Assembly: GCA_041397775.1 (NCBI GenBank)
Contig: JAWKWB010000011.1
Location: 27,257 to 91,256 of the forward strand
From: Hyphomicrobiaceae bacterium
GTDB lineage: Bacteria; Pseudomonadota; Alphaproteobacteria; Rhizobiales; Hyphomicrobiaceae
Length of the DNA stretch: 64,000 nt
Direction of reading: 5' to 3'
The stretch's first letter is position 1; every line of letters begins with the position of its first letter. This document shows positions 1 through 64,000 of the stretch, piece by piece. The position numbers and the translations under genes are program-made. The notes under the pieces were generated by a model. It had not been told where the DNA came from, searched no databases, and saw only the letters and a list, made by a program, of their open reading frames with translations.

Positions 1-13
1 GCGATCAACGAGG

Positions 14-1066
14 ATGCCGTCCATGGCCGAGATGAAGAGCGACACCCCACGCGAAGAAATCGATGTTCTGAAGGCCGCGCGCGACTGGCTCGCGCGGGAC
101 GGGAAGGTGGCCATGGCCACCGTCGTCGACACCTGGGGCTCGGCGCCGGTCCCGGTCGGCGGCCAGATGGTCGTGGCGGCGGACGGACAGTTCCAGGGCT
201 CGGTCTCGGGGGGCTGCATCGAGGGCGAGGTGATCGTCGAGGCCGAGGACATCCTGGCCACCGGCAAGCCCAAGACGCTGGTTTTCGGCGTTGCGGACGA
301 GACGGCCTGGCGCGCGGGCCTGCCGTGCGGCGGGCAAGTCCAAGTGTTCGTGGAACGGCTCGACGCGCAGGGCATCGGCCCCAAGCTCCTCGAGCGGGCC
401 ATCGAAGCGCGGGACGGCCGGCAGGGGCTCGTCGTCAGGACCGATCTCGACAGCGGCGCCAAGCAGATCTACGAGCGCTCGGACGCCGATATGCCCGACG
501 ATATCGCAGACCGCTTCAGCACCGCGAAGAGCCAACTCAAGGAGCAACCCGCGGGCAAGGTGTTCCTGCACGCCCTGGTGCCGCCTGCGCGCATCATGAT
601 CATCGGCGCGACGCACATCGGGCAGGTGCTGGCCCAGGTGGCCGTCCTCTCGGGCTACGAGGTGGAGGTGGTCGATCCGCGCACGGCATTCGCGGCGCCG
701 GAGCGGTTCCCGAACATCACGCTGCATGCGGACTGGCCGCAGGATGCGCTGCCTCGCATCGGGCTGGACCCCTACACGGCGGTGGTCGCGCTTTCACACG
801 TCGGGCATATCGACGACGAGGCACTGAAGGTGGCGGTGAAGTCGCCGTGCCTCTACATCGGTGCGCTCGGGTCGTCGCGCAACCATGCCAAGCGCAAGGA
901 GCGGCTCAAGGCCGCCGGTATCACGGATGCGGAGATCGCACGCATCAAGTCGCCCATCGGGCTCGATATCGGCGCGCAGTCCCCGGCCGAGATCGCGGTC
1001 TCCGTGATGGCGGAAGTGATCCTCGCCGTGCGCGGCACCAAGCGGAAGGCGGCGATTGCCGCGTGA
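14..1066 (+). CDS. XdhC/CoxI-family molybdoenzyme maturation accessory protein
   Basis: 350-aa ORF. N-terminal XdhC_CoxI-like segment (ATVVDTWGSAPVPVGGQMVV...GSVSGGCIEGEV) and C-terminal Rossmann-like segment (IIGATHIGQVLA). ATG at 14; alternative ATG at 23. Confidence 0.8.
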   Translation: MPSMAEMKSDTPREEIDVLKAARDWLARDGKVAMATVVDTWGSAPVPVGGQMVVAADGQFQGSVSGGCIEGEVIVEAEDILATGKPKTLVFGVADETAWRAGLPCGGQVQVFVERLDAQGIGPKLLERAIEARDGRQGLVVRTDLDSGAKQIYERSDADMPDDIADRFSTAKSQLKEQPAGKVFLHALVPPARIMIIGATHIGQVLAQVAVLSGYEVEVVDPRTAFAAPERFPNITLHADWPQDALPRIGLDPYTAVVALSHVGHIDDEALKVAVKSPCLYIGALGSSRNHAKRKERLKAAGITDAEIARIKSPIGLDIGAQSPAEIAVSVMAEVILAVRGTKRKAAIAA

Positions 1067-1123
1067 TGCGACGCACGCGATCGCCCGGCTGCCCGCGAGG
1101 GGCGGTCCGGGCCTTGCGCGCCG

Positions 1124-2470
1124 TCAGTTCTTCGACCACCGGGTGACGTAGACCGCGAACGCGGTGGTCGCGCCGTAGACCAGCATGGCCACGAGCACCA
1201 GCTTGGCGAGGTCGAGGAACGTGGCCCCACTGCCCATGTACAGATAGCCGCCGGCGACGACGACCGCGAGGCGCGCGGTGCCCGCGAGCACAGGCCCCAG
1301 GATCCGTCCCGACCCCTGCGATGCGAAGTACAGGCACAGTCCCAGTCCATAGGCTGGGAAGCCGAAGCCGGCGATCTCCAGATAGTCGCCTGCGGCCTCG
1401 AGGACGGCAGGATTGGTCGTGAACAGGCGTCCCCACAATGTCGGCTCGATCGCAATGCCGATGCCAATGGCGCCGATGAGGCCGGCCGCCAGAAGCGCGC
1501 CCATCCAGGCGACACGCCGCGCGCGTTCGACGCGATCGGCACCGATCGCCATGCCGACCATCGGGACACAGGCGACGCCGATGGCGAAAGCGATCGGCAC
1601 CAGCAGCAGTTCGAGGCGGATACCGATGCCGAAGCCTGCCAAGGCGTCGACACCGAACCGGCTCGCCATGCGCGACAGCAAGAGGACCACCAGAATCGAC
1701 TGGATCGGGGACAGGCAGGCGATGGCGCCCACCTTGAGGATGTCGAGGAACATGTCGGTCTGCACGCCAAACCGATCGCCACGAAGTCGCAACCGCGTCT
1801 CCGCGCGGGTCAGCAGTGTCATAAGGTAGGCACAGCCGAGTGCGTACGCCAGGATCTGGCCGGCGGCGACACCCTCTATTCCGAAACCGGGGATGGGGCC
1901 CCAGCCATTGGACAGGACACCGCCGAGGACGATCTGCGTGATGCCGACGCCGACCATCGAGATCGATGACAATCGCATGTTGCCGGTGCCGCGCACGATC
2001 GACAAAAGCGAGTTGAACAGCCAGATCGCCACGGCGCCGATGAAGAAGGTGCGGGCGTAGTCCACGGCCTCCTCGAGCACCTTACCCGTGCCGCCAAGGG
2101 TGGCGTAGAGCCACGGCCCGGCCAAGTAGAATGTCAGTGACAACGCCCCGCCGACGCCCAGGCCGATTATCAGTGCGTGCATGGCGAGGTTCTCGGCGCG
2201 CGCATCGTCGCCGGAGCCCAGCGCGCGGCTGATCGCGGACGACACACCGCCGCCCATCGCCCCGGAGGACATCATCTGCGTCAACATGATGGTCGGGAAG
2301 ACGAGTGCCATGGCGGCCAGCGCTTCCTTGCCGAGCCATCCGATGTAGGTCGTCTCGGCGATCGCGGCGATCGACAACACACTGAGAGCCGCCACGTTGG
2401 GCAGCGATAGCGCGATCAATGTCGATAGAATCGGTCCGTCTACGAGGCGATTGCCTGCGGGCTTGGACAT
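1124..2470 (-). CDS. MATE family efflux transporter
   Basis: Polytopic membrane protein with MATE-like N-terminus (GPILSTLIALSLPNV...). The ORF-track start at 2551 is a TTG; I prefer the internal ATG at 2470 (MSKPAGNRL). Confidence 0.8.
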   Translation of the reverse strand: MSKPAGNRLVDGPILSTLIALSLPNVAALSVLSIAAIAETTYIGWLGKEALAAMALVFPTIMLTQMMSSGAMGGGVSSAISRALGSGDDARAENLAMHALIIGLGVGGALSLTFYLAGPWLYATLGGTGKVLEEAVDYARTFFIGAVAIWLFNSLLSIVRGTGNMRLSSISMVGVGITQIVLGGVLSNGWGPIPGFGIEGVAAGQILAYALGCAYLMTLLTRAETRLRLRGDRFGVQTDMFLDILKVGAIACLSPIQSILVVLLLSRMASRFGVDALAGFGIGIRLELLLVPIAFAIGVACVPMVGMAIGADRVERARRVAWMGALLAAGLIGAIGIGIAIEPTLWGRLFTTNPAVLEAAGDYLEIAGFGFPAYGLGLCLYFASQGSGRILGPVLAGTARLAVVVAGGYLYMGSGATFLDLAKLVLVAMLVYGATTAFAVYVTRWSKN

Positions 2471-2579
2471 GGCCCTGGTGATGGTGTCGGACAAAGATGG
2501 CTCCAAAGCCCCTGAAGAATTCAATTTCTCAAAAATCTGCCGGCCGGGCAATCCCGACCGGCTTACTCGCGTATTCCTC

Positions 2580-2740
2580 GTGTGGTGGTTTGAAAGTTCG
2601 CTCCATTATCGTGGCGGACTCGTCGAGTGGACTTCCAATCATGACGCCACACCAAACCGATGGTCTTGCTCGTATCCCTTCGACCGCAAAGTCCGTTCCT
2701 GGCCCGCCCAGGAACGAGATGGACCTTGCAGTCGGGACAC
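2580..2740. repeat. Intergenic mosaic repeat, family C hairpin (2580-2652) plus D segment; also a local perfect 8-bp hairpin at 2695-2715
   Basis: gtgtggtgg...cgccacacc hairpin resembles 48436-48508 and 48599-48668. aaaccgatggtcttgctcgt is shared with 48509-48530. 2676-2698 is the reverse complement of 48570-48592. Confidence 0.8.
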
Positions 2741-2818
2741 CAGTGTAGTGCATCTGACGTTTGGTACCCACTCGCGGCTGGAACCATGACCAAACGTCAG
2801 ATGCAAAAGCTACACTAG
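2741..2818. repeat. Palindromic intergenic repeat, family A (about 79 bp)
   Basis: agtgtagtgcatctgacgtttggtacccactcgcggctggaaccatgaccaaacgtcagatgcaaaagctacactag. Near-identical copies at 48358-48436 and, inverted, at 32857-32935; degenerate copy at 15431-15506. Confidence 0.9.
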
Positions 2819-2831
2819 AATCATATGGTTG

Positions 2832-2908
2832 CTAGTGTTCCTTCTGGCTCCGACACTTGGTCCAGAGTATGACGCACGGGGAACCAAGTGTCGGAGCCGG
2901 AACACTAG
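2832..2908. repeat. Palindromic intergenic repeat, family B (77 bp)
   Basis: ctagtgttccttctggctccgacacttggtccagag...ggggaaccaagtgtcggagccggaacactag. Near-identical copy at 29865-29941. Related B' variants at 15520-15596 and 32767-32843. Lies 13 bp from the family A copy. Confidence 0.9.
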
Positions 2909-2920
2909 ACCAATTTCGTT

Positions 2921-4144
2921 CTACTTGCTCTCGCTGGCGAGAACGTCGCCGAACAATTCAAAACCCGTGCCCTTCACGCGCGCAAGCCGAACCGCCTGGA
3001 TCGGGTAAAAATCCGTTGCGCTCGTGGTGATCTTGATGCCGGGCAGCAGCAACGGCGCTTCGAAGCCCTTGAGGCTGGCCGCCTGCTTCATGACATTGGC
3101 GCGCGTCAAGTCGTTGCCGCACTTCTTCAGCACCTCGATCAGGGTATGCGCGACCGAGTAGCCGTAGTTATGCGTGTCCTCGTTCAGGTTGGCGCTCGGC
3201 ATGTACTTGGCCATGAACGCGCGCCACGCCTTGACGTCGGCAGCATCCTTCCACTGCGGGTCGTTCACGTCCTTGCGATAGAGTGCGAGGATGATGCCCT
3301 GGGACGCTTCGAGGCCGGCCGGCTTGAACACCGAGCCGAACGAAGACGACACGTTGTTGAGATAGTGGATCGGCTTCCAGCCGATCTCCGCCGCCTTCTT
3401 GATGGACTGCGCGGCAAACTTCGGCGTGGTGATGTTGAAGAACACATTGGCGCCGGAGTTCTTCAGCGCGATCATCTGGCTGTCGACGGTGGGGTCGGTC
3501 ACCTCGTAGGTGGACCGCAGGACGACGAGTTTCTCGTTGGCCTTGCCGAGCCCCTTCATGAAGCCGTTGTAGTAATCCTTCCCGTAGTCGTCGTTCTGCA
3601 TGAGAATCCCGATCTTGGGATTCTTGACCGTGGACAGGATGTGCTTGGCGTAGATCGCGGCTTCCGTCGCGTAGTCGGGCTGCCAGCCCATCGTCCAGGG
3701 GAACTTCTTGGGATTGCCCCATTTCGAGGCACCGGTGGCCACGAGAAGCTGCGGCACCTTCTTGGCGTTCATGTACTTATGGATCGCCGTATTCGTCGGC
3801 GTGCCGAGCGTGTTGAAGAGGAGCAGAACCTTATCCTCCTCGACGAGCTTGCGAACCATTTCGACGGTCTTGGGCGGCGAGTAGCCATCGTCATAAGTGA
3901 TGAAGTTGATCTTGCGGCCGTTGATGCCACCGTTGTCGTTGACCATCTTGAAGACGGCCTCGATGGTGCGCCCGATGTTGCCGTAGGCCGACGCATTTCC
4001 CGAATACGGATTGGTGTTGCCAACCTTGATCTCGGTATCGGAAGCGCCGGGATCGTACTTCTTCTGGGCGAGTGCCGGGGTCGCGAGAACGACCGTGGCC
4101 GCGATCGCACCGGCGATCGTCGTGCGTCTATCGATACGTGTCAT
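2921..4144 (-). CDS. Branched-chain amino acid-type ABC transporter substrate-binding protein (LivK/LivJ family)
   Basis: Signal peptide MTRIDRRTTIAGAIAATVVLATPALAQ followed by a type-I periplasmic binding fold. Last gene of the liv-like operon. Start moved to the ATG at 4144. Confidence 0.85.
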   Translation of the reverse strand: MTRIDRRTTIAGAIAATVVLATPALAQKKYDPGASDTEIKVGNTNPYSGNASAYGNIGRTIEAVFKMVNDNGGINGRKINFITYDDGYSPPKTVEMVRKLVEEDKVLLLFNTLGTPTNTAIHKYMNAKKVPQLLVATGASKWGNPKKFPWTMGWQPDYATEAAIYAKHILSTVKNPKIGILMQNDDYGKDYYNGFMKGLGKANEKLVVLRSTYEVTDPTVDSQMIALKNSGANVFFNITTPKFAAQSIKKAAEIGWKPIHYLNNVSSSFGSVFKPAGLEASQGIILALYRKDVNDPQWKDAADVKAWRAFMAKYMPSANLNEDTHNYGYSVAHTLIEVLKKCGNDLTRANVMKQAASLKGFEAPLLLPGIKITTSATDFYPIQAVRLARVKGTGFELFGDVLASESK

Positions 4145-4216
4145 GGCCGTGCTTCCTCCTCTTTCAAGCAACGCCTCGCCGTGCCTCGTTGGGCCGGCGT
4201 ACTCCCCTCGGCTCCG

Positions 4217-5284
4217 TCATCCCGACGGTGTGCCGCGAAGTCTCGTCATGGACCGCCAGAGCGATCCAATGCCTCCAGCGATGCCTGTCGGCATCAGGTA
4301 TACGAGCGCGATCAGCGCGATGCCGTAGATCGTCCACGGCTCCAGCTCGATGGGCAGATGCACGCTGTTGGAGATCGCCTTGGTCAGGGCATCCGCATAC
4401 TTCTCGATCACCTGCACGAAGACGCCGCCGATGACGGCGCCGGGCAGGCTTGCGACGCCACCGATCACGGCGCCGACGAGCAGGGAAATGGACAGCTCCA
4501 GCCGGAAGCTGTCGGGCGCGATGAATTCGAAGATGATGGCGTGCAGGGCGCCGGCGATGCCCGTATAGAGCGCCGAAATGCCGAACACCGTCATCTTGAT
4601 ACGCGCGCTGTCGATGCCCATCGTGTCGGCGGCCATGCTGTGATCGCGGATCGCCATCATGGCACGGCCGACGCGGCTGTGGACCAGATTGCGCGCCAGC
4701 CAGAACATGAGCACGGCGACGAGCAGGACGACGAGATACATCCACTGGTCCGGCGAGAGCGGCAGGCCGAACGGAGCCTCCGGCTTGATGAGGTTGATGC
4801 CCTGAACGCCGCCCGTGAAATCCTCGAGATGGCGGTACTTGAGAATCTGCGGCACGGCGATCGCCAGGGCGAACGTGGCCAGCGCGAGATAATGCCCTTC
4901 GAGGCGCAGCGCCGGATAGCCGAACAAGTAGCCGATGCAGAAGCAGACCAGGCCCGCTGCCGGTACCGCCGCCCAGTAAGGCACGCTCGTCTGGTCGAGC
5001 AGGATGCCCGCGGTGTACGCGCCGATGGCGAAGAACGCCCCGTGGCCGAGGGAGATCTGACCATTGAAACCGGTCAGCAGGTTCAAGCCCAGCACCGCGA
5101 TCGAAAACACCAGCATCAGCGAGAGCTGGAGATAGTAGAAGTTCGAAATGATGCCGGTCATGTGCGTGAGGACCGGCAAAAGAGCCGCCAGAAGCACCAG
5201 GCACCAGATCAATACCCTGGTGGGCGAAAGCCGCGAGGGAACCGACAGTGGGGCATGTCCTGCCTTGCTCGTTTCGATGGCCAT
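4217..5284 (-). CDS. livM: Branched-chain amino acid ABC transporter permease (LivM-like)
   Basis: 355-aa polytopic protein with LivM-like motifs (GQISLGHGAFFAIGAY). Position in the operon fits. Confidence 0.85.
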   Translation of the reverse strand: MAIETSKAGHAPLSVPSRLSPTRVLIWCLVLLAALLPVLTHMTGIISNFYYLQLSLMLVFSIAVLGLNLLTGFNGQISLGHGAFFAIGAYTAGILLDQTSVPYWAAVPAAGLVCFCIGYLFGYPALRLEGHYLALATFALAIAVPQILKYRHLEDFTGGVQGINLIKPEAPFGLPLSPDQWMYLVVLLVAVLMFWLARNLVHSRVGRAMMAIRDHSMAADTMGIDSARIKMTVFGISALYTGIAGALHAIIFEFIAPDSFRLELSISLLVGAVIGGVASLPGAVIGGVFVQVIEKYADALTKAISNSVHLPIELEPWTIYGIALIALVYLMPTGIAGGIGSLWRSMTRLRGTPSG

Positions 5285-5287
5285 GGC

Positions 5288-6193
5288 TCAGACCCGCTTG
5301 ACCGTGACGCGCCCGAAGAGGCCGCTCGGCTTCAGAATGAGGACGGTGATCAACATGATGAGGGCAATCGGCAGCTTCTCGCCATTGCCGATGATGTAGA
5401 TGCCGGTGGTCTGGTCGAGCAGGTTGCCGAAGTAGGCGATCAGGTTCTCCAGCACGCCGACGATGAAGCCGCCGAATACCGCGCCACCCGGACTGCCGAT
5501 ACCTCCGACGAGCGCGCCGGCGAAGCCGTAGAGCAGAATGCCCGCCATCATGTTGGGCTCGAGATAGACGACGGGGGCGACCATGGCGCCGGCCACGGCA
5601 CCGATGGCTGCGGCCATGCCCCAGCCGAGCGCCAGCATCCAGTCGACCGGCACGCCGGCCAGCCGCGCCGATACCGGGTTCTGGGCGGCAGCGCGCATGG
5701 CAAGGCCCAGCGACGTGAAGCGGAAGAAGACGAAGAGCAGCGAGAGCAGCACCAGCGAAACGACGATCATGCCCACCTGATGCGGGCCGATGTAGCCGGA
5801 GCCGACGAAGGCGATGTTGGGGAACGGCGAGGGGAAGGGCTTGATGGTGTGGGTCCAGATGGCACCCGCCATCGAATGGAAGATCGCCAGGAGGCCGATG
5901 AACACGACGACGATCGACAGCACGGGGGCCTTGTGCAGGGGCCGCAGGACCACGCGCTCGATGACGAGCCCGCCCAGGAACGACACGAGCATCGCCAATA
6001 CGAGCGACGGCCAGTAGCCCATGCCGGTCTGATAGAACGCCCACGTGATGTAGGTCGAGAACATGGCCATCTCGCCCTGGGCAAAGTTGAGATGGTCCGT
6101 CGCCGAGTAGATCATCACCAGGGCCAGGGCGACCAGGGCATAGATGGCGCCGTTGGCGAGACCTGCGGCCACCTGCTGGAGAAGTTGTTCCAT
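5288..6193 (-). CDS. livH: Branched-chain amino acid ABC transporter permease (LivH-like)
   Basis: 301-aa polytopic protein (MEQLLQQVAAGLANGAIYALVALALVMIY...NFAQGE). Confidence 0.85.
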   Translation of the reverse strand: MEQLLQQVAAGLANGAIYALVALALVMIYSATDHLNFAQGEMAMFSTYITWAFYQTGMGYWPSLVLAMLVSFLGGLVIERVVLRPLHKAPVLSIVVVFIGLLAIFHSMAGAIWTHTIKPFPSPFPNIAFVGSGYIGPHQVGMIVVSLVLLSLLFVFFRFTSLGLAMRAAAQNPVSARLAGVPVDWMLALGWGMAAAIGAVAGAMVAPVVYLEPNMMAGILLYGFAGALVGGIGSPGGAVFGGFIVGVLENLIAYFGNLLDQTTGIYIIGNGEKLPIALIMLITVLILKPSGLFGRVTVKRV

Positions 6194-6202
6194 GGGATCG
6201 CC

Positions 6203-6912
<710 letters not shown>

Positions 6913-6916
<4 letters not shown>

Positions 6917-7749
6917 GCAGCATCCCCCGTGCCCAGATAGGCGCGAATGACCTCGGGATCCCGCTGGACTTCGGCCGGCGTTCCCTCCGCGATCTTGCGG
7001 CCGAAATCGATGGCGACGACGCGATCGGAAACGGACATGACGAGGCTCATGTGATGTTCCACGAGCAGCACGGAGACCTTCTGCTGATCGCGGATGCGGC
7101 GGATCTGATGTTCGAGGACGCCCACTTCGTCGTGGTTGAGACCCGCGGCCGGCTCGTCCAGCAACAACAGGCGAGGGCTTGCCGCGAGGGCACGCGCCAA
7201 TTCCACGCGCTTGCGGATGGGGAAGGGCAACGGCCCTGCGGGTGCGTGCGTGAAGTCTTCCAGATCCATGAAAGCGATCAGTTCGCGGGCGCGCCGCGTT
7301 ATTTCCCGCTCCTCCTCATGGACACCGGGCAGCCGCAGGGCGCTGGCGACGAAGCCCGAACGGCTCTTGCTGTGCTGCCCGACCTTGACGTTGTCGAGCA
7401 CGCTCATGCGATCGAAGAGGGCGACGTTCTGGAACGTGCGGCCAAGGCCGATGACGGGGATCTCGTGGCGCGGCCGGCCGAGGATCGACTGGCCATCGAA
7501 GTAGATATCGCCGGAACTCGGCTGGTAGAGGCGCGAGAGACAGTTGAAGAGGGTCGTCTTGCCGGCACCATTCGGTCCGATCAGGCCGGCGATATGGCCA
7601 CTCTGAATATCGAACGTCACGCCGTCCAGCGCGACGATGCCGCCGAAGCGCACGGATACGTCGCGCACGGACAGCAATGGACCATCGATTACCGACGACG
7701 ACGACGCTTCCCCGGCGCGTCCATCGGACGAGATAACGTCTGACACCAT
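6913..7749 (-). CDS. livG: ABC transporter ATP-binding protein (LivG-like)
   Basis: Walker A GPNGAGKTT, Walker B LLLLDEPAAG, C-terminal LivG-type extension. Start moved from 7989 to the ATG at 7749 because the 80-aa extension has no family-like sequence. Confidence 0.85.
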
Positions 7750-7909
7750 GACGAACTTGGGCTCCCTTGAACCTCCCCGGCCGTCGGACGTTTCGTCTCT
7801 CATGCGGCCTTTTGGGAAGTCTTGCCGTTTTTGGGGGCCTTGGTCCAGAATGAATTTCGTTACTCCAGTTGCCTCGCGGCGACGGAAAGTCAGTCTTGAG
7901 CGGTGAGAA

Positions 7910-8725
7910 ATGAAACAACCACTACGGCTCGGCATCGGCGGGTTGGGGGCCATCGGTCTCGCCGTCGCGAAATGTGTCGACAGCGGCAACCTTCCCGGAT
8001 TCGTGCTCAGCGCCGTATCGGCGCGGGATCAGGAGAAGGCGCGGCGCAATCTTGCCGGCTTCACGTCGCATCCCAGCATCGTATCGCTGGCCGAACTGGC
8101 GGATCACGCCGACGTCATCCTCGAATGCGTGCCCGCAGCGTGCTTTGCGGAAATCGCACGGCCCGCGGTCGCCAAGGGCCGCATCTTCATGCCGCTTTCG
8201 GTGGGCCAGCTTCTCAACCACATGGCGCTGGTGGACGAGGCCAAGCTCACCGGCGCGCGCATCCTCGTTCCAACGGGCGCGCTGCTCGGCCTCGACGCCG
8301 TTCGCGCGGTCTCGGAAGGACCGGTGGCCTGCGTCAAGATCATCACGCGCAAACCGCCGAAGGGGCTGGCCGGGGCGCCTTACCTGAGAGAGCACAACAT
8401 CTCGATGGACGATGTCCGCGAGGCCACCCGCGTCTTCTCGGGAACAGCGCGCGAAGCGATCAAGGGGTTTCCCGCCAACGTCAACGTGGCCGTAGCGCTG
8501 TCGTTGGCCGGCATCGGGCCGGATCGCACGACGATCGAGATCTGGGCCGACCCCGCGGTGACGCGCAATACGCACACGATCGAGGTGCGCGCGGACGCCT
8601 CGGACCTGTCCATGACGATCGCCAACGTGCCTTCCGTCGAGAATCCCGCTACGGGGAAGGTCACGGCGCTGTCGGCAATCGCGGCGCTCCGCAGACTGAC
8701 TGCGCCGCTGGTCGTGGGGACATGA
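7910..8725 (+). CDS. Aspartate dehydrogenase domain protein (NadX family)
   Basis: 271 aa. N-terminal Rossmann motif GIGGLGAIG and a DUF108-like C-terminal part (GFPANVNVAVALSLAG...NTHTIEV). Confidence 0.75.
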   Translation: MKQPLRLGIGGLGAIGLAVAKCVDSGNLPGFVLSAVSARDQEKARRNLAGFTSHPSIVSLAELADHADVILECVPAACFAEIARPAVAKGRIFMPLSVGQLLNHMALVDEAKLTGARILVPTGALLGLDAVRAVSEGPVACVKIITRKPPKGLAGAPYLREHNISMDDVREATRVFSGTAREAIKGFPANVNVAVALSLAGIGPDRTTIEIWADPAVTRNTHTIEVRADASDLSMTIANVPSVENPATGKVTALSAIAALRRLTAPLVVGT

Positions 8726-8753
8726 CGCGCGGACGCCACGGGAGCAAAGACGC

Positions 8754-9584
8754 ATGAGCACTCCGCGCACCATCCTCATCACGGGATGCTCGACCGGCAT
8801 CGGCCTGGCATCGGCGCGGACGCTGAAGTCGCGTGGCTGGCGCGTCATCGCCACGGCGCGCAAGCCGGAAGACATCGCGCGCCTGAAAGCCGACGAAGGC
8901 CTGGAGACGCTGCATTGCGAGATGGCCGACACGCAATCGGTCGCCCAGTGTGTGGAGGAAGCGCTGGCACTCACGAGTGGGCGGCTCGATGCGCTCTACA
9001 ACAACGCGGCCTACGGCATCATCGGTGCGATGGAGGACGTGACGCCGGACAAGCTGCGGCATCAATTCGAGGTCAACGTGATCTCGGCTCACGCCCTGAC
9101 GCGCGGGGTGGTGCCTGCAATGCGGGCGCAGGGTCATGGCCGCATCGTGATGTGCTCGTCGGTGCTGGGGTTCATCGCGGGGCCCTATCGCGGGGCCTAT
9201 TGCGCCAGCAAGTACGCCCTGGAGGCAATGTCCGATGCCTTCCGGCTGGAACTGAAGCCATCTGGCATTCACGTGTCGCTGATCGAGCCGGGCCCGATCG
9301 AATCGGAGTTCCTCGCCACGACGATCACCAGCTTCAAGAACGGCATCGACATGGCCAATTCCGCACATGCCGCCTACTACGAGCGGCGGCTCGCGGAAAT
9401 GCAGGTGGGCGGCAAGAGTTCCATCAAGCTCGGGCCGGACGCGGTCGTCGCCAGGCTGGTCCATGCCCTCGAAAGCCCGCGACCGAAGGCACGCTATCGC
9501 GTGGGTCTCGCCACGCATGCCGCAGCGATCCTCAAGCGCGCGCTCCCCGACGTGTTGCTCGACCGCGTGCTCATGCGCATGTGA
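8754..9584 (+). CDS. SDR family oxidoreductase
   Basis: TGCSTGIG cofactor motif, NNAAYG, and YCASKYALE catalytic Y-x3-K. Confidence 0.85.
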   Translation: MSTPRTILITGCSTGIGLASARTLKSRGWRVIATARKPEDIARLKADEGLETLHCEMADTQSVAQCVEEALALTSGRLDALYNNAAYGIIGAMEDVTPDKLRHQFEVNVISAHALTRGVVPAMRAQGHGRIVMCSSVLGFIAGPYRGAYCASKYALEAMSDAFRLELKPSGIHVSLIEPGPIESEFLATTITSFKNGIDMANSAHAAYYERRLAEMQVGGKSSIKLGPDAVVARLVHALESPRPKARYRVGLATHAAAILKRALPDVLLDRVLMRM

Positions 9585-9601
9585 GCGTCGGGCGCCGCAT
9601 C

Positions 9602-10420
9602 TCAGAGTTCGAGGCTCGGGCGCTTGATCTCGTAGAGGACGAGCGCCGTCGCGACGGCGAGATTGAGGGAATCGAGTTTTCCCGCCATGGGAATGCGGAC
9701 GAGTTTGCGGCACACGTCTACCGCCTCGCCGGTCATGCCGGCCCCCTCGGTTCCCATCACCAGAAGGCAGCGTGAGGCATAGCCGGCCGTGCGATAATCG
9801 ATACTGCCGCGCAAGTGCGTGCCGACGACGTCGCCCGGCCATGCCTTCGCGAGGGCGAGGAAGTCCGACCGGGACATGCGCGCGACAGGCACGGCGAAGA
9901 TCGAGCCCATGCTGGCCCGCACCGCCTCGCGCGAGTAGGGATCGCAAGTGTCACCGACGAGAATGACGCCATCGGCGCCACACGCATCGAGCGTTCGGAT
10001 GATGGTGCCGAGATTGCCGGGATCCCGAATTCCCTCCAGCGCGAGCCAGAGTGCCGTGGCAGGCAGTTTCGCCGTGGCCGGCGGATCGGCCCAGCGCTGC
10101 GGGAACACCGCCATGACGCTTTGCGGGTTGTCCTTGGCCGCGAGCTTCTCCAGCACGGCGCCCGATACGTCCAGGCAGTCGGCACCACGCGCGCGCGCCC
10201 AGGCGTGGATGTCGCGAGCGACGGCGCTTTCCGCACTCGCCGGCCCCAGTACGACCGTCGCGGGTACCCAGCCATTTTCGCGCGCCGTCATGACGATCGA
10301 CGCGCCCTCTGCCAGGAAGAGGCCAGTTTCGCGCCGCACTTTACGCATCTCCAGAGCTCGGATGGCCTTCACGCGCTCATTCTGGAGGCTGGTGATCCGG
10401 GGGCTTTCGTCACTGCTCAT
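9602..10420 (-). CDS. TrmH/SpoU-family RNA 2'-O-methyltransferase
   Basis: SpoU_sub_bind-like N-terminus (LQNERVKAIRAL) and SpoU motifs (DPGNLGTIIRT, GTEGAGM, IPMAGKLDSLNLAVA). Start moved to the ATG at 10420; overlaps the upstream gene by 11 nt. Confidence 0.8.
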   Translation of the reverse strand: MSSDESPRITSLQNERVKAIRALEMRKVRRETGLFLAEGASIVMTARENGWVPATVVLGPASAESAVARDIHAWARARGADCLDVSGAVLEKLAAKDNPQSVMAVFPQRWADPPATAKLPATALWLALEGIRDPGNLGTIIRTLDACGADGVILVGDTCDPYSREAVRASMGSIFAVPVARMSRSDFLALAKAWPGDVVGTHLRGSIDYRTAGYASRCLLVMGTEGAGMTGEAVDVCRKLVRIPMAGKLDSLNLAVATALVLYEIKRPSLEL

Positions 10421-11360
10421 GCGCGGACCAGCGGGCAAAAAGCGATGTGGGCACGACGCGACCACCGGCCTCCTCGCGAATGACGAGTTCACCGCACTCG
10501 ATGGCGCCGGGACGATCTGCCGTCGCCTCGGCCAGGAGCTGTCCGATGGAGAGCGCCGAGGCGCGGATGGCGTAGACGGTCAGGACCAGACGCGCCCGGC
10601 CCGGCGCCAACAGCTTCACACAGTCGCGCACCAGCGCCGGAGTATGCTCGAAGGCTTCCCAGATCTCACCATCGGGGCCACGACCGAATTTCGGCGGATC
10701 GACCAGCACGACGTCATAGGTGCGGCCACGCCTCACCTCGCGTGCCACGAACTTGCGTGCATCGTCGAGGATCCAGCGGATCGGCGCGTCGGTGAGCTTG
10801 GAGGCGGCCTGGTTCTCCTTCGCCCAGGCGATGGCCTTGCGTGACGCATCGACGTGCGTCACCTCGGCCCCGGCATGGGCGGCGAGCAACGAGGCCGCGC
10901 CGGTGTAGGCAAAGAGATTGAGGACCCGGGGGCGTGGCGCATCCGGCGCGCGGGCCGGGCCTTTCACGCCTTCCAGCATCCACTCCCAATGGGGAAGCTG
11001 CTCGGGAAAGATCCCCAAATGGCGGAAGGCGCTCAGCCGCCCCACGACGGTGACGTCACGCAGCCGCATCGGCCAGCTCTGCGGCACGTCATTCTGCAGG
11101 CGCCATTTACCGGCTTCCTCGTCATCGGAGGCGGCGAAAACGGCATGCGCTCCGCGCCACGCCTCGGGCGGTCGCGACGGCATCCACAACGCCTGCGGCT
11201 CGGGCCGGTCGACCACGACCTTGCCGAACCGCTCGAGCTTGCGGCCATTGCCGCTGTCGAGCAGCCGATAGTCGGGGAAGCCGCGTGTCTCCAGCACCGT
11301 CAGCGCGGCTGGCCCGCCGGGCGATCGCTGCTTTGCGGCATGTTGATTTGTTTCGCTCAT
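10410..11360 (-). CDS. Class I SAM-dependent (rRNA large-subunit type) methyltransferase
   Basis: 316 aa. LDSGNGRKLERFG N-terminus and a LNLFAYTGAASL...VLVDPPKF SAM-binding core (RlmI/RlmK-like). Confidence 0.7.
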   Translation of the reverse strand: MSETNQHAAKQRSPGGPAALTVLETRGFPDYRLLDSGNGRKLERFGKVVVDRPEPQALWMPSRPPEAWRGAHAVFAASDDEEAGKWRLQNDVPQSWPMRLRDVTVVGRLSAFRHLGIFPEQLPHWEWMLEGVKGPARAPDAPRPRVLNLFAYTGAASLLAAHAGAEVTHVDASRKAIAWAKENQAASKLTDAPIRWILDDARKFVAREVRRGRTYDVVLVDPPKFGRGPDGEIWEAFEHTPALVRDCVKLLAPGRARLVLTVYAIRASALSIGQLLAEATADRPGAIECGELVIREEAGGRVVPTSLFARWSAHEQ

Positions 11361-11439
11361 GGCTGTGACGAATAAGCCCGCGGTATACCGCGGGCAATAG
11401 CCATCCCGCAGGGCGGGCGAAGTGCAGCGCTGCCTGCCG

Positions 11440-12405
11440 TCAGTTGCGCGCCACCAAGCCGGGGATCACCCGGATGCCGCTCTCGACGGCCGCCGCCGTG
11501 CCGCAGCAGGGGGATGCCTCGCCAGTCCTGGCCTTTCGGAAGGCCTCCGCCATGAAGTCCAGGAAGACACGCAGCCGCGGCAGCATGTGCGTAGAACCGG
11601 GATACAGCGCACAGATGGCCGTGTCGGACACCATTTCGTAATTGGCCAGCACCTGCTTGAGGCGGCCGGTCGCGATCAACGGCTCGGCGATCCGGCGCGA
11701 CAAACATCCGATCCCCAGTCCTTCCATGGCGGCTGCGACGATCATTTCCCCGCAATCCGTGCGCATGCGACCCGAGACGCGCACGGACTTCTTTGCGCCC
11801 TCCAGCTCGAACTCCCACGTCGCCGCATCGCTCAGGATGAGGCATTGGTGCTTGCTCAGGCACTCCGGCACGACTGGCGCCCCGTGCGAGCGCAGGTAGC
11901 CGGGACTTGCGACCAGTATGTTCGGGTCGGGTTGCAGGATCTTGCGGATCAAACCGCTGTTGGCGGGGGCGCCGCGCCGGATCACGACGTCATAGCCGTC
12001 GTCCTGGAGATTGATGTTGCGCCCGGTCACTTCGACCTGGACGTCGACCTCCTCGTGTCGCTGCATGAACGCTGCAATCAACTGCGGAAGCTGAACATCG
12101 CCCAGATTGCAGATCGATGCGACGCGGAGCGTACCGCGCGGCTGAACGACGCGATGATTGATCTCGGCCCGTGCCGCGTCGATCTCGACGAGGATGCGCC
12201 GCACATGCTCCAAGAGCCGCTGGCCCTCTTCGGTGATGCGGATCGAGCGCGTATTGCGTTCGAAGAGCTTGGCGCCGAAATCATTTTCAAGGGCTTGGAT
12301 TCGCTTTGAAATCGTTCCGGGGGTCAGGTTCAGTTCACTCCCGACCAACGAGAGATTCTGAACAGCCGCGACGCGCGCGAAAATGCGCATGTCCTGGACG
12401 TCCAT
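11440..12405 (-). CDS. LysR family transcriptional regulator
   Basis: N-terminal wHTH MDVQDMRIFARVAAVQNLSLVGSELNLTPGTISKRIQALE followed by a substrate-binding domain. Confidence 0.9.
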   Translation of the reverse strand: MDVQDMRIFARVAAVQNLSLVGSELNLTPGTISKRIQALENDFGAKLFERNTRSIRITEEGQRLLEHVRRILVEIDAARAEINHRVVQPRGTLRVASICNLGDVQLPQLIAAFMQRHEEVDVQVEVTGRNINLQDDGYDVVIRRGAPANSGLIRKILQPDPNILVASPGYLRSHGAPVVPECLSKHQCLILSDAATWEFELEGAKKSVRVSGRMRTDCGEMIVAAAMEGLGIGCLSRRIAEPLIATGRLKQVLANYEMVSDTAICALYPGSTHMLPRLRVFLDFMAEAFRKARTGEASPCCGTAAAVESGIRVIPGLVARN

Positions 12406-12459
12406 TGCAAACTCCTTGTGGAGACCAAGATGCCCTCACGGAGCATCGTGTGGCCATGC

Positions 12460-12475
12460 ATCACAAATGTGTGAT
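12460..12475. promoter_or_regulatory. Inverted repeat ATCACA-N4-TGTGAT upstream of the LysR gene (possible autoregulatory operator)
   Basis: Perfect 6-bp arms, 55 nt upstream of the LysR ATG. A separate 10-bp-stem hairpin lies at 12492-12519. Confidence 0.3.
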
Positions 12476-12672
12476 CGTTAAGGTATACGTTCATAGCCGC
12501 TCCGTAAACAGCGGCTATGTATAATCTTGCATTGAATTGCAGCAATTTGTGCCAAGGACTAGAAAAACACCGTACGCATTCTTAAGTAGTGCGTCGCTTC
12601 GAGACAATTCTTGCTTCAATCCGACACCGAACGGCTGGCGGCCGGTCAGCTTACCAAAGCTATTACTCCCGT

Positions 12673-15354
<2,682 letters not shown>

Positions 15355-15430
15355 CTAAACACCTTAGCACGCCGCGGCTAAAAAAACGCAAGGATCGGAA
15401 GCAGATACCGTTCACTTTGACTTGCGCCTC

Positions 15431-15506
15431 GTATAGCGCATCTGACGTTTGATAGCCGCTCGCGGCTAGGTCCGTAACCAAACGTCAGATGCAAAAGCGA
15501 CACGAG
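15431..15506. repeat. Degenerate copy of palindromic repeat family A
   Basis: gtatagcgcatctgacgtttgatagccgctcgcggctaggtccgtaaccaaacgtcagatgcaaaagcgacacgag. Confidence 0.75.
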
Positions 15507-15519
15507 AGACAATTGGTTC

Positions 15520-15596
15520 CTAGCGTTCCTCATGGTTCCGACATTTGCTCTCGGACATCCGGCAAAGGCATGCAAATGTCGGAGCCGGAACGCTAG
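15520..15596. repeat. Palindromic repeat family B' (variant of B)
   Basis: ctagcgttcctcatggttccgacatttgc...gcaaatgtcggagccggaacgctag. Reverse-complement match to 32767-32843. Lies 13 bp from the family A copy, as at the other composite loci. Confidence 0.85.
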
Positions 15597-15657
15597 AATT
15601 CGCCCCAACTTGAGGCCGAAACGAGGCAACGCCCATTGCCCGCAGCAGGAGGAGCCG

Positions 15658-17115
15658 ATGACCATCTCTCTCAAGGAGTATTCCGCGCTCGATGGACTGG
15701 GTGTCGCCGCCCTCATCGCCAAGGGCGACTTGAGTGCACGGGAGGCGGCGACCACCGCAGCGCGGGCCATCGCGGCGGTCAATCCGGAGGTCAATGCCGT
15801 CGTCGAGACCTATGGCGACCGCATCGAAGGGCTCGACGAGGGTAGCCTGGGCACGGGACCATTCCGCGGCGTGCCGTTCCTCATGAAGGACGTGTTCGGC
15901 CACGAAGGCGGACGCAAGATAGAGCTGGGCAGCCGGCTGTGCGCAGACATGGTGGCGGACCAGGACAGCCATTTCTGTACGTTGCTCAAGGCTGCCGGCG
16001 TCAACATCATCGGGCGCTCGGCAGCACCGGAATACTCGATGGCCGGCTCGACCGAGGGCGCCCTCTACGGCAATACGTCCAACCCCTGGAAGAAGGGCTA
16101 CTCGGCCGGTGGCTCGACTGGCGGGGGGCAGGCAGCCGTGACATCCGGCATGGTGCCGATCGCGCACGGCTCGGATATCGGCGGCTCGATCCGCATCCCC
16201 GCGAGCTGGTGTGGCGGCGTCGGCCTGAAACCGTCGCGTGGACGCATCTCGTTCGGTCCGGCAGTCGACGAGAACGGCTTCGGGCTGGCGATGAACTTCA
16301 TGCAGGCGAAGTCCGTGCGCGATGCGGCCGCCATGCTGGACTGCCTCGCGATCCCGCAGCCCGGCGACCCGTTCCTGATCCCGAAGCCCGATCGGCCCTA
16401 CGCCGAGATCGCGAAGGCGCCGGCCAAGCCGCTCAAGATCGGCATGACGCTGAAGCCGCTGCTGGGCGTGGCCGTCGATCCCGAGGTTGCTGAGGCGGTC
16501 AAGGCGACGGCCAGGACGCTGGCCGACATGGGCCACGAGGTCGTCGTGCACGATCCGCAACTCGATGGCGGCATCGAGCGGCTGAAGAAATTCATGGACG
16601 TCTGGTTCTTCGGTTTCGACGCGCGCCTAGCCGGTTACGCGCAAAAGACCGGGCGCAGCATCGGGCCCGATACGCTGGAGCCCGTCGTCTACAAGATCTA
16701 CGAGCATGCCTGCCGGCTCAAGGCCGCGGATTTCTTCGCCGCCATCGCCGAGGTCAACGCCATGCGCCGGCAACTGGGCGCGTTCTATTCGACTTGCGAC
16801 ATCTGGCTGTCGCCGATGACCCCGCGCGTGGCGGAACCGTGGGGCAACTACAATCTCGGGCGCAGCGATGTGACGATGGACGAGGTGGCCGAGAAACTCT
16901 ACGCCGTCCCCTGCCAGTACTCCGTGCCGCACAACATCATGGGCACGCCTGCGATCTCGCTACCTCTGGCGCAGCATTCGAGCGGACTGCCCATCGGCGT
17001 GCAGCTCGCGGGCCGTCCCGCCAGCGAACACCTGCTTCTGCAGCTCGCCACGTCGCTGGAGCAGGCGATGCCCTGGGCCGCCCGGGTGCCACCGATGCAT
17101 GCGTCGCATCACTGA
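15658..17115 (+). CDS. Amidase (amidase-signature family)
   Basis: GGSTGG/GSDIGGSIRIP amidase-signature motifs. Start moved to the ATG at 15658, preceded by aggagg; the upstream extension is a translated repeat. Confidence 0.85.
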   Translation: MTISLKEYSALDGLGVAALIAKGDLSAREAATTAARAIAAVNPEVNAVVETYGDRIEGLDEGSLGTGPFRGVPFLMKDVFGHEGGRKIELGSRLCADMVADQDSHFCTLLKAAGVNIIGRSAAPEYSMAGSTEGALYGNTSNPWKKGYSAGGSTGGGQAAVTSGMVPIAHGSDIGGSIRIPASWCGGVGLKPSRGRISFGPAVDENGFGLAMNFMQAKSVRDAAAMLDCLAIPQPGDPFLIPKPDRPYAEIAKAPAKPLKIGMTLKPLLGVAVDPEVAEAVKATARTLADMGHEVVVHDPQLDGGIERLKKFMDVWFFGFDARLAGYAQKTGRSIGPDTLEPVVYKIYEHACRLKAADFFAAIAEVNAMRRQLGAFYSTCDIWLSPMTPRVAEPWGNYNLGRSDVTMDEVAEKLYAVPCQYSVPHNIMGTPAISLPLAQHSSGLPIGVQLAGRPASEHLLLQLATSLEQAMPWAARVPPMHASHH

Positions 17116-17214
17116 CCGGCCGCATCGCACCAGCCGATCGACCTTCACACGCGGGGCCGCGCGCAAGTGCGGCCTCGTCGATTCAAGCGCATCCGGCCGG
17201 GAACGATCCGATCC

Positions 17215-18168
17215 ATGCTGCACATCCTCCTGCTGATCACCCCGGTCTTCAGCCTCATCGCCATCGGATTTCTCGCCGCCAAGACGCGCTACACCAGCGA
17301 CGGCGCCGGCCGGATCGTCAGCGAGGTCGGCTACAAGGTGGCCATGCCCGCCCTGTTGTTCCGGGCCATGCTGGGGGTCGGGGATACGCCGGTGTCGCCC
17401 CTGCTGCTGATCGCCTGCTACTTCTGCGGCATCGCCTTCTGCTGGCTCGCGACGGCACTCCTGGCGGGCCTCGTTCTGCGGCGGACCCGGGAAGACGCCG
17501 CCTCGATCGCCATGGGCGCCTGTTTCAGCAATGGCGTCATGCTGGGCTTTCCCATCATCATCCAGTCCTTCGGACCCGACGCCGCGACGCCCATTGCATT
17601 CCTGGCGACGTGCGAAACGCTGTTCCTTTGGCTGATGGGCACATTTCACATGCAGCTGGTGCGGCAGGATCGCGACAAGAGCCTTGTCGCAGCCGTCGGA
17701 GACGTCTTCGTCGAGGTTGCGCGCAACCCACTCGTGGTCGCCATGGGCGCCGGTCTCACCTGCCGCTATCTCGGCTTGACGGTGCCCGAGCTGCCGATGC
17801 AGATCATCTCCATCGTCGCCCAGGCCGCGGTGCCGGTTTCGCTCATCGGTTTGGGCATGGCGCTGGCCGGGTATTCGATCGCGGGACAGGCCCCCACGAT
17901 CAGCGTCATTCTCGCGATGAAAATGGTGATTTATCCAGCGGCGGCCTTCGCCCTCGCGACATTCGTTTTCAAATTGCCGCCGGTGTGGGCGGGCGCACTG
18001 GTGACTTATGTCTCGATGCCGGTCGGCGCGAACGCATTTCTTTTTGCCAGCCGTTACGACCGTGCCGTCGCCTCGGTTTCGGCGGCGGTGGCCATTTCCA
18101 CGGCCATTTCGGTCTTCACCGTCACAGTGATGCTGACACTTCTGAAGAATGCCGGCATCGCCGTTTGA
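17215..18168 (+). CDS. AEC (auxin efflux carrier) family transporter
   Basis: About 10-TM protein beginning MLHILLLITPVFSLIAIGF, typical of the AEC family. Start moved to the ATG at 17215. Confidence 0.75.
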   Translation: MLHILLLITPVFSLIAIGFLAAKTRYTSDGAGRIVSEVGYKVAMPALLFRAMLGVGDTPVSPLLLIACYFCGIAFCWLATALLAGLVLRRTREDAASIAMGACFSNGVMLGFPIIIQSFGPDAATPIAFLATCETLFLWLMGTFHMQLVRQDRDKSLVAAVGDVFVEVARNPLVVAMGAGLTCRYLGLTVPELPMQIISIVAQAAVPVSLIGLGMALAGYSIAGQAPTISVILAMKMVIYPAAAFALATFVFKLPPVWAGALVTYVSMPVGANAFLFASRYDRAVASVSAAVAISTAISVFTVTVMLTLLKNAGIAV

Positions 18169-18179
18169 GGGTCGTCAGC

Positions 18180-18602
18180 TCAGCCGACGGCGCGCACGTG
18201 CGGTTCTGCCGTGTTTCGGATGCGCGCGGCCAACATTGCCGTGGTCGGCTCGAGGATGCCGGATACGTCGTCGAAGATGTTGTCGATCGAAAACTCGGCG
18301 ACTTCGAGCTGCGTGCGAGCGGCGGCATGCAATGTCTTGGCGCGCCCTACGCCGCGGCAGAACGCAATGATGATCTCTACCAGACGCATCCATTGAGCGG
18401 CCAGGCTCAGGCGCTCCGCCGGGACGGCGACGGGCCGCGCTGCAATACCGGAAACGGCGTCGCATTCGACGAGGCTGCTTTTCTTGCGATCTGCCACGTC
18501 GGTGGTGCGCCATTCAATTTCGGCAATAGGCGTCGCCCGAGCATTTGCACGTTGCCAGGTCCGCTCGATTCTGTTTTCCCGAAATTGTGCCATCAAAGCC
18601 AT
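18180..18602 (-). CDS. Hypothetical protein (no recognisable family)
   Basis: 140-aa ORF from the ATG at 18602 (the ORF-track start at 18614 is a TTG), with aaggcggg upstream. Lies in a stretch that looks lower in GC than its surroundings. No motifs recognised. Confidence 0.45.
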   Translation of the reverse strand: MALMAQFRENRIERTWQRANARATPIAEIEWRTTDVADRKKSSLVECDAVSGIAARPVAVPAERLSLAAQWMRLVEIIIAFCRGVGRAKTLHAAARTQLEVAEFSIDNIFDDVSGILEPTTAMLAARIRNTAEPHVRAVG

Positions 18603-18762
18603 CCCGCCTTTCAATTTCGGAATTGCTCAGTTTGCGTCGCAGCGCAAGTCCACAGATTAAATTTTCTGCAAGCGCAAGGTGGAATGCATTAGACTTGAGT
18701 CATAAATGACACGTCAAACGACATATCTGCGCATTTCGGCGAAGCGCTGCCGTCCATATCCT

Positions 18763-18803
18763 ACACAAAACAAAGGCCGCGGCTCCCAGAGAGAACCGCG
18801 GCC
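18763..18803 (-). terminator. Rho-independent terminator after the Lys/Ala-rich protein gene
   Basis: On the minus strand: GGCCGCGG-13 nt-CCGCGGCC followed by TTTGTTTTGT. Confidence 0.7.
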
Positions 18804-18848
18804 CCGTGATCGCGCCGGCCGGCAATATGCCGGCCTGGACAATAAATA

Positions 18849-19229
18849 TTACTGCTTCTTGGCGGCGGGGGCTGCCTTCGGCGCAGCCGCCTTGGGGGCG
18901 CCAACCTTCTTGGCGACCGGAGGCTTCGGCTTCTTCTGGCAGTGCGCCTTGCGCTTCTGGCCCTTCTTGGTGGTCACTTCCTTGAACCAGGTGCATTCGG
19001 CGTTGGCCGCGCACGCATCCTGAGTGATGCCGGCGCAGGCGGAAGGCGTGCGCTTGGGCTTCTTCGCAGCCGTTGCCTTCTTGGCTGCTGGAGCTGCCTT
19101 CTTGGCCGCCGGGGCGGCCTGCTTGGCTGGCGCATCCGGCGCCTTCTGTTGCGCGCTAGCAACGCCGCCTACGAGCACAAGCGACAACGCAGCTGCACAA
19201 GCCGTCAAACCCCAACGGATTTTCTTCAT
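18849..19229 (-). CDS. Secreted Lys/Ala/Pro-rich small protein with a 4-Cys core
   Basis: Signal peptide MKKIRWGLTACAAALSLVLVGGVASA, AAKK/PAAKK low-complexity arms, and central C-x7-C-x5-C-x18-C. ATG at 19229 preferred over the TTG at 19247. Confidence 0.6.
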   Translation of the reverse strand: MKKIRWGLTACAAALSLVLVGGVASAQQKAPDAPAKQAAPAAKKAAPAAKKATAAKKPKRTPSACAGITQDACAANAECTWFKEVTTKKGQKRKAHCQKKPKPPVAKKVGAPKAAAPKAAPAAKKQ

Positions 19230-19661
19230 CACGGCAGTCATCTCCAATGGTTGATGCCATGCGGCAGTATATCACCCGCGTCAGCGTCAAAAACACGGCA
19301 TTGTGATGAATAGTTGTTCAAAACATCTGGTTCGATCTTGCCAAAGGTTGGCTCGACATTTGGCGGCCGACTCGATGACCGCGCCCCTCGATGCTTCGTC
19401 CATTCCTACCTGCCGCATGCCCTCGGCACGGACGGAATTTCTGATTTTTATTCCGTATTTTCAGATTGTTATGGATTTTCGTCAGCGGGCCTCGCCGATG
19501 AACCGCGGTAGGCCCGGGCGACGGAACTCCTCGCCCCGGCGGCTGGGCTGCGCAGGCGCACCGCACAACATAGAGAAAGTATTGTGACGTTTTCGTCACA
19601 GCAAACGGACGCCACGATCAGACCACTGATTCGCCTTCATTGCGACGGCCGCATGCGGCGA

Positions 19662-20453
19662 TCACCTGCCGGAGAACCGCGGCTTGCGCTTCTCCATGAA
19701 GGCGCGCTGGCCCTCCTTGAAGTCGTCGCTGGCAAAGCAGGCCTGTGCGAGAACGTCGAGGGCCTCCAGGTCCACGCTTTCGGGACGAGCGGCCAACTGA
19801 TCGACGGCCGCCTTGGCCGCCCGGATGGACAGCGGTGCGTTCGCCGCGATCTCGTCCGCGAGCCCGACGGTGGCTTCGCGCAGCGCAGCGCTGGCGACGA
19901 CGCGGTTGACCATGCCCATCGCCAGCGCCTGCTCTGCGCCATAGCGCCCGCCAGTGAACAGCATTTCCTTGGCCCGGGCGGGCGTCATGACCTGCAGCAT
20001 CGGGCGGATCCAGCGCGGATTGTAGCCGAGCGACAGCTTGGCGGCCGGGATCGAGAAGACCGCCTCGTCATTCGCCACCCGCATGTCGCATGACAAGGCC
20101 AGCACGCTGGCGCCGCCGAAGCAGTAGCCGCGCACCATGGCGATGGTGGGCTTGGTGCAGGCGGAGATGGCCACATAGGCCGCATCGTTGATCTCGTCGT
20201 ATTCACGCGCGGCAGCGCCGGTGCGGTTGGTGCCGAACTCCGAGATGTCGGCGCCGGCCGAGAAGGCCTTTTCGCCCGCCCCCCGGAAAATGACCACCCG
20301 GATGGCGGGATCGGCGTCCGCCTCCGCCACGAGTCGTGGCACGGCCGCCCACATGTCGCGCGTGAATGCGTTCATGCGGCTCTCGTTGCGGATCTCGATC
20401 CAGCGGATCGCGCCCTGGGTCTCGGCGACGAGGGCGGCTGCCTTGTCTGACAT
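19662..20453 (-). CDS. Enoyl-CoA hydratase/isomerase family protein
   Basis: Crotonase fold motifs (FRGAGEKAFSAGADISEF, GYCFGGA). Paralog of 51600-52394. Confidence 0.85.
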   Translation of the reverse strand: MSDKAAALVAETQGAIRWIEIRNESRMNAFTRDMWAAVPRLVAEADADPAIRVVIFRGAGEKAFSAGADISEFGTNRTGAAAREYDEINDAAYVAISACTKPTIAMVRGYCFGGASVLALSCDMRVANDEAVFSIPAAKLSLGYNPRWIRPMLQVMTPARAKEMLFTGGRYGAEQALAMGMVNRVVASAALREATVGLADEIAANAPLSIRAAKAAVDQLAARPESVDLEALDVLAQACFASDDFKEGQRAFMEKRKPRFSGR

Positions 20454-20741
20454 ATGGTGCCTTCATATCTCTATGAACATCCCGGCAACCAACGCGCGTG
20501 CGCGCCGGTTTCAGGATTGATTGAATTGCGGTAGCGTTGTAGCGGGACAGGCCGACACTTCAAGCTCCCACGCGCGCCGTGTGTCGGTGGCCGCCCATCG
20601 CGCCGGCCGGCGGGGCCAGATCGAGGATGCCCGCTCGGGGCAGCGGCGTGCGCATCACGCAGTGCTGACTTGCGCAGTGCCGTGACTGGGCATTTATATG
20701 CGGACCGTCAACTGCGGGCCCATGGCAAGGAGTAGCGAACG

Positions 20742-21590
20742 ATGACTGCTGCAAGCATCCAGACGCCGCGCCGGAACATCGAAACGCTCGACCCGATCTG
20801 GGAGGCTGTCCGGCGCGAGGCGCAGGACGTGGTCGCTTCCGAGCCTGCACTCGGCGGCTTCATCTACGCCACGATCCTTTCGCACGACCGCCTCGAGGAC
20901 GCCGTGTGCCACCGGCTGGCCCAGCGCCTCAATCATTCCGACGTCGATGCGGGCCTGATCGGACAGACGTTCGCGGACGTGCTGCGCAGCAAGCCGGAGC
21001 TGGGTACGGCCTTCCGCGCCGACCTGGCCGCGGTGTTCGACCGCGATCCCGCCTGCTTCCGCTATCTGGAACCCCTGCTCTATTTCAAGGGCTTCCACGC
21101 CCTGGTGACGTACCGGTTCGCGCACATCCTCTGGAACGAGGGGCGCCGTGACTTCGCACTCTATCTGCAAAGCCAGAGCTCGCGGATCTTCGCCGTGGAC
21201 ATCCACCCGGCGACGCGGATGGGGATCGGCATCATGCTCGACCACGGCACGGGTCTCGTCATCGGCGAGACGGCGGTGGTCGGCGACAATTGCTCGATCC
21301 TGCAGAACGTGACGCTCGGTGGCAATGGCAAGGAAACAGGCGACCGGCATCCCAAGATCGGGCGCAACGTGCTACTGGCTGCAGGCGCCAAGGTCCTCGG
21401 CAACATCGAGGTCGGCGACTGCTCGAAGGTCGCCGCCGGTTCCGTCGTCCTGAAGGACGTGCCATCGAACAAGACGGTGGCCGGCGTGCCGGCCAAGATC
21501 GTCGGCGACTCGAATTGCCCGGAGCCGGCCCGATCGATGGACCAGCGGCTGTCTCCGGACGACTGCGGCTGCAATTGCGGCGATTGCTGA
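20742..21590 (+). CDS. cysE: Serine O-acetyltransferase
   Basis: SATase N-terminal domain plus hexapeptide repeats (DIHPATRMGIGIMLDHGTGLVIGETAVVGDNCSILQNVTLGG). aaggag RBS. Confidence 0.9.
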   Translation: MTAASIQTPRRNIETLDPIWEAVRREAQDVVASEPALGGFIYATILSHDRLEDAVCHRLAQRLNHSDVDAGLIGQTFADVLRSKPELGTAFRADLAAVFDRDPACFRYLEPLLYFKGFHALVTYRFAHILWNEGRRDFALYLQSQSSRIFAVDIHPATRMGIGIMLDHGTGLVIGETAVVGDNCSILQNVTLGGNGKETGDRHPKIGRNVLLAAGAKVLGNIEVGDCSKVAAGSVVLKDVPSNKTVAGVPAKIVGDSNCPEPARSMDQRLSPDDCGCNCGDC

Positions 21591-21633
21591 CCGCTAAGGG
21601 CGGCAGCGCAAACGACAAGAGAAGGACACCTCA

Positions 21634-21861
21634 GTGGCGAAAGTCGACCAGATCAAGCCGGACGAGTTGAAACGCATCGAAGCGTTCATGCGCAAGACGT
21701 TCGGCGCCAAGTCACTGGAGGTGCGTGGCCGTCAGAAGGCAGCGGATGCCGCCGAGGTGTATCTGGGCGGGGAGTTCCTCGGCGTGCTGTCCAAGGACAC
21801 CGAGGACGGCGAGGTCTGCTATCAGTTCAACATGACCATTCTGGATATCGATCTCGAATAG
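21634..21861 (+). CDS. DUF3126 family protein
   Basis: 75 aa, GTG start. A cysE-adjacent small protein typical of alphaproteobacteria (LEVRGRQKAADAAEVYLGGEFLGVL). Confidence 0.7.
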   Translation: MAKVDQIKPDELKRIEAFMRKTFGAKSLEVRGRQKAADAAEVYLGGEFLGVLSKDTEDGEVCYQFNMTILDIDLE

Positions 21862-21894
21862 GCACTGTGCCTGATTTCTCAGAGGATTGGTGGC

Positions 21895-22428
21895 ATGGCG
21901 CTCTATGAGCTCGACGGCCGGCGGGTGATCACGCCCGGCGCCGGCAAGTATTGGGTCGCACCGAATGCGACCGTGATCGGCCAGGTGACGCTGGCCGACG
22001 ACGTCAGCGTCTGGTTCAACGCGGTGATCCGCGGCGACAACGAGCCGATCCGCATCGGCGCGCGCTCGAATGTCCAGGAAGGCTGCGTGCTGCACGTGGA
22101 TCCGGGCTTCCCCATGACGATCGGAGAAGACACGACGGTGGGGCACATGGCGATGTTGCACGGCTGCACGATCGGCAACGGCGTGTTGATCGGCATCGGC
22201 GCCATCGTGCTCAACGGCGCACAGGTCGGCGACGGCTCCCTGATCGGGGCGGGCTCGCTGATCCCCGAAGGCAAGGTCATCCCGCCCAACTCTGTGGTGT
22301 TCGGCACCCCCGGCAAGGTCGTGCGCGAGGTTTCCGAAAAGGATCGCGCACGCATTCTCGAAGGGTCGGAAGACTACAACATGCGTTGGAAATACTACGC
22401 CCGGGCCTTCAAGCCCCAGCCTGAGTAG
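21895..22428 (+). CDS. Gamma-class carbonic anhydrase family (hexapeptide repeat) protein
   Basis: 177 aa. WVAPNATVIGQVTLADDVSVWFNAVIRGD...GCVLH and HMAMLHGCTIG motifs. Confidence 0.85.
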   Translation: MALYELDGRRVITPGAGKYWVAPNATVIGQVTLADDVSVWFNAVIRGDNEPIRIGARSNVQEGCVLHVDPGFPMTIGEDTTVGHMAMLHGCTIGNGVLIGIGAIVLNGAQVGDGSLIGAGSLIPEGKVIPPNSVVFGTPGKVVREVSEKDRARILEGSEDYNMRWKYYARAFKPQPE

Positions 22429-22447
22429 GCAGCGCGCTGGTCTGGCA

Positions 22448-22999
22448 TCAGGCCCCGAAGCGGCGTGGGACATAGTGGAACGTGGCCGCCGAAGAAGCGG
22501 CCGCTACCGCGACCTTCGGCGCTGCCGATTTATGAATCTTCTCGATCACCTTGTAGGCGGCGTTGACCCGCCGGACGGTGGCGTCCATGTAGCGGGCCAC
22601 CTCGCCCGGCAACTCGATCCCGGCGTACCGATCGGGATGGTAGGCCTTGCTCAGACGCACCCAGGCCGCCTTGACCTCGTCCATCGAAGCGTCCTTGGCG
22701 ACCCCCAGGACCGCATGCGGCTCCGACGTGACGTCGTCATCGTCGCGCGCGGCCGGCAATGGCTGGGCCTTGGGCATGCTGAGAATGCGGACGTCGCGCA
22801 GCATGGCCTTGGCGATATAGCGCCGCTCGCCGCGATAGGGCTCGAACTCGACGAAGCTGCCGTTGCCATTGAGCGCATCGAAGATGGTGCGCCCCGCGCC
22901 GATGACCATGCGCCCCTGGATGCGATCGCCATCCACGGTCGTCAGCTCGACGGGGACGGCGGTCGATTGTCCCATTTCGATGCGGTTGCGCTCGAACAT
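22448..22999 (-). CDS. J-domain protein with an uncharacterised N-terminal domain
   Basis: C-terminal J domain (HAVLGVAKDASMDEVKAAWVRLSKAYHPDR). Start moved to the ATG at 22999 (MFERNRIE), with ggagg upstream. Confidence 0.7.
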   Translation of the reverse strand: MFERNRIEMGQSTAVPVELTTVDGDRIQGRMVIGAGRTIFDALNGNGSFVEFEPYRGERRYIAKAMLRDVRILSMPKAQPLPAARDDDDVTSEPHAVLGVAKDASMDEVKAAWVRLSKAYHPDRYAGIELPGEVARYMDATVRRVNAAYKVIEKIHKSAAPKVAVAAASSAATFHYVPRRFGA

Positions 23000-23210
23000 C
23001 GCCGTGCCTCCTTGCGACAGCCACTCCCTTTTGCGACGCCAGGGCCGCATGTCCGTAGAGCCTCGCAAGAAGCGTGCAAGACGGTGACGCGAGAGGCTCC
23101 CACTCCCGGGATGCGCGCGCTTGCGATCTTGGCGAGCCGGCCCGGGGTGACTACTCTGCAATGCGGTTCACCCGCCTAACACCGCCAGTGCGCAAGGATC
23201 CCCGTCGACC

Positions 23211-23927
23211 ATGTCTCCCTCTCCCATGACGCTCCGCCGCGAGCTTGCCGCAGCACTTCGCCTTGCCGAAAAGTTCGGCTACTCGGAGGGCATCTGCAAT
23301 CACTTCTCCGTGGTGGTGCCCGGGCCCGAGGAGCGCTACCTGATCAATCCCTACGGGGTGCACTGGTCGGAGATGCGGCCCGAGCATCTGCTGCTCATCG
23401 ACGGCAACGGAACCGTGCTCGAAGGCGAGGGAGAGGTGGAAGCGACGGCGCGCTTCATCCACGTCGCCGGCCATCGCGCCAATCTCCGTCATGCCTGCAT
23501 TCTACATGTGCACATGCCGTGGGCGACATCGCTGACGATGGTGAAGGGCGGGCGGCTGGAGATGGCGCACCAGACGGCAGCCCGCTACCATGGGCGCGTC
23601 GCCTACCAGTCGTTCGGCGGCATCGCGCTCGACGCCGCGGAGGGCGAGCGCATCGCGGAGGCACAAAAGACCAACCCCGGCGCCGACGTGTTCTTCCTGG
23701 CGCATCACGGCGTGTCGATCTGTGGACCGTCGGTCGCCTACGCCTTCGACGATCTCTATTACCTCGAGCGCGCGTGCCGCCAGCAAGTGCTCGCCATGTC
23801 GACGGGGTTGCCGCTGGCGATCATTCCCGAACCCCAGCTCAAGGAGACGGCGCGGCAGTTCATGCAGGTGATCGACTTCCAGGCCCAGAAGCACTTCGAG
23901 GCGCTGATGCGCATCAACCGGCTGTGA
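23211..23927 (+). CDS. Class II aldolase/adducin family protein
   Basis: 238 aa with a typical His cluster (FIHVAGHRA...ILHVHMP). Confidence 0.75.
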   Translation: MSPSPMTLRRELAAALRLAEKFGYSEGICNHFSVVVPGPEERYLINPYGVHWSEMRPEHLLLIDGNGTVLEGEGEVEATARFIHVAGHRANLRHACILHVHMPWATSLTMVKGGRLEMAHQTAARYHGRVAYQSFGGIALDAAEGERIAEAQKTNPGADVFFLAHHGVSICGPSVAYAFDDLYYLERACRQQVLAMSTGLPLAIIPEPQLKETARQFMQVIDFQAQKHFEALMRINRL

Positions 23928-23973
23928 GCCGGACACATCGCACGAACCGCACGCGCGGAAAGGCAAGGACGAT

Positions 23974-24957
23974 ATGACGACCAAGCTCGGATTCATCGGT
24001 TTCGGCATCATGGGCGAACGCCTGCTGCGCGCCGCGCTCAACCACGATCGGGCCGTGATCGCGGTGACAGGCGTGTTCGACCCGAGCCCGTCCACGGCAG
24101 CAAGGCTCGCGGCCATCGACCCCGGCTTGACGGTGTACCCGAGCGCCGACGCCGTCATCGCTGCGTCGGATTGCCTGCACGTCGCGTCGCCGCCGCTGTC
24201 GCATCTGGACTACCTGCGGCAATGCCATGCGGCCGGCAAGGCGGCGCTATGCGAGAAGCCGCTGGCCACGGATGTCGCACGTGCGCATGACGTGGTGGCG
24301 GAATTGACGGGACAGGGCATCCGCGCCGCCGTGAATTTCCCGTTCGCCTCGTCGTTCGCGCGCGACTATCTCATGCGCTGGATGGCCGACGATGTGATCG
24401 GCACGCCGGAACGGGTCGATATCGAACTGGCCTTCGCGGCATGGCCGCGTGGTTGGCAGATGGCCGCCTCGAGCTGGCTCGACGCCCGTGCAGAGGGCGG
24501 TTTCACCCGCGAGGTCGGATCGCACTTCCTGTTCCTGTCACGCCGCACGTTCGGGCCGCTGCACCTACTATCGGCCACTTGCGATTATCCGGTTGTCGGA
24601 CGCAGCGAACGGTCCATCCACGCGGAGTTGACGGCCGGCGACATGCCCGTCTCGCTGAGAGGCGGCGTGGGCACGACGGAGAAGGATGACCACAACACGT
24701 GGACGGTCACGGGGAGCAAAGGCCGAATCCGCCTGCGTGACTGGTCGATCGCGGAGCGAGAGGTGAATGGCGAATGGCAGGCGCCGCCCGATGCGGTGCC
24801 CAACGTGCAGGCCCGTCCGATGATCCTGGCGCGGCAGCTCGACAAGGTCGATGCGATGACACACGGTCGCGAGCACAATCTTGCGACGCTGCACGAGGCC
24901 CTTGAAGTGCAGGCCGTCGTCGAACGCATACTTGCGGCCGGCACAGCGGGCGCCTGA
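23974..24957 (+). CDS. Gfo/Idh/MocA family oxidoreductase
   Basis: N-terminal Rossmann motif LGFIGFGIMG and the EKP motif (ALCEKPLA). Confidence 0.8.
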   Translation: MTTKLGFIGFGIMGERLLRAALNHDRAVIAVTGVFDPSPSTAARLAAIDPGLTVYPSADAVIAASDCLHVASPPLSHLDYLRQCHAAGKAALCEKPLATDVARAHDVVAELTGQGIRAAVNFPFASSFARDYLMRWMADDVIGTPERVDIELAFAAWPRGWQMAASSWLDARAEGGFTREVGSHFLFLSRRTFGPLHLLSATCDYPVVGRSERSIHAELTAGDMPVSLRGGVGTTEKDDHNTWTVTGSKGRIRLRDWSIAEREVNGEWQAPPDAVPNVQARPMILARQLDKVDAMTHGREHNLATLHEALEVQAVVERILAAGTAGA

Positions 24958-24975
24958 GGCCGTCCGCAGCCTCGA

Positions 24976-25332
24976 TCAGAACAGTTCGCCCAGATGGGTT
25001 TCCTGAATGAGGTCGATACCCGTGATCGATTTCAGGGCATAGATCGCCACGAGGCCACCGAAGCCGAGCACTGTCGAGACACCCACCGTCATGCCCGCAA
25101 TGATCAACTTGTCCGAGAGCGCGTGGACGATGTGGACGCTCTGGCCGTGACCGAACGGAGTGTCCGGCGCATGCTCATCGGGGCCGATCCGGGCCTCCCC
25201 CCGCTCGTCGGCGATCGGCATGGCGAGCACATCGCCTGCGTAGGCCGACTCCTGGGGCTCCTGCCCTTCCCGGTGCGCCGTCGACTCCTCGCGACGCCAA
25301 TTCTCATGCCCGACAGCGACGATGCGTGCCAT
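24976..25332 (-). CDS. Hypothetical small protein with a C-terminal membrane anchor
   Basis: 118 aa from the ATG at 25332. Acidic, His-rich N-terminal part and one or two C-terminal hydrophobic helices (IIAGMTVGVSTVLGFGGLVAIYAL). Confidence 0.45.
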   Translation of the reverse strand: MARIVAVGHENWRREESTAHREGQEPQESAYAGDVLAMPIADERGEARIGPDEHAPDTPFGHGQSVHIVHALSDKLIIAGMTVGVSTVLGFGGLVAIYALKSITGIDLIQETHLGELF

Positions 25333-25439
25333 GACGAGCTCCGATATCGTTATGCCTACCAAAGCGTAGGATATCGATCTTAACGAATTGGAAAATAGTT
25401 GCGCAAAATGCAGATTTTCTTGGCCTGAAATACGCAAAA

Positions 25440-25476
25440 ATTGCTGTTTGCCGATCGGCATCATGCGCCGATCGGC
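25440..25476 (-). terminator. Hairpin, putative terminator, after the Sdh-like flavoprotein gene
   Basis: GCCGATCGGC-7 nt-GCCGATCGGC (10-bp stem). A TTTTT run follows 9 nt downstream on the minus strand, which is non-canonical spacing. Confidence 0.4.
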
Positions 25477-25483
25477 TAAATCT

Positions 25484-27310
25484 TCACTCCGCCGCTTGCG
25501 GTGCGTCCTTGATCAACGTTTCGCCCGGCTTGACGTGCGTGAAAATCACGGGCTCGTCACCGACGTGAAGCTTGCCGTCGACCTCCCGTACCACGGTGAA
25601 GCGCGATGTCTCCATGGCGCCGGGCTCCTTGAAGTCCTCGCGGTAGTGGGCGCCCCGGCTGTTCTCCCGCTTCAGCGCCGCATGCGCGACGACCTTGGAC
25701 ATCACGATCTGCGAGCGCAGGTTCAGCCAGTCGTGCCAGGACAGATTGAAGGCGCGATTGGTGTCGGGCACGCCGGCTGCCGACAGTTGCGCATCGAGCG
25801 TGTCGAGCTCATGCAGCGCCCGCTCCATACCCGACTTCTCACGGATGATGCCAACGTCGTCCCACATCAGGTCGAGAAGCGTGTCGCGAATGTCGTTGGC
25901 GTCGCTCAAGTGGGCCTTCGGTTGCCCACCAGCAACCGGCTCTCCGGGCGCCTTCAGTTGCCCACCAGCAACCGGCGCGTTCACCCGGAACGGGGCTTCA
26001 GCGCGCGCGATCTCGGCGGCAACCACGTCCAGATCGGGCGCGCGGTCGCCAAGGCCGCGCTTGATGTCGGCTGCCATCGTCGCGCCGGCGATGCCGCCAT
26101 AGACCGTCGAGTTGGCAACGCCGTTGCCGCCCAGACGGTTTGCTCCATGCACGCCGCCCGCGTCCTCGCCGGCCACGTAGAGGCCGGGCACTTCGGTCGA
26201 CGTGTCCACCTTGCAGACGACGCCGCCCATCAGGTAGTGCGCGGTCGGGACGACCTCCACCAGGCCGCCCGCCAGATCGAAGCCGCAATCAGCGCAGCGC
26301 TCGACCATACCCTTGAACTGCTTGGCAACCTTTTCAGGCCCCAGATGGCCCATGGAGATATAGAGCCCGCCGTTGGGCGTCGTGCGCCCGGCCTGCATCT
26401 CGCGATACATCGACTGCGAGACGAGGTCGCGCGTGGCGCGCTCACCGCGCGGATCGTAGTTGAACATGAAGCGCTGCCTGGAGCCGTCGAGCAGGTAGCC
26501 GCCGGCACCGCGCAGGCCTTCCTCGATGATCGTGCCGGTCATGCGCGTGTTGGGGCCCGCGAGCACGCCCGTGGGATGGAACTGCACCATCTCCATGTCA
26601 CGCAGTGGCAGGCCGTAGCGCAGCGCCATGGCGAGGCCGTCCATCGCCTTGTCGCCCGAAGGCGTATGATATTTGTACATCGTCGGCCCGCCGCCGGTGG
26701 CGAGCAGCACGGCCTTGGCGGTGATCAAGCGGAACTTGCCGGTGCGGATGTCGATGAAAAGAACGCCCGCCACCGGCCTGTTGGCGGCCGGCCCCGTCGC
26801 CCCCTTCTCGGGAATGAGTGCGATGGCGCGGTGCTCCTCCAGCCGCTGGATCGACGGCCGCGCCCAGACCTGCTCCATGAGGCGGTTGATGATCTCGATG
26901 CCCGTGAGATCGCCCTTGTGCACAGTGCGGTCGAACGTCTGGCCAGCGAAGGCCTTGCCGTGCAGCGAGCCGTCCGAATTCCGGTCGAAGAAGCAGCCGA
27001 TCTCGTTCTCCAGCTCGCGCACGCGCTCGACGGCCTTCTCGACGAGCGTCCAGGCCAGCTCCTGGTTGGGCAGCCATTTGCCGCCGTCGATGGTGTCCAT
27101 GAAGTGGCGCTCGACCGAGTCGCCCTTGTGCAGCGAAACATTGTAGCCGCCCTGCACCATGCGCGTGCAGCCGGACTTGCCGAGCAGTCCCTTGGTCGCC
27201 ACCGTGATCTGGAGGTGGGGATTGGCGCGATGCGCGTGAAGCGCCGCGAACAGCCCGGCGCCGCCCGAGCCCAGGATCAGAATGTCGGTCGTCAGCGTTT
27301 CGATGGTCAT
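25484..27310 (-). CDS. Succinate dehydrogenase/fumarate reductase-type flavoprotein subunit (atypical)
   Basis: 608 aa from the ATG at 27310. Motifs present: ILGSGGAGL dinucleotide fold, [24 protein letters not shown]. The 106-aa upstream extension in the ORF track was rejected. Confidence 0.85.
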
Positions 27311-27315
27311 GGGGG

Positions 27316-27669
27316 TCACGCCGCGTTGAAAATGTAGATGCAGGCGATGGTGACAGCCGTGACGATGGCCGCCATGGCCATGCGCTTCTGTCCGTCCCGC
27401 CATGGCATGTTCTCGATCACCAGCACACGAAGCCCGCCCAGCAGGTGCACTGCGAGCAGCATCACGAGTACGGTCTCCGCGAGCTTGACCAGCGGGCTGT
27501 GCGTCCAGCGCAGGAAGCCATCGAGATCGGCCTCGCCCCGGATCGCCAAGCCGAGCACCAGGAAATGCAGCGGCAGGAAGCAGGCGAGCGCCACGCCGGA
27601 AACGCGATGAAGCATCGCCGCCCGCCACAACGGTTCGCGCCGGTAGGTCGTATTGCTGGGTCGCGCCAT
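27316..27669 (-). CDS. Sdh/Frd-type hydrophobic membrane-anchor subunit
   Basis: 117 aa with three predicted TM helices. The N-terminus ([18 protein letters not shown]) resembles FrdC-type anchors. Its start shares 1 nt with the upstream stop (TGATG). Confidence 0.6.
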
Positions 27670-28007
27670 CACATCACCACCGCTGCAACGGCCCGCAGGC
27701 CGAGGACGACGAGAACCACGCCGAAGGCCCACATTGCGATGTCCAGCGCCCGCGGATCGTGGGCGAGGCGGCGAGGCCCCCACTCCCGCAGCACCGCACG
27801 CACGCCGATGGCGCCGTGGACGGATGCCGCCAATACGAACGTCGCATAGTAGAGCCCCCACAGCACGGAACCGCGGGTGCGCCCGAGAATCTCGGACGCC
27901 GTCAGGCCGTTGCGCGTGGCGTAGAAGATGACGATCAGGTGGCCCACGATGAGTGGAACCATCAGCAGCGCCGTCAAGCGCTGGAACGTGTAGAGGCGGA
28001 CGTTCAC
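27669..28007 (-). CDS. Sdh/Frd-type hydrophobic membrane-anchor subunit
   Basis: 112 aa from the GTG at 28007, which overlaps the FeS-subunit stop (GTGA). Three predicted TM helices. Confidence 0.55.
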
Positions 28008-28747
28008 TTCAAGTCCCCACGGATATAGGCCTGCATGGTGCGGCGCTTGAGGCCGGCGATCGAGGCCGTCGGATTGAGGGCCACCGGGCAATGCTGCTCA
28101 CACGACTGGTGCGTGTGGCAGGCGTGGCACCCGCCATTCTGCGAGACGGCGAACAGGCGCTCGACATTGCCGGCATCGCGTACGTCGTTGACGAGGGTCC
28201 AGGCGCGGTTGAGGGCGGCCGGGCCGAAGTAGTCCTCGTTCCAGCGGACGGTATCGCATGCCGCAAAGCAGACGCCGCAGTTGATGCACTCGATGGCGGC
28301 GTCGGCCGCCTGCCGTTCCGCCGACTGCGGGGAAATCGGCTCGATCGGATCGGCGCGCGTCTTGGAGGGTTCGAAGGCGCCTTTCGCTTCCTGCCACTTC
28401 TCGAAAAAGCGGCTCATGTCGGTGGCCAGATCCTTGATGACCGGGAGGTTGGCCAAGGGGCCGATCTGCAGCTTGCCGTCCTCGACCACCTTGGAGACGT
28501 GCGTGCGGCACGTCCAGCGTGGACGACCGTTCACGGTCATGGCGCACGACCCGCAGACGCCGACGCGGCAGGCGAAGCGATACGAAAGCGTGGGATCCAG
28601 GTAGCGCTGCACATGCGTGACGACATCCAGCACCGTCTGGTTGTCGCGGAGCGGCACAGTGAACGTCTCGTAGCGGCCTTCTGCCTCGCCGCGCCAGATG
28701 GAGACCGCGATCGTGCGGGTCTCGGTCGTATTCGGCATGTCCTGCAT
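28004..28747 (-). CDS. Succinate dehydrogenase/fumarate reductase-type iron-sulfur subunit
   Basis: 247 aa. The 2Fe-2S (CRVGVCGSCAM...C), 4Fe-4S (CINCGVCFAAC) and third-cluster (CHACHTHQSCEQHCP) motifs are all present. The ATG at 28747 shares 1 nt with the upstream stop. Confidence 0.85.
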   Translation of the reverse strand: MQDMPNTTETRTIAVSIWRGEAEGRYETFTVPLRDNQTVLDVVTHVQRYLDPTLSYRFACRVGVCGSCAMTVNGRPRWTCRTHVSKVVEDGKLQIGPLANLPVIKDLATDMSRFFEKWQEAKGAFEPSKTRADPIEPISPQSAERQAADAAIECINCGVCFAACDTVRWNEDYFGPAALNRAWTLVNDVRDAGNVERLFAVSQNGGCHACHTHQSCEQHCPVALNPTASIAGLKRRTMQAYIRGDLK

Positions 28748-29844
28748 CAGCGTACCGTCACCTTGATCTTCTGAACCGAGTTGATGCCGAAGCCGGCGCG
28801 ATCGAACGGAACGTCCAGGGGTTGCGTGGCGCCGTCGGCGTCCGTTGCGCACGAACCGATCTCGTACTCGCCGGGCGTTGCCTCCCACGCGCATTGCCAG
28901 CCGCGCCAGGCATAACGGCCCATGGGTGCGTCGAGCGTCGCAGGATAGGCCACGCCATCGATGAGCACATCGACCTTTTCGATCGCGACGCCACCCCCCG
29001 ACCAGGCGCGACCGCGCAGGATTACAGGGCCACGCTCGACCAGTCTCTGGCGCGTGTACCAATCGGGCATGCCCGGCGGCACCATCAGCGACTTGACCTT
29101 GATCGTGGTGACAGGCACGCCGGCGTCCGTCGCGTGGGTCTTGTAGAGATAGCCGCGAACCTGCTCGTAACCCTCGTACGGCTTGTCCAGCACCTCGATG
29201 CGCTCGAGCCACTTGACGCTCGCCATGCCGAACCAGCCCGGCACGATGAGCCGCAGGGGGAAGCCGTGCTGCGGCAGCAGCGGCTGGCCGTTCATGGCGT
29301 AGACGAGGAGCACGTCGTCCGACAGCGCCATTTTCGTCGTCAGGCTGCGGCCGAACTCGTGCTCGTGGCCCTTGTCATAGCCGCGGTCGGCGCCGAGGAA
29401 CGCGATCTCGACGGTGCCCGGCTTCAGGCCGGCCTTCTCCAGAACGCCCCGAAGCGGCGTTCCCGTCCATTCGGCGGTGCCGACGGCCTCGGAGACCCAC
29501 GGCATGCTCGGCCAACGCGGGCTGACGTGGGCACGCCCATTGCCGGCGCATTCCATCGTCACGCGCAGCGTGCGGGCGGGCAATGCCTTGATCTGGGCCA
29601 CGCTCAGCGACAGGGGCTGCGAGACATTGCCGTCGACCGCAAGGCGCCATGCCGCGCCGTCCTCGACATAGGGCACGTCGAAGTGGCTCAGCAGATAGTG
29701 CAGGCCGAGCGGCGTCACGTCGTGGCGCAGTGCCTCCGTCAGGATGCCGTGGTTCCTGTTGGCGAGAACGACTTCCTCGCGCATGAAGGGGCCTTCGAGG
29801 TGGTCGCGCGATGCGGGATCGGTAAACGGATTGCGGTTCGACAT
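28747..29844 (-). CDS. Sulfite oxidase-family (SUOX-fold) molybdopterin oxidoreductase, cytoplasmic type
   Basis: 365 aa from the ATG at 29844. Oxidored_molyb-like core (VTMECAGNGR, LLVYAMNGQPLLPQHGFPLRLIVPGWFGMASVKWL) plus a dimerisation-like C-terminus. No signal peptide or heme domain. Confidence 0.8.
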   Translation of the reverse strand: MSNRNPFTDPASRDHLEGPFMREEVVLANRNHGILTEALRHDVTPLGLHYLLSHFDVPYVEDGAAWRLAVDGNVSQPLSLSVAQIKALPARTLRVTMECAGNGRAHVSPRWPSMPWVSEAVGTAEWTGTPLRGVLEKAGLKPGTVEIAFLGADRGYDKGHEHEFGRSLTTKMALSDDVLLVYAMNGQPLLPQHGFPLRLIVPGWFGMASVKWLERIEVLDKPYEGYEQVRGYLYKTHATDAGVPVTTIKVKSLMVPPGMPDWYTRQRLVERGPVILRGRAWSGGGVAIEKVDVLIDGVAYPATLDAPMGRYAWRGWQCAWEATPGEYEIGSCATDADGATQPLDVPFDRAGFGINSVQKIKVTVR

Positions 29845-29864
29845 CTTACCCCTGAAGTGCAGCC

Positions 29865-29941
29865 CTAGTGTTCCTTCTGGCTCCGACACTTGGTCCAGAG
29901 CCCGATGCACGGGGAACCAAGTGTCGGAGCCGGAACACTAG
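29865..29941. repeat. Palindromic repeat family B, solo copy
   Basis: Near-identical to 2832-2908. Lies between the tauE-like stop (29995) and the SUOX-like start (29844). Confidence 0.9.
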
Positions 29942-29994
29942 ACCGCGGAATGTCTAGCAAAGCGCTGGCCGAGGCAAGTCCTGCAGGCGGCGGT

Positions 29995-30807
29995 TCAGCC
30001 GCCCACGAAATAGCCGCGAATGGCGCTCAGCAGTGCGCCGACGCCGACGCAGGCCAGGATGGTCAGGGCCGCGCGCCGGTAGTAGGCCGCGCCACCCCTA
30101 TGGAAATGCCGGCTGCCGAGCCACGTCGCGCCGGAATAGAGCGGGAACAACGCCAGCGAAAGCAACACGGCGTGCTTGGTGAACAGCCCGAAGTAGTACA
30201 TCGGGATGACGGACGACATCGACACGCCCGCCATGAGCGCCAGCACGTTGGCCCGCTGCTGCTGCGGCGTGCCCGGGCGCGACAGTGCGAGACCGACGAC
30301 AGGCGGCCCGCCCATGCCGGCAATGCCCTGGATGAGGCCGCTGAACACGCCGGCGGTCATGAGCCCGGCGCGCGGCACCTCCTTCTTGGGCATCCAGCCT
30401 GCCGCGAGGAAACCCACCATCACGAGCACCAGGACGGAGATGGCGATCTTCATCACCGCAGGGTCTGCGGCGACCAGCAGCCAAGTCCCGATCGGCGTGA
30501 TGAAGAATGCCGTCAGGCACATCGGCGCGACGAAGCGATGCTCCGATCCGCGGATCGCTTCCGGCAGGAGCTGCATCAGAGATGGCACGCCCATCAGATT
30601 GACCACGGCCACGGCCACCTGCGGACCGATGACGAGGCTCATGATGGGCACTGATACCAGTGCCGCGCCGAAGCCGATGAAGCCGCGCATGAAGCCGGCG
30701 GCAAACACCGTGACCGCGACCAGCAGCCAGCGCGCATCGACGGTTGCGCCGAGAAGGTCCGTCACCGGCGGGAATCCTTGAGCGTTGCGGGTGGAGAGGG
30801 TGCGCAT
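29995..30807 (-). CDS. TauE/SafE family sulfite-exporter-type membrane protein
   Basis: 270 aa, polytopic, with duplicated glycine motifs (GFIGFGAALVSVP and GIAGMGGPPVV) typical of PF01925. Confidence 0.75.
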   Translation of the reverse strand: MRTLSTRNAQGFPPVTDLLGATVDARWLLVAVTVFAAGFMRGFIGFGAALVSVPIMSLVIGPQVAVAVVNLMGVPSLMQLLPEAIRGSEHRFVAPMCLTAFFITPIGTWLLVAADPAVMKIAISVLVLVMVGFLAAGWMPKKEVPRAGLMTAGVFSGLIQGIAGMGGPPVVGLALSRPGTPQQQRANVLALMAGVSMSSVIPMYYFGLFTKHAVLLSLALFPLYSGATWLGSRHFHRGGAAYYRRAALTILACVGVGALLSAIRGYFVGG

Positions 30808-30902
30808 AACACCACACGATCGCGCGGACCGGAAGTGCGTTCGGCGCGCAGCAGCGCAACCGACCTATGCAGCACGCAAGGGGCCGGCGCGCGCAGGTGT
30901 GA

Positions 30903-31937
30903 TCAGGCGGCGATCATGACCTTGGCAACGGCCTCGGTCAGGCCGCGCGGCAGGCCGTTCGCCTCGCGGCGCAGGAAGCCCAGCAGGGCCATGAGATTTT
31001 CCGTCGGCCGGCCGCCGGTGGCGATGCGGGTGATCAGCCACTCCTCGTCAGTCTCGTGAATGGGCTCGCGGGTGACGATTTCCAGACGCTGGCGCTCGAG
31101 ACGGGCCAGCGCGCGCTCCTCCGGCGATTGCGGGCGGCAGGAGGACCAGACGAAGCCACCCTGGAGTGGTACGGCACCCTCCAGAATTTCGTTGACGGTA
31201 TTGCCTGCGTCCCGGCCGGCAGAGCGGAGGGTCTGGAGGACCAGTGGCTCGGCCGGCGCACAAATGAAATCACGGCGCGAACCGATGGCGCGCCCCAGTC
31301 CCGACAACATCCCGTTGCCAATCGCCCGCACGAAGAAGTCCGACCAGGCCGGGCAGCTGTGGCCCGGCGCTATGGCGCGTTCGATCTCGAAAAGGGCGTC
31401 GGCTTCCGTGCGCGTGACCGCAAGTGCGCCATCGCCACTGAAGGCGACCAGGATGCGGCGCGCCAACGCGACATCGCTTTCCAGAATGGTGGCCGGCGCG
31501 CCATTGCCCTTGGCGCGTAGGGGGCCGGTGCCCGTTTCGACGGCGCGGCGGATCTGATCCAGCGCGAATGCGGCGAGGCTGGGCGGCGACCAGCGGGAGG
31601 TCTCGATGATATGGATCAGAAGCGTCAGTTCGATATGCGACGCCACGTGCCCTTCGGGGGCGATGCAGGACTTCAGCCAGTCGAGCTTGTCGATGACGAC
31701 ATAGCCGTCGGGCGGGCACTGATGGACGACGTGATCGCACAAGGCCTCGACGAAGAACTCCGCCCAGGCGGGATCCTTGATCCGACAGGCGGCGTTCAGG
31801 CCGACGAGCGTCGCGGCCTCCTCGGCCGTTACGACCGGCGCCTCCTGGTAGGCCGCTCGCAGACGCGCGACATCGGCATCCCTGATGCTTCCGCGAGCAT
31901 GGATTTCGTCGACCGGGACCGAAGTCAAAATGCCCAT
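30903..31937 (-). CDS. Hypothetical protein with two-fold internal repeat
   Basis: 344 aa from the ATG at 31937 (the ORF-track start at 31979 is a TTG). Repeated modules ...VTAEEAATL...DPAWAEFFVEAL... and ...VTRTEADALF...CPAWSDFFVRAI.... No family recognised. Confidence 0.55.
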   Translation of the reverse strand: MGILTSVPVDEIHARGSIRDADVARLRAAYQEAPVVTAEEAATLVGLNAACRIKDPAWAEFFVEALCDHVVHQCPPDGYVVIDKLDWLKSCIAPEGHVASHIELTLLIHIIETSRWSPPSLAAFALDQIRRAVETGTGPLRAKGNGAPATILESDVALARRILVAFSGDGALAVTRTEADALFEIERAIAPGHSCPAWSDFFVRAIGNGMLSGLGRAIGSRRDFICAPAEPLVLQTLRSAGRDAGNTVNEILEGAVPLQGGFVWSSCRPQSPEERALARLERQRLEIVTREPIHETDEEWLITRIATGGRPTENLMALLGFLRREANGLPRGLTEAVAKVMIAA

Positions 31938-32060
31938 AAACACCCACCGACACGAGAGTGAACGAACAACACGAGGCAAAGTAGGGGCGTTATGGTTACC
32001 AACGCTCTAACGAATTGGCGTGTCGGGGGAGTGAGTGTGACTTTTCAGACGGTGTGGCGG

Positions 32061-32756
32061 TCAGAACTCATAACTGAAATGCTCGATCTCCGGCCGATAC
32101 CACTCGGCGACCAGAGCGCGGCTCTCGGGCGTGTAGTAGTCGCGATAACTGCCCTTGCGGTCCTTGGACACGTTCGCCTTCGGCAGGCTGACCTGGCCGG
32201 TGAGGCCAATGCGGCCGAGCACTTCGTCGAAATCGGCGTCGAGTGATTCGTAGCGGCCGACGAAGTCGAGGATGATGTGGTCCTGGGCGGTGTAGAGTTC
32301 CCAGTTCTCGACCCAGGCGCGGCGCTTGTCGCGGTTGAAGGTATCGAACGACGGCTTGTCCGCCGCCGCCTTCGACTTCGTCTTGTAGTGATACCAGGAG
32401 ACCTGACGGTCCCAGGGGTTCCGCTCGAAGGAGAATTTGAAGTAGCTGTTCCAGATCTCCTCGCCGCAATACGTCCGCACGCGCCAGGCGGGCATGTGCT
32501 CGTAATAGCCGACGGAGGGATGATAGTGCCGCTCCGGACGCCCCAGCAGCTTCTTCCAGAGCGGGCGGCGCGGTTTCTCGGGGTGCTCGATGCGATAGTT
32601 CTGGGCGGGCTTCTGGCGCACGCCGCGCAACTGCTCGCTGGCTTCGGTGATGACGTCGTCGGGGCCGCAAACAGCCGAGAGCGCCGCCTCGATCGAGGTG
32701 GAGCCCGTCTTGTACGTCTTGATGTAGATGAACTTGTGCGCGTGGCTCAGGATCAT
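32061..32756 (-). CDS. Sulfotransferase family protein
   Basis: 231 aa from the ATG at 32756. N-terminal PAPS-loop-like FIYIKTYKTGSTS and a later RNPWDR motif. The upstream in-frame extension is a translated repeat. Confidence 0.7.
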   Translation of the reverse strand: MILSHAHKFIYIKTYKTGSTSIEAALSAVCGPDDVITEASEQLRGVRQKPAQNYRIEHPEKPRRPLWKKLLGRPERHYHPSVGYYEHMPAWRVRTYCGEEIWNSYFKFSFERNPWDRQVSWYHYKTKSKAAADKPSFDTFNRDKRRAWVENWELYTAQDHIILDFVGRYESLDADFDEVLGRIGLTGQVSLPKANVSKDRKGSYRDYYTPESRALVAEWYRPEIEHFSYEF

Positions 32757-32766
32757 GGGCGAGCAT

Positions 32767-32843
32767 CTAGTGTTCCGGTTCCGACATTTGCATCTGCTTG
32801 CCGGACGTCCGAGAGCAAATGTCGAAACCAAAGCGAACACCAG
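32767..32843. repeat. Palindromic repeat family B' (inverted relative to 15520-15596)
   Basis: ctagtgttccggttccgacatttgcatctgcttgccggacgtccgagagcaaatgtcgaaaccaaagcgaacaccag. Confidence 0.85.
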
Positions 32844-32856
32844 GAACCGATTGTTT

Positions 32857-32935
32857 CTAGTGTAGCTTTTGCATCTGACGTTTGGTCATGGTTCCAGCCG
32901 CGAGTGGGTACCAAACGTCTGATGCGCTACACTAG
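32857..32935. repeat. Palindromic repeat family A (inverted relative to 48358-48436)
   Basis: ctagtgtagcttttgcatctgacgtttggtcatggttccagccgcgagtgggtaccaaacgtctgatgcgctacactag. A 13-bp spacer separates it from the B' copy. Confidence 0.9.
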
Positions 32936-33154
32936 CACGTCGTCAGGCGCCGCACCAACAGCCGGTATGTCAGCCGCCATATAAAGTGCGGGGAAGACAT
33001 GCCGTGCGCTCCACCGCATCGAAGCAAAGCAAAGGGCCATCCCGAAGAATGACCCCCTGCCCGAGGACCTCAACCCTCCCAGATCGGCCCTCGAAATCTT
33101 CACAGTCCAGCGCGGCGTGCCGGGAGGATCATGCGCTGGACCGGCCGGGCTCCC

Positions 33155-33514
33155 TCACCTGACGAGCCCGTGTTTGTCTTTCCACACACGGAAATAGTTC
33201 TTTTGGCCGTCGCTGGCCTCGCGGCGGATGTTCGCACCCGCGGCTGCCTGGGCCTCGCGCAGGTCGCGATATTCGCGCGCCGTCACCACGCCATCGGCCC
33301 GCGCGATGCGCTGACGCTCGGCAATCGAACGCTGCTCGGCCAGGAGGCCCGCCTGCTCGCGCCGGGTCAGCTGGCCGGTCTTGCGCAGGTGCTCGATAGC
33401 TCCGATCTGGCGCGACTGGGCGCGATCGACGGGGCGCAGGTCGTGTGCGCTGGCGGCGGCGGAGAGAAGCGCGGTGAGGCCTGCGGTGAGGAGGATGGTC
33501 TTGCGGATCGACAT
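33155..33514 (-). CDS. Small secreted coiled-coil protein, paralog 1
   Basis: 119 aa from the ATG at 33514. Signal peptide MSIRKTILLTAGLTALLSAAASA. Core TGQLTRREQAGLLAEQRSIAERQRIARADGVVTAREYRDLREAQAAAGANIRREASDGQ is homologous to 35474-35824. Confidence 0.7.
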   Translation of the reverse strand: MSIRKTILLTAGLTALLSAAASAHDLRPVDRAQSRQIGAIEHLRKTGQLTRREQAGLLAEQRSIAERQRIARADGVVTAREYRDLREAQAAAGANIRREASDGQKNYFRVWKDKHGLVR

Positions 33515-33563
33515 CGTATGGCTCCTTCTGGATGGCTCGGTTGCCGTCTTCACCATGCTGCCG

Positions 33564-33598
33564 AGAATGACAGATCGCCGCTGAACGCTGTTTGAACC
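33564..33598 (-). promoter_or_regulatory. Conserved upstream motif GGTTCA-N6-GTTCAG-N11-CATTCT (minus strand), copy 1
   Basis: Same motif and spacings as at 35910-35944, upstream of the paralogous gene. Confidence 0.5.
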
Positions 33599-33684
33599 CC
33601 TCGTGCAGACTCTGTTCATGCTCGGGCTTGCTTCAGAGCCCTCCCCCACTACAGTTCGGCGGACACAAACAGGAGTGACGCGGG

Positions 33685-35292
33685 ATGGAAGCTGATTACG
33701 TGATCGTGGGCGCCGGCTCTGCCGGCTGCGTGCTGGCAAATCGACTGTCGGCCGACGGCGCGGAGGTCATTCTGCTCGAGGCCGGACCGCGCGATCTCCA
33801 CCCCTACATCCACGTTCCCGCGGGCATCCTGAAGCTGCTCTACAATCCCCTCGTGAACTGGAACTATGCCAGCACGCCGGACCCCAAGACGGGCAATCGC
33901 GCCATCCATTGGCCGCGCGGCCGCGTGCTCGGCGGATCGTCGTCCATCAACGGCATGCTGTTCGTGCGCGGCAATCCCGCCGACTTCGACGCCTGGGCGC
34001 AAATGGGCTGCCGGGGCTGGAGCTACGACGACTGCAAGCCGCACTTCAAGGCGATCGAGCGTTACGCGCCCGGCGACGATGCGCACCGCGGCAAGGACGG
34101 ACCACTGCTGATCGAGGATTACCGTACCATCCTGCCGCTGACGCATCGCTTCGTGGAGGCCGCGCAACAGGCGGGCATCCCCTTCGCAAAGGATCTTTCC
34201 GGGACAACCCCCGCCGACGGGGTCGGCTACTCGCAGATGTCGCGCAACGGGCGTTTCCGCGGCTCGACGGCGCAGACCTTCCTGCGCGATGCGCGCCGCC
34301 GCCGCAACCTGCGCATCCTCACCAATGCCACCGCGCTCAAGCTACTGGTCGAAGAGAAGCGCTGCACGGGCGTGCGCGTCGATCTCAATACGCGCGAAGT
34401 CGACATCAAGGCCCGGCGCGAAGTGATCGTCTCGTCGGGCTCGGTGAACTCGCCGCACCTGCTGCAGGTCTCGGGGATCGGACCCGCCGCGCATCTGCAG
34501 GCGATCGGCGTCGACGTCGTTCACGACCTGCCCGGCGTCGGCAACAATCTTTCGGACCACTACGTCACGCGCGTCTCGCATCGCGTGAAGAACGCGCGCT
34601 CGATCAACGAGCTGTCGCGCGGCCTGTTGCTGATGGGCGAAATCGCGAAATGGGTGACGACGGGACGCGGTGCGCTGACGTTCGGCGTTTCGAGCGCGCA
34701 GGTCTTCACGCGCAGCCGCGAGGGCGTCGAGGCACCGGACATCCAGCTCCTGTTCTCGCCGGCGAGCTACGACCCGACCAAGTTCGGCGAGCTCGAGCGC
34801 GAACCGGGCGCCACCGTTGCCGTGTCGATCGCCCGGCCGGAAAGCCGCGGCACGATCATGGCCGTCTCGGCCGACCCCTACGCGCGCCCGGCGATCAAGC
34901 CGAACTATCTCTCGGCACCCAACGACATTCGCGTGGCGCTTGCTGGCATCGCGCAGGCGCGCAGCATCTTTTCACAGCCCGCGTTCGCGCAGCACTCGGC
35001 CGGCGAGATCTGTCCGGGGCCGCAGGTCACGAGCGAAGACGGGCTTATCGACTACATCCGCAACAACGGCACGACGATCTACCACCCGGTCGGCACCTGC
35101 AGGATGGGCGAGGATCCGATGGCGGTGGTCGATTCGCGGTTGCGCGTGCGCGGCATGACCGGCTTGCGCGTCATCGACGCGTCGATCATGCCGGCAGTGA
35201 CGACGGGCAATACGAACGCGCCGACGATCATGATCGCCGAGAAGGGCGCGTCGATGATCCGCGAGGATGCGCGGGCAGCGCTGGCAGCTTGA
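33685..35292 (+). CDS. GMC family oxidoreductase (choline dehydrogenase-like)
   Basis: [20 protein letters not shown]-terminus, GMC signature (GGSSSINGM), and C-terminal HPVGTCRMG. Confidence 0.9.
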
Positions 35293-35332
35293 ACGAAGCT
35301 GCTGCGCCCCGGACGCAGGCGGAGCGAAGGCG

Positions 35333-35365
35333 CAAGAAAAAAGGCTGCCGGGGGGAGCGGCAGCC
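35333..35365 (-). terminator. Rho-independent terminator after paralog 2; may also terminate the convergent GMC gene
   Basis: On the minus strand: GGCTGCCG-7 nt-CGGCAGCC followed by TTTTTTCTTG. Confidence 0.75.
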
Positions 35366-35473
35366 TCGAAGTTCGGGGGAGAGAAGAGAGGACGCTCGTG
35401 TCCCTTCGATCGCAATGTCCGTTCTGAGCCTGCAGTAGACCGAGAGGGGCATTACGATCGGGACACGCGGTGC

Positions 35474-35824
35474 TTACCACCAGCGGCGCTTGGCCCACCC
35501 GCCGCCGTAACGGCGCTCGCCGTCGTGTTTCTCCTGGGCGATGTGACGGCCGGCGGCGTTCTGAGCGGCTCGGATGCGCGCTGCCTCGTAGCGGTCGACG
35601 TGACCATCGCGCTTCGCGGCGGCTTCCATGCGGCGGATGCGGGCCTGCTCGGCCTGGAGGCGCGCCGCCTCCCAGCGCGTGAGCTGGCCGGACCGCACAC
35701 CCTGCTGGATGCGCTGCTGCTGGCGGTACTGGCGCTGGTCGATGTTGCCGCCGCGATCGTAGGCGTTTGCGGCGGTGGCGGTGGCAGCCAGGGCGAAGAC
35801 GGTGGCGATTGCGATCTTCTTCAT
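35474..35824 (-). CDS. Small secreted coiled-coil protein, paralog 2
   Basis: 116 aa from the ATG at 35824. Signal peptide [21 protein letters not shown]. Core [59 protein letters not shown]. Confidence 0.7.
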
Positions 35825-35909
35825 GGTCCAGGTCCTTTCGGTACGAGGCTTCGTCAACTCATCGGCTGGACCGGGCGAACCCGTTTGTTTGTCCAAGCCT
35901 GTGAAATGA

Positions 35910-35944
35910 AGAATGCCACCGCCGCACTGAACCCTTTCTGAACC
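35910..35944 (-). promoter_or_regulatory. Conserved upstream motif GGTTCA-N6-GTTCAG-N11-CATTCT (minus strand), copy 2
   Basis: Identical half-sites and spacings to 33564-33598. Confidence 0.5.
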
Positions 35945-36174
35945 ATGTATTTAACTAATATTCATCCTCCGATGGCGCGCGTCCGCCCCAGAAATATAAT
36001 GTTTTTTCAAATACTTTTGACGCCGCGCCCGATGCGCATGCGACTTCGGCGCGGGCTGCGAACGTGTCAGCGTTCAGGAAAACCCCGGCTGCCGTTCACC
36101 TCCAGCCCGCCGACGCGCTCCCGCTCTCGAAAAAATTTCGAATCGATCGACATTGCCGCCCGCGACGGGCCGTC

Positions 36175-37737
36175 TCAGAGGCTTGCGAAAACCTCCGGCA
36201 GAATCCCGGGCAGGTCTTCCGCGACAAGGCCCGGGCCACGCAGGGCGGCGCATGCCCCATGCAGCCACACCCCGGCGCACGCGGCCTCCCAGCCCGGCAT
36301 GCCCTGCGCCATCAGGCCGGTGACGATGCCGGCAAGTACGTCTCCCGAGCCGGCGGTCGCCAGCCAGGGCGGTGCGTTCTCGTTGATCGCGGCGCGACCG
36401 TCGGGCGAGGCGATGACGGTGTCCGGGCCCTTCAGAACGACGACGGCGCCGGACATGGCCGCGGCCCGACGCGCGCGCGCCGTCTTGGCACCGTCGAGCC
36501 CGGCGAACAGCCGCCGGAACTCGCCCTCGTGCGGCGTCAGAACGACATTCGCATTCGCACGGGCCTTGATGGCCGCGAACAGTGTCTCGGGCGTCGCCGG
36601 CGCCTCCTGTGCGCCGCCGCCGAGGAAGCCGAACGGGCCTGCTGGAAGGGCAGACTCGGATGGCTCGGCGAAGGCCGTTATCGCATCGGCGTCGAGCACG
36701 ACGGCCGCCTGCGACTCCAGGCAGTGCTTGGCCATCGCGCGCGTGTCCGCGTCGACGCCGCAGCCCGGACCGATCAGGACGGCGTTCTTGCGGGCATCGT
36801 CGAGGATCTTCGCGAGGCCCGCCGGCTGCTCGAACGACAGCAGCATGATCGCGGTGAGGTGGGCTGCGTTCACGATAGCGGCTGGCGCCGGGCTGGCGAT
36901 CGTGACGAGGCCGGCGCCGGCGCGAAGGGCGCCGTGTGCGCCAAGACGGGCAGCGCCGGTCGCCGTCACCGGCCCGGAAACCACCAAGGCATGACCGCGC
37001 GCGTACTTGTGGCCAGTCACTTGCGCGCGGGGCAGCATCGCGCTCCACAGCGCCGGGCCGTTCGCGAATGTCCGCGGTCCGATCTCGGTCAGGACGCTGG
37101 CGGGAATGCCGATGTCGCGCACCTCGATCCTCCCGCACAATGCGCGCCCCGGCAGCAGCAGATGTCCGGGCTTGCGACGGAAGAACGTCGTCGTTCGCGT
37201 CGCGCCGATAGCCGGGCCGGTCACGGCGCCGGTCGATCCATCGAGGCCGCTGGGCACGTCGACGGCGATGACGGGCTTGCCGGCCGCGTTGATCCACGCC
37301 ACGGCCTCGGCCGCATCGCCCGAGAGCTCACGCGACAGGCCGGCGCCGAACATGGCATCTACGATCACGTCTGCCGCTGCGACCATGTCCCGGGTGAGGG
37401 CGACGGCATCGCCAGCCCAGAACGCCGCTGCTCGGGCCGCATCGCCCTTCAGGCGCGTATGGTCCCCGACCGTCGCGACCGTAACGGAGAAGGCGGGACG
37501 CGCCGCGACCAAACGAGCGGCCACGTAGCCGTCACCGCCGTTGTTACCGGGTCCGCACACGAACAGAATACGCCGGCCGGCCCCCAAGCGCGCCACGGAC
37601 TGCGCGACGGCGCGTCCGGCGGCGAGCATCAGGTGGAAGCCCGGTTGCGCGATGCCCTGGGCCGCGAGGTTATTCGCCGCCAGCCGATCGGCCTCGCTCA
37701 TCTCGGCGGTCGTCAGGAGATCCAAGGCCACCCTCAT
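36175..37737 (-). CDS. nnr: Bifunctional NAD(P)H-hydrate repair enzyme (epimerase/ADP-dependent dehydratase)
   Basis: 520 aa. YjeF_N domain (GPGNNGGDG) plus a carbohydrate-kinase-like C-terminal domain (GSGDVLAG). ATGA overlap with the upstream VOC gene stop. Confidence 0.85.
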   Translation of the reverse strand: MRVALDLLTTAEMSEADRLAANNLAAQGIAQPGFHLMLAAGRAVAQSVARLGAGRRILFVCGPGNNGGDGYVAARLVAARPAFSVTVATVGDHTRLKGDAARAAAFWAGDAVALTRDMVAAADVIVDAMFGAGLSRELSGDAAEAVAWINAAGKPVIAVDVPSGLDGSTGAVTGPAIGATRTTTFFRRKPGHLLLPGRALCGRIEVRDIGIPASVLTEIGPRTFANGPALWSAMLPRAQVTGHKYARGHALVVSGPVTATGAARLGAHGALRAGAGLVTIASPAPAAIVNAAHLTAIMLLSFEQPAGLAKILDDARKNAVLIGPGCGVDADTRAMAKHCLESQAAVVLDADAITAFAEPSESALPAGPFGFLGGGAQEAPATPETLFAAIKARANANVVLTPHEGEFRRLFAGLDGAKTARARRAAAMSGAVVVLKGPDTVIASPDGRAAINENAPPWLATAGSGDVLAGIVTGLMAQGMPGWEAACAGVWLHGACAALRGPGLVAEDLPGILPEVFASL

Positions 37738-38135
37738 CGTGCCGCCGGGGTGCCGTCCTGATAGACGGACAGCTCGACGAGATTGTCGTCGGGGTCGCGA
37801 ATGTAGATCGACGTCAGGGGACCGCGGGCGCCCGTCCGAGTCGACCGCTCCACCAGGATCGGCACACCGCAGGACGCCAAGTGTGCCTCGGCCCCGTCCA
37901 GGCTGTCGACCAGCAGGCAGATGTCGCCGGACCCCCTGGTCGGCACCTGGGCCTTCGGGTCGAACGTGTTGTCGGCCTGGTGCAGGTTGATCTTGTGCGC
38001 GCCGAACCGAAGCGCGGTCCGCTTCTGCGGCCCGAAGACTTCCACCGTCATGCCCAGCACCTTCGTGTAGAAGTCGACCGTGCGCGGTATGGAGGCGACG
38101 GTGAGGACAAAATGATCGATGCCGACGACCTGCAT
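37734..38135 (-). CDS. VOC (glyoxalase/bleomycin resistance/dioxygenase) family protein
   Basis: 133 aa from the ATG at 38135 (IDHFVLTVASIPRTVDFYTKVLGM...DPDDNLVEL). Confidence 0.8.
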   Translation of the reverse strand: MQVVGIDHFVLTVASIPRTVDFYTKVLGMTVEVFGPQKRTALRFGAHKINLHQADNTFDPKAQVPTRGSGDICLLVDSLDGAEAHLASCGVPILVERSTRTGARGPLTSIYIRDPDDNLVELSVYQDGTPAAR

Positions 38136-38252
38136 GGCACTCTCGACGTTGGGGCTGTTGACCGATGCTTCAGCAGCATTGACCCTGCCACAGGCAGTCC
38201 GCGGGGCCAATCGCCATCGACTGGGCAGTTTCTGCCTGTTTTTCCGCCATCT

Positions 38253-38283
38253 TGCATGAAAATGCAGCGCTGCTTTTTGCAGA
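38253..38283. promoter_or_regulatory. Cluster of TGC/GCA palindromes (possible NtrC-type enhancer) upstream of glnB
   Basis: TGCAT-gaaa-ATGCA (38253-38266), GCAGCGCTGC (38264-38273), TGC-ttttt-GCA. A further palindrome TTCAAT-ga-ATTGAA lies at 38327-38340. Confidence 0.3.
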
Positions 38284-38355
38284 CAAGCGCCGGACTTTTG
38301 GGCGAAACGAAATAAAATCGCGCAATTTCAATGAATTGAAGTTTCATTTACCAGT

Positions 38356-38371
38356 TGGCACGTGTCGTGCT
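38356..38371 (+). promoter_or_regulatory. Putative sigma-54 (-24/-12) promoter of glnB
   Basis: TGGCAC-gtgtc-GTGCT versus consensus TGGCAC-N5-TTGCW, located 75 nt upstream of the glnB ATG. Confidence 0.5.
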
Positions 38372-38373
38372 AA

Positions 38374-38784
<411 letters not shown>

Positions 38785-38880
38785 TGAACTGCACGGCCAT
38801 GCGCGGACCCGAGCCTTCAGGCAAAGGTCCGCGAGGGGCCGTTCTGTGTTTGAACTATTCGTCTAGCGAAGGGAGCCACT

Positions 38881-40302
38881 ATGGCAGACAAGGACATGAC
38901 GGCCGCTGACGTGCTTAAGATCATCAAGGACAAGGAGGTCAAGTTCGTGGACCTCCGGTTCACGGACACCAAGGGCAAGATGCAGCACGTGACCGCGGAT
39001 GCCTCGTGCATCGACGAGGGCGTGTTCGCCGACGGCTATGCCTTCGACGGCTCCTCGATCGCCGGCTGGAAGGGCATCGAAGCCTCCGACATGCTGCTGA
39101 TGCTGGATCCCACGTCCGCGCACATGGACCCCTTCTTCGCCCAGACGACGATGTCGATCTTCTGCGACGTCATCGAGCCGTCCACCGGCGAGCTGTACGA
39201 GCGCGACCCCCGCGGCATCGCCAAGAAGGCCGAGGCCTACCTGAAGAGCACGGGCCTGGGCGACAGCGTCTACTTCGGCCCGGAGGCCGAATTCTTCATC
39301 TTCGACGACGTGCGTTTCTCGTCGGACCCCTACAACACCGGCTTCCGTCTCGACTGCACGGAGCTGCCCACCAACATGGGCACCGAGTACGAGATGGGCA
39401 ACCTCGGCCACCGTCCGCGCACGAAGGGCGGCTACTTCCCGGTTCCGCCGGTCGACAGCTGCCAGGACATGCGCTCGGAGATGCTGTCGGTGATGGCCGA
39501 GATGGGCGTCGTCGTCGAGAAGCATCACCACGAGGTGGCAGCCGCCCAGCACGAGCTCGGCACGAAGTTCCAGCCGATGGTGCTCGCCGCCGATCACATG
39601 CAGATCTACAAGTATGTGATCCACAACGTCGCGCAGGCCTACGGCAAGACCGCGACGTTCATGCCGAAGCCGGTCTTCGGTGACAACGGCTCGGGCATGC
39701 ACTGCCACCAGTCGATCTGGAAGGAAGGCAAGCCGACGTTCGCCGGCAACAAGTACGCCGACCTCTCCGACAACTGCCTCTACTACATCGGCGGCGTCCT
39801 GAAGCACGCGAAGGCCATCAACGCCTTCACGAACCCCTCGACGAACTCCTACAAGCGTCTGGTTCCGGGCTACGAGGCTCCCGTGCTGCTCGCCTATTCG
39901 GCGCGCAACCGCTCGGCCTCCTGCCGCATCCCGCACACGACCAGCCCGAAGGCCAAGCGCGTCGAGGTCCGCTTCCCCGATCCCGCCGCCAATCCCTACC
40001 TCGGCTTCGCAGCGCTGCTGATGGCCGGCATCGACGGTATCTTGAACAAGATCAGCCCAGGCGATCCGATGGACAAGAACCTGTACGACCTGCCGCCGGC
40101 CGAGCTCGCCAAGATCCCGACGGTGTGCGGCAGCCTGCGTGAGGCGCTCTCCAGCCTCGACCAGGATCGCGCCTTCCTGAAGATGGGCGGCGTGTTCACC
40201 GACGACATGATCGATGCGTACATCGAGCTGAAGATGGCCGAGGTCGAGCGTTTCGAGATGACGCCGCACCCGGTCGAGTTCGACATGTACTACTCGGTTT
40301 AA
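38881..40302 (+). CDS. glnA: Glutamine synthetase type I
   Basis: 473 aa. [16 protein letters not shown], and an NLYDLP adenylylation-site-like motif. Directly follows glnB. Confidence 0.95.
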
Positions 40303-40417
40303 GAGGCTTTGCTCGCGCCTTCAGATGCCCACACGGCATCCGGCACGGGCGCCTTCGGATGTCCACGTTCCTGCGGGCCCGCACTCCGCGAGGACACATC
40401 CGGTTCAGAAATAAAAA

Positions 40418-40449
40418 GGGCGGCTCCTCGCGGGCCGCCCTTTTCCTTT
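40418..40449. terminator. Bidirectional rho-independent terminator between convergent glnA and the DUF2231 gene
   Basis: AAAAA-GGGCGGC-9 nt-GCCGCCC-TTTTCCTTT. Confidence 0.75.
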
Positions 40450-40505
40450 CACACGTCACCACTTGCTCGGGAGCCTGCACGCGCCCCCGGGATCGCATTC
40501 AGTCG

Positions 40506-41069
40506 TCAATTCCCGGCAGGCGTCCCCCGCCTGGCAGCGAGCCACGCCACGACCAGCAGCAGCACCGACGCTGCGACCAGCAGCATGAGAGTCGTGTCGG
40601 GGACATAGAACGTCCGCTGCACCTCCCAGCCGAGCAGCCGCAACACCTTCGAGAGATCGGTGTAGATGCCGGCGAGATGGCCGCCCAACGTGCCGGTGAT
40701 GCCGAGCAGGCCGGCGCCCAACAGCGCGAGCCCCGCCATGATCCAGCGGCCGAGCCCGCTCCACAGTGCTTCGCCCTGCAGGATGCGCGTGATCAACATC
40801 ACGGCCCAATAGGCCGTCGTCCACACGGCCAGCAGGATGTGATTGCGCCCCATCGGCGAGGTGGAGATGGCCTCCCATGGCCAGACCCTCATTCCGACCA
40901 GCATCGCGAGCACGCCCGATGCCAGACCGAGCCAGAGCAGGGGTACGAGTGCCCGATCGATGGCCAGAGCGACGGGTCCGTCCGATAGCGCCCGCCACAC
41001 GATGGCAAGGGCTGCCGTCATCCAGAGCGCGATCGGGAAGTGAACGAGAACGACGTGATAGGCGGCCAT
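40506..41069 (-). CDS. DUF2231-type integral membrane protein
   Basis: 187 aa from the ATG at 41069. HFPIAL motif near the N-terminus and about 5 TM helices. A 2-nt gap separates it from the upstream EB_dh-like gene stop. Confidence 0.65.
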   Translation of the reverse strand: MAAYHVVLVHFPIALWMTAALAIVWRALSDGPVALAIDRALVPLLWLGLASGVLAMLVGMRVWPWEAISTSPMGRNHILLAVWTTAYWAVMLITRILQGEALWSGLGRWIMAGLALLGAGLLGITGTLGGHLAGIYTDLSKVLRLLGWEVQRTFYVPDTTLMLLVAASVLLLVVAWLAARRGTPAGN

Positions 41070-41071
41070 GA

Positions 41072-42508
41072 TCAGGCTCCTTTTCCGCGCTTGAGGGTGG
41101 CGTTCACGGCGACCGCAAAGGCCACGATCAGCAATAGGCCGGCGAACATCGTCAGCAGCCACTGACGCCTGATCGCGTCGTTGAACTCCATCTCGATGCC
41201 GTAGTTGGCGAGTTCCATCTCGCTATGGCGGAACTTGACGGGAACGCCTGCGCGGACCTTGTCGGCGCCGGGATGCTTGGCGCTATTGACATGCGGCCAA
41301 CTGACCTGACCCGGATAGAAGAGCGTTACCTGCTTCGCCGGCTGGTCCCACTTCGGCGTCTCACCTTCGAACCGCACGGCCTTGACGTCGGCATCGCGAC
41401 CGAGCCCGACGGTGACCGGCAAGGACACGTAATGCCAGCGCCCGCCGGTCGCCTGACGGTGCACGGCGAAGGCCGCCTGGTAGATGCCGCGGTCGACGAA
41501 GATCTTGTCGTCGAGGCGGTTGCCGGTGTCCATCTTGCGCTGCAGGACCACGTCCCAGGAGCCGTTGTCCCAGCGGGCCGTGCCAGCCACCTTGATGTCC
41601 GCGCGCGAGCCCTCGCTGATACGAATGATCCGGCGCGGCAGCGTATCGCCGTCCTTCCAGGCGTGTGCCGGATCGAAGGGGATGGCGATGTCCTCACGCA
41701 GCGCGTGCTGCGCGTCCTGTGCGATTTTCCCGCCGACGATGTCGTCCCACTTCAACGCGGCGTGGCCAGCCTTGGCAGGATCGAACATCAGCCGCGGCTG
41801 CTTCTTGGCGCCGTCCCAGTTGGTCGCATACGGACCCTTGCCGGCATCGGAGAGCCGCGCCTCGCCCACGTTCTGGTCGTCGGACAGCTTGACCGGGTTC
41901 GAGCGTGCGGCACGCCAGTGCCACAGGTCCAGGAAGTATCCCGCGGCGCGCTGCGCCTTCAACTCGTCCTCCGGCACGACGGAGAGATAGTCGTTGATGT
42001 CACGCCGCGTTGCAGGGAGGTACTTCGTCGGCTCGTCCTGCTTGAGCTTCTTGCCGAGATAGGCATGCCCCTTGACCGCCTTCGCGTCGACTTCCTTGGT
42101 GAAGCCGGCGAGGCCCTGCCCGATGGTGACGTATCCGCCGTAGCGCGAGAACTCGGGCACGCTGCCGTCATCGACCATCATGGCGATGCGATCCTCGTGC
42201 AGCCCTTGCGGCTGGGAGCCGGGCACGGCGCGGCCCTGCACGACCCATTTTCCGCCCTCAAAGCGGAGCATGTCGTGGAAGATGCCGGGCTTCGGCGACG
42301 TCCAGCGATAGCGGAAGAAGATATCCTGGCCGTTGTATGCCGCCTGCACCGAGAGCGGTACCGTCAGCGTCTTGGGAACAGAAATGTGGCGTTTCGCATC
42401 ATCTTTGACGACGCCCGTGCCATGAGTGAACCAAGCAATGCCGAGCGCCCCTACGAAAATTGCAGCAGCAGGCAACAACAAAGCTTGGGAGCCATCGATC
42501 TTGGTCAC
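41072..42508 (-). CDS. Ethylbenzene dehydrogenase-like (EB_dh) heme-binding-domain protein, membrane anchored at both ends
   Basis: 478 aa, GTG start with a gaggaa RBS. N- and C-terminal TM helices. LDLWHWRAARSN motif characteristic of the EB_dh/DMSO-reductase gamma-like domain. Confidence 0.65.
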   Translation of the reverse strand: MTKIDGSQALLLPAAAIFVGALGIAWFTHGTGVVKDDAKRHISVPKTLTVPLSVQAAYNGQDIFFRYRWTSPKPGIFHDMLRFEGGKWVVQGRAVPGSQPQGLHEDRIAMMVDDGSVPEFSRYGGYVTIGQGLAGFTKEVDAKAVKGHAYLGKKLKQDEPTKYLPATRRDINDYLSVVPEDELKAQRAAGYFLDLWHWRAARSNPVKLSDDQNVGEARLSDAGKGPYATNWDGAKKQPRLMFDPAKAGHAALKWDDIVGGKIAQDAQHALREDIAIPFDPAHAWKDGDTLPRRIIRISEGSRADIKVAGTARWDNGSWDVVLQRKMDTGNRLDDKIFVDRGIYQAAFAVHRQATGGRWHYVSLPVTVGLGRDADVKAVRFEGETPKWDQPAKQVTLFYPGQVSWPHVNSAKHPGADKVRAGVPVKFRHSEMELANYGIEMEFNDAIRRQWLLTMFAGLLLIVAFAVAVNATLKRGKGA

Positions 42509-42586
42509 GGCTTCCTCGATTTCATCGATTTATCGCAACCGGATTGGTTGCGAGCGCAAGCGTCGCGCAATCGAAGGTCGGGAACC

Positions 42587-42600
42587 TTGATTAATATCAA
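42587..42600. promoter_or_regulatory. Perfect FNR/FixK-type box TTGAT-taat-ATCAA
   Basis: 14-bp perfect consensus palindrome in the uvrD/EB_dh intergenic region, centred about 85 nt upstream of the EB_dh GTG. Confidence 0.6.
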
Positions 42601-42633
42601 GGCACGTTGCTGCGAATAGACCTTGGCTCTTGT

Positions 42634-45099
42634 CTACTCTCGCTCCACGAAGCTCGACACCACGCGCTTACGGTCGCCGGCGTCGAACTCGATCGTGAGC
42701 TTGTTGCCGTCGACTTCCACGACGGTGCCGCCGCCGAACTTGGGGTGGCGGATGCGCTCGCCGACGCCGTAACTGGCCTCCTGCGTGGAGGATGCGATCA
42801 GCTCGCCCTCGATGGTGAGCGGCGCGCGGCGCAACGGTGGCTTCTGCGGCTGGTTCTGTGGTTTCCAGGACTGCTTGGCGCGCTGCCAGCCGGGTGTGTC
42901 GTAGGTGCTCTTGAAGGCCTGGGGGGCCTCGTCGAAGCGGCTGGCGCCATAGGGATTGGAACGCCCGAAATTCGCGTAGGCGCCTCCGAACGGACTCTTG
43001 GCCTCCGCCACATCGACGTGCGGCGTCGGCAATTCATCGATGAACCGGGATGGGCTCGCCGACTGATAGAGGCCGCGCGTGCGTCGGTTCTGCGCGAACG
43101 AGATCTGCGCCCGGCGGCGGGCGCGCGTGATGCCGACGTAGGCGAGGCGGCGCTCCTCCTCGAGGCCGGCGAGGCCCTGCTCGTCGAGGGCGCGCTGGTG
43201 GGGGAACAAGCCTTCTTCCCAACCCGGCAGGAAGACCGTATCGAACTCCAGGCCCTTGGCGGCATGCAGCGTCATGATCGAGACGCGGTCGCCGTCGTCT
43301 CCCGCCTCGGTGTCCATGACCAGCGAGACGTGCTCGAGGAAACCGGCGAGCGTGTCGAACTGGTGCATGAAGCGCACGAGCTCCTTCAGGTTCTCCAGCC
43401 GTGCCTGGGCCTGCGGGCTCTTGTCCGCCTGCCACATCGCCGTGTAGCCGGATTCGTCGAGGATCAGCTCCGCCAGTTCCGTGTGGCGCATGCTGTCGAG
43501 CTGGCCACGCCAGCGCTCGAAGGAGCGCAGCAGGTCGGTGAGAGAGCGCCGCGCCTTGCCGCCGATCTCGTCGGTTTCGACCAGTTCACGGGCGGCCAGC
43601 GCCATCGGGATCTGGCGGGCGCGGGCATGGTCGTGGACGCGCTTGACGGAACTGTCTCCGATGCCGCGCTTGGGAACATTGACGATGCGCTCGAACTTCA
43701 GGTCGTTGGCCGGATTCAGCGTCACCTCGAGATAGGCGATGGCGTCCTTGATTTCCTGGCGCTCGTAGAATCGCGGGCCACCGATGACGCGATAGGGCAG
43801 GCCCAGCGTGACGAAGCGATCTTCCAGCACGCGCATCTGGAACGAGGCGCGCACGAGAATGGCGATGTCGTTGAGGCGGTGGCCCTTGGCGCGCAAACCC
43901 TCGATGCGCTCGCCGATGGTACGTGCCTCCTCCTCGTCGTCCCACACGCCGAGCACGGTGGGGCGATCGCCATCCGCGCCGTCCGTGAACAGCGTCTTGC
44001 CGAGGCGGCCCGAATTCTTGGCGATGAGGCCGGAGGCCGTCGCCAGGATGTGGCCCGTGGAGCGGTAGTTGCGCTCCAACCGGATGATTTTTGCGCCGGC
44101 GAAATCCTTGTCGAAACGCAGGATGTTGTCGACCTCCGCGCCGCGCCAGCCATAGATCGACTGGTCGTCGTCGCCCACGCAACACACGTTCGGACAGCCC
44201 TGGGCCAGCAACCGCAGCCATAGATATTGGGCGACGTTGGTATCCTGGTACTCGTCCACGAGGATGAAGCGGAAGCGGCCGTGATAGTCCTTCAGGACGT
44301 CCGGATGCTCGGTGAAAAGACGGATGCACTCGAGCAGAAGATCGCCGAAGTCGGCCGCATTCAATTCCTTGAGGCGAGCCTGATAGGCCGCGTACAGCTT
44401 GGCGCCCTGGCCGCTGGCGAAGCCCTGGCTCTCGCTCTTGGGCACTTTCTCCGGCGTCATGCCACGGTTCTTCCAGCCGTCGATCATGGCGGCGAGCTGG
44501 CGGGCGGGCCAGCGGTCCTTGTCGAGCCCGGCTGCCTCGATCACCTGCTTGATCAGGCGGATCTGGTCGTCCGTATCGAGGATGGTGAAGCCAGACTTCA
44601 GGCCGACGAGCTCATGGTGGCGGCGCAGGATGCGCACGCCGATGGCATGGAACGTGCCGAGCCAGGGCATGCCCTCCACCGCGCCACCGATGAGCTGGCC
44701 GATGCGCTCCTTCATCTCGCGGGCGGCCTTGTTGGTGAAGGTCACGGCCAGCACTTGCGAGGGGAAGGCGCGCCGCGTCGCCAGAATGTGGGCAATGCGG
44801 GTCGTGAGCACGCGCGTCTTGCCGGTTCCAGCCCCCGCGAGCACGAGGACGGGGCCGTCCAGTGTCTCGACGGCTTCGCGCTGCTCGGGATTGAGGCCTT
44901 GCAGGTAGGGTGCGGCCACCGACGCCGCCGCTCGCTGCGACAGCGGGCGCTCGTCCACAGTCTCCGGCTCACGAGACACTGGCTCAGGGCGCACTGCCTG
45001 GGGCTGCCGGCCCGGCGCCTCCGGCAGGTCGAACGGCGGCTCATCCAGGCCATCGATGGGCACGGAGCGCGCGTTCGCGTTTTTGGGCGAGGATGTCAT
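42634..45099 (-). CDS. uvrD: ATP-dependent DNA helicase (UvrD/Rep/PcrA family)
   Basis: 821 aa. Helicase motifs GAGTGKT, VDEYQDTN, TLHAAKGLEF, VGITRAR, and a C-terminal UvrD_C_2-like tail. Confidence 0.9.
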   Translation of the reverse strand: MTSSPKNANARSVPIDGLDEPPFDLPEAPGRQPQAVRPEPVSREPETVDERPLSQRAAASVAAPYLQGLNPEQREAVETLDGPVLVLAGAGTGKTRVLTTRIAHILATRRAFPSQVLAVTFTNKAAREMKERIGQLIGGAVEGMPWLGTFHAIGVRILRRHHELVGLKSGFTILDTDDQIRLIKQVIEAAGLDKDRWPARQLAAMIDGWKNRGMTPEKVPKSESQGFASGQGAKLYAAYQARLKELNAADFGDLLLECIRLFTEHPDVLKDYHGRFRFILVDEYQDTNVAQYLWLRLLAQGCPNVCCVGDDDQSIYGWRGAEVDNILRFDKDFAGAKIIRLERNYRSTGHILATASGLIAKNSGRLGKTLFTDGADGDRPTVLGVWDDEEEARTIGERIEGLRAKGHRLNDIAILVRASFQMRVLEDRFVTLGLPYRVIGGPRFYERQEIKDAIAYLEVTLNPANDLKFERIVNVPKRGIGDSSVKRVHDHARARQIPMALAARELVETDEIGGKARRSLTDLLRSFERWRGQLDSMRHTELAELILDESGYTAMWQADKSPQAQARLENLKELVRFMHQFDTLAGFLEHVSLVMDTEAGDDGDRVSIMTLHAAKGLEFDTVFLPGWEEGLFPHQRALDEQGLAGLEEERRLAYVGITRARRRAQISFAQNRRTRGLYQSASPSRFIDELPTPHVDVAEAKSPFGGAYANFGRSNPYGASRFDEAPQAFKSTYDTPGWQRAKQSWKPQNQPQKPPLRRAPLTIEGELIASSTQEASYGVGERIRHPKFGGGTVVEVDGNKLTIEFDAGDRKRVVSSFVERE

Positions 45100-45281
45100 G
45101 CGCGCTTATAGCACACGAGCGGAGGCCGCAACGTGGCAGCGCACAGCCATCCCCAGCGATGTTCCCGGATGGTTCCGGCCGCAAGTTGGTGGCAACGTGT
45201 GACCCGATTGCAGCTACAGACGTCGCCAGTTTTGTTACTCTGGCCCGTGCGAACTGCAGCGCGTGGTCGAGGAGTGTGGGC

Positions 45282-45950
45282 GTGGTGCGTCACAGGGTCT
45301 TGCGTGCCGTCTGGGTTGCCATATTGGCGGGAGCAGGGATCGCCGCGATCCCCACTGCAAGCCGCGCGACCGAGGTGGTCGTGCTCGGCGACAGCATCGG
45401 CCAGGGCATCGCCATGGCGAACGGGCTGCACAATATAGCGCGGCGCAGCTTCAGCCTGCGGCGCAGCAACATCGCCAAGCAAATCGCGCAGATGCCGAAG
45501 GACGCCATCGGCGTCATGAGCCTGGGCATCAACGATGCCGCAGATCCCGTGTGGCAGCTCGCCAAGGGCATCGAAGCGGTAGTGCACGCCATCGAGCAAT
45601 CGGGCCGCAAGGTGGTTTGGGTCGGCCCGCCGTGCGTGCTCAAGACGTGGGATACCCACGCGGAGGATCTCGACATCTACCTGCGCGAACGCCTCGCGAC
45701 GACGGCGATCCAATATGTCAGCCTGCGCGACGACGCGATCTGCGCGCCGACCCTGCGTTCGCGCGACGGACACCACTTCACCCAGGAGGGGTACAAGTAC
45801 GTTTGGACCAAGATCCGACGCGGTTCGTCCCTCGTCGCCTCTGCCTCGGTGCCCGTCGAACGGTGCGCGCGCGAGGCCGCCATGGCGGCCCGGCGCGATC
45901 GTAAATCCGGGGTCGCATGCGTTCGCGAAGCCGCCGCGCACCAACGCTGA
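45282..45950 (+). CDS. SGNH/GDSL hydrolase family protein (secreted)
   Basis: VLGDSIG (block I), LGINDA (block III-like), DGHHF (block V), and an N-terminal signal-like helix. The GTG start chosen at 45282 (gaggag upstream) is uncertain within +/- 6 nt. Confidence 0.6.
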   Translation: MVRHRVLRAVWVAILAGAGIAAIPTASRATEVVVLGDSIGQGIAMANGLHNIARRSFSLRRSNIAKQIAQMPKDAIGVMSLGINDAADPVWQLAKGIEAVVHAIEQSGRKVVWVGPPCVLKTWDTHAEDLDIYLRERLATTAIQYVSLRDDAICAPTLRSRDGHHFTQEGYKYVWTKIRRGSSLVASASVPVERCAREAAMAARRDRKSGVACVREAAAHQR

Positions 45951-46037
45951 AACCCGGCATCGGCGACAGGGGTCGCGTCCCAAGCTGGGCCTGTGTTAGG
46001 TGAGCGCAGACAGGCACCAGCAGCACAGCGAGGAGAG

Positions 46038-46283
46038 ATGGCACATGTCGTCCTGATCGGAAACCTCCGTCAATATACCGGCGGCGTGACGGAGCTGGAG
46101 GTGCAGGCCAGCACCATCAGGCAACTGTTCGCGCGGCTATCGGAGCGTTTCCCCGAGATCGGTCCGCATCTGGAGGAGGGGATGGCCGTCGCCATCGATG
46201 GCCAGATCTACCAGGATGCCCTGTTCGAGCCGATCGGCGAGGACAGCGACGTGCACATTCTGCCGCAGATCGCCGGCGGCTGA
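46038..46283 (+). CDS. MoaD/ThiS-family ubiquitin-like small protein (C-terminal GG)
   Basis: 81 aa from the ATG at 46038 (gaggagag RBS). Ends ...ILPQIAGG. Confidence 0.7.
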   Translation: MAHVVLIGNLRQYTGGVTELEVQASTIRQLFARLSERFPEIGPHLEEGMAVAIDGQIYQDALFEPIGEDSDVHILPQIAGG

Positions 46284-46295
46284 GGCAGCGGCTCG

Positions 46296-47126
46296 TCAGG
46301 CCCTGCCGTTGCGCGCTTCCGTGAGCGCCCGATTGAACTCGGCGCCCAGGATCATGATCATCCCGCTCACCTGGAAGAAGATCAGCGCCGATAGAATCTG
46401 CGTCATGCCTGCGTAGAACCGGGTGTAATCGCTGATCGCCAGCCACTTGGAGTAAAGTGCCGCCAGCACCAGCCACAGGCCGAGACTGACCAGCACGCCC
46501 GGCCACACGTCCCAGACCGACCGCCGCCCCGCGACCAGCCAGAGGTGATAGGCGAAGAGCTGCGCCAACGTCACGCAGAGCACGATCGTATAGCGCGTGG
46601 ATGGCGAGAACAGGCCGTGCTCGATGAGCCACTGCACCGCGCTCGAACCGCTGCGAGCCGCGAGTGCCGGGCCCACCACGACGCCCCAGGCCACCACCAG
46701 CATGCTGATGGCCGACGCAAGCACGAACAGCGAGCTTTGAGCGAGGCACCAGAGGTAATTGCGCGTCTCCTTGACGCGATAGGCGACGTTGAGCGCAGCA
46801 CGCAGGGATTCGATGGCGGTCGTGGCGAACAGCAACGACACCGCGGCGCCGACGGTCAACAGGCCATACTGGCTCTGGCCCATGACGCGCTCGACCTCTG
46901 GTGCCAGTGCTTTCGCGACGGGCGCGGGGGCTGCATCGAAGAGCTGTCCCACCGCGAAAGCCGCGAGATCGCGACCACCGATCGTACCGGCCAACGCACC
47001 CAGAAAGATGCTGAACGGGAATAGCGACAATAGAAACGAGTAGGCGATGGCACCGGCCATGGAGAAGCCGCTGTCCTCGAAAAGTTTCCGGAGCGCAAGG
47101 CGCAATGTGCCCAGTCTACGTTGCAT
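46296..47126 (-). CDS. YihY/BrkB family membrane protein
   Basis: FSMAGAIAYSFLLSLFPF motif, 6 TM helices. Start at ATG 47126 or ATG 47156. Confidence 0.8.
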   Translation of the reverse strand: MQRRLGTLRLALRKLFEDSGFSMAGAIAYSFLLSLFPFSIFLGALAGTIGGRDLAAFAVGQLFDAAPAPVAKALAPEVERVMGQSQYGLLTVGAAVSLLFATTAIESLRAALNVAYRVKETRNYLWCLAQSSLFVLASAISMLVVAWGVVVGPALAARSGSSAVQWLIEHGLFSPSTRYTIVLCVTLAQLFAYHLWLVAGRRSVWDVWPGVLVSLGLWLVLAALYSKWLAISDYTRFYAGMTQILSALIFFQVSGMIMILGAEFNRALTEARNGRA

Positions 47127-47308
47127 CCTCAGTCTTCCTCGGCGGGGCCGCCACATGCGTTCCCTGCCGGTCGGTCCCAGGCCTCCAAGGCCACGAAAAA
47201 CGCTTCGTGCTCAATGCACGAAGCTGCTTGATTTGCCAACGGGCGCCACCATAATCCCCTTCGCTCAAGAGTTGGGTGCATCACGCCCACAACACCGAAG
47301 GAAACGCC

Positions 47309-48361
47309 ATGGATCTCACTCGCCGGCAATTCGGAATTGGAGCCTCACTCGCTGCCGCAGGCACGTTGCTACCCACAGCCGGCATGGCAGCCGGGCTCTC
47401 TGCGGATGCCGAGAAGGCGCTGTACGAAGCGGCCAAGAAAGAAGGCGAGCTGACGTGGTACGACGCCCACCACGCGGTGGTGCAGGCCGAAGCCATCGGC
47501 AAGGCATTCTCGGAGAAATATCCGGGCGTGAAGTGCAACGTGGTGCGTACGACGGCGAACGTGGCGTTCCAGCGCCTCAACCAGGAATTCAAGGCCGGCG
47601 GACCGCAGTGCGACGTCCTGTCCTCGACGGATATCAGCCACTCGATCACGCTCAAGGACAAGAAGCTGTCGGAGAAGTTCGTCCCGGCGAACGCTGCGAC
47701 CGTGATCGACCAGGTGCGCAACATCGATCCGGACGGCTACTATCACGTCACCTCGATCGGTACGATCGGCATCACGTACAACAGCTCGAAGGTGCCGGCG
47801 TCGAATGTCCCCAAGAAGTGGACCGAGCTGATCGATCCCAAGTGGAAGAACCAGGTCTCGGTCGGACACCCGTCGTTCTCGGGCTACGTCAGCATCTGGG
47901 TCTGGGAGATGCAGCGCCTGTACGGCTGGGACTATTTCAACAAGCTGAAGGCGAACAATCCGCAGATCGGCCGCTCGATCCAGGACACGCTGACGCATCT
48001 GCGCTCGGGAGAGCGCTCCATTGCGGCAGGCTCGTTCGCGACGGCCATCGAAGCGAAGTCGAAGGGTGAGCCGATCGGCGTGTCCTACCCCGAGGACGGC
48101 ACGATCATCATCGTCGCGCCGTCGTGCATCCCCAAGGGCGCCAAGCATCCCAATGCCGCAAAGCTCTTCATGGAGTTCCTCTGCAGCCCCGACAACAGCA
48201 AGATCGCGTCCAACTTCTTCGGCGAGTCGATCCACTCCTCGGTCAAGAGCAAGAGCGGCGTCGACCTGGCGAAGCTCAAGACGATGATCGCGCCTCCCGC
48301 CAAGCTCAAGAAGGAACTGCCGGAAGTGAAGGAGAAGTGGCGCGACACGTTCGGCGTCTAG
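47309..48361 (+). CDS. ABC transporter substrate-binding protein (Fe3+/extracellular solute-binding family 1 type)
   Basis: Tat-like signal MDLTRRQFGIGASLAAAGTLL, PBP2 fold, gaaggaaa RBS. The stop TAG (48359-48361) lies inside repeat A. Confidence 0.8.
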   Translation: MDLTRRQFGIGASLAAAGTLLPTAGMAAGLSADAEKALYEAAKKEGELTWYDAHHAVVQAEAIGKAFSEKYPGVKCNVVRTTANVAFQRLNQEFKAGGPQCDVLSSTDISHSITLKDKKLSEKFVPANAATVIDQVRNIDPDGYYHVTSIGTIGITYNSSKVPASNVPKKWTELIDPKWKNQVSVGHPSFSGYVSIWVWEMQRLYGWDYFNKLKANNPQIGRSIQDTLTHLRSGERSIAAGSFATAIEAKSKGEPIGVSYPEDGTIIIVAPSCIPKGAKHPNAAKLFMEFLCSPDNSKIASNFFGESIHSSVKSKSGVDLAKLKTMIAPPAKLKKELPEVKEKWRDTFGV

Positions 48362-48436
48362 TGTAGCGCATCTGACGTTTGGTACCCACTCGCGGCTGGG
48401 ACCATGACCAAACGTCAGATGCAAAAGCTACACTAG
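48358..48436. repeat. Palindromic repeat family A (best-preserved copy)
   Basis: ctagtgtagcgcatctgacgtttggtacccactcgcggctgggaccatgaccaaacgtcagatgcaaaagctacactag. Confidence 0.9.
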
Positions 48437-48668
48437 TGTGGCGGATTGGATGTCCGCTCCAGACTCGTCGCGGGCTCTGAGAGCGGACGTCCAATCGTGA
48501 CGCCACACCAAGCCGATGGTCTTGCTCGTGACCTGACCACATCGTCCGCCTCATTCCTCTGCCGGCATCGAACGGACTTTGCGGTCGAAGGGACACGAGT
48601 GTGGCGGACTGGACGTCCGCTCCATTCTTGTCGCGGGCCCTGAGGGCGGACGTCGGGTCCGCCACGCC
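48436..48668. repeat. Mosaic of family C hairpins (48436-48508, 48599-48668) and the D segment
   Basis: gtgtggcggattggatgtccgctc...gagcggacgtccaatcgtgacgccacac and gtgtggcggactggacgtccgctc...gagggcggacgtcgggtccgccacgcc. The D segment is shared with 2653-2698. Confidence 0.85.
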
Positions 48669-48740
48669 AAGCCTCGAACGTCCCGCCGGCTGCTGCCGGC
48701 GGAGGCGACACCGACGACCCCAAACAAGGCGCGCTCATCC

Positions 48741-50474
48741 ATGACCGACACGACCGCCACGCACGGCGCCGCCAGCGCGATGCCCGGTGCTCCCAACGGG
48801 GCGCGCAGCTTCGACGGGTCGATGCTGATCTGGCTCCTGTTCGCCGCAATCCTGGTGGTGATCGTCGTCAATCCGATCTTCCGCCTGATCTGGGCGAGCG
48901 TCGAGCACGAGGACGGCGGCCTGACACTCGCCAACTACGTGTCGGCCTACGGTCGCCAGCGATACTGGCAGTCTCTGATCAACACGCTGTTCATGGGTGG
49001 CGGCACGGCGCTGCTGGCGGCACTGCTGGGTGTGCCGCTGGCGTGGGCCTGCGTACGCACGGACATGCCCGGACGCGGCTTCGTACGGCTGTGCGTGCTG
49101 GCGGCCTTCATCATTCCCCCCTACCTCGCGGCGGTCGGCTGGGTGCTGCTGGCGGGGCCGAACTCGGGCTGGCTCAATCGCGCCTGGATGGCACTGACCG
49201 GCGCGGAAACGGGCATCTTCAACGTCTACTCGCTGGGCGGCCTCGTCACGATCATGGGGCTGCACCTGTTCTTCTTCATCTTCATCTTCACGAGCTCGGC
49301 GCTCGAGCTGATCTCGTCGGAGATGGAAGACGCGGCCAACGTCCTGGGCGCGGGGCCCGTCAAGACCGCGTTCAAGGTAACGCTGCCGCTGATCATGCCG
49401 GCCATCCTGGGCGGCGTCATCATCATCTTCCTGCAGTCCATCGCGCTGTTCGGCGTGCCGGCGATCATCGCCATTCCCGCGCGCTATCCGGTGGTGACGA
49501 CGCAGCTCACGGAGTTCTTCTCGAACAACCGCGTGGACCTGGCTGCCGCCTATGCGATCCCGCTGCTGCTGATCACGGTGGCGATGCTCACGATCCAGCG
49601 CAAGATCCTCGCGCGCAAGGGCTTCACCGTGGTCGGCGGCAAGGGCGGCGAACGTCGCATCGTGCGCCTGGGCCGGTGGCGATGGGTCGTGTTCGGCTAC
49701 GCCATGCTGGTGGCGATGCTGGCGGTCTTCATGCCGCTGTTCGTGCTCGTCCAGGCCGCCTTCTCGAAGGCATGGAGCCGGGGTTTCTCGCTGGACAATC
49801 TCACGCTCGACCACGTGAAGTTCATCCTGTTCGAGCATCAGGGGGCGCTGCCGGCCCTGACGAAGAGCATCCTCTACGCCTCGATCGCGGCCTTCTGCGC
49901 GCTGACGCTGGCGCTCGTGATCGCCTACGTCGTGCGGCGCAACCTGTTGCGGTTCGGACAGGTGCTGGCGTTCCTGTGCATGGCGCCGTTCGTCATTCCC
50001 GGCATCATCCTGGCGATCGGCTTCTATGCGGCCTATGCGCCACCGCCGCTGCTGCTTGCAGGCACGGGCCTTATCATCATCGTGGCCTTCACGACGCGCC
50101 TGCTGCCGATCGCCTATCAGAACAGCGCTGCCGGCGTCGCGTCGATCCACGCCGAGATGGAGGAGGCCGTGCGCATCCTCGGCGGCACGCGGATGACGGC
50201 CATCCGCCGTGTCGTGGCGCCGCTGCTCAAGCGGTCGCTGGTGGGCGCATGGATCCTCATCTTCGTGCCGGCCTGCCAGGAGCTGTCGACGGCGATCTTC
50301 CTGTCGGGACCGCACAATCGCGTGCTGTCCGTGCTCATCTTCGACTTCTCCGAGGAAGGCCGCTTCGAGCAGCTCGCCGTGCTCGGCGGCCTCTTGCTCA
50401 TCATTACCGTCATCATCGTCACGATCGGCTTCCGCATCGTGGGACGCGATTTCATGCTCAGGAGAGACCAGTAG
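48741..50474 (+). CDS. ABC transporter permease, fused two-domain (iron(III)-type FbpB-like)
   Basis: 577 aa from the ATG at 48741. Two BPD_transp_1-like halves, each with an EAA-like loop (MEDAANVLGAG; MEEAVRILGGT). Confidence 0.85.
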   Translation: MTDTTATHGAASAMPGAPNGARSFDGSMLIWLLFAAILVVIVVNPIFRLIWASVEHEDGGLTLANYVSAYGRQRYWQSLINTLFMGGGTALLAALLGVPLAWACVRTDMPGRGFVRLCVLAAFIIPPYLAAVGWVLLAGPNSGWLNRAWMALTGAETGIFNVYSLGGLVTIMGLHLFFFIFIFTSSALELISSEMEDAANVLGAGPVKTAFKVTLPLIMPAILGGVIIIFLQSIALFGVPAIIAIPARYPVVTTQLTEFFSNNRVDLAAAYAIPLLLITVAMLTIQRKILARKGFTVVGGKGGERRIVRLGRWRWVVFGYAMLVAMLAVFMPLFVLVQAAFSKAWSRGFSLDNLTLDHVKFILFEHQGALPALTKSILYASIAAFCALTLALVIAYVVRRNLLRFGQVLAFLCMAPFVIPGIILAIGFYAAYAPPPLLLAGTGLIIIVAFTTRLLPIAYQNSAAGVASIHAEMEEAVRILGGTRMTAIRRVVAPLLKRSLVGAWILIFVPACQELSTAIFLSGPHNRVLSVLIFDFSEEGRFEQLAVLGGLLLIITVIIVTIGFRIVGRDFMLRRDQ

Positions 50475-50475
50475 A

Positions 50476-51546
50476 ATGCCAGTCGTGCACCTCAAAGGCC
50501 TGACCCGAGCCTTCGGCGCGTTCAAGGCCGTCGACAATGTCGACCTCGAAATCGCGGACGGCGAGTTCCTCTCGCTGCTCGGCCCTTCGGGCTGCGGCAA
50601 GACGACGACGCTGCGCATGATCGCGGGCTTCATCGACCCCACGGGCGGCACCATCGACGTGGACGGCCGCGTGCTGTCGTCGGCGTCGGGCTCGCTGCCG
50701 CCGGAAAAGCGCGGCATGTCGATGATTTTCCAGAGCTACGCCATCTGGCCGAACATGACAGTGGCCGAGAACGTCGGCTTCGGCCTGGAAATCCGCAAGA
50801 TCCCACGCGAGGACGCCCGAAGGCAGATCGCCGAGGTGCTCGACGTGGTGCAGATGGGGCACCTCGCCAACCGCTACCCGGCCGAGCTGTCGGGCGGCCA
50901 GCAGCAGCGCGTGGCGCTGGCGCGCGCCATCGTCGTGCGTCCCGCCGTCTTGCTTCTGGACGAGCCGCTGTCCAACCTCGATGCCAACCTGCGCGAGGAG
51001 ATGCGCTTCGAGATCCGCCGCCTGCACGAGCAGATCCGCATCACCACGGTCTACGTGACGCATGACCAGGCCGAGGCGATGGCGACATCCGACCGCATCG
51101 CGGTGATGAACAAGGGCCGCATCGAGCAGGTGGACGCGCCCTATACGGTCTACACGCGGCCCAAGACGCGGTTCGTCGCCGGCTTCATCGGCCGCACGAA
51201 CTTCGTCACCGGGCGCAAGAACGGTGGCGACCTGGTGTTCGACGGGTTCGCCGTGCCGACCGCCAGCATCCCGGATGCGCTGCCGGGGACAGCGGAGATC
51301 GACTTCTCGGTGCGTCCGCAGAGCCTGAAACTGGTGCGCGATGCGACAGACGCGGGGGGCGACCGGCTGGCCATCGGCGGCAGTGTCGGCCATCGCACGT
51401 TCCTCGGGGAGTACTGGGACTACACCTTCGATGTCGCGAATTCCGGCCTGAAGCTGAAGGTGGCTGCCCCGCCGTCCGACGTCTTCGAGGTGGGCAGCCC
51501 TGCAGTCCTGGCGCTTGACCCGGCACTGATGGTGGCGCTCGAATAG
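50476..51546 (+). CDS. ABC transporter ATP-binding protein (PotA/FbpC-like with TOBE-type C-terminus)
   Basis: Walker A GPSGCGKTT, LSGGQQQR, LLLDEPLS. The ATG at 50476 follows the permease stop by 1 nt. Confidence 0.9.
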   Translation: MPVVHLKGLTRAFGAFKAVDNVDLEIADGEFLSLLGPSGCGKTTTLRMIAGFIDPTGGTIDVDGRVLSSASGSLPPEKRGMSMIFQSYAIWPNMTVAENVGFGLEIRKIPREDARRQIAEVLDVVQMGHLANRYPAELSGGQQQRVALARAIVVRPAVLLLDEPLSNLDANLREEMRFEIRRLHEQIRITTVYVTHDQAEAMATSDRIAVMNKGRIEQVDAPYTVYTRPKTRFVAGFIGRTNFVTGRKNGGDLVFDGFAVPTASIPDALPGTAEIDFSVRPQSLKLVRDATDAGGDRLAIGGSVGHRTFLGEYWDYTFDVANSGLKLKVAAPPSDVFEVGSPAVLALDPALMVALE

Positions 51547-51599
51547 ACAGCGACCGAAACGCAACGTCCCTCAGAATCCGAAACGCCAAGGAGCGTCCC

Positions 51600-52394
51600 A
51601 TGGATACCGGCACGCCAAAGATGATCGCGCGCAAGGAGAACGGCATCGGCTGGATGATCTTCAACCAGCCCGAGAAGCACAACGCCGTCTCCTATTCGAT
51701 GTGGGTGGCGATCCCCAAGATCATGGCCGCGTTCGAGGCGGATCCGGACGTGCGCGTCATCGTCATGCGCGGGGCTGGCGAAAAGGCGTTCGTCTCGGGC
51801 GCGGACATCTCGGAGTTCGAGGAGAAGCGCGGCAGCGAGGAAGCCGTGAAGACCTACAACGCGGCTGGCGATCTCGCGTCGGAGGTGATCTCGGGCGCCA
51901 GCAAGCCGGTGATCGCCATGATCCAGGGCCTGTGCGTGGGCGGCGGCGTGGCGCTGGCGCTCAACGCCGACATCCGCATCTGCGGCACGAATTCCTACTT
52001 CGCCGTACCCGCCGCCCGGCTGGGCCTGGGCTATCGTTATTCCGGCCTCAAGCGGTTGGTCGATCTAGTCGGCCCGTCCTATGCGAAAGAGATCTTCTTC
52101 ACGGCCGGACGCTTCACGGCCGACGAGGCGCGCATGATGGGCCTCGTCAACCGCGTGGTCGCGCCGGAGGATGTGGAGAAGGCGACCCTGGAGATGGCGT
52201 CGCGCATCGCGGACAACGCGCCGCTGACGATCAAGGCCGCCAAGATGGCCGCGAACGCGGCCGCACAGGACCGGGCCGACCGTAACATCGCCGCCATCGA
52301 CGCCGCGGTCGCCACCTGCTTTGCGAGCGAGGACTACATCGAGGGCCGCCGGGCCTTCATGGAAAAGCGCAAGGCGCAATTCAAGGGGCGCTGA
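51600..52394 (+). CDS. Enoyl-CoA hydratase/isomerase family protein
   Basis: MRGAGEKAFVSGADISEF, GLCVGGG. aaggag RBS. Paralog of 19662-20453. Confidence 0.85.
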   Translation: MDTGTPKMIARKENGIGWMIFNQPEKHNAVSYSMWVAIPKIMAAFEADPDVRVIVMRGAGEKAFVSGADISEFEEKRGSEEAVKTYNAAGDLASEVISGASKPVIAMIQGLCVGGGVALALNADIRICGTNSYFAVPAARLGLGYRYSGLKRLVDLVGPSYAKEIFFTAGRFTADEARMMGLVNRVVAPEDVEKATLEMASRIADNAPLTIKAAKMAANAAAQDRADRNIAAIDAAVATCFASEDYIEGRRAFMEKRKAQFKGR

Positions 52395-52421
52395 GGCGCC
52401 GCTCCGCCGAAGGGGCCGAAC

Positions 52422-53711
52422 ATGACGCAAGCCGCCGTCGTCGGCTCCCTGGTGCGACGATTGCCGTTCTTCTACGGGTGGGTGATCCTCGCCTGCGTCT
52501 GCCTCGCCTCCATCGCACGTACGGGGCCGGCGGTGGCGACGCTGTCGCTGTTCGTCGAACCGATGACGGGCGAGTTCGGCTGGTCGCGGACGGCGCTGTC
52601 GGGTGCCGTTTCGCTGGGCGGCGTGCTGGCCGCACTGTCGTCGCCCTACATCGGCGGCCTCCTGGACCGCAGCGGGCCGCGCCTCATCCTGTGCGCGGCG
52701 GTGATCACCACGTCGGTAACGATCCTGCTGCTGTCGCAGATCAACTCGCTCGTCGCGTTCTATGCGCTGTTCTGCATTGCGCGCCTCAACTTCGCGGGAC
52801 CGTTCGACCTGGGCATCTACGGTGCCGTGAGCAACTGGTTCGTGGCGCGGCGGGCGCTGGCCACCTCGCTGGTGACGCTCGCCGGCATGGCGGGCCTCGT
52901 GATCATGCCGCTGATCGGCTATTTCGCGATGCAGTCGCACGGCTGGCGCGGCGGCTGGCTGGCGGTGGGCACCGCTGTGCTGGTCATCGGGCTGCTGCCG
53001 TGCTGGCTGCTCCTCGTCCGGCGTCCGGAGGATCTCGGGCTGCTGCCGGACGGTGCCGTCGCGGCGACCGTGGCGTCCGATGCGACCGCCGCACGCGCGA
53101 AGGCTGCGCCTGCGGAGGAGCCGGACTTCACACGCGGGGAGGCGATGCGCACGCGGGCATTCTGGATGCTCGCGCTATTCACGGCGATGGTCTACCCGGT
53201 GCAGGCAGGCGTGAGCCTGCATCAGGCCGCGCACCTCGTCGAATCGGGTCTCAGCCCTGCGATCGTCGTTTCCACGGTGACCGTGTTCTCGCTCGGCTCG
53301 GCGGCGCTGGGGCTCGCCTTCGGCGGGCTCATCCGCTGGATCGGCGTCCGCGCCTCCCTCGTACTGACCGGGGCCTTCCTGGCGGCCGGCGCCGGGATCA
53401 TGGCGACCGTTGCGACGCCGACGCAGGCGATGATCGCCGCCACGCTCTTCGGCATGGGGGTGGGCGGCATGCATACGGTGCTGCCCGTCGCCTGGGCCGA
53501 CTATTTCGGGCGCAAGAACTATGGTGCGATCCGCGGCGTCTCACTGACGATCCAGGTCACCGCGCAGGCGGCCGGGCCGCTGCTGTCCGGCGTCCTGCGC
53601 GACGTGTCAGGCAATTATCTCCTGTCTCTGGGCTGCTTCACCGCCTTCGCGTGCCTGAGCATGCTGGCCGGGCTACTGGTGAAGGCCCCCGCGGCGCTTC
53701 GCCGACACTGA
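52422..53711 (+). CDS. MFS transporter
   Basis: 429 aa, 12 predicted TM helices in a two 6-TM-halves arrangement. Confidence 0.8.
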   Translation: MTQAAVVGSLVRRLPFFYGWVILACVCLASIARTGPAVATLSLFVEPMTGEFGWSRTALSGAVSLGGVLAALSSPYIGGLLDRSGPRLILCAAVITTSVTILLLSQINSLVAFYALFCIARLNFAGPFDLGIYGAVSNWFVARRALATSLVTLAGMAGLVIMPLIGYFAMQSHGWRGGWLAVGTAVLVIGLLPCWLLLVRRPEDLGLLPDGAVAATVASDATAARAKAAPAEEPDFTRGEAMRTRAFWMLALFTAMVYPVQAGVSLHQAAHLVESGLSPAIVVSTVTVFSLGSAALGLAFGGLIRWIGVRASLVLTGAFLAAGAGIMATVATPTQAMIAATLFGMGVGGMHTVLPVAWADYFGRKNYGAIRGVSLTIQVTAQAAGPLLSGVLRDVSGNYLLSLGCFTAFACLSMLAGLLVKAPAALRRH

Positions 53712-53891
53712 CCCCGTGCACGGCGGTGCATCGTGACAAACGAACCGCCCCGCGTGCAACAGATCGGGGGAAGATGGCGCCGTGGATCGCGGAACGGCTC
53801 GACTCGGGTGCTCAGGGAACGCATCATGCGTGAAATGACAAAAATCGTTGCTCGCTTGCGGGAGGGCGATCACGTGGCAAGCCTGAAGGTG

Positions 53892-54818
53892 ATGGCGTTC
53901 GTCGGGATCGTGGGCCTCGTGCCTGGCCTGTGCGGGCTGGCGCACGCGCAGGAGATCGAGATTCCGGCAGGCGGGCTCATGTTCGTCAACGACCCGGCCA
54001 TCGCCATCCAGTCGCTCGAAGTCGCGGTTGGGCCGGAGCGCATTCGCATGGCGTACACGCTTCGCAACACGCTCAACGTCCCGCGCGCGATCGTCGTTGC
54101 ATTTCCATTGCCCGATCTCGATGCCGCCGCCATCGGGGAGGAGCGCGTGGCCGTGCCGGCAGCGCAGAGCGACAACTACGTGGCGGCGACGTTCACCGCA
54201 AACGACGTACCGGTGGCGGCCGAGCTGCAGCAGCGGGCTTTGGTGCTCGGCCTCGACGCGACCTCCGTACTCGTCGAGACACAGCTTCCGCTGGTGCCGG
54301 TGCGCAAGGGCGTCCGCGAACGGCTCGCCAAGCTGGCGCCGATCGTGAAGAGCGATCTGCAGCAGCGCGGCATTGCACGCCTGGACGGCGACCGCATCGA
54401 TCCGAACTGGACCTTGAAGACGACGGCCTATTGGCTGCAGCCATTCGAGGCCAACGAGGTGATCACGATCAAGCTGGCCTACCAGCCCATCGTCGCGCAA
54501 ATACCCCTGACGCAGGCTTTCCTCGCCCCCCTGCGCGACGACTACTGCCTCTCGGGCCAGGACGGCGCGACGGTGGCTGGCCGGGCGGCCGTTGCGGGAG
54601 CGAAGGCGCGCGTGACGACGTTGGGCTATCTGGCTTCGAGTACCGGGACGCTGCCCAACGCCATCGCCAACTTCCGCCTGCACATCGAGAAGCCGGAGAT
54701 GGAAACGGTCGTTGCGACGTGCTGGCGCGATCTCAAGCAGCCCGGGCCCACCGTACTCGAGTGGACAGCGACGGATTACTATCCGGACCAGGATCTGCGC
54801 ATTGCGTTCATCCGGTGA
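53892..54818 (+). CDS. Secreted hypothetical protein (possibly DUF4424 family)
   Basis: Start chosen at the ATG at 53892 (gaaggtg RBS), giving signal peptide MAFVGIVGLVPGLCGLAHA. The family call is from memory only. Confidence 0.5.
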   Translation: MAFVGIVGLVPGLCGLAHAQEIEIPAGGLMFVNDPAIAIQSLEVAVGPERIRMAYTLRNTLNVPRAIVVAFPLPDLDAAAIGEERVAVPAAQSDNYVAATFTANDVPVAAELQQRALVLGLDATSVLVETQLPLVPVRKGVRERLAKLAPIVKSDLQQRGIARLDGDRIDPNWTLKTTAYWLQPFEANEVITIKLAYQPIVAQIPLTQAFLAPLRDDYCLSGQDGATVAGRAAVAGAKARVTTLGYLASSTGTLPNAIANFRLHIEKPEMETVVATCWRDLKQPGPTVLEWTATDYYPDQDLRIAFIR

Positions 54819-54848
54819 CCGGGCCTGCGTCGCAGCGATGTTTCGAGA

Positions 54849-56093
54849 TCAGGCTATCTTCGCCCGCTCGCGCTTGCGGATCTCCTGCAGCTCGGGATCC
54901 ATCTTGTCGAACGCGATCAGTGGCGCGAACGTCTGGAAGATGCGGTTCGTCATCCGACCGCGGTGGCGGAAATAGACCCACAGCTTGTCGAGATGGCTGC
55001 CGAGCTTGACCTTCTGCGCGTAGGCGGTCTGGCCGGACTGGTATTTGCCGGCGCCATGTGCGAGCGCGAAACGCACGCCCTCCATCCACGCGAGAAAGAA
55101 GAGGTTGTAGTCGCGACCGATGGGATAGCGCATCCCCCAGAACTTATCGATGATGCGGTCTTTCTCGACGAACATCAGCTTGTAGGCGAGGAGCTGGCCG
55201 TCGACCCGACACAGGACCCAGACCGCGCGGTCGCCCAGCGCCCGGTCGACGTCGCGGAAGTAATCGGGCGTGAGCTGCTCGAAATCGCCGTAGTCGAAGC
55301 GGCTGTTGCGCCGCGTCTCCTCGTAGAGCTCGAAAATCTGCTGCTCAAGGCCGGCGATGGTGCGCGTGACCTCGATGTCCACCTTGGGGCGCGTCTTTAG
55401 CTTGCGGCGCAAGGTCGAGCGGTTGTTGGCCGACAGGCTCTGCACGTACGCGTCCTCGGTACGAAAGGGCAGGTCGAGAACGCACACCGGCAGGCTGGCG
55501 ATGCGGGAGAACCCGGCCGAGGCGATGGCCGAGGCGAGGGGGGGCACGTCCGCGTCGGCCAGATCCTTGATGGCGAGCAGCGGAATGCGATCGGCCTCGG
55601 CCTTGCGGTCCATGCCGGCCAGCAGCGCCTGCATGATGTGGCCGCGTTCGGCGGGATCGGCATCGGGTTCGAAACCCAGATGACAGCGATCGGCGAGCGG
55701 GGACCCCAGCCCCATCACAGGCAAGCCGACGAGCCGCGGCGCCTTTGCGTAAAGCCAGTCGCCGACCGGACGCCAACGACCTTGCAGCGGCATATCCAGC
55801 CGGTAGGTGACATGGAAGACGGGTGCTGCGGCGACGATCCGGCCGCCTTGGCGCACGGTGACGGCCTCGAAACGGAAGCCCGGCAGCGGCGCCTTCTCGA
55901 CGGCCGCGTAGTACGCCCAGCCTTCGGCGTCATCGGGAAAAAGGCGTGTCCAATCCGCCTCGGGCACGGCGGCGACGCCGGGGAGGTGCTCGACGACGAG
56001 TTCCTGGTCGCTCGTGGTGGTCACACGCATCCTCGCCCCTGCAAGACGCCAGAATGGCGCGGCATTCTCGAAAGCCAGCTCTTGCGCCCGCAT
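54849..56093 (-). CDS. FemAB-like / GNAT-fold acyltransferase (DUF482 / BioF2-like type)
   Basis: About 400 aa. C-terminal half resembles peptidoglycan-bridge/acyl-transfer GNAT proteins (YKLMFVEKDRIIDKFWG...YQSGQTAY). Alternative ATG at 56030. Confidence 0.55.
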   Translation of the reverse strand: MRAQELAFENAAPFWRLAGARMRVTTTSDQELVVEHLPGVAAVPEADWTRLFPDDAEGWAYYAAVEKAPLPGFRFEAVTVRQGGRIVAAAPVFHVTYRLDMPLQGRWRPVGDWLYAKAPRLVGLPVMGLGSPLADRCHLGFEPDADPAERGHIMQALLAGMDRKAEADRIPLLAIKDLADADVPPLASAIASAGFSRIASLPVCVLDLPFRTEDAYVQSLSANNRSTLRRKLKTRPKVDIEVTRTIAGLEQQIFELYEETRRNSRFDYGDFEQLTPDYFRDVDRALGDRAVWVLCRVDGQLLAYKLMFVEKDRIIDKFWGMRYPIGRDYNLFFLAWMEGVRFALAHGAGKYQSGQTAYAQKVKLGSHLDKLWVYFRHRGRMTNRIFQTFAPLIAFDKMDPELQEIRKRERAKIA

Positions 56094-56132
56094 TCTGCCG
56101 ACGTTCGGCGGGGCCGCCGCGCCAGTGGCGGG

Positions 56133-56993
56133 TTATTCGGCCGCGCTGATCTGCACCGGCGCAACAGGAGCGGCTTCCTGGAAGCCGATCTTCTTCACCA
56201 GGTCCTGCGCGAAGCGGACGGTCCGATCCACCACTACGTTGCGCTGCCTGTCGAGCGTGATCAGATGGTAGCTGTCTTCCAGGACGAGCATGTCCACCGG
56301 GCCGCCGAGCTTGCGCTGCAGGTACATGGCGTTACTGAGGTCGGCGACGTCGTCGTGGCGGGGATGGATGACGAGGGACGGCGTCTTGATGCTGGGCAAC
56401 TCGCTGCGGATCACCTTGGCGAGGCTGTTGAAGTGGGCGAAGGCGCGAAGCGGCGTGCAGAAGACGCCAGCCTGCGTGCTGTCACCACTCAACATGCTGC
56501 GTACGACGAAGGCGCGAATGCGCTCGTCCTTGATCCCGTAGGGCTCGTGCTCGGGCAGATTGAGGTGAAGCTTCAGCGGCGTCGGGTAAACGAACCGCAG
56601 GATGTGCGCATACCAGGGCATCGACCAGCCGTTCAGCCAGATCGTCGGCGCGAAGAACGCCAAGCCCTGCACCTTCGCGGGATGCTGGTGGGCGAGGTGG
56701 GCCGCCAGCAGTCCGCCCATGGACAAGCCGCCGGCGATGACCACGTCGCAGTGTGCGCGCAGCCGCTCCAGCGCGGCTTCGACGCTGGCGTACCACTCAC
56801 GCCAGGTCGAGTTCTGGAGATCGACAACGCTCGAGCAATGGCCTGCAAGCTGGCAGCAATGCACCGTATAGCCGGCGCGCGCCAAACCCTGAGCTACGAA
56901 ACGCAGCTCCATTGGCGTGCCGCCAAGGCCATGCACCAGAAGGAAACCGACTCTTCCTCCGTGGTGAAACGTACTGGTGTCGCGACTCGTCAT
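56133..56993 (-). CDS. Alpha/beta hydrolase (esterase/lipase type)
   Basis: HGLGGTP oxyanion region, nucleophile elbow GLSMGG, late Asp/His (HPRHDD, SYHLI). Confidence 0.8.
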   Translation of the reverse strand: MTSRDTSTFHHGGRVGFLLVHGLGGTPMELRFVAQGLARAGYTVHCCQLAGHCSSVVDLQNSTWREWYASVEAALERLRAHCDVVIAGGLSMGGLLAAHLAHQHPAKVQGLAFFAPTIWLNGWSMPWYAHILRFVYPTPLKLHLNLPEHEPYGIKDERIRAFVVRSMLSGDSTQAGVFCTPLRAFAHFNSLAKVIRSELPSIKTPSLVIHPRHDDVADLSNAMYLQRKLGGPVDMLVLEDSYHLITLDRQRNVVVDRTVRFAQDLVKKIGFQEAAPVAPVQISAAE

Positions 56994-57118
56994 TTATTGT
57001 TCTATTTCCACTTACTGGCGACTTACGCTCGATCACTATATCACTATCGTCGTCGCGCTGGCTATATCCACGGTCGCTCGCCCCTTCGAGGCCCCGACCG
57101 CCCTTGATTTCCCGGTCG

Positions 57119-58552
57119 TCACGCCGCCGTGGCGCGCTGAAGAACCTGATCGAGAAGGCGCATGGCCAAATCGATTTCGGCACGCGAGATGTGCAGGCTC
57201 GGCGCGAAGGTCACGACGTTCTTGTAGTAACCGCCGATATCGAGCACGAGGCCGTACTTGCGGCCATCGACCTCCAGATCCCCCTTCAAAGCCTCATCGA
57301 CCATCAGATCAGTGATTCGCTTAGAAGGCGTGAAGCTGTCGTGCGGCTCGCAGATCTCCATGCGAAGGGCCAGCCCGAGGCCATCGACATCACCGATGCA
57401 CTTATGTCGCTTCTGCAACTCGCGCAACCCCTCGAGGAAATAGGCGCCGCTGTCGCGCACCATCGTCTCGTAGTCGGTTTCGGCGGTCATGCGCATGACC
57501 TCGAGGGCGACGCCAGTCCCCATCGGGTTGGCGTTGAAGGTCGAGTGCGTGGAGCCCACCGGGAACGTCTGCGGATTGATCAGCTCCTCGCGCGCCCACA
57601 GGCCGGACAACGGGTTGAGGCCGTTCGTGATCGCCTTGCCGAAGACGACGACATCCGGTTTCACGCCGAAGTGCTCGATCGACCAGAGCTTGCCCGTGCG
57701 ATAGATGCCCATCTGGATCTCGTCGACGACGAGCAGCACACCGTACTGATCGAGCACCTTCTTGAGTTCGGCGAAGAAGTTCATCGGCGGCAGCACGTAA
57801 CCGCCGGTGCCCTGCAGCGGCTCGACGTAGAATGCCGCATATTCGCACTGCCCGGACTTGGGATCCCAAAGGCCGTAGTACTCGCTCTCGAAGAGGCGCG
57901 CGAACTGCTGCACGCAGTGGTGGCCGTATTCTTCCTTGGTCATGCCCTTGGGGCCGCGGAAGTGATACGGGAAGGGAATGAACTGGGCACGATCGCCGAA
58001 ATGCCCGTAGCGGCGGCGATAGCGATAGGACGACGTGATCGACGAGGCACCGAGCGTGCGGCCGTGATAGCCGCCCTCGAACGCGAACATCAGGCTCTTG
58101 CCGTTCTTGAAGTTGCGGACGAGCTTGAGGCTATCCTCCACCGCCTGGCTGCCGCCGACGTTGAAGTGGACGCGGCCCTTGAGCCCGAATTTGCGCTCGG
58201 CATCGCGGGCGATGAGCGTCGCCAGCTCGATCTTCTCGCGGTGGAGGTACTGCGAGGCGACCTGCGGCAACGTATCGAGCTGCCGCTTGACCGCGTTGTT
58301 CAGCCGCTCGTTGCGGTAGCCGAAGTTGACCGCCGAATACCACATCTGCAGGTCGAGAAACTCCCGCCCGCGCGAGTCGTACATGAACGAGCCTTCGCAG
58401 CCCGTGAAGATCTTGGCGGGGTTGGTGTAGTGGACCGTGTCGCCGTGCGAGCAGTATTCCGCTTCGAGGGCCAGCAACTCCTCGTCGCTGGGGTTCTGCC
58501 CGACCGCGTCTCCAGCTGCTTGGCCGTTGGCCCAGTGCATCGCCTTGTCCAT
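57119..58552 (-). CDS. Class III (omega-type) PLP-dependent aminotransferase
   Basis: 477 aa. GGSQAVE, VDEIQMG, and PLP-lysine context DVVVFGKAITNG. Confidence 0.85.
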   Translation of the reverse strand: MDKAMHWANGQAAGDAVGQNPSDEELLALEAEYCSHGDTVHYTNPAKIFTGCEGSFMYDSRGREFLDLQMWYSAVNFGYRNERLNNAVKRQLDTLPQVASQYLHREKIELATLIARDAERKFGLKGRVHFNVGGSQAVEDSLKLVRNFKNGKSLMFAFEGGYHGRTLGASSITSSYRYRRRYGHFGDRAQFIPFPYHFRGPKGMTKEEYGHHCVQQFARLFESEYYGLWDPKSGQCEYAAFYVEPLQGTGGYVLPPMNFFAELKKVLDQYGVLLVVDEIQMGIYRTGKLWSIEHFGVKPDVVVFGKAITNGLNPLSGLWAREELINPQTFPVGSTHSTFNANPMGTGVALEVMRMTAETDYETMVRDSGAYFLEGLRELQKRHKCIGDVDGLGLALRMEICEPHDSFTPSKRITDLMVDEALKGDLEVDGRKYGLVLDIGGYYKNVVTFAPSLHISRAEIDLAMRLLDQVLQRATAA

Positions 58553-58555
58553 GGC

Positions 58556-59257
58556 TTACTCGTCTGTGTGAACGAAGTTGTTGTCGTCGGGTTGCCTGCC
58601 AGCCTCGAGCCACGCTGCTAGCAGGCTGGTCGCCTCGTCGAATTGCGCGAAAGCAAAGTGCGGCAGGCCGGATTTTCGGCAATGGGCGACCAGGGATCCT
58701 TTCGCCAGCACCATGTCGACGCGCTCGGCGATGCAGAAATCCGAGCGACCGTCGCCGACCAGGATGCGCCGGCTGCCCGTGGCCGCTTCGGCGAACTGGC
58801 ACTTGCAGTTACCCGAAAGGGCCCGGCAATCGCCCCGCGCATGTGGAAACGTCAGGCGCCAGCGGTCGCCGCCGATCCACTCCAGGTGGTTGGCGACGAA
58901 GGGAACATCGATGCCGTACCGGGCCAGGACGGACCCTACCGTGCGATCGAGGCCGTCCGATACCACCGTCGCGCGCATGCCATGCGCCCGGCACAGGGCG
59001 ACGAAGCCGGGCAGGCCCGGATCGATCTCGATGCCGGCTACGAATGCGTCCATCTCCGCCGGCGTCGCCCGGACGAGGTCCACCTGACGTGCAAGACACT
59101 CTCGCGAGCCGATGGCGCCCGATCGCCAAAGCTCCTCGACGTCATGCCATGCCGGATCGGCGAACCGCTCCAGGAGCAGGTCCGTCGTGTCGAGAGGGGC
59201 TATGGTTCCGTCGAAATCGATGAATACGGAATGCCCCAACCCGGTCGATCGCGCCAT
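58556..59257 (-). CDS. HAD-IB family phosphatase (MtnX / phosphoserine phosphatase-like)
   Basis: DFDGTI motif I, VVSDG motif II, GDGRSD motif III/IV. ATG at 59257 preferred over the GTG at 59263. A 3-nt gap separates it from the aminotransferase gene. Confidence 0.8.
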   Translation of the reverse strand: MARSTGLGHSVFIDFDGTIAPLDTTDLLLERFADPAWHDVEELWRSGAIGSRECLARQVDLVRATPAEMDAFVAGIEIDPGLPGFVALCRAHGMRATVVSDGLDRTVGSVLARYGIDVPFVANHLEWIGGDRWRLTFPHARGDCRALSGNCKCQFAEAATGSRRILVGDGRSDFCIAERVDMVLAKGSLVAHCRKSGLPHFAFAQFDEATSLLAAWLEAGRQPDDNNFVHTDE

Positions 59258-59567
59258 CCCCACGTCTGTCAGCCCCTGCTATCCGCGAGCCTGTTCACCG
59301 CGTCTCGTCGCTGTGCGAGCCGCCTGCGCGAACGAATACTGCGGAATGCTCCAAGTGAAAATCAGTGTCGACTTGTCTCGTTAATGCATTCGCCTGCGAC
59401 GCTGCCAAAATGGGTCAGCATTGCGCGCATGCATTCTGTATTGGCGTCGGCACCACGCGGCGGCGACATGCTGCTCTAGATTTAATCTGTGAACAACATA
59501 ATCGTTTTTCTTGCTTGAGCCGAATTGGCAACAGAAACGAATCGATGCCCGCCACAGCCCGAGCGCG

Positions 59568-60968
59568 TTAACCTTTTTTCTCGGGCTCGAGCAAGGCCAG
59601 AGTTACGTAGACGGCGAGCGCCGACGCCAGGGCTATGAGATAAGGCGTTGTCAAATCGAGAAAAAACTTTCCGATCATCCATACGCCGATGCCCGATAAC
59701 AATGCCGCGAGGGCGCTTTTCGGGCCGCCGAAGGATGAAAAGATGCCCATCAGCGCCACGACGATCGCACCGGCGCTGCCGAAGGCCGATGCGAGTTCCA
59801 CGAGATCCTTGATGCGCTCGACGGACTGCGCGAGGCCCCACGCAACAATACTCAAGACGAGCACTGTGAGGCGCACGCTCCACAGGCGTGCTTCGGTGGA
59901 GAGCGCGGGCATCAGGCGCACGACGATGTTGTGGGAGAGCTGGGCGGCAGGCGCGTGCAGCGCCGCATGCACCACGGAGAGGATTGCCGAGACCAGCGCG
60001 CCGAGGAACAGCAGATAGGCCGGCCCGGGCAGGAAGGCTTCCGCCAGCCGGGGAACGACCTGTTCGGGTTCCGTCAACCCCGGCATGACAAGGGGGCCGA
60101 CAAGACCGAGTGCGACCGGCATCAGGCCTATCGCGAGGTACATCGCCCCACCGACGATGGTGCCTCCCGCGGCCGCACGAACCGAGGACGCGCCGAGAAA
60201 CCGCGAGATCAATTCCACCGATACGATGCTGCCGCACATGACCACGGCCATCTTCTCGACCAAGCCGATGGGGCCGTCCTCGTCAGGCTTGAAGATGTCG
60301 AGGCGGTCGGGCGCGATCTGGGGCGCAGCGGCACCGGGGGAGACGCCGGCGAAGTGGAGCAGAACGAGCCCGGTCAGGACGACCAGCCCCGCGATGACCG
60401 CAACGCCCTGAATGACGTCCGTCACGGCATCCGCCAGCAAGCCGCCGACCACCGAATAAGCGCCGACGAGGATGGCTGCCAACAGGATCGCGCTGGTCAA
60501 GTCGACCCCGCCGCTCGAACTCAGGATCTGCCCGAAAGCGCGGATCTGCGCTGCCGCCCAGAACAGCGAGCCTGGCATCAGCACCAGGACGAACACGCGC
60601 TCCACCGATGGAGAATAGCGCTCCCGGATCATGTCGGCGAAGGTCGTCACGCCGCTTCGCCACAGGGGCGCGGCCAGGAGCACGCCGACGACGACCACCG
60701 CAACACCGTAGCCCAGCGGATCGAGCAAGGCGCCGGAGAGGCCCTTGGCGTAGATCTCGCCCGCCGAAACCTGGACGGCTTCGGCACCGAACCAGGTCGC
60801 GAACACGGAAAAGGCGACCAGAATGCCACCCAGCTGGCGCCCCGCGAGGATATAGTCCCGCTCGTTGGCCATGCGGCGCGAGAACCAGGCGCCGATCGCG
60901 AACTGAATGAACACGTAGCCCAGTATCGCCGAGACGATCCCGGTGTTGATCCCCGAAAGGTTGAGCAT
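59568..60968 (-). CDS. Sodium:solute symporter (SSS) family transporter
   Basis: 466 aa, about 13 TM helices. N-terminal GAWFSRRMANERDYILAGRQLG...FATWFGAE is typical of the SSS family. Confidence 0.8.
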   Translation of the reverse strand: MLNLSGINTGIVSAILGYVFIQFAIGAWFSRRMANERDYILAGRQLGGILVAFSVFATWFGAEAVQVSAGEIYAKGLSGALLDPLGYGVAVVVVGVLLAAPLWRSGVTTFADMIRERYSPSVERVFVLVLMPGSLFWAAAQIRAFGQILSSSGGVDLTSAILLAAILVGAYSVVGGLLADAVTDVIQGVAVIAGLVVLTGLVLLHFAGVSPGAAAPQIAPDRLDIFKPDEDGPIGLVEKMAVVMCGSIVSVELISRFLGASSVRAAAGGTIVGGAMYLAIGLMPVALGLVGPLVMPGLTEPEQVVPRLAEAFLPGPAYLLFLGALVSAILSVVHAALHAPAAQLSHNIVVRLMPALSTEARLWSVRLTVLVLSIVAWGLAQSVERIKDLVELASAFGSAGAIVVALMGIFSSFGGPKSALAALLSGIGVWMIGKFFLDLTTPYLIALASALAVYVTLALLEPEKKG

Positions 60969-61209
60969 CGCGGATGGGCGCTCCGGTGGCTGAGGGCAGG
61001 ACGCAAGGTGCGGGAACTATCGAGCTACGGCAATCGTTCTCGATCCGGCGCGAGGGCGACAGTCGCCACTTCGTCCATCGAGAATGGCGATTACGCCGCC
61101 TTACTGTTTTTGACCAGCCGCCCCACCTATATTAGAAGCGTTCCAACATGAGCTGCGTGCGGGTCGACCCGCCGCTAAAACCGTATGGGACCCGGAGCTT
61201 AGCCGAACA

Positions 61210-61767
61210 ATGTTCATCCAAACAGAGCCCACGCCCAATCCCGCGACGTTGAAGTTCGTCCCCGGCCGTCCCGTGCTCGGTGACGGCACCGTCGACTATC
61301 GCGCGCCGACCGAGGCGATGCAGTCGCCGCTGGCCATGCGGCTGTTCGACGTCGAAGGCGTGACCGGCGTATTCCTGGGCGCGGACTTCATCTCCGTGAC
61401 CAAGGGAGACGCGGAGTGGCAGCATCTCAAGCCTGCGATCCTCGGCGCCATCATGGAACACTTCATGTCCGGCGCGCCCGTGGTCGACGACGGCGCGGAT
61501 GCCAACGACGGCCATGACGAGGATTTCGACGAGAAGGACGCCGAAGTCGTCGAGACCATCAAGGAGCTGATCGAAACGCGCGTCCGCCCTGCCGTGGCCA
61601 ACGACGGCGGCGATATCGTGTTCCGCGGCTTCCGCGACGGCATCGTGTATCTGCATATGCGCGGCGCCTGCGCCGGCTGTCCGAGTTCGACGGCGACCCT
61701 GCGCGGCGGCATCGAGCGCTTGCTGCAGCACTTCTGCCCGGAAGTCATGGAAGTACGCCCCGTCTGA
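61210..61767 (+). CDS. NifU/Nfu-family Fe-S cluster assembly protein
   Basis: Nfu_N domain (MFIQTEPTPNPATLKF) plus a NifU C-terminal domain with CAGCPSS. Confidence 0.9.
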   Translation: MFIQTEPTPNPATLKFVPGRPVLGDGTVDYRAPTEAMQSPLAMRLFDVEGVTGVFLGADFISVTKGDAEWQHLKPAILGAIMEHFMSGAPVVDDGADANDGHDEDFDEKDAEVVETIKELIETRVRPAVANDGGDIVFRGFRDGIVYLHMRGACAGCPSSTATLRGGIERLLQHFCPEVMEVRPV

Positions 61768-61797
61768 GGGGTCCCGTCCTGCAACGCCGGCTTGCCT

Positions 61798-61836
61798 TTG
61801 CCCCGCTCCCCGCGCAAAGAGTGGGGCAAATCTTTT
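61798..61836 (+). terminator. Putative rho-independent terminator after the nfu-like gene
   Basis: TTTGCCCC...GGGGCAAA stem followed by TCTTTT. Confidence 0.5.
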
Positions 61837-61872
61837 GACGTCCTCGTCGCCCATTGAACAGGAGTTCGCCCG

Positions 61873-62466
61873 ATGGCCTCGCGTCTCGACAGCACGGCTC
61901 TCGCCCAACTTTTCCTCGAGGCGCGGACGCACAATGCCTGGCTGCCGAAGGACGTGCCGGACGCCTTGCTCGAGGAGATCGTCGACCTCGCGAAGATGGG
62001 GCCGACCAGCGCGAACTGCTCGCCGACGCGGGTCATCTTCGTGAAGTCCGAAGCCGGCAAGAAACGGCTTTCGCCGTTCCTGTCGTCAGGCAACCGGGAC
62101 AAGACGCTGCAGGCGCCCGTCTGCGCCATCCTGGGCTACGACCTGCGCTTCTTCGAGCACCTGCCGAAACTGTTCCCGCACAACCTTTCGGCCCGGACGT
62201 GGTTCGAGAGCAGCGAGGAGATGGCGCGCACGACGGCGATGCGGAACGGCTCGCTGCAAGGCGCCTATCTGATGCTGGCGGCCCGCGCGGTGGGCCTCGA
62301 CTGCGGACCGATGTCGGGCTTCGATAACGCCGGCGTCGACAAGGAGTTCTTCGCGGGGACCGAGGTGAAGTCCAACTTCCTGTGCAATCTGGGCTATGGC
62401 GATGCGAAAGGGCTGTTCGACCGCTCGCCGCGCTTCGCCTTCGATGAGATGGCGAGCATCGTCTAG
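61873..62466 (+). CDS. Nitroreductase-family protein (malonic semialdehyde reductase RutE-like)
   Basis: 197 aa. LFLEARTHNAWLPKDVPD...GPTSANCSPTRV is typical of the RutE-like subfamily. Confidence 0.75.
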   Translation: MASRLDSTALAQLFLEARTHNAWLPKDVPDALLEEIVDLAKMGPTSANCSPTRVIFVKSEAGKKRLSPFLSSGNRDKTLQAPVCAILGYDLRFFEHLPKLFPHNLSARTWFESSEEMARTTAMRNGSLQGAYLMLAARAVGLDCGPMSGFDNAGVDKEFFAGTEVKSNFLCNLGYGDAKGLFDRSPRFAFDEMASIV

Positions 62467-62475
62467 TCCGCACCG

Positions 62476-63180
62476 ATGGCAATCCTCGCGCTCGATACCT
62501 GCCTCGGCGCCGTCTCCGTCGCCATTCTCGAGATGTCCGGCGCGATCGACGACGAGCGCCTGACGGAGATCTACGAGGAGCGGGCGACAGGCCACGCGGA
62601 GCGGCTGGTGCCGATGATGGCCGACGCGATGCAGCGGGCCGGCATCGCCGCATCGCAGATTTCGTGCATCGCCGTCACCACGGGGCCCGGCACGTTCACG
62701 GGCGTTCGTGTGGGCATTGCGGCGGCGCGCGCGCTCGCGGTGTCGCTGCAATGTCCCGTCGTGGGAACAACGTGCCTGGCCGTGTTGATGCATCAGGTCC
62801 GCGAGATGTGCGATGGGTCCCGCGGCGGCCGACCGGTCCTGATCGCCGTCGATGCGCGGCGGGGAGAGGCCTACGTACAGCTCTTCGGCCAGACCGCGAC
62901 CGATGTCCTGCTCACGGCCCGCACGATGACGCCCGCCGAAGCCGCCCGCGTGCTGGGGCCCCGCAAGCCGCTGGTCGCGGGATCGGCAGCGGTCGCCATG
63001 GCAGAAGCGTTCCGCGCGGAAGGATGTGATATCGAGATCATCACGGATCGAGTCGAGCCACATGCAGCCGCATTGGCCCGGCTCGCAGCTACGCTGCCGG
63101 TCCTCGATCCGGTACGACCACTCTACCTGCGTCCACCCGATGCGAAGCCGCAAGGCGACAAGTCACTGCCGAGGGCCTGA
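62476..63180 (+). CDS. tsaB: tRNA threonylcarbamoyladenosine (t6A) biosynthesis protein TsaB
   Basis: MAILALDTC...VTTGPGTFTGVRVGIAAARAL. Followed by rimI, as is usual. Confidence 0.85.
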   Translation: MAILALDTCLGAVSVAILEMSGAIDDERLTEIYEERATGHAERLVPMMADAMQRAGIAASQISCIAVTTGPGTFTGVRVGIAAARALAVSLQCPVVGTTCLAVLMHQVREMCDGSRGGRPVLIAVDARRGEAYVQLFGQTATDVLLTARTMTPAEAARVLGPRKPLVAGSAAVAMAEAFRAEGCDIEIITDRVEPHAAALARLAATLPVLDPVRPLYLRPPDAKPQGDKSLPRA

Positions 63181-63184
63181 TCCC

Positions 63185-63673
63185 ATGACCGATGCCACGA
63201 CCGCCATCGATCCGCGCTATGTCAGCCTGCTGTGGGCGACGCCGGAACACGCCGACGAGATCGCGCGTGTGCACGCGATGCTGTTCCCCACGCCGTGGGA
63301 GTCGGCCTCGATCCAACAGATGCTCAACGATCCCGGCTCCGTGGCGCTGGTGGCGGCGGGTGGAAACCCGCGCGTGATCGGCGGCTTCGTACTGGCGCAA
63401 GTGGCGGCCGACGAGGCGGAAATCCTGACCATCGGCGTGGCGGGTCCCTGGCAGCGCCACGGCATCGCGACGCGCCTCGTGGAGGGTGCCAAACGAGCCG
63501 CGAAGAAGGCCGGCGCGGAACGCATTTTCCTCGAGGTCGGACGACGCAACGCATCCGCGATCGCCCTCTACAAGAAGGCGGGATTTGCCGAGGTCGGCGA
63601 GCGCAAGGGCTACTACACGCTGCCCGACGGATCGAAGGAAGACGCCATCATCCTGCGCGCCGAACTCGGTTGA
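63185..63673 (+). CDS. rimI: Ribosomal-protein-alanine N-acetyltransferase (GNAT)
   Basis: 162 aa from the ATG at 63185. GNAT motif A (QRHGIATRLVEGAKRAAKKAGAERIFLEV) and the tsaB context. Confidence 0.8.
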   Translation: MTDATTAIDPRYVSLLWATPEHADEIARVHAMLFPTPWESASIQQMLNDPGSVALVAAGGNPRVIGGFVLAQVAADEAEILTIGVAGPWQRHGIATRLVEGAKRAAKKAGAERIFLEVGRRNASAIALYKKAGFAEVGERKGYYTLPDGSKEDAIILRAELG

Positions 63674-63767
63674 TGCCGAACGATCGCGCAATTGCCTGAT
63701 CCACGGGCTTGATGCCGGCGGCGCTTGATGGTCTGCTGCTCCGCAACCCTGCGGAGACCCAGACACC

Positions 63768-63980
63768 ATGGCAGCCCAAGATCCAAAAATCGAGGAACGG
63801 CTCGCGCTCGTCAAAGCGACGGGCCTTTCCATGAATGCGGCCGACGACAAGCGCGTCGGGGACAGCGTGCGCGCGTCCCTGATGGCCCTCGACGCAGTCG
63901 CGAGCGGTTCGATGTTCGACACCGAGCCTCTGCATTTCGAGCGCGCCCTCAAGGCTCACGCCAGAAAGGGCGATGCATGA
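63768..63980 (+). CDS. Small protein, possibly a DUF4089/AtzG-like amidase partner
   Basis: 70 aa. ATGA overlap with the next ORF. The family assignment is tentative and from memory. Confidence 0.45.
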   Translation: MAAQDPKIEERLALVKATGLSMNAADDKRVGDSVRASLMALDAVASGSMFDTEPLHFERALKAHARKGDA

Positions 63981-64000
63981 CCGAGATCGCGGACTGGACT
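63977..64000 (+). CDS. 5' end of an ORF truncated by the window edge (MTEIADWT...)
   Basis: The ATG overlaps the upstream stop. Only 8 codons are visible, so the product cannot be determined from this window. Confidence 0.3.

Follow-up and report, generated by a model that had tools for sequence, protein, structure and literature searches.

The five-gene unit described here, located in a 64,000-nucleotide stretch of DNA from a Hyphomicrobiaceae bacterium (the window), appears on balance to encode two parts of a single organosulfonate-catabolic pathway, namely an Sdh-like dehydrogenase and a molybdoenzyme (Mo) for sulfite oxidation, with the pathway probably leading from 3-sulfopropanoate through sulfolactate and sulfite to sulfate. 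Gene structure, family membership, conserved residues and recurrent gene neighbourhoods were read directly, and the features of the region are as follows (the coordinates of the five genes count the stop codon).

25450-25476, minus strand: terminator-like hairpin, 5 nt past the flavoprotein stop codon
25484-27310, minus strand: flavoprotein gene (SdhA/FrdA family), 608 aa
27316-27669, minus strand: anchor 2 gene (SdhC/cytochrome b556-like), 117 aa
27669-28007, minus strand: anchor 1 gene (SdhD-like), 112 aa, GTG start
28004-28747, minus strand: FeS subunit gene (SdhB/FrdB-type), 247 aa
28747-29844, minus strand: Mo gene (SUOX-family molybdoenzyme), 365 aa
29865-29941, no strand: palindrome, REP/MITE-like dispersed repeat in the tauE-Mo spacer, about 80 bp in all, with a perfect stem
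29995-30807, minus strand: tauE gene (TauE/SafE, TSUP family membrane transporter), 270 aa
32061-32840: Sulfotransfer_2 gene, by family match

The genes follow the order Mo, FeS subunit, two three-helix anchors and flavoprotein, with tauE directly upstream on the same strand and the hairpin at the end. A first-pass annotation of this DNA had proposed five packed minus-strand genes, and both the gene limits and the junction letters bear this out: the FeS start overlaps the Mo stop in TGATG (28745-28749), the FeS and anchor 1 genes meet in GTGA (28004-28007), the two anchors in a second TGATG (27667-27671), and a 5-nt gap (27311-27315) precedes the flavoprotein gene. Family assignment of each ORF, a check proposed in that annotation, gave matches to Oxidored_molyb, Fer2_3/Fer4, Sdh_cyt, FAD_binding_2/Succ_DH_flav_C, TauE and Sulfotransfer_2. 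The hairpin closing the unit is real, as judged by its inverted repeat (11-bp stem), its fold energy (-23.3 kcal/mol, z = -3.97) and a U-run (AAUUUUU, 9 nt downstream), and was not called by a simple terminator scan. The palindrome (77 bp, inverted repeats of 20 and 10 nt, RNA fold -64.1 kcal/mol, z = -8.9) is a dispersed repeat inserted into the tauE-Mo spacer; a second, near-identical copy lies at about 2832-2908, with 0 expected by chance, and none was found in the matching spacer of the syntenic close relative L177. The adjacency of tauE and Mo and the palindrome between them had been correctly described, the spacer itself being larger than proposed, since the conserved Mo N-terminus places the Mo start at 29844 and so gives a spacer of 150 nt.

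The Mo protein, made of a Mo domain and a dimerisation domain, matched Oxidored_molyb (PF00174) at 1.5e-55 and Mo-co_dimer weakly, and scored 200 bits against the SorA family model, whose cut-off is 600. Its closest solved structures are all sulfite dehydrogenases or oxidases, the best being Starkeya SorA (3.9e-48), and its AF2 model (pLDDT 72.7) gave a Foldseek TM of 0.70 to SorA over 327 columns. No hydrophobic segment was present and no Tat motif was seen in the N-terminus, in such a way that profile, structure match and hydrophobicity agree with the SUOX fold without signal peptide, Tat motif or heme domain that had been proposed; the protein falls in a SUOX clade that lacks heme, and the clade members studied here have no signal peptide. 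Cys99, Arg104, Trp126 and Tyr232 are retained, and the Cys ligand and the equivalents of R190, W204 and Y322 are conserved. The substrate-binding Arg (chicken SO R138 = SorA R55 = NR R89) is Leu in the Mo protein and is lost across the clade, whose motif is HYLLxHF (HYLL in 84/84 sequences), whereas the D. radiodurans sulfite oxidase, chicken SO, NR and SorA keep it. This loss means that sulfite is perhaps not the Mo substrate; pathway-derived sulfite is still the most likely one.

The other four products form an Sdh-like module. The FeS subunit (Fer2_3 at 1.6e-28, Fer4 families, dhsB TIGR00384 at 190 bits) has the three Cys clusters previously noticed, the 11/11 cluster cysteines being conserved in 78-80 homologues together with an extra invariant Cys207. 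Each anchor shows three hydrophobic TM helices, as predicted. Anchor 1 (Sdh_cyt at 2.9e-06, TIGR02968 weak) has invariant His23 in TM1 and His64 in TM2 (87/87 and 90/90), and anchor 2 (Sdh_cyt at 4.1e-12, TIGR02970 at 56 bits, above the cut-off of 52.3) has invariant His35 in TM1 and His75 in TM2, so that two b hemes are possible. The flavoprotein (FAD_binding_2 at 1.2e-68, Succ_DH_flav_C at 1.5e-26) found its best NCBIfam match in TfrA, at 485 bits against a cut-off of 718, and fell below the cut-off of every SdhA/FrdA equivalog. Alignments with FrdA and Sdh1 place Cys48 at FrdA His44, the covalent-FAD position, confirming an earlier hand alignment, and the equivalents of FrdA H232, R287, H355 and R390 are kept. 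A further replacement, absent from the earlier account, puts Glu263 at the catalytic Thr (FrdA T244). C48 and E263 are each shared by all of 22 family members, whether or not Mo accompanies them, and residues 446-468 form a 23-aa lineage-specific insertion.

The gene order had been regarded as an unusual B-C-D-A. Profile matches make gene 3 SdhD-like and gene 4 SdhC/cytochrome b556-like, so that it reads B-D-C-A in E. coli terms, and this is the standard order in a large family mostly without Mo. This FeS-anchor-anchor-flavoprotein cassette was found in more than 100 loci, with flavoproteins 62-82% identical to that of the window, and Mo is present at 1/18 well-flanked cassette loci. The cassette is usually LysR-regulated, often being preceded by LysR or TctC, and at least 14 records from cultured strains carry it on a plasmid, among them those of Methylobacterium nodulans, M. 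radiotolerans, Paracoccus versutus, Sulfitobacter, Pseudorhizobium banfieldiae NT-26, Cupriavidus necator N-1 and Pseudomonas sp. MPC6. Missed equivalog cut-offs, plasmid carriage and LysR regulation support the view that the set is distinct from the housekeeping SDH. Downstream of the cassette there are usually Fumerase and Fumerase_C genes, encoding a two-subunit class I fumarase-like hydro-lyase, and with such a usual partner the module almost certainly has an organic substrate of its own and is more than a scaffold for Mo.

The gene context of the cassette strongly backs the sulfur-oxyanion theme of the first-pass annotation. Sulfur markers other than Mo occur at 26/56 cassette loci with at least 8 kb of flank, and at 36/56 if Mo is counted. 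Among the 112 loci with a flavoprotein, split UxaA-family pairs similar to SuyAB (sulfolactate sulfo-lyase) were found in 9, Ldh_2 genes with L-sulfolactate dehydrogenase as best NCBIfam match in 13, 2-hydroxyacid dehydrogenase genes in 10, TauE-family genes in 19, YeiH putative sulfate exporter genes in 6 and other SUOX-family genes in 2, the one from M. nodulans passing the SorA cut-off at 696 bits. Three betaproteobacterial/Burkholderiales MAGs (L019, L025, L048) show the order SuyA-SuyB-Mo-FeS-anchor-anchor-TctC-hydro-lyase alpha-beta-flavoprotein(-Ldh_2), and Hoeflea marina shows FeS-anchor-anchor-flavoprotein-hydro-lyase alpha-beta-Mo-YeiH-NIPSNAP. Mo is flanked in the first order by the SuyB and FeS genes, and in the second by the hydro-lyase beta and YeiH genes; pMRAD01, pTAV3, NT26_p1 and pMNOD01 carry further operons with sulfonate context. 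Cassette-adjacent TTT transporters resemble SlcHFG, a known sulfolactate importer. Many cassette loci, often on short contigs, show no sulfur marker, and hydro-lyase, SuyAB and Ldh_2 genes are absent both from the 64-kb window and from the vicinity in its nearest relatives L001, L003 and L177. The tauE gene (PF01925 at 1.3e-21, multiple hydrophobic segments) is syntenic in L177/L178; its position beside Mo is lineage-specific, although the family does recur round the cassette. Synteny of the sulfotransferase gene is limited to the closest relative. A few cassettes have nitroreductase and NMO genes recurring nearby, an observation which, like the marker-free loci and the pathway genes absent from the window, counts against the organosulfonate explanation.

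Degradation of 3-sulfopropionate via sulfoacrylate and sulfolactate, a route that the cassette neighbourhoods fit, is attributed to Roseovarius nubinhibens in a thesis only, according to the passage of PMC11489063 that cites it. A January 2026 review names no genes for this degradation and terms the mechanism in Bilophila wadsworthia unclear (PMC12890257), and the pathway genes were not named in the open literature searched.

Mo is joined to the cassette in 16/35 Mo loci, in some lineages only and in two arrangements, and this linkage, polyphyletic on both the Mo and the flavoprotein trees, is by these phylogenies one gained or lost repeatedly. The proposed co-occurrence of Mo with the FeS-anchor set is thus recurrent in several lineages, within a family of mostly Mo-free cassettes. 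That Mo binds to the FeS subunit, either alongside the flavoprotein or in its place, and passes sulfite electrons through the 2Fe-2S/4Fe-4S/3Fe-4S clusters to quinone via the heme b anchors, or to the FAD site, is a possible but rather unlikely arrangement; such a SUOX:Sdh-type complex is a sub-hypothesis on the electron acceptor and is compatible with the organosulfonate explanation. It would fit the TGATG overlap in the window and the abutting or overlapping Mo and FeS genes called in L001, L003 and L174, but stop/start overlaps are common in operons whose products form no complex. The Mo-FeS-anchor-anchor block stays tight in L001 and L003, where the flavoprotein gene has moved (1.7 kb off, beyond a TetR gene, and divergent, respectively), and the Hyphomicrobium sp. 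CS1BSMeth3 clade (L006, L009, L012) has no flavoprotein gene in the surrounding 8-10 kb, whereas in Hoeflea and roseobacters Mo sits at the operon's far end, past the hydro-lyase genes. Clustering of the neighbours of the first 86 loci did not bring out any cytochrome, ferredoxin or reductase gene as a recurring neighbour of Mo, which upholds the claim that it has no obvious redox partner and suits the complex; the M. nodulans SorA-type gene, in contrast, has its own cytochrome c gene. Against it, no natural Mo-FeS fusion was found among the best matches to a concatenated query (the lone candidate was rejected as a frameshift artefact), and about half of the Mo clade stands alone or beside other partners (aminotransferase/ChaC and TPP-enzyme genes). 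These unlinked members are interleaved with the linked ones on the tree, so the clade must have an acceptor other than the FeS subunit, and the data do not require a dedicated Mo:FeS-subunit wire. The idea of a Mo oxidoreductase wired through an Sdh-like scaffold is partly supported: the cytoplasmic SUOX enzyme, the non-housekeeping set and the sulfur theme stand, a pure scaffold role is almost certainly wrong, and the dedicated wire is not called for by the data.

Other substrates were also considered. The Mo enzyme could be a sulfinate dehydrogenase (R-SO2- to R-SO3-), feeding rather than following the Sdh-like step with substrates such as 3-sulfinopropionate (to 3-sulfopropanoate) or hypotaurine (to taurine). 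The Arg-to-Leu change and the recurring aminotransferase, ChaC and TPP-enzyme neighbours, typical of amino-sulfonate/sulfinate metabolism, point that way, but Mo next to SuyB and YeiH suits sulfite oxidation to sulfate, an unsystematic look noticed no thiol dioxygenase gene beside Mo, and we know of no characterised SUOX-family sulfinate dehydrogenase; we consider it improbable. Little probability is likewise given to an ordinary alternative fumarate reductase/SDH plus fumarase (malate to fumarate to succinate), or a non-sulfur dicarboxylate enzyme such as one for methylsuccinate/mesaconate, with Mo and TauE as neighbouring detoxification genes. The retained dicarboxylate-site residues and the hydro-lyase, which matches both fumarase and tartrate dehydratase families, agree with it, as do the glutamate mutase genes adjoining one cassette, which would suggest mesaconate. 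Loss of the covalent-FAD His favours fumarate reduction, as established with E. coli FrdA H44 mutants. Yet SuyAB-like, Ldh_2, TauE, YeiH and sulfite dehydrogenase genes share these operons in unrelated lineages, the catalytic Thr position always carries Glu, no equivalog cut-off is reached, and LysR/TctC control and plasmid carriage indicate a peripheral catabolic role. Processing of 3-nitropropionate, a succinate analogue, to nitroacrylate with later nitrite release is very improbable: nitroreductase-family genes lie near the cassette at three loci and an NMO-family gene at one, but sulfur markers are about ten times commoner, and electron transfer from nitrite to quinone by a SUOX enzyme is thermodynamically barred by established redox potentials.

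Within the organosulfonate explanation, we infer substrates, catalytic direction and the Mo electron acceptor, all substrate assignments coming from gene context. The FeS subunit, two anchors and flavoprotein would together make up a dehydrogenase of the Sdh/Frd superfamily that sits in the membrane, is linked to quinone and stands outside the TCA cycle, most likely oxidising the succinate analogue 3-sulfopropanoate to sulfoacrylate, which the hydro-lyase encoded beside the flavoprotein in most relatives would hydrate to sulfolactate. In most relatives, the SuyAB-like sulfo-lyase, helped by two sulfolactate-dehydrogenase-like enzymes, would then release sulfite. Electrons from Mo may pass to the neighbouring FeS/heme/quinone chain, or equally to a generic acceptor. 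The heme-less Mo enzyme would oxidise sulfite to sulfate inside the cell, and TauE would export the anion, as YeiH-type exporters would do in relatives.

Profile searches assigned the five genes of the locus, which run on the minus strand from 29844 down to 25484, as follows:

28747-29844, minus strand: Mo, SUOX-family molybdoenzyme (Oxidored_molyb), 365 aa
28004-28747, minus strand: FeS, SdhB-type iron-sulfur subunit, 247 aa
27669-28007, minus strand: anchor 1, SdhD-like, 112 aa
27316-27669, minus strand: anchor 2, SdhC-like, 117 aa
25484-27310, minus strand: flavoprotein, SdhA/FrdA-type, 608 aa

When the sequence was re-read, the junctions TGATG, GTGA, TGATG and a 5-nt gap were found again, together with a stable hairpin 3' of the flavoprotein stop codon and, upstream of Mo and co-directional with it, a TauE/SafE gene (tauE), whose product matches PF01925 (1.3e-21) and has the multiple hydrophobic segments of a polytopic membrane protein. 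The arrangement described in the first-pass annotation was thus confirmed as a whole, and the interpretation attached to it, a SUOX:Sdh complex in which Mo feeds electrons into the Sdh-like FeS/heme module, was partly supported. The window lies on the chromosome, and glnA, uvrD and cysE are nearby. In its 64 kb neither a second Sdh paralogue nor a gene of fumarase-like, SuyAB-like or TPP-enzyme type was found, hydro-lyase and SuyAB genes being absent near the locus in the window's own lineage too, and Rfam and tRNA scans gave no relevant match.

Directly downstream of the flavoprotein, and overlapping the terminator hairpin, lies a putative gene, a 162-aa ORF with hydrophobic segments (24976-25464) without any Pfam or NCBIfam match; a 101-aa gene is called at the corresponding place in L177, the closest syntenic relative among the comparison loci. 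Upstream of tauE, a 358-aa protein without family match and a Sulfotransfer_2 protein are encoded at 30903-32840, and the trio that they form with tauE is syntenic in L177 and was not found in other loci. At 15523-15612, a further 30 aa are encoded that resemble the N-terminus of the sulfotransferase. Around 11 kb from the locus, the gene at 41072-42508 encodes 478 aa and includes an EB_dh domain (ethylbenzene dehydrogenase-type, heme-binding), for which no link to the locus was seen.

The spacer between tauE and Mo holds a 77-bp (roughly 80-bp) palindrome at 29865-29941. A second, near-identical copy is found at around 2832-2908, about 27 kb away, with 30-nt arms and differences confined to the loop, and the element is missing from the corresponding spacer of L177, whose flavoprotein is 94% identical. 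Its dispersed copies and its absence in L177 indicate an insertion, so that a function as operon-specific regulator was rejected; it looks like a REP/MITE-like dispersed repeat.

The FeS subunit scored 190 bits with dhsB (TIGR00384, cut-off 88) and carries the Cys groups claimed for it, those of the 2Fe-2S, 4Fe-4S and 3Fe-4S clusters, with all 11 Cys invariant. An extra Cys207, which precedes the third cluster motif's first Cys by three residues, is present in 79 of 80 homologues and might signify an altered 3Fe-4S site. Both anchors have three helices and Sdh_cyt matches, as expected from the first reading. Two His within the membrane are invariant in each, namely H23 and H64 of anchor 1 and H35 and H75 of anchor 2, and with four of them two b hemes are possible, a pattern that suggests a di-heme, type A-like membrane part as opposed to the single-heme type of E. 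coli SDH. In the flavoprotein, the His motif of complex II (RSHTxxAQGG, 8-alpha-N3-histidyl FAD) is not kept, and the Cys that had been placed by hand at the covalent-FAD position is upheld, in such a way that Cys48 aligns with FrdA His44 and is invariant in the family; it falls one residue off in the alignment with Sdh1 of Mycobacterium smegmatis. Five of the six FrdA dicarboxylate-site residues are kept (H232, E245, R287, H355 and R390), and the sixth, T244, is replaced by Glu263, also family-invariant. The protein missed all SdhA/FrdA equivalog cut-offs (296 vs 727 for sdhA_forward, 324 vs 854 for FrdA PRK09231), and its best NCBIfam match was TfrA, with 485 vs a cut-off of 718. Residues 446-468 (25907-25975) form a 23-aa Ala/Pro/Gly-rich insertion with an internal near-repeat, in which TRF detected no DNA tandem repeat; at least 60% of the 21 family members aligned with it lack the insertion.

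The Mo protein matches the PF00174 molybdopterin-binding domain along profile positions 1-168 of 169 (1.5e-55). Its C-terminal Ig-like dimerisation domain gave 22.0 bits with PF03404, just under the cut-off of 22.7, and was counted as present, as the alignment with SorA reaches residue 362 and Foldseek aligned 327 columns (TM 0.70); the AF2 model (pLDDT 72.7) matches SorA at this TM across both domains. The nearest solved relatives are all sulfite dehydrogenases or oxidases, with SorA as the best by sequence (3.9e-48), and the NCBIfam equivalog cut-offs were missed for SorA (200 vs 600 bits), SorT (153 vs 570) and SoxC (173 vs 420). The Mo-ligand Cys (chicken C185, SorA C104) is Cys99 in ECAGNGR, invariant in 23 aligned clade members, and the equivalents of R190, W204 and Y322 of chicken sulfite oxidase are kept as R104, W126 and Y232. 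The substrate-pocket set is nevertheless incomplete, with the equivalent of chicken R138 (SorA R55, nitrate reductase R89) replaced by Leu in 84 of the 84 clade sequences examined. The motif HYLLxHF of this HYLL clade was found in all 84 members examined, and the 40%-identical sulfite oxidase of Deinococcus radiodurans has HYVRSHF.

The absence of signal peptide, Tat/RR motif and heme domain holds for Mo, in which no hydrophobic N-terminus was found, and an enzyme without signal peptide is presumably cytoplasmic. Neighbour clustering of the first 86 loci revealed no cytochrome gene recurring beside the Mo clade. A 50%-identical HYLL-clade member on plasmid 3 of Deinococcus deserti (L168, 5794-7134) has at its N-terminus a Tat-type signal peptide, RRNFLALGAAAAGA, which means that a cytoplasmic location does not extend to the whole clade. 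On a D. radiodurans plasmid (L167, 5950-7020), the heme-less sulfite oxidase gene is located amid a 4-hydroxyphenylacetate (hpa) catabolic cluster and overlaps a fumarylacetoacetate hydrolase family gene.

Compared with SorAB/SorT from Starkeya novella and Sinorhizobium meliloti, the window's Mo shares the two-domain fold (33% identity to SorA) and the equivalents of the Cys ligand, Arg109, Trp and Tyr236 of SorA, but lacks the signal peptide and the cytochrome c partner gene, and has Leu for SorA Arg55. Like the heme-less sulfite oxidases (D. radiodurans DRA0225, plant SO), it consists of Mo and dimerisation domains only. The D. radiodurans enzyme reportedly oxidises sulfite with ferricyanide. 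These oxidases keep the substrate Arg, whereas the HYLL clade has lost it and shows in addition a conserved 40-residue N-terminal extension and a frequent operon link to the Sdh-like genes.

These Sdh-like genes occur in other genomes as a cassette, FeS-anchor-anchor-flavoprotein, mostly with the alpha and beta genes of a two-subunit class I fumarase-like hydro-lyase. Metagenome relatives of the flavoprotein (64-74% identity) mostly show LysR, often with TctC, followed by FeS-anchor-anchor-flavoprotein-hydro-lyase alpha-beta, without Mo, which was present in only 1 of 18 well-flanked metagenome cassette loci; a variant order has the hydro-lyase genes ahead of the flavoprotein. On the flavoprotein tree, Mo-linked loci are found in at least four separate places. 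By these gene orders the cassette is a stable six-gene unit, which the Mo gene appears to have joined or left several times. In at least 14 records of cultured strains it is carried by a plasmid, which speaks indirectly against its being a sole, housekeeping SDH. Of 56 cassette loci flanked by 8 kb or more, 26 have sulfur markers besides Mo.

Genes accompanying the cassette on replicons of cultured strains
M. nodulans pMNOD01: amidohydrolase, DctA, putative sulfate exporter, genuine SorA (696 bits) with cytochrome c, TauE; soxC and cytochrome c upstream
P. versutus pTAV3: YeiH, NIPSNAP, TauE, LysR, Ldh-family and hydroxyacid dehydrogenases, TctCBA
P. banfieldiae NT-26 p1: sulfate exporter, NIPSNAP, TauE, TRAP transporter, succinate-semialdehyde dehydrogenase
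M. radiotolerans pMRAD01: TPP enzyme, TauE, split UxaA pair, DctA, two dehydrogenases

The split UxaA pair consists of a small subunit and a large subunit with GD_AH_second and GD_AH_C domains, which we take to be the architecture of SuyAB, and the Ldh_2 protein has L-sulfolactate dehydrogenase as its best NCBIfam match, below the cut-off. Three betaproteobacterial/Burkholderiales MAGs carry the operon SuyA-SuyB-Mo-FeS-anchor-anchor-TctC-hydro-lyase alpha-beta-flavoprotein, continued by Ldh_2 in two of them, and YeiH follows Mo in Hoeflea marina. Departures from the usual cassette were also recorded: L174 has a cytochrome P450 gene (12732-13958) between hydro-lyase alpha and beta in an otherwise complete operon, LysR-Mo-FeS-anchor-anchor-flavoprotein-hydro-lyase; L175 has an extra 81-aa gene without Pfam match (9069-9314) between the FeS and anchor genes, and TusA, two MoeA genes, a nitroreductase and an NMO-family gene in its vicinity; and the cassette genes of L013 and L179, both Microflora Danica long-read MAG contigs, are broken by frameshifts.

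Taking Mo as the query, a scan of species-representative genomes confirmed at least 595 relatives, the best 80 of which (51-67% identity) were examined with 10-kb flanks.

Recurrent neighbourhoods of the Mo gene
Type I: Mo-FeS-anchor-anchor with or without flavoprotein and hydro-lyase genes; Hyphomicrobiaceae and relatives, betaproteobacterial/Burkholderiales MAGs
Type II: FeS-anchor-anchor-flavoprotein-hydro-lyase alpha-beta-Mo with or without TPP enzyme, with TauE, LysR and TctCBA nearby; Hoeflea, Marivita and other roseobacters
Type III: Mo preceded by an aminotransferase gene and by an oppositely oriented ChaC gene; Burkholderiales (aminotransferase/ChaC loci L036, L039, L045, L046, L049, L052, L063, L073, L074, L077, L080)
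Type IV: Mo-TPP enzyme-aminotransferase; Granulosicoccaceae (loci with TPP enzyme PRK07586 L037, L040, L042, L044, L050, Granulosicoccaceae/Chromatiales)
Fifth class: stand-alone Mo genes

The ChaC and TPP-enzyme neighbourhoods hint at amino-sulfonate, sulfinate or cysteine catabolism; the identification of the TPP enzyme as Xsc was not supported (160-190 bits vs a cut-off of 676). Co-conservation of Mo with the Sdh-like genes proved partial, with an FeS gene in 16 of the 35 Mo loci that have at least 6 kb on both sides and none in the others, and FeS-linked and unlinked genes are interleaved in a neighbour-joining tree of the Mo proteins. TauE was rejected as a universal partner of Mo, its adjacency being lineage-specific, though it recurs round the cassette.

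All our functional statements draw on protein families, conserved residues and gene context. The most fitting interpretation of the locus is a complex II put to use on a sulfonate and joined to a heme-less, signal-peptide-less SUOX enzyme. The Sdh-like dehydrogenase would convert 3-sulfopropanoate to sulfoacrylate, the fumarase-like hydro-lyase would convert sulfoacrylate to sulfolactate, and Mo would oxidise the sulfite derived from the pathway to sulfate in the cytoplasm. The first two steps are the simplest chemistry joining such a dehydrogenase and such a hydratase to sulfolactate; sulfosuccinate and mercaptosuccinate, considered for their chemistry and for the Variovorax literature, are less parsimonious as substrates because of the linkage to SuyAB and sulfolactate dehydrogenase. 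Sources of 3-sulfopropanoate are homotaurine and, in gut and other anaerobes, DHPS and sulfoquinovose. PMC11489063 traces the occurrence of the route via sulfoacrylate and sulfolactate in Roseovarius nubinhibens only to the thesis of J. Mayer, bacterial degradation of 3-sulfopropionate being otherwise unreported according to that article. A review of January 2026 (PMC12890257) names no genes for 3-sulfopropionate degradation and terms the mechanism of Bilophila wadsworthia unclear, and no gene names for the 3-sulfopropanoate route were found in the searchable open literature. The families of the sulfolactate genes of R. nubinhibens, Chromohalobacter salexigens and Paracoccus pantotrophus (SlcHFG, SlcC/ComC, SuyAB, SuyZ and TauE) flank the cassette in many genomes, SlcHFG, the known sulfolactate importers, being TTT transporters. 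Whereas the published clusters start at sulfolactate, the cassette with its hydro-lyase would extend the route backwards to 3-sulfopropanoate.

The oxidation of sulfite by Mo is what its family points to, as do its position beside SuyB or YeiH and the presence of SorA/SoxC-type enzymes round the cassette where Mo is absent, although the Arg-to-Leu change leaves room for a different substrate, and the enzyme may act on, e.g., an organic sulfinate. Its electron acceptor is possibly the FeS chain of complex II, as in the SUOX:Sdh complex proposed at first: the Mo-FeS-anchor-anchor block is tight, the flavoprotein gene is mobile relative to it, and one clade, that of Hyphomicrobium sp. CS1BSMeth3, has Mo-FeS-anchor-anchor and no flavoprotein gene within 8-10 kb. 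However, many members of the Mo clade stand alone, Mo is distal in type II operons, and no Mo-FeS fusions exist among the sequences recovered. The sole two-domain match to a concatenated Mo and FeS-subunit query, the database protein P0241, is a frameshifted long-read MAG gene, a spurious fusion due to the frameshifts in L013/L179 and hence not evidence, and long Mo-domain ORFs resembling fusions (L033 and others) were wrong-frame or over-extended. A literature search found no SUOX:Sdh gene cluster.

In a more far-reaching version, which we regard as rather improbable, Mo, FeS and the two anchors would constitute a new respiratory complex, a sulfite:quinone or sulfinate:quinone oxidoreductase with a SUOX-fold head docked on the FeS/di-heme scaffold of complex II; on this scaffold the head would sit together with the flavoprotein or in its place, the flavoprotein would oxidise 3-sulfopropanoate with an 8-alpha-S-cysteinyl FAD rather than a histidyl one, and the CS1BSMeth3 clade would be the minimal form. 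If Mo works within a complex, the resemblance to SoeABC that had been pointed out would hold for the proposed role, namely cytoplasmic sulfite oxidation with electrons passing to quinone via FeS and anchor subunits, but the parts differ and the likeness is one of analogy only. SoeA, a Mo-bisPGD enzyme, belongs to the DMSO-reductase family and goes with NrfD-type anchors, whereas the parts in the window are a SUOX fold and SdhB/C/D-type subunits, with no DMSO-reductase-family Mo-bisPGD subunit.

Read as a complex II re-used for a sulfonate, the module has in common with E. coli QFR/SQR and M. smegmatis Sdh1 (7D6V) the four subunits, the three FeS clusters, the heme-ligand His in two three-helix anchors, the FAD and capping domains and most of the dicarboxylate-site residues, the Sdh1 flavoprotein being the best PDB match (1.6e-83). 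It differs in the flavoprotein, with Cys for the FAD-linking His and Glu for the catalytic Thr, in the extra Cys207 of FeS, in the order FeS-anchor-anchor-flavoprotein, in the class I hydro-lyase as operon partner, and in its sulfonate-gene context and plasmid or peripheral location. An analogy is offered by TcuAB, the tricarballylate dehydrogenase of Salmonella, in which an SdhA-family flavoprotein was recruited for a succinate analogue, with re-oxidation through an FeS/membrane protein and a substrate-inducible operon. TcuB is a different FeS membrane protein, and TcuAB is not known to involve SdhB/C/D homologues or a Mo enzyme.

Tractable strains in culture carry the cassette (Hoeflea marina, Methylobacterium nodulans, M. 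radiotolerans, Paracoccus versutus, Sulfitobacter), where these predictions can be tested. If it encodes a 3-sulfopropanoate dehydrogenase and a sulfoacrylate hydratase, it would provide candidate genes for a missing step of the organosulfonate cycle, and, if true, this would be a complex II adapted to a sulfonate substrate, with Cys at the FAD-linking His position of the family. The locus would also define a large clade of heme-less SUOX enzymes with an altered active site, most members of which, among those seen here, are without signal peptide.
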